Shown here: one piece after another, positions 1-22,529 of the stretch
Layout: each line of letters starts with the position of its first letter
Numbering within the stretch: position 1 is the first letter of the stretch
Virus record (IMG/VR): IMGVR_UViG_3300022862_000263
Source of the DNA: a virus
Taxonomy: Duplodnaviria; Heunggongvirae; Uroviricota; Caudoviricetes
Length of the DNA: 22,529 nucleotides
Strand: one strand, 5' to 3'
Made by a program: the position numbers and the translations under genes
The notes under the pieces: model-generated
Seen by the model: the letters and a program-made list of their open reading frames with translations, nothing else
The model's database searches: none
What the model was told of the DNA's origin: nothing

Positions 1-714
1 ATGAAGAAAAAGCTCAGGATAGACGCGCCGCCCCATATCGACCTTTCATCAACCAAGGCTGTTGGCAAGAATGGCAAACCACTCCTGCTGTTCAGAGGCG
101 AGTATGGTTCTACTCATGGAAACCCCCAGGAATTTCAGTCTGCCTTAGGTTCTGTCAGCTTTGGTAACGTCAAGATCGCGAATATCTACACGAATTGCGA
201 GTATCGGTATGGCCAGGCCTTGATGCCAAGAATCTACCCAGTTTTTTTGGACATCCAGAATCCTGTGGTGAATTGGGAAGATTGCTTCATTGAGTATCCA
301 CAGCTGGTTGCGGCTGTCGGGGAGGAGTGGACGGTCAAGCTTCTCATAAGGTATGAAGATCATGTCTACAACACAGACAACTGGCGGCGAATCAACAGCC
401 CTGTGAAGTATGACAACGTGGAATCGCTGGCTAAAAATGCACCGCATTTGCTCGAGGAAATCTACCTCGACATCTACCCCATCCTGGATGACCCTGATTT
501 TGTGAGGGAGGCTAAGAGCCGTGGTTTTGACGGGGCGATTTACAATGGCACCGGTGAAAACGCGATGACTCAGGAGTACCGCATCTTCGATCAGAGCCAG
601 GCGATCTTTGCCCTAACGGGAGAGCGTGCAGCACCTGACCTGCGCAAGGCGGTGGAGCTGACGAGAATGAAGCCTAGAGTTATCGTTGAGGATGACCTCG
701 CTACTAGCATATAG
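1..714 (+). CDS. ART-PolyVal-like putative ADP-ribosyltransferase (stand-alone)
   Basis: Motif order matches ART-PolyVal-type domains: TKAVGKNGKPLLLFRGE (R32), GSVSF (S51/S53), ANIY, IYPVFLDIQNP, GFDGAI, QEYRIFDQSQ (E192). The ORF starts at base 1, so no upstream context is visible. Confidence 0.65.
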   Translation: MKKKLRIDAPPHIDLSSTKAVGKNGKPLLLFRGEYGSTHGNPQEFQSALGSVSFGNVKIANIYTNCEYRYGQALMPRIYPVFLDIQNPVVNWEDCFIEYPQLVAAVGEEWTVKLLIRYEDHVYNTDNWRRINSPVKYDNVESLAKNAPHLLEEIYLDIYPILDDPDFVREAKSRGFDGAIYNGTGENAMTQEYRIFDQSQAIFALTGERAAPDLRKAVELTRMKPRVIVEDDLATSI

Positions 715-726
715 GCGAGCTTGCAG

Positions 727-755
727 AAAAAAGGCGCCTTACAGGCGCCTTTTTC
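727..755. terminator. Bidirectional rho-independent terminator
   Basis: AAAAAGGCGCCT-TAC-AGGCGCCTTTTT perfect hairpin with A and T tails, between the convergent genes 1..714 and 768..2156. Confidence 0.9.
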
Positions 756-767
756 ATGGGTGGCGAG

Positions 768-2156
768 TTACATGTGAGCTTCTGCGTACTCAGCCAGGAT
801 AGAACGAGGAACGCCCTGCAGGGTGAGGTGCGTACCATGCTCAAAGCCCTTGAAGCGCTCGGTCAGGTAGGTCAAGCCAGAGCTGGTTGCGGACAGGTAA
901 GGTGTGTCGATCTGCGCCAGGTTGCCCAGGCACACCACCTTCGAGCCATTGCCGGCGCGAGTGATGATGGTCTTCATCTGGTGCGGGGTAAGGTTCTGAC
1001 ACTCGTCAACAATGATCAGCGATTGCTGGAAGCTGCGACCACGCATGAAGTTCAGGGATTTGAACTGCAGGGGAATGCGCTCCAGGATGTATTCAATACT
1101 ACCCTTGGTTGACTCATCGTCGCTGTGCAGCGCTTCTAGGTTGTCGATGATTGCTCCCAACCACGGCTCCATCTTCTCTGCCTCAGTACCAGGCAGGAAG
1201 CCGATGTCCTCATCGAGGCCTTGTGTGCTTCGTGTCACTATGATGCGGCTGTATCGCTTTGTCGACATTGTCTGTTCGATGGCAGCAGCCAGCGCCAGGA
1301 TGGTTTTGCCGGAGCCAGCTGCACCAGCCAGGTTGACGAGGTGAATCTCTGGATCCAGTAATCCTTTGAGGGCGAGGGCTTGGTAGATGTCGCGTGGTCG
1401 CAACCCCCAAGCTTCCTGTCCCATCAGGGCCTCTTTTGAAAGCTCCACAATCACAAGGTGCTTTCCATCGACTTCTTTGGCCCAGAACACCTTACCGTCA
1501 GCATCGATGATGAACTCGTTCACCGATAGGCCGAGAATTGGCGCTTTTAGCTCGACGGTGTGCCACGTACTACGATTCCGATCAGCGCGGCTTTCGACCT
1601 TTTTCACTTGATCCCACAAGCTGCCATCAACGTGATGGAAGCCGCGAGAGAGCAGATCGATGTCATCAATCAATTGGTCTGAAATATAATCCTCAGCATC
1701 CAGCCCAATGGCACGCGCTTTGAGGCGCATGTTGATGTCTTTGGTTACGAGGACAACGCGTCTGCCGTTACCTTTGAGCGATAGCGCCTGGTTGATGATC
1801 TTGTTGTCATTCAGGCTGGTGGGCAGGACGTTATCAATCTCGCGAACATCAGCCAAGATGAGCAATTTGCCCATGTCTTTGCCCTTACCGCGAGTAATCG
1901 GTACGCCGGCGTCAACTTCTGTCGGAGAGGCGTCACCCAGAAGCTTATCGATCAGTCGAATTGCCTGGCGACACTCCGTTGCCACGTTGTGCTTGCCCGT
2001 CTTCAGTTTGTCGAGTTCTTCCAGCACGGTCATGGGCAGTGCCACGTAGTGTTCATGGAAGTTCAGCAGGGCGTTGGGGTCGTGGATGAGGACGTTGGTG
2101 TCGAGCACGTAGTGGATCGGGGAGGGGGATGCGGCAGAGGTTTTGCTATCAACCAT
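768..2156 (-). CDS. phoH: PhoH2/YlaK-type PIN-PhoH protein (PIN RNase fused to PhoH ATPase/RNA helicase)
   Basis: N-terminal PIN motifs YVLDTNVLIHDP, LEELD, NDN, VTKD. C-terminal PhoH motifs GAAGSGKT, RGRSF, IVDECQNLT, GNLAQIDTPYL, RSILAEYA. All appear intact. Confidence 0.92.
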   Translation of the reverse strand: MVDSKTSAASPSPIHYVLDTNVLIHDPNALLNFHEHYVALPMTVLEELDKLKTGKHNVATECRQAIRLIDKLLGDASPTEVDAGVPITRGKGKDMGKLLILADVREIDNVLPTSLNDNKIINQALSLKGNGRRVVLVTKDINMRLKARAIGLDAEDYISDQLIDDIDLLSRGFHHVDGSLWDQVKKVESRADRNRSTWHTVELKAPILGLSVNEFIIDADGKVFWAKEVDGKHLVIVELSKEALMGQEAWGLRPRDIYQALALKGLLDPEIHLVNLAGAAGSGKTILALAAAIEQTMSTKRYSRIIVTRSTQGLDEDIGFLPGTEAEKMEPWLGAIIDNLEALHSDDESTKGSIEYILERIPLQFKSLNFMRGRSFQQSLIIVDECQNLTPHQMKTIITRAGNGSKVVCLGNLAQIDTPYLSATSSGLTYLTERFKGFEHGTHLTLQGVPRSILAEYAEAHM

Positions 2157-2294
2157 GTGAGACGTTCCTGTTTTTGTGGCTCCCTTCGCCAGGCTGGCGC
2201 AGGAGTCACTTATAATTGGAATATTTCAAACGCCATGTAGCCGGCACCTTTCATGTTGCGCCTTTCGCCGAGAAAAGAAAATAGGCATCAATTG

Positions 2295-2645
2295 TCAGTA
2301 TAGGTATGGGCACAGCGTCAAGGTGCAGTCGAGGATTGGATCGTCAGTAATACCGCCCTGAAGGTGATATCCCCATCCCAGAACTATGGCAATGAAGATG
2401 GTAGAGAAGTCCTGAAAGATCTCAAACAATGGGGTTTTGCGCGATTTTCGCTTCACATTTATTGCAAATCTTAGTGAAAAGTAGAGGTGGCCAAGGGTAA
2501 CAATTGCAACGCCAACCATGACTGGCCAGTAGAGTCGGTCGTACCATGACCCGTCTACCAAACAGATTGTGAATATCAAGGTAAGGCAGGTGCTCCACAC
2601 AACCGTCCGTGATGCGAAAATACGATCTTTAGATGTGTCGATCAT
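2295..2645 (-). CDS. Hypothetical membrane protein (about 3 TM segments)
   Basis: 116-aa ORF from ATG at 2645 (the ORF track extends it to 2765). Three hydrophobic stretches and a basic loop (KRKSRK). Confidence 0.55.
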   Translation of the reverse strand: MIDTSKDRIFASRTVVWSTCLTLIFTICLVDGSWYDRLYWPVMVGVAIVTLGHLYFSLRFAINVKRKSRKTPLFEIFQDFSTIFIAIVLGWGYHLQGGITDDPILDCTLTLCPYLY

Positions 2646-2687
2646 GCTGCGCCCTTTGCGAAGGTTTGGTGGTGTATTCGTCAATTC

Positions 2688-2715
2688 TTGACAATTGTTG
2701 CATTGCCGACATAAT
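2688..2715 (+). promoter_or_regulatory. Putative sigma70 promoter for the 2758-5226 operon
   Basis: TTGACA (2688-2693), 16-nt spacer, CATAAT (2710-2715). Confidence 0.6.
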
Positions 2716-2757
2716 CGTGCAGCAATTTTCATCCATACACCCTGGAGCTTTCCCCGA

Positions 2758-3222
2758 ATGGCCATGCTTTCACCAATGGATTTTCTTGCTCAAAGCGATG
2801 CAGAGCTTGCGGTAAAAACGGACGCAGCAGGCCGAAAGGTACGCATGAAGGCTGAGCTGACTAGGTTGGGCAAGATCTCGAATGACGGCATCATTCAGGC
2901 TGCCTGCTTACACGTTGGAGCCTTGAGTGGAATCTATCTTGAGTCCGGTCAGCTCCAGGAAATCCTGGCCCTATATCCGGCAGAAAAGGCTCGCTTGGTG
3001 CGGTACACCTCGAGCGATATCGCCCATGCCGAGCTGGCCACCAAAGGGCAGGGCACCGCGAGCTCATATCTGGTTGCGAACGTCGTGGCTCATTTCTTCG
3101 GGAACACCCAGTGGCCAGAGCCGGGTAGCGACATAGATCGCCAGGCCTTCGCCAAGCGCCTCCGCCGAGCGGCTCATCTGCAGGGCTATACCATTACTCC
3201 ACCATTGGCGCATGCGGTGTGA
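2758..3222 (+). CDS. Hypothetical protein
   Basis: GGAG at 2744-2747 before ATG 2758. The stop overlaps the next start, indicating translational coupling. Confidence 0.7.
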   Translation: MAMLSPMDFLAQSDAELAVKTDAAGRKVRMKAELTRLGKISNDGIIQAACLHVGALSGIYLESGQLQEILALYPAEKARLVRYTSSDIAHAELATKGQGTASSYLVANVVAHFFGNTQWPEPGSDIDRQAFAKRLRRAAHLQGYTITPPLAHAV

Positions 3223-3440
3223 CCGACAGGGCGCTGCAACATCGGGTAAAAACCTGGAACAAGGATATCCCGCCAGGTAGCGAGGTGGAGCATCGTAGCT
3301 ACCCTTCAGCGCCGATGCGAAAGTTCAAAACTGAGACCTACGCTTACCTGATGGGTGGCCACACCCCTGTGGTCAAATTGGAAGGGCGCGGAGAGGTTCT
3401 GTTGTCGACCTGTCGTCGCGTCAAGGCGACCTCAGGGTGA
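3219..3440 (+). CDS. Small phage/plasmid-type hypothetical protein
   Basis: Coupled GTGA overlaps at both ends. The WNKDIPPGSEV...GGHTPVVKLEG pattern is typical of small SH3-like phage proteins. Confidence 0.7.
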   Translation: MTDRALQHRVKTWNKDIPPGSEVEHRSYPSAPMRKFKTETYAYLMGGHTPVVKLEGRGEVLLSTCRRVKATSG

Positions 3441-4051
3441 GCCTCAAAGCAGCGATATTGGCGACGATTTCGTGCGCTGCTGAAGGGGAGGTGTTTTCTG
3501 CGGATGACTTCCAGCAGAACCCCTCCCGCTCTGCCATTTCTTCCGCATTAACTGCGCTGTGCCGCGAGCGGTATCTGCTACGCATTGATCGGGGGTTGTA
3601 CGTCCGCCTGCTTACGGCTAGCTCTGGCTGTAGGGCGCCAGCAGTCGACTCCGTCCTGCAATCGCTGATGAGACGCACCGGTGAGCAGATAGTGTTCACT
3701 GGCGGTGCGGCTGCCCATCGCTTAGGTCTTACCAACCAGGTACCCGCCATAGAGATCAGGCTGACGTCAGGTGTTAGTAGGGTTATCGCTCTCGGCAAAC
3801 TTGAAATTCAACTGAGGCGTGTCGAAAGCCCTTGGCAACTGGTTCTTGGCGATTGCCTGGCTGGTGATGCTGCGAGGGCTCTAGGCTGGCTTGGGCCTGA
3901 GTCGATGACCTACGGACTGACCGCGTTGAAAAGTAGACTTCCTCCAGACCAGTGGGATGCTTTTGTTCAGCATGGTGATGACTTCCCAGCTTGGATGGGG
4001 GCGGCGCTGGAACGCTTCCTTGGTGGCTTTCTTACCGGGTACGATATGTAG
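3437..4051 (+). CDS. DUF6088-family / AbiEi-like (type IV TA antitoxin-like) winged-helix protein
   Basis: GEVFSADDF...SRSAISSALTAL...LLRIDRGLYVR (wHTH), followed by GGAAAHRLGLTNQVP...LTSGVSRVIALGKLEIQLRR. Confidence 0.8.
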   Translation: MSLKAAILATISCAAEGEVFSADDFQQNPSRSAISSALTALCRERYLLRIDRGLYVRLLTASSGCRAPAVDSVLQSLMRRTGEQIVFTGGAAAHRLGLTNQVPAIEIRLTSGVSRVIALGKLEIQLRRVESPWQLVLGDCLAGDAARALGWLGPESMTYGLTALKSRLPPDQWDAFVQHGDDFPAWMGAALERFLGGFLTGYDM

Positions 4052-4078
4052 AGAACTACCTATCAAGGCGACGCTCAG

Positions 4079-4789
4079 ATGCCCACTCAAAACCTCCTAA
4101 GATTTGCCACCATGTGCGACACCCTACGCTGTGACTCTGAGGGGGAGGCGGTTTGGCAAACGCTGATGGCAAAGGCTGAGCGAATTCCGATTGAGCAATT
4201 TGGAGCCATCGGCAATCTCAATGACATCCTTGAGGATGGTGAGACCCTTGATGACTACATTGCCGTTGACGATTGGGCCGGCGCATACCTGGTCGAAGGC
4301 CCTGAGCGAATTGCCTTCCTTCAACGAGCCGGCTTCGAATGGTTTTTTACCGTAGACGGCAAGCCGCCAACGCTCGCGCAGCCGGTTGATGAATACGCAT
4401 ACGAAGTCATGGTGGAGCCGCTCTGCAGGGTTTTACTCAAGCCTAATGATGCTCGTATCTGCGGATCTTTCGGCTATGAAGGTGAAATCGAAGAAATCGA
4501 CCAAGACTTGGACTGCGTGATCGGCGATGCGCCAAGGTTCCGTTTGCATCGTGATGGTGTCGTGGTGGCTGGTATGCGGGTGGAAAACGGAGTCGTGGAA
4601 GCTATCTATGTGGCTCGAGAACTCCGCAGAGAAGGTCTTGCCACTGAACTCTACAATCGAGTTGAGGCTATCCTTGGTGACCTTGAACTCTCTAGTGTTC
4701 TGACTGATGATGGTAAGGCGTTCAGAAACAGCCTCACTGAACCCGAACCTATGGATCATGAGCCTGACGAAGAGGGGCCGTCACCATGA
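4079..4789 (+). CDS. Hypothetical protein with C-terminal GNAT acetyltransferase domain
   Basis: IYVARELRREGLATELY (acetyl-CoA binding R-x-x-G-x-A motif) and LTDDGKAF. Acidic tail ending DEEGPSP. Confidence 0.7.
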   Translation: MPTQNLLRFATMCDTLRCDSEGEAVWQTLMAKAERIPIEQFGAIGNLNDILEDGETLDDYIAVDDWAGAYLVEGPERIAFLQRAGFEWFFTVDGKPPTLAQPVDEYAYEVMVEPLCRVLLKPNDARICGSFGYEGEIEEIDQDLDCVIGDAPRFRLHRDGVVVAGMRVENGVVEAIYVARELRREGLATELYNRVEAILGDLELSSVLTDDGKAFRNSLTEPEPMDHEPDEEGPSP

Positions 4790-5226
4790 AAGAGGGGAAG
4801 ACTTCATCGGTTTCTCCCGGCGCCAGCGTTGAGCACTTGTATACCCAAAGCGAGCTTGAGCAGATGGATACAGACGAGCTGGATGCAATCGCATTCGGCT
4901 GCCGCAGTGGTGAGGTGAAGACGCTAAAACCATCGGCGATTCGGATCAAGTACCCTTGCGACCTGGAGAACCCTCAGCACAGATTCGAGCAGGAGGGTAT
5001 GGCCTGGGTGAGATCGGTCTCTCTCGATGACCCTGTGAGCGTGTCTGTCGACGACAACGGGGTGTTCTGGCTGGAGGATGGTCATCACCGCTGGTTTGCC
5101 GCTGCGAAGCTTGGGGTAAAGCTGCAGGCGCAAATGGAGATAAAGGGAAACCCAGTGCGAGCGATTATGGTTCGGCAGGAAGCTTCGATATCTAAAATTC
5201 CCGAGTATTGTGTTAGGGAAATATAA
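4786..5226 (+). CDS. ParB/Sulfiredoxin-like domain protein
   Basis: DPVSV...FWLEDGHHRWFAAAKLG (DGHHR motif). ATGA overlap with the GNAT gene. Confidence 0.75.
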   Translation: MKEGKTSSVSPGASVEHLYTQSELEQMDTDELDAIAFGCRSGEVKTLKPSAIRIKYPCDLENPQHRFEQEGMAWVRSVSLDDPVSVSVDDNGVFWLEDGHHRWFAAAKLGVKLQAQMEIKGNPVRAIMVRQEASISKIPEYCVREI

Positions 5227-5250
5227 TTAGTTAATTTTTTGGGCGCAAAT

Positions 5251-5556
5251 GTGAAGAAATCCAAAAGTAAGTACAGTTTTGAGATTGCTGTAAATTATTC
5301 GACGGAAATTGGATTTATCTACAAGTGCATTAATGAGGCCGATTGGGAGTACAGGGAGAAAGTTCGTAGTCGACTGCAGCAAAGATCAATAGAGGTAAGT
5401 AGAGATTTCTGCGTTGTTGTACTTGTTAATCAGTATCTACTTGCAAGAGACCATGATACTATTGTGATATCTGGAAAAGATCAGAAAAGTGTACAACTTG
5501 CTGGGGAGGCTATGGCGAAAGCAATTTTCTCACATAAGTATGTGGAACCTGTGTAA
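5251..5556 (+). CDS. Hypothetical protein (AT-rich)
   Basis: Open frame. GTG 5251 is the likely start (the track uses TTG 5239). Visibly more AT-rich than its neighbours. Confidence 0.55.
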   Translation: MKKSKSKYSFEIAVNYSTEIGFIYKCINEADWEYREKVRSRLQQRSIEVSRDFCVVVLVNQYLLARDHDTIVISGKDQKSVQLAGEAMAKAIFSHKYVEPV

Positions 5557-5612
5557 ATTGCTCCAGCACGGAGTATTGCTGAATTCTGTAGAGGCTGCTT
5601 TGGGGAGGTATT

Positions 5613-6179
5613 TTGAAAACCAAGTTAATGCGTGAGAAGGGCCGCATTTCTCTTGTAATCGACCATGGATCTGACAAAACCAAAGAGAAGATGGTTTTGG
5701 CCGCTATGACCCTGTTTGAAGGTACGGACTGCTGGGACGTAATTGACATACGCCTGGAAGACCATCCCGCTGCCAATCCATGGTCAGGCTCTGGTTCCGG
5801 TGATGATTTCTATTCTACCTACAGGCCTGAGACACCAGAGGAGGCCGAGTACCTGAGGTCTGTTCTGAGAGAGTATGAAGAGCTCAAAGATGGCAGCTTC
5901 CGGTGGTGCACCTTCAGGGGCATTGTTAGGGGTGAGTGCGAGATAAACGGCTACGCTCCAGCCTGGTATCAAGAGTTTAAGAGACCGGTGTTTCATAGCT
6001 TTAGAAATGGTCTAACGCACCTTAAGGAAATCCAGGCTTTCTGGGAGTCCTATAATGGATCGATCAGAGACAGTAAAATCAAAAATCCCTACCGCCAAGC
6101 GACCGAGACGGACATTCAATTTGGCATCAGTTCCAAATTTGGAAGGCTGGCGGGCTTAGGCCTATCCATTGACATTTAG
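5613..6179 (+). CDS. Hypothetical protein
   Basis: Strong RBS GGGGAGG just before TTG 5613. 188 aa. Confidence 0.7.
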   Translation: MKTKLMREKGRISLVIDHGSDKTKEKMVLAAMTLFEGTDCWDVIDIRLEDHPAANPWSGSGSGDDFYSTYRPETPEEAEYLRSVLREYEELKDGSFRWCTFRGIVRGECEINGYAPAWYQEFKRPVFHSFRNGLTHLKEIQAFWESYNGSIRDSKIKNPYRQATETDIQFGISSKFGRLAGLGLSIDI

Positions 6180-6194
6180 CAAGGAAGATACTCA

Positions 6195-6572
6195 ATGCTT
6201 CGCGATGAAATTCGAGAAATCGATAGACGTCACACCCCATTCCATGAAAAACGCTTGGCGCAGGCCATGGCCCAGTCCTATGACAAGCCGGTGACCGCAT
6301 TCTTGAGTGATGTATTCATTCTCACGGACTCCGCTGTCGGGACTACATTTGGACACGTGAGAAAGACTGGCGTGGGGCGGTTTGAGGATGGTCACCGAAT
6401 TCACACGTCATACATTTTGGATGCAATCAAGGTTGGCAGGTTCTGGGTGCTGACAACTCTAAATAGCACTTACGTCGTGACGTCGATCAAGCCTGGTGCT
6501 GGAAGGCAAAGCTTCAGGAAGTTGTTGCAGCGATTGAAAGATGGTCGTGAGCTTCCGGTAACACTGCATTGA
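6195..6572 (+). CDS. Phage/plasmid-type hypothetical protein
   Basis: AAGGAAG RBS. The GRFEDGHRIHTS...TLNSTY pattern is common in phage and Pseudomonas hypothetical proteins. Confidence 0.72.
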   Translation: MLRDEIREIDRRHTPFHEKRLAQAMAQSYDKPVTAFLSDVFILTDSAVGTTFGHVRKTGVGRFEDGHRIHTSYILDAIKVGRFWVLTTLNSTYVVTSIKPGAGRQSFRKLLQRLKDGRELPVTLH

Positions 6573-6583
6573 TCGGCGGATTT

Positions 6584-6616
6584 AGCCTGTGCCGAGCATG
6601 ATGCCGGCACAGGGCT
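6584..6616. terminator. GC-rich hairpin at a convergent junction
   Basis: CCTGTGCCG (6586-6594) pairs with CGGCACAGG (6605-6613), with an inner GCAT/ATGC stem. Confidence 0.6.
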
Positions 6617-6665
6617 GCGTCCAAAGAGCCGTATTCAGATTTTTGTGTTGAGGCATGAGGCTTTC

Positions 6666-6881
6666 CTAGCTCTTAGCTTCTGCTAGCTTGGACTGCATGA
6701 CTTCATAGGTATTTTCCCATGCCTCCCAAGCCTCACGCTGGGTCTTCATGGGGTGGCCTTCAATGCGGTTCAGCAGTCCATGATCGTTTGAGCACTTGGC
6801 CATCCAGTATCGGCTACCATAGCGTGCCATGATCGGCTCGCTTCCACAGCGTGGGCAGGGTGTTTTGTTTGTAGTGGTCAC
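6666..6881 (-). CDS. Lar-like (restriction alleviation family) zinc-ribbon protein
   Basis: KTPCPRCGSEP...WMAKCSNDH...KTQREAWEAWEN resembles the Lar CPxCG...C...AxxAWN pattern. GTG 6881 follows AAGGAAG. The second Cys pair is CxxxH rather than CxxC. Confidence 0.55.
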   Translation of the reverse strand: MTTTNKTPCPRCGSEPIMARYGSRYWMAKCSNDHGLLNRIEGHPMKTQREAWEAWENTYEVMQSKLAEAKS

Positions 6882-7047
6882 AATGTCTTCCTTTTGATCC
6901 GTTGCCTTGTGGTCGTCGGTGCGCCTAAGTATTCTGGCCATGGCTTACAATGGGCTTCAATATACAACATTTGATTATAAATTGCCATCATAATGGGTCA
7001 TGAAGTACAATGGGCTAGTTGGCTTTCTTAAATCTTGGAGAACAAGA

Positions 7048-7419
7048 ATGCACCAGTCCACATCATTGACCCCCATCGCCGCTCAACTGCTGGAGCTGTT
7101 CAAAACTCGCAAAGTCGCAGAGCCAGAGTGGACTATCCTCGACCTCAATGAGCAAAATCCGCCTGCTGATGTTCAGGCATTCCTCGACGCCATGAATCAG
7201 ACTGGTGGTATATCGCTTGAGGATTTGGCTGACGACCTCGTCTTCTTCGCATTCGTGGTACCAGGTATCTTGCCGGGTTCCCAGCGCAGAATGCGATTCT
7301 TTCAGGCCTCAGATTTTTCAGAGGCCGACAATGGTTTGCTGAAGGTTATTTTCTCCGGATCCTACCTGGAGTACTTAGCAGAGCAGGAATCATCCGACGA
7401 ACCCGGCCAGCAGCCTTAG
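7048..7419 (+). CDS. Hypothetical acidic protein
   Basis: GGAG at 7037-7040 before ATG 7048. Divergent from the Lar-like gene. Confidence 0.7.
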   Translation: MHQSTSLTPIAAQLLELFKTRKVAEPEWTILDLNEQNPPADVQAFLDAMNQTGGISLEDLADDLVFFAFVVPGILPGSQRRMRFFQASDFSEADNGLLKVIFSGSYLEYLAEQESSDEPGQQP

Positions 7420-7429
7420 GCCATCGGTC

Positions 7430-7455
7430 AGCCTGTGCCGAAGGCTAGGCACAGG
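7430..7455. terminator. GC-rich hairpin at a convergent junction
   Basis: CCTGTGCC (7432-7439), loop GAAGGCTA, GGCACAGG (7448-7455). Same stem as 6584-6616. Confidence 0.6.
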
Positions 7456-7470
7456 ATCGATGCAACGCAC

Positions 7471-7830
7471 TTAAGTTGCTGTGTCGGCAGCTGGTGGTAC
7501 CGGGATGCCAGTGATGCTGGCGCCAGCGTGGCCCTGATTGAACAGATCGAAGTAGGCCTCGACTTCAGGCCGCACCTCATCTGTTCCTCGATTCAGCAGA
7601 GCTTTGATGAGGTCTTCCGCTTTCGCCAGCCTGGCGCTCAGTTCGCGATTTTTTCTCAAATCCAGCAAGCAGGATTCTTGAAGGTTTTCTAGCTGGTGCC
7701 TCATTCGCTCAACAGCTGGCGCATCGTGGTGCTTGAACAGCTCCTCGAGCCACGAGGAGCAGGACTCGCCGAGGTACTTTTTCCAGTCCTCTGCAGTATC
7801 ACTGTCAGAAGAAGGGCCTACCTTCGCCAT
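7471..7830 (-). CDS. Hypothetical coiled-coil protein, possibly the 3' part of a frameshifted gene starting at 7945
   Basis: 119-aa ORF with heptad-like LENLQ...LSARLAKAEDL. Its start overlaps an upstream 46-aa ORF in another frame. Confidence 0.55.
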   Translation of the reverse strand: MAKVGPSSDSDTAEDWKKYLGESCSSWLEELFKHHDAPAVERMRHQLENLQESCLLDLRKNRELSARLAKAEDLIKALLNRGTDEVRPEVEAYFDLFNQGHAGASITGIPVPPAADTAT

Positions 7831-7945
7831 CGAACATCCGCCATGCGGTGGATTCTGGTTTGAAGTTCAATGCAGGCTCTTGGATATTCGACCTGCTGTG
7901 ACACTCGACGCAAAAATTACGATTGTGGATGCACTTATCGACCAT
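7805..7945 (-). CDS. 46-aa ORF with a CxH...CxxC zinc-binding motif (absent from the ORF track)
   Basis: Manual translation: MVDKCIHNRNFCVECHSRSNIQEPALNFKPESTAWRMFDGEGRPFF*. The ATG overlaps the end of the upstream gene. Confidence 0.5.
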   Translation of the reverse strand: MVDKCIHNRNFCVECHSRSNIQEPALNFKPESTAWRMFDGEGRPFF

Positions 7946-8816
7946 GATTTTCACCATCTTGAGCTTCTGGCCTAATCATGGAGGCTGTTGCACCTGCCAA
8001 TTCAGATTGGCATTCGTCGCTCACGTTTGAAGTCTGGATCCAGTGCTCAAGCATCTCGACAAGCTCATCTTCACGGGCCCTGAGACGAGCTATTTCAAGG
8101 AGTCTTGCGTCTTCATCGTTGAGCACCTCGCCATACAGCTTGCTGATTGCTCGGGCGCTCGGTCTGGCGATAGTCCCGTGTAGCATGTTGACCAACACCA
8201 CTTCAGGATCCTGCAGGCTTTCCATTCCCGCGTGCAGCTCACTGCAGACCTTATAGGTGTTGTTTTGACCCTGAAGGCAGGCCAATGCATAGGTTTTCAT
8301 CTCATCAGCGGTATAGGAGCTCCCTGGGCCTGCTGGCGCCGGAATTGGGATGAGTCCGTTATCCAGAATAGTGGGCGTTCCAGAGCTAGCGTCACTTAGA
8401 CGCTTGACGGGTTCCACATCATTGATGAGGTTCAGGTGCTCTGCAAGCATGCGTCGGCAATTCACCAAATCTCCTCTTTCTAGCTCTGCAGCCAGCGCCC
8501 TCATGAATATCTTAGATTTGGCCTCCAGCGCGCATCCTAAGCCCCACAAGTCCTCCAGCATAAGGCTCGTCGACTTGTAGCCTTTCGACTCTGTCGTCAA
8601 AACTCGAACAAGATCCGTCAGCTCGGCATTCTTACTGGCGAGATTGGCATCTGCAGAAGCCGGTCGAGCAAGCTCCTCTCGCAGTTCGCGCAGGCCGTCT
8701 CGAATGACCTGCTCAGCCTCTGGGCTGACTTGGGCAGGATGGCCGTTCGGGATACGCCACGACTGCTCGATGATTTCGAGAAGCCTACGACGGACGGCCA
8801 GTGTCTCAGTGGTCAT
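7935..8816 (-). CDS. Phage-type hypothetical coiled-coil protein
   Basis: AAGGA RBS before ATG 8816 (MTTETL). Contains a VLVNMLHGTIARPS motif of a kind seen in phage hypothetical proteins. Confidence 0.72.
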   Translation of the reverse strand: MTTETLAVRRRLLEIIEQSWRIPNGHPAQVSPEAEQVIRDGLRELREELARPASADANLASKNAELTDLVRVLTTESKGYKSTSLMLEDLWGLGCALEAKSKIFMRALAAELERGDLVNCRRMLAEHLNLINDVEPVKRLSDASSGTPTILDNGLIPIPAPAGPGSSYTADEMKTYALACLQGQNNTYKVCSELHAGMESLQDPEVVLVNMLHGTIARPSARAISKLYGEVLNDEDARLLEIARLRAREDELVEMLEHWIQTSNVSDECQSELAGATASMIRPEAQDGENHGR

Positions 8817-8852
8817 TGGTTGATCCTTGCACAGATGATTTGGCAGGTGAGG

Positions 8853-8883
8853 AAGATAGCAAATAACCACCATTCTTTGTCAA
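8853..8883 (-). promoter_or_regulatory. Putative extended -10 sigma70 promoter for the 8816-7471 operon
   Basis: On the minus strand: TTGACA, 19-nt spacer, TG-C-TATCTT. The spacer is longer than ideal. Confidence 0.4.
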
Positions 8884-9118
8884 TTTATGGTGTTAATCGA
8901 GGAAGGGGCGGCAAAAAAGAGGCAAAGTCGTAGCTCCAGATCGAAGATCTGGCTTTGTGTCGTGCAGATGATTGCACCCAACCCGACCCGGTTAGGGCCT
9001 GACCACCAGGGCTTCAGCCTAGAAACGACCGGCACGCCTGGTCTGCAAACTATCGTTTTGAGTATCCTGACTATGCCTGTCAGAAGGCATTTACCAATCG
9101 AATCTTGAGGATTAGGCT

Positions 9119-9286
9119 ATGACCTTGGAACGGCTGATCGAAGAAGCGCGTACCCGCAATGGAACCCATGAGAAAAGCTTGATGGCTGCTCGCAAGCGCA
9201 TGGCTGAGACGAATCGACGCCTGGGCCGAGAATTCGCAGCTCAAGAGGTCACGCCGGCGCTGCTGGAGAAGATCTGCAGTATCTAG
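9119..9286 (+). CDS. 55-aa small helical protein (absent from the ORF track)
   Basis: GAGG at 9107-9110 and ATG 9119. MTLERLIEEARTRNGTHEKSLMAARKRMAETNRRLGREFAAQEVTPALLEKICSI*. Followed by a hairpin. Confidence 0.65.
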   Translation: MTLERLIEEARTRNGTHEKSLMAARKRMAETNRRLGREFAAQEVTPALLEKICSI

Positions 9287-9302
9287 GAGCGATTCACATG
9301 AA

Positions 9303-9325
9303 AGCAGCCACTAGGCTGCTCTCTT
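9303..9325 (+). terminator. Putative terminator hairpin
   Basis: AGCAGCC-ACTA-GGCTGCT followed by CTCTT, between convergent genes. Confidence 0.55.
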
Positions 9326-9360
9326 GCTGATCAGGGATCACCACCTGGGGGCTACGTCAG

Positions 9361-9807
9361 CTAGTGGGCTCGCGGGATATGGAAAATATCCACCCCGATG
9401 AAAATGCTTTCTGGCGCATTAGGCCAGCGCTGGCGGATGTCGTCGAAATTATGAGCTTCCCACAGCCTCAGGAACTCGATACCGGTCTCCTTGGAGGAGA
9501 GCGCAAATTTGATAGCTTCCAACGCTGGAGGTTCCAGCATGTACTTCTCCTTGGTGTCGATGATCGATTTCATCGCCACACGCATTTCATCCATGATTCC
9601 TTTGAGCTTCGCTTCGCCTTCGGCGCTTAAGCCGCTATCGCGGATCAAGACGAATTGCTCATAGGAGAATAGCGCATTCAAGGCCGTACCTACCGATTCC
9701 TGGTCATTGATGCTAAGCGGTCTCCCAACGTAGGATTTGAGGTTACGCAACTCATCTGAGGCCAGGCTGATGAGATTCGATTCAAGCTGGTTCATGGCTA
9801 CATCCAT
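9361..9807 (-). CDS. Phage-type hypothetical protein
   Basis: The C-terminal AIKFALS...GIEFLRLW...FDDIRQRWPNAPESIFIGVD module resembles one recurrent in phage proteins. Confidence 0.7.
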   Translation of the reverse strand: MDVAMNQLESNLISLASDELRNLKSYVGRPLSINDQESVGTALNALFSYEQFVLIRDSGLSAEGEAKLKGIMDEMRVAMKSIIDTKEKYMLEPPALEAIKFALSSKETGIEFLRLWEAHNFDDIRQRWPNAPESIFIGVDIFHIPRAH

Positions 9808-9825
9808 GGTGGCGACGGGGCGCTA

Positions 9826-9996
9826 AGGGTAACTACCCAACGAAGACAAGGGAAGCTGGAAAATAGACTATTTAGAGGATTCATCCCAAGCGCAGAGAAG
9901 ATATGGGAAGATCTGGTCAGTAAGGTGCCTACCATAAATCCGAAAAAGGATGTCTACTTGTCAGGACGCCTAGTTGATGAAGGGTTGAAACCATGA
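9826..9996 (+). pseudogene. Possible 3' remnant of a PIN-type toxin gene, coupled to the downstream ORF
   Basis: Start-less open frame RVTTQRRQGKLENRLFRGFIPSAEKIWEDLVSKVPTINPKKDVYLSGRLVDEGLKP*. Its TGA (9994-9996) overlaps ATG 9993. The family assignment rests on weak recalled similarity only. Confidence 0.3.
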
Positions 9997-10235
9997 AAGC
10001 ATTAGATCTATCGCCAGCAGCAATGGCAGTAATCCGCCGTTATGCAGAGGGTTCGGAATCTGCAGAGGCGGTCGCTTACACCCTATGGCAGGACAACCTT
10101 ACACCTGGGGAGCCAGACCCAAGGGCTGCGGATGTGATCTACTGGTCGAAAGAGCTAGGATGGGGCATTCCGACAGAGTCTGCTGAAGAGGCTATGAATT
10201 CTGCTCGAAAAGCGATGAAGCGATACGCAGGATAG
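9993..10235 (+). CDS. Small protein resembling HTH-type antitoxins of PIN/VapC-like pairs
   Basis: 80 aa with IRRYAEGSESAEAVA...AADVIYW...GWGIP...EEA. The CDS is well supported, the function only weakly. Confidence 0.55.
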   Translation: MKALDLSPAAMAVIRRYAEGSESAEAVAYTLWQDNLTPGEPDPRAADVIYWSKELGWGIPTESAEEAMNSARKAMKRYAG

Positions 10236-10338
10236 CGGCGCTTCGCACCCATTGGCCAAACCTTGATTTTTGGCGGCCTGCGGTACTGTATTTTTAGACA
10301 GTAGCGTTATACCATCATCCAATTCAAAGCAGGAGGCA

Positions 10339-11262
10339 ATGGATTTGGATCAGACTGTCGTTGTTATCGAAAGCGTAGAAGAGCTGTCTTGCAGACCTCG
10401 CTTCACCTCGTCGCTATCATTTCATCCCAAGAGTGAGCGCCGCTTTGGCACAGTCGTTGCGCCTTATCACTTTAGGGCCCCCATAGCTTGCGGTATCGAG
10501 TCGTGCCACACCCAGCACATGAAAGGGTACTTGATTACGACCAGTGACGACCTGGAGACAGGCATCGGCGTCGACTGTGGCCGCAAGCATTTTGGGGTGC
10601 ACTTCACCCGCCAGAAGAAGCAGATCGACGATGCTGTCCAGCGTAAGCGTCGGATCGACACCGTGATGCGTGCTGTGCAGGAGATCCCTGCCTATCTAGT
10701 GACCGTAAGAGAGCTCAAAAGCGATTATCAATACCTTACAGGCCTGAAGCGCAGGTTCATGGATGCTGTGGGGCTTCGGGCGTTCACTGAACTTAAGGAA
10801 CGGGCAGATCGCGGAAACGCAGTGATCACCAAGATGGTACCGATGACCAAATCTGAAGCAGAGGCACACTTCGCGACGACAAACCGCAAGAAGGGTGATC
10901 GTAAAGATTGGCCTGAGAAAGAAGTGCCGGTCGCCCGACTTGAGGGACTGGATTTCATCCGAACGAAGTTCACCGACATGCTGGTGACAAACCTTATCAA
11001 GCCGCTCGAGAATTTCGCGCTGACGAAGCCAGCTGACGTTGAGGCAATGCGCCCACGAGCTCTGCAGAACGAAGCGAAATGGATTGGTAAAGTACCAGGA
11101 GATATCGCTAAGGCCAGAGAGGTAATCCAAGCCGGCTATGCGTTCTTTACGTCGGAAAACCTAATGAAGCTGGTGTATCTTGAAGTGGACATTCAACCGC
11201 TTGGCCCAATGCTTCAAGATCTGAGGGATTCTGAGGCCAAGAGACAATCAGAGGCTAATTAA
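10339..11262 (+). CDS. Hypothetical protein with an N-terminal zinc-finger motif and a helical C-terminus
   Basis: AGGAGG RBS before ATG 10339. CGIESCHTQH...ETGIGVDCGRKHFG supplies candidate C/H metal ligands. Confidence 0.8.
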   Translation: MDLDQTVVVIESVEELSCRPRFTSSLSFHPKSERRFGTVVAPYHFRAPIACGIESCHTQHMKGYLITTSDDLETGIGVDCGRKHFGVHFTRQKKQIDDAVQRKRRIDTVMRAVQEIPAYLVTVRELKSDYQYLTGLKRRFMDAVGLRAFTELKERADRGNAVITKMVPMTKSEAEAHFATTNRKKGDRKDWPEKEVPVARLEGLDFIRTKFTDMLVTNLIKPLENFALTKPADVEAMRPRALQNEAKWIGKVPGDIAKAREVIQAGYAFFTSENLMKLVYLEVDIQPLGPMLQDLRDSEAKRQSEAN

Positions 11263-11361
11263 ATCGATGTATCGGTGGTCGGTGGTCGGCCACCATGACA
11301 GATATTGGCATTAGGTGGTTGCCATTGTTATTTGGTGAACTGTAGGAGGAGGGCCGTAGAT

Positions 11362-12021
11362 ATGAGCAGGGTTATTGACGGTAGGGAAGATTTTCAGCTC
11401 AAGAGCGCTCTCGACGCTGGCTCCAAAAATCTCGATAAGATTCACTCGGCGGTAAGTGACGTGCAGATCAGGGATTCAGCAGGCGATTCCCAGGCCAGCA
11501 TGCTCCTGGCTCAACGTTTTCTGAATGGCGAAATTGAGCCGTTCCCGGTACCGCTTGAGGACAGCGACGCTCTGTATGACCTCATGGACAACAAAGAGGT
11601 CTACGGCCGCGTGGTTAAGACCATCTACGCCTACAAGTCAGATCCAGGCCTTACATTGGCGCTGGCGCTGGGCTTTCCAGATGCTCCACTGATGAAGGTT
11701 GTTACAGCAGATGGTTACCTGCTTGCCGCAGGCCTGTGGAGCGTGAAAAAGCAATGCTTGTTAACCGTCAACGGAGCTCACGAAAAGGAGGCTCTGCTCA
11801 AGCACATGACTGGTCAAAATCTTGGTGGAGCAGTAAATCTCGTCACCACATCTGCCTCGGAGTTGTCCAGCCTTACCGCATTTACAGAAGATGATCTGCG
11901 GATAGCGCTCGGGCAGTTTGGATTCGTAGCTCAGTTCATGCTGGAGAACCTGAACGAGCTGATCGCCGAGCCAAAAAGCTGGGCGATTGATGACGGTGAT
12001 GAATGGCTGATGAAGCCTTGA
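11362..12021 (+). CDS. Hypothetical protein (possible degenerate papain/transglutaminase-like fold)
   Basis: AGGAGGAGG RBS before ATG 11362. GLTLALALG...CLLTVNG pattern and an acidic C-tail. Confidence 0.7.
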   Translation: MSRVIDGREDFQLKSALDAGSKNLDKIHSAVSDVQIRDSAGDSQASMLLAQRFLNGEIEPFPVPLEDSDALYDLMDNKEVYGRVVKTIYAYKSDPGLTLALALGFPDAPLMKVVTADGYLLAAGLWSVKKQCLLTVNGAHEKEALLKHMTGQNLGGAVNLVTTSASELSSLTAFTEDDLRIALGQFGFVAQFMLENLNELIAEPKSWAIDDGDEWLMKP

Positions 12022-12034
12022 GGTAGGAAGCTAC

Positions 12035-12571
12035 TCAGTTGTTGGATTCCGAGAGCTCACGCGCAGCTATCTGATTTTCAGCCAACTCAAGGACGTTCTC
12101 AGGCCAACCTTCAAAAATAGTTTCCAGCCTGTCATTGGTAATGGCAATCCACACACGCCTGTTGCCCTTCGATCCAAAGCACAAGCCAGGATAATCCCGG
12201 AACTCGAGGTGGTAGACGTAGTAGGCACGTTTAAGGTTTGCGTCATCAGCAGGGCCGATCACGAATTGGTTGTGCGAATAACGTCGGCTGAATTTCTGAT
12301 CCATGATCGTGCACGTTTCCACCTTGTCGAACTCGGGCCACAGCAAGCCGAAGACCATGGCACCCAAGTTCTCCTCTCGACCATATCGAATCTTCATTTC
12401 AGGATCTGGATCGGTGGATAAGAATGGCAGCGAATACTCGCCCCAAAGGATATTCCTGCAAAGTGATGAGAGCCCTTGCCCTAGGCTCGTGATCCCGCCG
12501 TCGGACTGAACCATGATATCAATCGCCTGGGCTGGCATCTTTCCGGCACAACGGATCAAAGCTGGCGTCAT
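12035..12571 (-). CDS. Hypothetical protein resembling the phage HxDGYP family (degenerate motif)
   Basis: MTPALIR...IDIMVQSDGGITSLGQGL parallels MxTRALI...IYxHxDGYPxGxGxxL. RBS GAGGAAGA lies upstream. Confidence 0.65.
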   Translation of the reverse strand: MTPALIRCAGKMPAQAIDIMVQSDGGITSLGQGLSSLCRNILWGEYSLPFLSTDPDPEMKIRYGREENLGAMVFGLLWPEFDKVETCTIMDQKFSRRYSHNQFVIGPADDANLKRAYYVYHLEFRDYPGLCFGSKGNRRVWIAITNDRLETIFEGWPENVLELAENQIAARELSESNN

Positions 12572-12578
12572 TTCTTCC

Positions 12579-12998
12579 TCAATTCTTCAAATTCAGAGGG
12601 CGTCCGAGCATATCCGTGGCACGAAGATGATCGATATCGTCGAACAAACGATCATGCTCATCGATAATATCTACTGTCTCAAGGTACTGTATTTGACCGG
12701 GATATGCCCAAGCAGGATGTGGCTCAGCTGATTGTCCTTTAGGCCTGCAGATTAGGCTGAGCAAAGCATTGTTGCCCTCTGGATCATCGAGGATATCTCC
12801 AGCTATTTTCAGGAGCTCAGTTCGGCCAACCTGGGTGTCAGGATCGATTTTGCCGGAGTGTTCAGCAACTGCTTTCGCCAAATCCTCAAGGGAGAGTGCA
12901 GGCCTTGCGGAATGCATATGATTATCTCGATCTGCTGTTTTGATAGTGGGCGAATAATGACACAGAGTCGTCGAGATGTTAACCAGGCGCGTTTCCAA
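12579..12998 (-). CDS. Hypothetical protein
   Basis: 139-aa ORF (alternative start ATG 12917), in an operon with 12035..12571. Confidence 0.6.
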   Translation of the reverse strand: METRLVNISTTLCHYSPTIKTADRDNHMHSARPALSLEDLAKAVAEHSGKIDPDTQVGRTELLKIAGDILDDPEGNNALLSLICRPKGQSAEPHPAWAYPGQIQYLETVDIIDEHDRLFDDIDHLRATDMLGRPLNLKN

Positions 12999-13015
12999 GG
13001 GGTGACCACATCTGA

Positions 13016-13044
13016 TTGACCGCTCAGACGCAGCGGCATAAAAT
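13016..13044 (+). promoter_or_regulatory. Near-consensus sigma70 promoter
   Basis: TTGACC (13016-13021), exactly 17 nt, TAAAAT (13039-13044). Confidence 0.75.
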
Positions 13045-13050
13045 CATCAT

Positions 13051-13146
13051 AATTGCCGGCCAAAGAGAGCAGCACTCTACCCGGTGTGCGGCTGATACCG
13101 CTTGCTGTGATGTGTAAAATGGAACCGCCCTTCGAGGCGGTTTTTT
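13051..13146 (+). ncRNA. Candidate ~95-nt structured sRNA or attenuator/riboswitch-like leader
   Basis: Lies between a strong promoter and an intrinsic terminator with no credible ORF. Stems CCGG/CCGG, AGAG/CTCT and GCGG/CCGC. The loop GCAGCA can pair with TGCTGT. No known family recognised. Confidence 0.45.
13123..13146 (+). terminator. Rho-independent terminator
   Basis: AACCGCC-CTTCGA-GGCGGTT followed by a T run, ending about 10 nt upstream of the RBS of the next gene. Confidence 0.85.
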
Positions 13147-13168
13147 CTTGAAGCCGAGGAGGGCACCC

Positions 13169-13558
13169 ATGAGCAGCACTGGAATCACGATCCCGGATCG
13201 ATTTGCGATTATGTTCGCCAGGCGCGTGCTTAATTACACGGATGACCTGGTGCGCGAGCACTTTGAGCAGTCGCCACCATTCGAAGGCCAGACCCTAATC
13301 CTGTCCATGCAGCAGCACAACGTGAACAGGTATCGCCTGGTGAAGGTCGTCAACCCGGCTAGCGGACGACAGAAGCGGATCATCATCGATCATGGCGAAG
13401 CATTCGGCGGGGCTTCCTACTACCGTAGCGGGAAAAGCTGCTTTGCTCCCAAAGGTCAAACCAAGCTCCTGCCTTTTGTCGACTCGGTAGCTGCCAAGCT
13501 TTCCTATGAGCGCGATGTTATCCTGTCGGATGAAGTCCTGGCCCAGCTACTACCGTAA
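13169..13558 (+). CDS. Hypothetical protein (129 aa)
   Basis: GAGGAGG RBS at 13156-13162 before ATG 13169. Confidence 0.8.
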   Translation: MSSTGITIPDRFAIMFARRVLNYTDDLVREHFEQSPPFEGQTLILSMQQHNVNRYRLVKVVNPASGRQKRIIIDHGEAFGGASYYRSGKSCFAPKGQTKLLPFVDSVAAKLSYERDVILSDEVLAQLLP

Positions 13559-13573
13559 GGCGAGCACCATCCG

Positions 13574-14665
13574 ATGAAGCTTAAATCGATCACCATCAAA
13601 AACTTCAAGGGTATCGAGCACCGTGAGTTCACCCTCGATCCCGCGCTGACCATCATCACTTCTGAGCGCAATGGCGAAGGCAAGACAAGGATGCTGGATG
13701 CCGTCGGTCAGGCCCTGTATCCGTTCTTGAATGCGGTGAACAAGCGTAGCAAGCAGGGCGCGTTAAAGGCCGAGGAGACCACCTGGCGCCGGCCATCAGA
13801 GGGCCCGCAACCTGATATAGTCACTGAAATTCGCGCATCTAGCTCATTGTGGTCGACGGAGGAGATCTCTTGGTCTCAGACGCTGACGGTCAAAGAAGTT
13901 GCAACGACCACCTATCGCTACGGAATTCGTGAAGATCAGATTGAACGAGAGGGTACCCTGATCGAAGATGAAGGTACTTCATCACTCCGAACTATGGCGC
14001 AAGGTGGGGCTGCGAGCGGGGCAATCATGCCCATCGTTCGATATGGGCAGCTTGAGAGGATCAATTTCGACACGACCTTGAGCAAAGCAAGCATCAAGGC
14101 GCTGGCTGCCTCAAAGGCGCCTGGCCGGCTCAATAGCTATGAGTCCAGTCTCGGCAAATTCACCCTGGATGAATTTTTGATCTGGTACAAGCATCTGAAT
14201 GATGCAACAGGGAACGGTCTCGAGCTGGATGACGATCAGCGCTCTAGACAGCTTGCGTTCGTGCAGCACTGTGTAACCTCGCTCGTGCAACCGCGATTCG
14301 GGTGGCACACACTTCGGTACCAGGATGACGGCGAGTTTTTCCTTTACCTCCAGCACCCTGAGAAAGGTATCTTCCCGCTGATGCTGCTCAGCCGAAGCGA
14401 GGTTCAGTTGGTTATGCTCGCGGCTGACCTTGCTTATCGAACCTGCAGCCTCAACCCGGCAGTCGATGATTACACTCAAGTGCCAGGTGTCGTATTGATT
14501 GATGCTGTGGAGGCTGGGCTTGATGTCAACGGCCAGCGTGCGATTCTGCCTGCTCTGCAGAGCACTTTTCCTAACGTCCAATTTATTGTGACTACCAGCA
14601 GCCCATTCGTTTCGCTCAGTGCGTTACCAACGCAGCTGAGGATGATTTCAGCGCCATTAACATGA
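13574..14665 (+). CDS. PtuA-like (Septu/retron-associated, AAA_21/OLD-type) ABC ATPase with degenerate catalytic motifs
   Basis: MKLKSITIKNFKGI...RNGEGKT (Walker A), LSRSEVQLVMLAADLAYR...LNP, GVVLIDAVEAGLD...QRAILPALQSTFPNVQFIVTTSSPFV. The scaffold is unmistakable but key residues are changed. Confidence 0.8.
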   Translation: MKLKSITIKNFKGIEHREFTLDPALTIITSERNGEGKTRMLDAVGQALYPFLNAVNKRSKQGALKAEETTWRRPSEGPQPDIVTEIRASSSLWSTEEISWSQTLTVKEVATTTYRYGIREDQIEREGTLIEDEGTSSLRTMAQGGAASGAIMPIVRYGQLERINFDTTLSKASIKALAASKAPGRLNSYESSLGKFTLDEFLIWYKHLNDATGNGLELDDDQRSRQLAFVQHCVTSLVQPRFGWHTLRYQDDGEFFLYLQHPEKGIFPLMLLSRSEVQLVMLAADLAYRTCSLNPAVDDYTQVPGVVLIDAVEAGLDVNGQRAILPALQSTFPNVQFIVTTSSPFVSLSALPTQLRMISAPLT

Positions 14666-14736
14666 GGCAGACTACATCGTTGCCGCCGCAATAAAGCGGG
14701 GAGGGGCTGATGGGGCCGCAGCCGTATGTGCTCTAT

Positions 14737-14753
14737 CCGCCCAACTTGGGCGG
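14737..14753. repeat. Palindrome CCGCCCAA-C-TTGGGCGG
   Basis: Perfect 8-bp inverted repeat, with a related copy at 16000-16015. Confidence 0.6.
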
Positions 14754-14858
14754 CTGAACTGGCCTCTCACAAGATAGAGTAGGCCTGGCCGTAGTCAGCC
14801 ACGAAAACGGCAGTGAACCGTGTTGCGCTGTCCTAATGGGAGCCTAGCCAGGCTTTCG

Positions 14859-15335
14859 CTATTCCTCTTGAAAATCCAGCTCAGACCGAAGGTTATCCAG
14901 GGCCTCCATGAGCGTATCGCCCATTGTCTCTAGCGAGAACTGCTCGGTGTGGATATCGCATTTTACGTAGATACTGGTGCCAGAACCCTTTTGCCACCAA
15001 TGAACTACCTTAAGGGGAGCCAACGCCTCTTTACCAGTCTCTAAGTCGAGTAATGTGTTGCGGTGGGCGACTGGATAGATTTGCTCGCCGTGAACAAAAT
15101 CATGAACAAAGAGATCTTCGTAGTGACCACTCTGCAGGCGGTTTACCAGGTCAGTCTTGCTCTCATCCTCTGCGATATAGAAGCCATTTGAGCGCGCACC
15201 GTCACGATGGAAGAAAAGCATCCAAATAAACTTTTCGTGACTTTTGGTTTTACGAATTGAGAAGGCTGAATTCGAATCCTCTCGGGTTACGAAATACATG
15301 TCAGCTTCATTTTTACGAACATCGTAAATGGTCAT
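14859..15335 (-). CDS. Hypothetical protein
   Basis: 158 aa. The start overlaps the stop of the YkgJ-like gene. Confidence 0.7.
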   Translation of the reverse strand: MTIYDVRKNEADMYFVTREDSNSAFSIRKTKSHEKFIWMLFFHRDGARSNGFYIAEDESKTDLVNRLQSGHYEDLFVHDFVHGEQIYPVAHRNTLLDLETGKEALAPLKVVHWWQKGSGTSIYVKCDIHTEQFSLETMGDTLMEALDNLRSELDFQEE

Positions 15336-15964
15336 ATCTTATCTCGCGCAGGAGGGAAGAAATCTCGAATATCTCCCCAGGGCTCTTGAATAAAGGCCAT
15401 CATGTAGCCCTGTTGAAGCTGAGTAAGATTAAGGTAGGTGACAAAGCTGTCTTCCGGCTCAATAGCAGTGTTGCAGTAATAAGGGTCATCAGAAACGTTA
15501 AACTGAAGCCGGCAAACGATAGGGCGCTCGGCGTAGACAGAGCATCTGCCCTTGACCAGGAACGGGCAGGGCACCCTAAACCACTTTTTGACAATGTCCT
15601 CGGTCGGAGGCTGGCGCCCCTCGAGTTTTATGACCTTGCGACCGCTCGCCTCAGCCATGGCGTTGGCTTCAGTTTGAGTGATCACTGCCGAGATGTTGCA
15701 ACAATGGCTGCAACCACCTCGACACGCCGATTTAGGGGTGACCACCTTGCTCATCTTGTCGGCGATTCGCTTGAGGCGATTGAGCTTGGCTTTAGCGGGC
15801 AACTTTTTCCGCAGTGTTTCCAGAAATTCAAGACCAAGCGGTTCTAATTCGCCAGTCTGTTTGAGTGAGTTTAAATTTCGCTCAGCTTGTTGAGTTAGCT
15901 CACATTCAGAGGGGGCTAAATTCAAAAGCGGAATGAAATTTGATGCCGAATTTTGGTCTGCCAT
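15332..15964 (-). CDS. YkgJ-family cysteine cluster (CxxCxxCC-type, putative Zn/Fe-chelating) protein
   Basis: ACRGGCSHCC...CPFLVKGRCSVYAERPIVCR. Confidence 0.85.
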   Translation of the reverse strand: MADQNSASNFIPLLNLAPSECELTQQAERNLNSLKQTGELEPLGLEFLETLRKKLPAKAKLNRLKRIADKMSKVVTPKSACRGGCSHCCNISAVITQTEANAMAEASGRKVIKLEGRQPPTEDIVKKWFRVPCPFLVKGRCSVYAERPIVCRLQFNVSDDPYYCNTAIEPEDSFVTYLNLTQLQQGYMMAFIQEPWGDIRDFFPPARDKI

Positions 15965-15999
15965 TAAATTGGCTCACTGCATATTGAATAATATTTATG

Positions 16000-16015
16000 C
16001 CGCCAAGTTTGGCGG
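16000..16015. repeat. Palindrome CCGCCAA-GT-TTGGCGG
   Basis: Perfect 7-bp inverted repeat, related to 14737-14753. Confidence 0.6.
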
Positions 16016-16065
16016 AATCTCATGGCTGGATGATATCAAAATTACCATGCATTGTACATTCAATG

Positions 16066-16106
16066 GCAACAAGCCCCGCCAGACGCGTTCTAGCGGGGCT
16101 TGTTGC
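16066..16106. terminator. Long perfect hairpin, probable terminator of 16106..16444
   Basis: GCAACAAGCCCCGC (16066-16079) pairs perfectly over 14 bp with GCGGGGCTTGTTGC (16093-16106). Confidence 0.75.
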
Positions 16107-16444
16107 TAGTAGTACATGAAGTAGTCGTCGTAGGATCGCTTTGTCAGCGACGGAATGACTACCTCAAAATCACCACGCTCAAGCGCTTTATGAATGGCCT
16201 TGTCGCACTCACGGGCCTGGCGCTTTACGTCAATCGTGCGAACGTACCTCGGGACGCCGGTCGAGTATCGCTCGAAGCGACTCATAGCCCTGTACTTGTC
16301 GCGATGAAAGTCGATCATCGCTAGCTTGGCGTACTGCTCGTAGCTATCCTCTCCGTCATAGTCATGACGGCTTTTCAGCTGGCCGATCTCAACGTAGCCC
16401 TTGTTGGTGGTGGCGACGCGGGTGCGGCGGATAGTTCTGGACAT
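16106..16444 (-). CDS. Phage-type basic hypothetical protein (MSRTIRR start)
   Basis: GGAGAG RBS before ATG 16444. The longer track start (16600) runs through the divergent promoter region. Confidence 0.72.
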   Translation of the reverse strand: MSRTIRRTRVATTNKGYVEIGQLKSRHDYDGEDSYEQYAKLAMIDFHRDKYRAMSRFERYSTGVPRYVRTIDVKRQARECDKAIHKALERGDFEVVIPSLTKRSYDDYFMYY

Positions 16445-16593
16445 TGTGCTCTCCGATTTGAGTAACACAATCGAGTGCTTTTTTCTTGGATGTACTTCAA
16501 GGTCGTATCCTTGAGATGTTAGGTAGTGGTAGGAATTTTGTACAAGGTTGCAGAGAAAATCAATGCTTGAGGCTGTATCAGAATTACAATCAA

Positions 16594-16621
16594 TTGACAT
16601 TTTTCACCGGCATGGTATTTT
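16594..16621 (+). promoter_or_regulatory. Putative sigma70 promoter for the pyruvyltransferase gene
   Basis: TTGACA (16594-16599), 16 nt, TATTTT with an extended -10 TG. Confidence 0.6.
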
Positions 16622-16686
16622 GCCACCTAAATGGAGAGCAAGCTCACAAGCTCGCTGAATATGCCTGATTTTCAAGGATTTTCTGC

Positions 16687-17484
16687 ATGAAACCGATCAA
16701 ACTTTACTGGTGCCGTGGCCGTGGTCGCTCGGACGAAAGTCAACAGAATTTCGGCGACTACCTCTCGGCTGATTTGGTCGGGCTTTTCTCAGGTCGCAAT
16801 GTCGTCCACGCGCCTGTTCAGAATGCCGACATGATTGCAGTAGGTAGCGTGCTCGGGCGTGAGAAGAAAGCGAAAAGGTGGGGATTCTCTCGCACGCTTC
16901 ATATCTGGGGTACTGGGTCTGGCGATGAGGTCGCCGAATACTCTGGCCATCACCAGTATCACGCGGTTCGTGGGCTGCGTACTAAAGCTCAGATAAAGGG
17001 CTTAAAGGGATCTCCAGTTTTGGGGGATCCTGGCCTCCTGGCCCCATGGTTGATCAACAAACCGCCCAAGAAGATCAGGGTCGGAGTGGTGCCCCATTTT
17101 AGCCACCACAACACGCCGGAAATTGACGCTCTGCTAAAAATGATTCCCGGCTCCCGTATGATCAACGTTTTTTCTCCGGTGAAACAGGTGTTGGAAGAGA
17201 TCGCGTCTTGTGATTTCGTTCTGTCGACCAGCATGCATGGCCTGATTGTGGCAGACTCCTTCGGCGTTCCGAATCAGTGGATTTGGCTTGGAAGAGACTC
17301 TATTGGTCACTTCAAATTCTCGGATTACTACTCCAGCTATGGTTTGTTCGGCCAGAGTCCAGTCTCTGTCAAAGACATGCTCAAGGAGGGGATCTGGGAT
17401 GTGGATTCGTACATGGAGAGCTACCACCGACCTGGCCTGGAAGCCATGCAAAACAATCTGATTACGTCCTTCCCGGCCATCTAA
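16687..17484 (+). CDS. Polysaccharide pyruvyl transferase family protein (ExoV-like)
   Basis: NFGDYLS, AVGSVL, IWGTG, HAVRG, GDPGLL, GVVPHFSH, STSMHGLIVADSFGVP, FKFSDYY. Confidence 0.88.
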   Translation: MKPIKLYWCRGRGRSDESQQNFGDYLSADLVGLFSGRNVVHAPVQNADMIAVGSVLGREKKAKRWGFSRTLHIWGTGSGDEVAEYSGHHQYHAVRGLRTKAQIKGLKGSPVLGDPGLLAPWLINKPPKKIRVGVVPHFSHHNTPEIDALLKMIPGSRMINVFSPVKQVLEEIASCDFVLSTSMHGLIVADSFGVPNQWIWLGRDSIGHFKFSDYYSSYGLFGQSPVSVKDMLKEGIWDVDSYMESYHRPGLEAMQNNLITSFPAI

Positions 17485-17504
17485 TCCAAAGGGTTCAGCA
17501 AAGC

Positions 17505-17816
17505 ATGCAGAAGGATCGGTTAGTGACCATCGTAAACGCTGGCGCTTCTGTGTCTCCGCTGAACCTGCGCACATGGCTGCGCTCGGAGTTGATCCGTCAA
17601 AGCTACTCTGGCCACAAGCATGGCGGAGTGGCGGTGTATGTGTTTGTTACAAGGGCATTTTTCACAGCCCTGGGGGCGAGGAAGCTTCATAAGATCGTCG
17701 GAGATGCTGTCGACCTTCATCACTGGGTCTTGGAGGCTCAAGTGCTAACTACTGAAGATCCGTTGACCACCGCAGAAGCTGCCTACTTTCTCGAGAACAT
17801 GCTTGTTAAGCGATGA
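17505..17816 (+). CDS. Hypothetical protein
   Basis: 103-aa ORF from ATG 17505, 20 nt downstream of the pyruvyltransferase stop. Weak RBS. Confidence 0.5.
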   Translation: MQKDRLVTIVNAGASVSPLNLRTWLRSELIRQSYSGHKHGGVAVYVFVTRAFFTALGARKLHKIVGDAVDLHHWVLEAQVLTTEDPLTTAEAAYFLENMLVKR

Positions 17817-17921
17817 GCTTACTGAATTTATGGCATTGATCCAGTACTTCGGTGCTGGGTACAGTCTTAGGAGCGGGCATGTGGATCCGTATTTAGGCGC
17901 CAGACCCATAGGAATTTCTTA

Positions 17922-18419
17922 ATGAGCGGCTCAACACATTCGAACAACCACCTGATCCTGAAAAAACCTGGCGATGGTTGTATTCATAGCCTTATTGACA
18001 CCTTCAAGGCTGTCGGCGGTGAGACGATCATTTTTGCTTTCAAGAAAGATCTTGACAATGAACTTATGGAGCGTTTGAAGTCGGCCACAAAGCTGGTTGA
18101 TGCCCCGGCCAACATCGTTTTTGACTTCACAGGGTTAGATAGCCTCAACCGCTGGGCGCCGCCAATTTCTTCGATTCTTGATAGCCACGTGATTGCCGGC
18201 GTACAGCTGCCAAAAGGTTCTGTGATCGTAACTATTGTGCGTGATCAGTCAGAGGTGATAGAAAGTGCCGCTTTCGAAGATATTTCCTCGAAGTGTGCCG
18301 AACCTGTGTCCAGATTGGATATGCAGTCCTTCCGAGAGCTTGATCGGGCTATCAAAGCGACCAGGGCCGAAACTGAGCCGAAAGCGGACAAGTCGAGCGA
18401 ATACATCTATACGCTGTAG
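17922..18419 (+). CDS. Degenerate MoxR/AAA_5-like AAA+ domain protein
   Basis: LKKPGDGCI (compare GPPGxGKS), GLDSLNRWAPP (compare FLDELNRAPP), ILDSHVIAGVQLPKGSVIV (compare ILDRRIGxxxLPxGxxIV). Confidence 0.55.
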   Translation: MSGSTHSNNHLILKKPGDGCIHSLIDTFKAVGGETIIFAFKKDLDNELMERLKSATKLVDAPANIVFDFTGLDSLNRWAPPISSILDSHVIAGVQLPKGSVIVTIVRDQSEVIESAAFEDISSKCAEPVSRLDMQSFRELDRAIKATRAETEPKADKSSEYIYTL

Positions 18420-18433
18420 AATTTCTGCAGGGA

Positions 18434-18458
18434 AGGCCCGACTTCGGTCGGGCTTTTT
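18434..18458 (+). terminator. Rho-independent terminator
   Basis: GCCCGAC-TTCG-GTCGGGC-TTTTT. Confidence 0.88.
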
Positions 18459-18482
18459 CGTGCCAAACACATGGAGTTGCAC

Positions 18483-18992
18483 ATGGCAAAGGTAGAAACG
18501 CTGACCCTGGCGCTTAAAGGCGAGTACTTCGATCAGATCAAGGCCGGCGTCAAAACTGAAGAGTTTCGTCTGGTGAGTCCGTACTGGGAAAAGCGCCTGA
18601 TCGGTCGGCAATACGGTGCTGTTGAGCTGACTCGCGGATACCCATCTCGAGACGATGCATCCAAGCGGATAGTGCTACCTTGGCAAGGCTACCGCGTCAC
18701 CATCATCACGCACCCGCATTTTGGGAGCGACCCGGTTGAGGTTTTTGCCATCAATGTCAAAGAGCCCGAGAGGCCGACAGCGGACTGGTCGCAAGCTCCC
18801 GAAGGGGCTACCCACGTGATCCGCTCACCTTGGAGCCAGCGGGTTGCCTGGGTGATGATCGCAAACCGGGAGGAGGCCTTTTGGCGTTGGCCTGGCGCGA
18901 AGAACTGGCGCCCATCTTCAGAAACTCCCCCGGTCGTGCTGCAGAATACGTATATTGAGGCAAAGCCAATTTTCCAGGGTGCACAGACATGA
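18483..18992 (+). CDS. ASCH/PUA-like domain protein with a C-terminal phage-type APEGATH module
   Basis: LTLALKGEYFDQIKAGVKTEEFR...YW...LTRGYP...HPHFG (ASCH), then DWSQAPEGATH. GGAG RBS before ATG 18483. Confidence 0.8.
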   Translation: MAKVETLTLALKGEYFDQIKAGVKTEEFRLVSPYWEKRLIGRQYGAVELTRGYPSRDDASKRIVLPWQGYRVTIITHPHFGSDPVEVFAINVKEPERPTADWSQAPEGATHVIRSPWSQRVAWVMIANREEAFWRWPGAKNWRPSSETPPVVLQNTYIEAKPIFQGAQT

Positions 18993-19171
18993 AAGAGCTT
19001 GAGGTTGGACAGGTCTGGGAGGAGGTGTATCCAGGCTACATTCGGCACGTAGAGATCGTGGGCTTCTGTGACAAGACCGGCAAGGTGTTGATCAAGGGCG
19101 CCAGCAGGGTCACCAGGGCGAAGCCTGAGCGCTTCAACGGCAAGACTGATGGTTACGCATTCGTCCGCTGA
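18989..19171 (+). CDS. Small SH3-like phage-type hypothetical protein
   Basis: ATGA coupling. LEVGQVWEE...RF...GY pattern. Confidence 0.65.
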   Translation: MKELEVGQVWEEVYPGYIRHVEIVGFCDKTGKVLIKGASRVTRAKPERFNGKTDGYAFVR

Positions 19172-19303
19172 GCGAAGGTATCTAAAAGCCGCTAGGCGCT
19201 CCAAGTGACTGAACGGTTTCATGTGATCCTCCAAAACAATTTACTAAAATTGTCATGATAGAGGCGGTACAAGCCAAAGTGCCGCCGTGATCCTAGAGTC
19301 ACC

Positions 19304-19880
19304 ATGAAATTTAAGATTCGTTTGCTCGCCGCCTCGATGACGCTTGTGTTGCTGTCTGGCGGCGCAGTGGACGGCATGAGCAAGACCGCCGTGTACGGCG
19401 GTATCGGTGTCTTGGCTGGCGCTGCGACCGGCGCCGGCTACGGCTAGTATGTCGACAAGCAAGAAGCTCAATTGCGCAAGCAGCTTGCAGGCAGTGGCGT
19501 CGAATTGCAGCGCCAGGGCGAGCGCATCAAAGCTGATTAGGCCTGGCAAAATCACCTTCCAGAGCAACTCGGCGGACGTGTCGAGCAGCTTCTACAACCC
19601 GCTGAACCAGGTAGTTGCTTCTCTGAAGCAGTATGACCAGAGCTTCGTCGATGGCGCCGGCCACACCGATAGCACCGGTTCTCGCCAGCGCAACTTGGAT
19701 CTCTCGCGGCTGAGGGCATAGAGCGTAAGCAATTACCTCATTGCCCAGGGCGTTGCTGGTACTAGGATCGTTAGTCGCGGGGTGGGGTCAGATCAGCCAA
19801 TTGCCTCCAATGCGACAGAGGCCGGGCGTCAGGAAAACCGAAGGGTGCAGATCAATCTGAGGCCGCTAAATCCGTCGTAA
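19304..19880 (+). pseudogene. OmpA-family (YiaD-like) lipoprotein pseudogene
   Basis: Signal peptide with lipobox LSG-G (Cys lost), shortened Gly-zipper, TAG at 19445-19447, +1 frameshift in the AAA at 19529-19531, TAG at 19719-19721. OmpA_C motifs GHTDSTG, NLDLS..RA, RGVG..QPIASN...GRQENRRV remain readable. Confidence 0.9.
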
Positions 19881-19911
19881 GCTTAATCCGCAGGCCAGTT
19901 TCGCCTCGTAA

Positions 19912-19938
19912 AAGGGCAAGCACGCCTCGCTTGCCCTG
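19912..19938 (+). terminator. Hairpin downstream of the ompA pseudogene
   Basis: AGGGCAAGC-ACGCCTC-GCTTGCCCT. Confidence 0.55.
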
Positions 19939-19999
19939 CTGGCATCCGGGTATCTGTCGGCTTAATAGCGCCGGTAGCGCTGATCCCGTCGACCCGTCG

Positions 20000-20140
20000 A
20001 ATGTCTAGAAATGTCTAAAAATATCTAGCTAATTGAGGATTAGACATTCATCATCATGGCCCCAAACTACCAATAAAGCATTGATTTAACTAGCATCTCG
20101 GTCTTGGGTATAGCCATCTGAGGACTTGTTGAATGTCTAA
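20000..20140. repeat. AATGTCTA(A/G) repeat cluster with an IHF consensus site (att-arm-like)
   Basis: Three 10-bp-period direct copies (20000-20029), an inverted copy TTAGACATTCA (20040-20050), IHF consensus AATCAA-TGCT-TTA on the minus strand (20074-20086), and a further copy TGAATGTCTAA (20130-20140). Confidence 0.65.
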
Positions 20141-20589
20141 AGGATCTGTCAGCGCCACCGACTGAGGTAGCCAGTGATCGGCGGCAGCGACCTCATGGGC
20201 GATCTGCTCGGAGCCTAAGTTTCCCCGACCCACCTTTCTCAATTTACCCACCTGCATCCAACCACGGCACAGAGCCCTGCTTCTCACTTTCCAAGACCCA
20301 GCGGTAGCATCAGCTCGGATTGCTCCCAAAATTGCCTTAACCGCATGCCATGCCTGAACATCGATACCGGCAGCAACCACTACGAGCGATGACTTAGTCA
20401 GACTTCCTGAGCCATTGTCAAAATAAGTTAATATGTTACCAAAATATCATTTGGCCATTTAATGATGTCACCAACTGTAAAAAAATATTACATGTCAATT
20501 TTAAATGCACAGGCAGCTAACTTTTTATTGAAGTGTTCCATTGAATTAGAGAGACTAATGAAAATAGCAAGCAAGCAAGGAAGAGAGAG

Positions 20590-22116
20590 ATGCGCCGACA
20601 AAATGGTGGTTTTACGCTTTTTGAAGTCATTTTGGTGGTGGCCATTTCTACATTGTTCGCCATGCTTTCCTTTTACGAAAAACAGATCGACTTTGAACAA
20701 GCTAGGGCTCGTCAAGTCGGTGGATTTTTATATCAGTACAACAATGCGGTGCGAAGTGCTCTGTCAAAGGGGCTCGTGACATCCACGACTACTAAATATG
20801 GATCGGACTGGCTGAAAAATAGCACATGCGGAGGCGTGTTGACAGTTGGTGAGGAATTCCTTCCTTGCGATTTCCCATCAGCAACCGTTGTCGACCCAAT
20901 CCCCTTCGGTAGGTTGAGTTTTTCAACCGCTATAGTAGTTACCGGTACCGCTCCAACAAAGAAATTTACAGCAACCACGATTACCTCAGCATTCTCAATG
21001 GCTGACTCCTCCGGTTCAGCCGCTAGACCTCGAGCAGACCTTGCTGGGATTGCTGCCCTGTCTGCTGCAGCAGCGATGACATCTGGTTTTGAGGTTACTC
21101 CTGGTGGTGGTCTTAGGCCTTTCACAGCGGCGACAGACTCTAGCTACAAAGTGGATCCTACTAGCTCAAAAATCACCATCACCGCTGCCAACAATGCTTC
21201 TAATGACGCGTGGTTACGAACCGATGGCTCTAATGCCATGCATGCATCCCTAACCTTCGATGGCCCTAATCCCGTAGATCGCATGATCACTGGTGCCTCC
21301 ATTATTCAGAACTTTGCTGGTCAAACCTTGAGGCTGGGATCGGGATCTGCCCTTAGCCCTGTCACCTCATCAGGTGTAGTCATTGCTTCCGGGGCAGAAG
21401 TACTCGGTGATTTTAGAGTAAGGAACTCAATCGTCACAGATGGCAATGGTTCTGTTGCAGGTTCACTTTCGGTAGGCGGAGCTATAAATTCCGGTGGGAA
21501 TATCTCTACAAATAGCAGTCTGATAGCAAGTGGAAATGGGTCTATCGGAGGATCTCTGTCAGTTGGTGCAGGTGGGGTCTACTCAACAGGAAACGTCTCG
21601 ACACCTAATAATATGATCGCAAGCGGAAACGTAAACGCTGGCGGCGCCATGTATGCCCAACTTTTCGTGGACGCTAACGACGGCAGTTATTACGTCGATC
21701 CGAACGGGGTATCCAATTTCAACAGCATCTATGGCACCTACATCGAATCAAGAGGTCGCGTCCGTGCTAACGAATATGTCGAAATTACCGGTGTAGCTGT
21801 TGAAGGAACTGGATGCTCACCCAACGGCTTGATGGGGCGAAACGCTGCCGGCGCTCTAATTTCATGTCAGAACGGGCAGTGGAAATTGAACGGTGGTATC
21901 GGCTTGAGCCAGCAACAGTCCGGAATCTGTCAGCCGGCCTATGTGTCGTCAATGACATGTGTGCTTCCAGACGCTAGCTGGTACTGCACGCTTTCAGGTG
22001 TTTCAGGCGCTGGTGAGGAGGAAGATGGATACGTGTACCTCAGCGGGAATAATTGGTACCTCTATGCGCAGCGTGGAGCATGGCCGGCGCGGTACCGCTG
22101 GACATGCTTCAAGTGA
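20590..22116 (+). CDS. pilV: Type IVB pilus tip adhesin, shufflon PilV-like, with a single fixed C-terminal domain
   Basis: Prepilin cleavage site G|FTLFE and a hydrophobic helix, WLRTDGSNAM, Gly/Ser/Asn beta-helix-like repeats, and ANEYVEITGVAVEGTGCSPNGLMGRNAAGALISCQNGQWK (PilV constant-region end), then a Cys-rich tip domain. Confidence 0.82.
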   Translation: MRRQNGGFTLFEVILVVAISTLFAMLSFYEKQIDFEQARARQVGGFLYQYNNAVRSALSKGLVTSTTTKYGSDWLKNSTCGGVLTVGEEFLPCDFPSATVVDPIPFGRLSFSTAIVVTGTAPTKKFTATTITSAFSMADSSGSAARPRADLAGIAALSAAAAMTSGFEVTPGGGLRPFTAATDSSYKVDPTSSKITITAANNASNDAWLRTDGSNAMHASLTFDGPNPVDRMITGASIIQNFAGQTLRLGSGSALSPVTSSGVVIASGAEVLGDFRVRNSIVTDGNGSVAGSLSVGGAINSGGNISTNSSLIASGNGSIGGSLSVGAGGVYSTGNVSTPNNMIASGNVNAGGAMYAQLFVDANDGSYYVDPNGVSNFNSIYGTYIESRGRVRANEYVEITGVAVEGTGCSPNGLMGRNAAGALISCQNGQWKLNGGIGLSQQQSGICQPAYVSSMTCVLPDASWYCTLSGVSGAGEEEDGYVYLSGNNWYLYAQRGAWPARYRWTCFK

Positions 22117-22126
22117 TTTTAGCCTG

Positions 22127-22501
22127 TCACCAGGTTAGCTTTTTCTGACTGGCTTGTAGGTTGTGCCTGTACATACGCTCCAGGATGATGAAGTTGCAGC
22201 TACCTAGCCTGGTGCAGTAGGCATCGATCACCTGATCCAAAATTTTTCGGTTCTGCGCCTCAGTAAGCTTCTTGAATGCATCAAGGTTCGCTCGCTCCAT
22301 TCTGCGCAAAGTCACGTCCTGGCACATGTTGAGGTTTGTGCAGTACTGAGTTTTTGTGACGTTGGTGATGAACTCGATGACCTGAGTTTTTTGAGCTTCA
22401 GAGCCGTCGAAATCCATAGGGTGGAAGGGCAGCGTGGTGGCTATCGCCATCGTTGGCGCGAACAAGGCAGCCGCGAGCAAGCGTCGCACGATCTTGAGCA
22501 T
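22127..22501 (-). CDS. Secreted/periplasmic hypothetical protein with two Cys-pair repeats
   Basis: GGAGG RBS and a Sec-type signal (MLKIVRRLLAAALFAPTMAIA). Duplicated YC...C motif (YCTNLNMC / YCTRLGSC). Confidence 0.8.
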   Translation of the reverse strand: MLKIVRRLLAAALFAPTMAIATTLPFHPMDFDGSEAQKTQVIEFITNVTKTQYCTNLNMCQDVTLRRMERANLDAFKKLTEAQNRKILDQVIDAYCTRLGSCNFIILERMYRHNLQASQKKLTW

Positions 22502-22529
22502 GATTTTGTACCTGGAGGAACTGATGTTA

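Follow-up and report, generated by a model that had tools for sequence, protein, structure and literature searches.

The ATPase PtuA is known from Septu, where it can stand alone as in E. coli (8EE4, 8EEA, 8SUX), and from type I-A retrons (Ec78/Eco7 and Ec83; 9NNB, 9KJX, 9E90). Oligomerisation of PtuA requires ATP bound between the Walker A motif of a subunit and its partner (PMC13376987), and PtuA holds PtuB sandwiched between paired C-terminal extensions (PMC12819146). Type I-A retrons carry an RNA gene upstream of the operon, together with a reverse transcriptase, msr/msd-type repeats and PtuB. In type III toxin-antitoxin systems of the ToxIN type, a promoter, a structured RNA and a terminator precede protein genes that are reached by read-through; the RNA is a tandem repeat array and the toxin an endoribonuclease. 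Here, we describe a locus in IMG/VR record IMGVR_UViG_3300022862_000263, the whole 22,529 nt of which we refer to as the window, and the setting of which is a Pseudomonas-type megaplasmid. A structured RNA gene is followed by genes for a 129-aa protein and a 363-aa PtuA-derived ATPase, a combination that we found at only one other locus, L001. Our main reading, to which we assign a probability of about 0.5, is that three separable modules meet in this stretch and that they co-occur only within a single small lineage of megaplasmids in Pseudomonas. The features of the locus are as follows.

13016..13044, plus strand: sigma-70-type promoter of the RNA gene, TTGACC-17 nt-TAAAAT (10/12 consensus positions)
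13050..13152, plus strand: structured RNA, ~100 nt (model R2, 108.8 bits; covariation over nine copies)
13156..13163, plus strand: ribosome-binding site GAGGAGGG of the 129-aa gene, by direct sequence reading, 8 nt past the terminator U run
13169..13558, plus strand: 129-aa protein gene with its ATG at 13169 (N-termini of homologues agree with this start)
13574..14665, plus strand: gene for the 363-aa PtuA-derived pseudo-ATPase, 15 nt downstream of the 129-aa gene
14677..14847, plus strand: 3' remnant of a third gene (comparison with L001)
12027..12977, minus strand: ~950-bp segment with two minus-strand genes (blastn, L001 against the window)

The window ATPase has the ABC/SMC-type head fold of Septu PtuA (Foldseek E about 1e-25 to 8EEA, 8SUX and 8EE4, with a match at E = 2e-25 and TM 0.76) and of retron PtuA (E about 1e-20), and the PADLOC PtuA model PDLC00278 recognises it at E = 3.6e-58. 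Unlike Septu PtuA, it has six substituted positions and a Walker A insertion, lacks the extension that holds PtuB, has no ptuB downstream and is plasmid cargo behind an RNA gene and a small protein. Against the NCBIfam PtuA equivalog it reaches 116.5 bits where the cut-off is 500, and the N-terminal extension and helical flap of retron PtuA are absent. The window shares the upstream RNA gene with type I-A retrons but not the reverse transcriptase, the msr/msd-type repeats or PtuB. Pfam detected no HNH or reverse transcriptase domain in 29 scanned window ORFs, and tblastn with three Pseudomonas PtuB proteins gave only matches with E above 0.2, in agreement with the earlier note on this DNA, which had seen neither an HNH nor a reverse transcriptase gene nearby. 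The window RNA has no Rfam retron or group II match and, unlike retron RNA, is also found without any PtuA. The order of parts is that of type III toxin-antitoxin systems, but the RNA is a single pseudoknotted unit, with no tandem repeat in 12900-13300, it lies beside unrelated genes or none, and the window's downstream proteins have no match to an endoribonuclease or other nuclease family.

Comparison with 38 full-length PtuA relatives defines what the 363-aa protein has lost. The earlier note had described substituted catalytic residues, and the comparison both supports this and enlarges it to six invariant or near-invariant positions plus a change in Walker A. Five of the six are occupied in 38/38 relatives by the residue that is replaced here, namely the Walker B Glu (Ala311), the H-loop His (Ser342), the signature Gly (Ser275), His317 (now Asp) and Trp320 (now Gly); the sixth, His315, is present in 37/38 and is Gly in the window. 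The Walker A motif has a one-residue insertion (Arg32) and Ser as its first Gly/Ala, with the Lys-Thr pair retained, and conserved blocks including VVLID and FPNVQFIVTT are kept. The motif set of a functional Septu PtuA (Walker A, signature, Walker B Glu, D-loop region, H-loop His) is not intact here. Of the 436 positions in the PtuA profile the protein covers 1-342, and it has no C-terminal extension, which accounts for 49-72 additional residues in 37/38 relatives. This missing extension does not figure in the earlier note's account. Searches of the window, L001 and L054 found nothing left of either the extension or PtuB. Without its docking extension the 363-aa protein would be unable to dock PtuB. 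It is a fast-evolved PtuA derivative whose motifs are disabled and that has no nuclease partner, most likely incapable of ATP hydrolysis.

The earlier note had also considered decay of the ATPase, with dN/dS near 1. Between the window and L001 we find dN/dS of 0.145 at dS 0.31 for this single sequence pair (p = 3e-18 against neutrality), with the frame intact in both copies, a pattern that indicates purifying selection and not decay. The lineage is rare. Only one close relative was found among 1.84 billion cluster representatives, the dead ATPase lineage amounts to three sequences in collections totalling about 15 billion proteins, and tblastn of both dead PtuA proteins against PLSDB plasmids gave no close copy. 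P0148, a 361-aa protein with 28% identity, is likewise tail-less and motif-dead; a neighbouring gene on its contig is most similar (65% identity) to sequences of Pseudomonas megaplasmids, and P0148 is probably also megaplasmid-borne. The two proteins group in a quick tree (SH-aLRT 99), which may be long-branch attraction given branches of 1.9 and 2.4. The window ATPase is nested in a clade with Pseudomonas Septu PtuA proteins, the dead ATPase branch being about three to four times as long as the canonical lineages from the same node, and its identity to any full-length PtuA is only 28-33%. The 363-aa protein has matches in 97 of 401 Pseudomonas genomes; about 25 Pseudomonas genomes have full-length PtuA (frames of at least 430 aa; best 33% identity), and PtuB lay downstream of Pseudomonas PtuA in 10/10 inspected loci. 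P0016, a 381-aa PtuA-like protein behind a NYN gene, was set aside as another short form, as it is probably cut by contig ends.

The two-gene operon of the earlier note stands, both ORFs being present and 15 nt apart. At L001 the ATPase gene is followed by a gene for a 144-aa protein with an N-terminal membrane helix, and gene order and tight spacing (15 nt, 10 nt) are common to the two loci. The window copy of this third gene has lost its first ~260 bp, start included, and no plus-strand ORF is listed at 14677..14847. Upstream, the segment at 12027-12977 is missing from L001 and, by blastn, ends 39 bp before the RNA promoter. The 129-aa gene has dN/dS of 0.094 between the window and L001. Its product has 26 homologues, in a family found in Pseudomonas (and Aeromonas) megaplasmids, and has no family match in Pfam, PADLOC, NCBIfam or PHROG. 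The AF2 model (pLDDT 84.5) predicts a small beta-barrel of the Tudor/chromo/SH3 type. Fold matches are weak (Z at most 5, TM at most 0.48): the best VIA-align match, to chromo/Tudor barrels, has Z = 5.0, which is inside the tool's stated noise range, Foldseek against the PDB gave nothing at E <= 0.001 and the ESM Atlas gave no usable match. Complex prediction for the pseudo-ATPase with the 129-aa protein returned a median of 0.31 against a mark of 0.32 (runs 0.06, 0.31 and 0.63).

The RNA begins with a pseudoknotted 5' domain of ~60 nt, continues with a linker that is A/U-rich and variable, and ends in an intrinsic terminator; its elements are as follows.

13056-59 with 13081-84, plus strand: helix P1, covariation-supported
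13064-67 with 13075-78, plus strand: helix P1b, covariation-supported
13069-74 (loop) with 13103-08, plus strand: pseudoknot, covariation-supported
13088-91 with 13098-101, plus strand: helix P2, covariation-supported
13121-13129 with 13136-13144, then U run, plus strand: intrinsic terminator, 9-bp stem (-12.9 kcal/mol, z = -2.8)

The earlier note had reported a near-perfect promoter and a ~95-nt structured RNA ending in a terminator, and both are borne out, the promoter by TTGACC and TAAAAT across a 17-nt spacer, which contains an inverted repeat (CCGCT...AGCGG), and the RNA, at ~13050-13152, by covarying helices and the 9-bp terminator stem. Covariation over nine copies supports four helices, including the pseudoknot: 95% of cells are paired and six pairs are double-changed, which was matched by 0/500 shuffles, and slid controls of the alignment pair 37-60%. 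The RNA model that made the alignment did not include the pseudoknot, the sole variable pair of which (columns 25/58) is seen as C-G, G-C, A-U, U-A and G-U. The window and L001 copies differ by 3 substitutions in 101 nt, whereas synonymous sites differ at 27% (p = 8e-11). In predicted folding energy the RNA does not outperform shuffled sequence (z = -0.53) and the 5' domain has fold z-scores of -0.5 to +0.4; folding stability was therefore rejected as evidence and covariation used for the structure instead. Helices P1, P1b and P2 were recovered in the MFE folds of three of five folded copies. A terminator scan did not detect the terminator of the RNA, perhaps, we think, because a G-U extension of the stem consumes the U run. 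The first P2 given by RNAalifold (UGCGGC with GCUGUG) was discarded, being broken by a G-to-A change in the pPL1 540-kb copy that fits the pseudoknot, and so was a leader peptide, given that the 13-codon window ORF overlaps the terminator and that in pPL1 the same ATG leads to an immediate stop. Rfam gave no family at gathering thresholds and only chance-level rows at permissive E-values. The nearest entry, Pseudomonas sRNA P9 (RF00624), is likewise a small Pseudomonas RNA with a terminator, but the window RNA scores 15.8 bits against its gathering score of 43 (E = 0.34). The copies make up a genuine structured RNA family, previously undescribed and absent from Rfam.

The nine copies lie in Pseudomonas megaplasmids and chromosomal variable regions. 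The promoter is present in all nine (8-11 of 12 positions), ending 1-13 nt before the start of the RNA model, and the terminator in all eight complete copies, although weakened in L001. As read from the sequence, its own promoter and terminator would define a discrete short transcript, as in a trans-acting sRNA gene, and make the RNA an autonomous gene. Exact-pattern scans for the RNA core in genome and metagenome contigs found only a P. serbica plasmid, blastn of the RNA copies found only pPL1 among plasmids and nothing among phages, and model R2 gave no convincing copy on the megaplasmids of P. frederiksbergensis, P. aeruginosa (two) and P. alcaligenes. In the window the space from the terminator to the start codon is too short for a conventional promoter, so the operon is probably transcribed by read-through of the terminator, in which case the RNA gene would act as a constitutive attenuator; a dedicated sensor is not the reading that we prefer. 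The L001 terminator has -5.4 kcal/mol compared with -12.9 in the window, with two uncompensated changes while the rest of the RNA is almost unchanged, and we would count this weakening in favour of read-through. A weak internal promoter-like site at 13092-13120 (9/12 positions) could drive the operon instead. Metatranscriptome contigs from four soil studies match at 100% over the RNA, both genes and the junction between the 129-aa and ATPase genes (depth 2-5; one begins 66 nt upstream of the promoter); as DNA carry-over is possible, they are not evidence of transcription or read-through.

The earlier note had joined the parts into a single co-conserved unit with the RNA as its sensor, and this does not survive the comparison of loci. 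Unrelated genes adjoin seven of the nine RNA copies. Neither the RNA nor the ATPase accompanies the 129-aa family at any other locus examined (P. serbica; plasmids of P. silesiensis, P. frederiksbergensis, P. aeruginosa and P. alcaligenes; and a second site on what is apparently the window's own contig), and P0148 has neither the RNA nor the 129-aa gene as a neighbour. The three parts are separable modules, not one system. That they nevertheless co-evolved, with an RNA that detects plasmid entry or phage stress and lets a dominant-negative PtuA be expressed under those conditions, would agree with their adjacency, with the retention of all three in L001 and with RNA conservation beyond that of synonymous sites; we give it hardly any credence, considering also that the L001 RNA copy has a damaged terminator and that nothing ties the RNA to PtuA biology, there being no reverse transcriptase gene and no retron-like repeat. 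A different proposal is about the role of the RNA and can be combined with every reading of the ATPase: the RNA would be a cis-acting riboswitch or an attenuator under protein control, its 5' domain binding a metabolite or a protein of plasmid or host and so setting how often transcription continues beyond the terminator into accessory genes, in this window those for the 129-aa protein and the pseudo-ATPase. Junctions and loops are conserved, helices covary, the linker is variable, the terminator changes in sequence and keeps its hairpin, the transcript would start a few nt before P1 in every copy, and a same-strand ORF starts at most ~180 nt past the terminator in six of eight complete copies (20 nt in the window). 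All of this suits such a switch, which we regard as possible yet doubtful, since in two complete copies (that of pPL1 at 540 kb and G012) the only gene that follows is convergent, the genes downstream of the copies have no common function and no alternative pairing with the terminator is kept across copies. The window does contain short complementarities between the P2 and terminator arms, but in G012 P2 changes from CCG to CCC with the terminator arm unchanged, and the 3' strand of the pseudoknot lies 20-30 nt from the terminator, without overlap.

What the pseudo-ATPase does is weighed on similar terms. The protein would work non-catalytically, by protein contacts. The likeliest single job, put forward tentatively, may be co-assembly with a host Pseudomonas Septu-type PtuA; mixed oligomers would be short of the docking extensions needed to retain or control PtuB, and this would blunt Septu defence against the plasmid. 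The Pseudomonas genomes with full-length PtuA and PtuB offer a possible target for such a decoy. The low identity to full-length PtuA makes specific co-assembly with the host protein doubtful. Walker A and the signature motif are the two ATP-contacting motifs of this ATPase class, and the alteration of both argues against a decoy; the rarity of the lineage is also unlike a successful anti-defence gene, and the third, membrane-anchored product of the L001 operon fits a multi-protein module better than a lone decoy. The rest of the probability lies with a scaffold role, for which the protein would have been repurposed, among other partners. It is unlikely that the 129-aa protein and the pseudo-ATPase (with the L001 membrane protein) form a new module, whether a defence system or another plasmid function, in which the PtuA head is sensor or scaffold and its neighbours encode the effector. 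ABC-type ATPases of this class do partner many different effectors (Septu, PARIS, Gabija), order and spacing are kept between the window and L001, and both genes are under purifying selection; the 129-aa family is without the ATPase at all other loci seen and without any match in the four family databases, the membrane protein gene is lost from the window and the neighbours of P0148 are unrelated. We would similarly not expect to see confirmed a broader proposal in which the megaplasmid PtuA pseudo-enzymes, having lost catalysis as well as the PtuB dock, are a small old family of poison subunits for the host Septu complex, and the RNA, separately, a new switch responsive to a ligand or protein, or a regulatory sRNA, gating accessory genes of these elements. 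A functionless Septu remnant in decay, having lost ptuB and the 3' end of ptuA, would account for the disappearance of catalytic residues, docking extension and partner gene, for the very long branch and for the truncated third gene in the window. It is very improbable in view of the low dN/dS with both frames intact, an ORF that has stayed open despite its distance from all relatives, the absence of any leftover of the lost parts and the same architecture retained in P0148.

The RNA is a candidate new regulatory RNA class, with four helices including a pseudoknot and a covariance model that is already searchable, and it is confined to the Pseudomonas accessory genome, that is, megaplasmids and variable chromosomal regions. 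The negative lesson is that gene adjacency at such a locus does not make a system. A PtuA derivative that has neither catalytic residues nor a PtuB dock has been maintained by selection, which implies that the PtuA head can serve a function by itself. The sole Septu counter-measure named in one review is tRNA-Tyr supply (PMC13728456). If the pseudo-ATPase does interfere with Septu, dominant-negative homologues would join the known counter-defence strategies, and if it is a poison subunit, Septu would have its first protein inhibitor, and plasmid-borne anti-defence its first 'dead homologue'. If its function is another, the pseudo-ATPase is still an instance of defence ATPases being reused as parts without catalysis.

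The promoter, the RNA of about 100 nt with its terminator and the two genes that follow, for a 129-aa protein and a 363-aa ATPase, are all present as the earlier note had claimed. Its statement that no HNH or reverse-transcriptase gene lies nearby also holds, given that Pfam finds neither domain in 29 scanned window ORFs and that tblastn with three Pseudomonas proteins of PtuB, the HNH nuclease partner of the Septu defence ATPase PtuA, gives no match in the window. L001, a syntenic 20-kb contig, is the one close relative in which all three parts also occur together; its ATPase is P0001.

Features of the locus (window coordinates unless L001 is named; strand where recorded).
12027-12977, minus strand: insertion of ~950 bp relative to L001, with two genes for uncharacterised proteins of 178 aa and about 112-139 aa
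13016-13044: promoter TTGACC-17-TAAAAT, 10 of 12 positions matching
13050-13152: RNA, about 100 nt
13092-13120: weak promoter-like site within the RNA, 9 of 12 positions
13121-13129 paired with 13136-13144: terminator stem followed by a U run (fold -12.9 kcal/mol, z = -2.8)
13169: ATG of the 129-aa ORF, preceded by a ribosome-binding site
13574-14665: 363-aa ORF (ATPase), starting fifteen nt past the 129-aa stop
14677-14847: 3' remnant of a third operon gene, its last ~170 bp
L001:7103-7537: that third gene in L001, 144 aa with an N-terminal membrane helix, 10 nt after the dead ATPase

The window looks like a segment of a Pseudomonas-type megaplasmid. The insertion ends 39 bp upstream of the RNA promoter, which places the RNA gene at the edge of an indel hotspot. 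A deletion of ~260 bp in the window relative to L001 took the start of the third operon gene, whose 144-aa product in L001 has no family match. Further upstream, a 346-aa gene and a HipB-HipA toxin-antitoxin pair are found in L001 (1842-4691) where the window (9795-11318) has a 330-aa gene instead, which matches phrog_7003 (E = 2.5e-51). The spacer of the RNA promoter contains an inverted repeat (CCGCT, 7 nt, AGCGG; 13022-13038) that is mostly gone in L001 and may be an operator or chance.

The structured nature of the RNA, proposed in the earlier note, is borne out by covariation. A distant blastn match upstream of an unrelated 162-aa gene in the P. silesiensis plasmid pPL1, followed by covariance models that added a second pPL1 copy, one on a P. 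serbica plasmid and four in other Pseudomonas genomes, gave nine copies in total, roughly six of them distinct, and Rfam holds no matching family. Over the alignment 95% of cells are paired and six pairs are altered on both sides, values reached by 0/500 shuffles, and slid controls pair at 37-60%. The changes fall in P1 (one pair G-C, U-A or C-G, another G-C or A-U), P1b (A-U to U-A) and P2 (C-G to G-C and A-U to G-C). The P1b loop GCAGNA also pairs with UNCUGU in a pseudoknot whose variable pair occurs as C-G, G-C, A-U, U-A and G-U; the alignment was fitted to nested helices only, so the pseudoknot could not enter the model and its covariation is independent of the fitting. A sigma-70-like promoter matching at 8-11 of 12 positions precedes each of the nine copies and ends 1-13 nt upstream of the model start; a terminator hairpin is present in all eight that are complete. 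The L001 RNA differs from that of the window by 3 substitutions in 101 nt, against a 27% difference at synonymous sites (p = 8e-11). Two of the three changes, both uncompensated, weaken the L001 terminator to -5.4 kcal/mol.

Genomic contexts of the RNA.
Window and L001: 129-aa gene and ATPase
pPL1 at 746 kb: 162-aa gene and 422-aa gene
P. serbica: homologue of the 422-aa gene
pPL1 at 540 kb and genome G012: convergent gene only
Genomes G104 (C50), G011 (C5) and G095 (C35), loci L034, L035 and L037: conserved 351-361-aa gene about 70 nt upstream of the RNA

The conserved 351-361-aa gene has a weak PemK/MazF-like match (24.8 bits). In G104, rpoD is a few kb away and the region includes a NERD nuclease gene; the region around the G011 copy has an SMC-like ATPase and an Xre-RES toxin-antitoxin pair. 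The 422-aa protein encoded after two copies (L004:4671-5939 and L016:154-1422) ends in FSQDLGL, as does a 113-aa ORF (L007:1114-1455) divergent from the pPL1 540-kb copy. With these differing contexts and its own promoter and terminator, the RNA behaves as an autonomous gene of the accessory genome and not as a leader dedicated to the 129-aa/ATPase operon.

The 129-aa protein also occurs apart from the other two parts. Its 26 homologues reside mostly on Pseudomonas megaplasmids, and the plasmids bearing relatives are Pseudomonas replicons of 0.2-1.2 Mb. An identical protein is listed for a metagenome contig of 649,744 bp, and a 66%-identical paralogue on ERZ27256738 k141_105409, likewise 649,744 bp. 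The family occurs with neither ATPase downstream nor RNA upstream in P. serbica, at the second site on the 649,744-bp contig, and on plasmids of P. silesiensis, P. frederiksbergensis, P. aeruginosa and P. alcaligenes. Several homologues (L028 and L030, from P. aeruginosa and P. alcaligenes plasmids, and L002 and L029) have UvrD- or DEAD-type helicase genes next to them. Some homologues have an N-terminal Cys-rich extension, zinc-ribbon-like in the P. aeruginosa and Aeromonas forms; the window protein is modelled (pLDDT 84.5) as a small beta-barrel that has two helices at its N-terminus and matches Tudor, chromo and SH3-like barrels at noise level. The co-conserved three-part unit suggested earlier thus does not survive, since the RNA and the 129-aa family each occur without the other parts; the three stay together in just one shallow lineage, which makes the "unit" a junction of modules. 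At this junction the 20 nt from terminator to ATG leave too little room for a conventional promoter, and most simply the operon would be expressed by read-through of the RNA terminator, the alternative being transcription from the weak promoter-like site at 13092-13120.

The ATPase is PtuA-like, as first proposed. The PADLOC PtuA model PDLC00278 matches it at E = 3.6e-58, covering only profile positions 1-342 of 436; a profile built from it and 39 relatives matches Septu PtuA 8EE4 over its full length (E = 1.4e-119); and its AF2 model (pLDDT 79, pTM 0.84) matches Septu PtuA chains (E about 1e-25) and retron PtuA (about 1e-20). The substitution of catalytic residues is likewise confirmed by alignment with 38 full-length relatives: the Walker B Glu, signature Gly, H-loop His, His317 and Trp320 (each 38/38 in relatives) and His315 (37/38) are all replaced, and Walker A has one extra residue and lacks the first Gly/Ala while retaining the Lys-Thr pair. 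The 49-72 further C-terminal residues of 37/38 relatives are absent, and no remnant of this extension or of ptuB was found downstream of the ATPase in the window, in L001 or in L054, the contig of a distant relative. In PtuA a pair of these extensions is reported to sandwich PtuB (PMC12819146), and oligomerisation is reported to need ATP binding, the K99E mutant being monomeric (PMC13376987).

The lineage is extremely rare. P0001 (90% identity, also 363 aa) is the sole close relative found when 5.8 billion clusters were searched with a word index, and exhaustive HMMER over 1.84 billion representatives again gives no other protein with an E-value of 1e-30 or better. From this one pair of copies, dN/dS is 0.145 for the ATPase (dS 0.31; binomial test against neutrality p = 3e-18), far from the value near 1 named earlier as a sign of decay, and 0.094 for the 129-aa gene (p = 4e-11); judged on these substitutions, the ATPase gene is not in decay. 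The next-best exhaustive match, P0148 (361 aa, 28% identity; complete gene at 4508-5593 of L054, a 5.7-kb contig from JGI 3300046515), is also tail-less and motif-dead (Walker B Glu to Met, H-loop His to Thr, HLH block to KIA, first Walker A Gly to Ser) and ends at the same alignment position. No close relatives of P0148 were found. Its neighbours are small unknown genes unrelated to those of the window. For one of them the best matches among plasmids, at 65% identity, are to Pseudomonas megaplasmids about 0.9 Mb in size; a 284-aa neighbour carries a DGKHRR motif and has homologues in ~0.9-Mb Pseudomonas plasmids. A quick ML tree joins the two dead lineages in a clade (SH-aLRT 99) nested in a group with Pseudomonas Septu PtuA, although with branches of 1.9 and 2.4 substitutions per site the grouping may be long-branch attraction.

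Among 401 Pseudomonas genomes, 97 match the ATPase and about 25 have full-length PtuA (frames of at least 430 aa; best identity 33%), with PtuB after PtuA in all ten loci inspected and no further short or dead copies. One of the closest full-length relatives, P0002 (31% identity), is located in a defence island (L043:444-9410) in the order SNF2/NOV_C helicase, PtuA, overlapping 188-aa gene, DUF1156 and DUF499, the 188-aa gene being probably PtuB.

Plain decay of the ATPase gene is very improbable given its dN/dS of 0.145, and a new multi-protein module is an unlikely reading. The odds left by these two and by the dominant-negative reading below fall to other non-catalytic roles with other partners. 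The ATPase is a pseudo-enzyme maintained by selection and incapable of docking PtuB. Four points count against a role directed at Septu: the protein has low identity to every PtuA, its ATP-dependent interface is altered, the lineage is extremely rare and L001 has an additional membrane-protein gene. Carriage on a mobile element, a fitting architecture and the abundance of Septu in Pseudomonas favour such a role. Supply of tRNA-Tyr is the only Septu counter-measure named in a review (PMC13728456). With a probability of roughly 0.3, the pseudo-ATPase would act dominant-negatively against host Septu.
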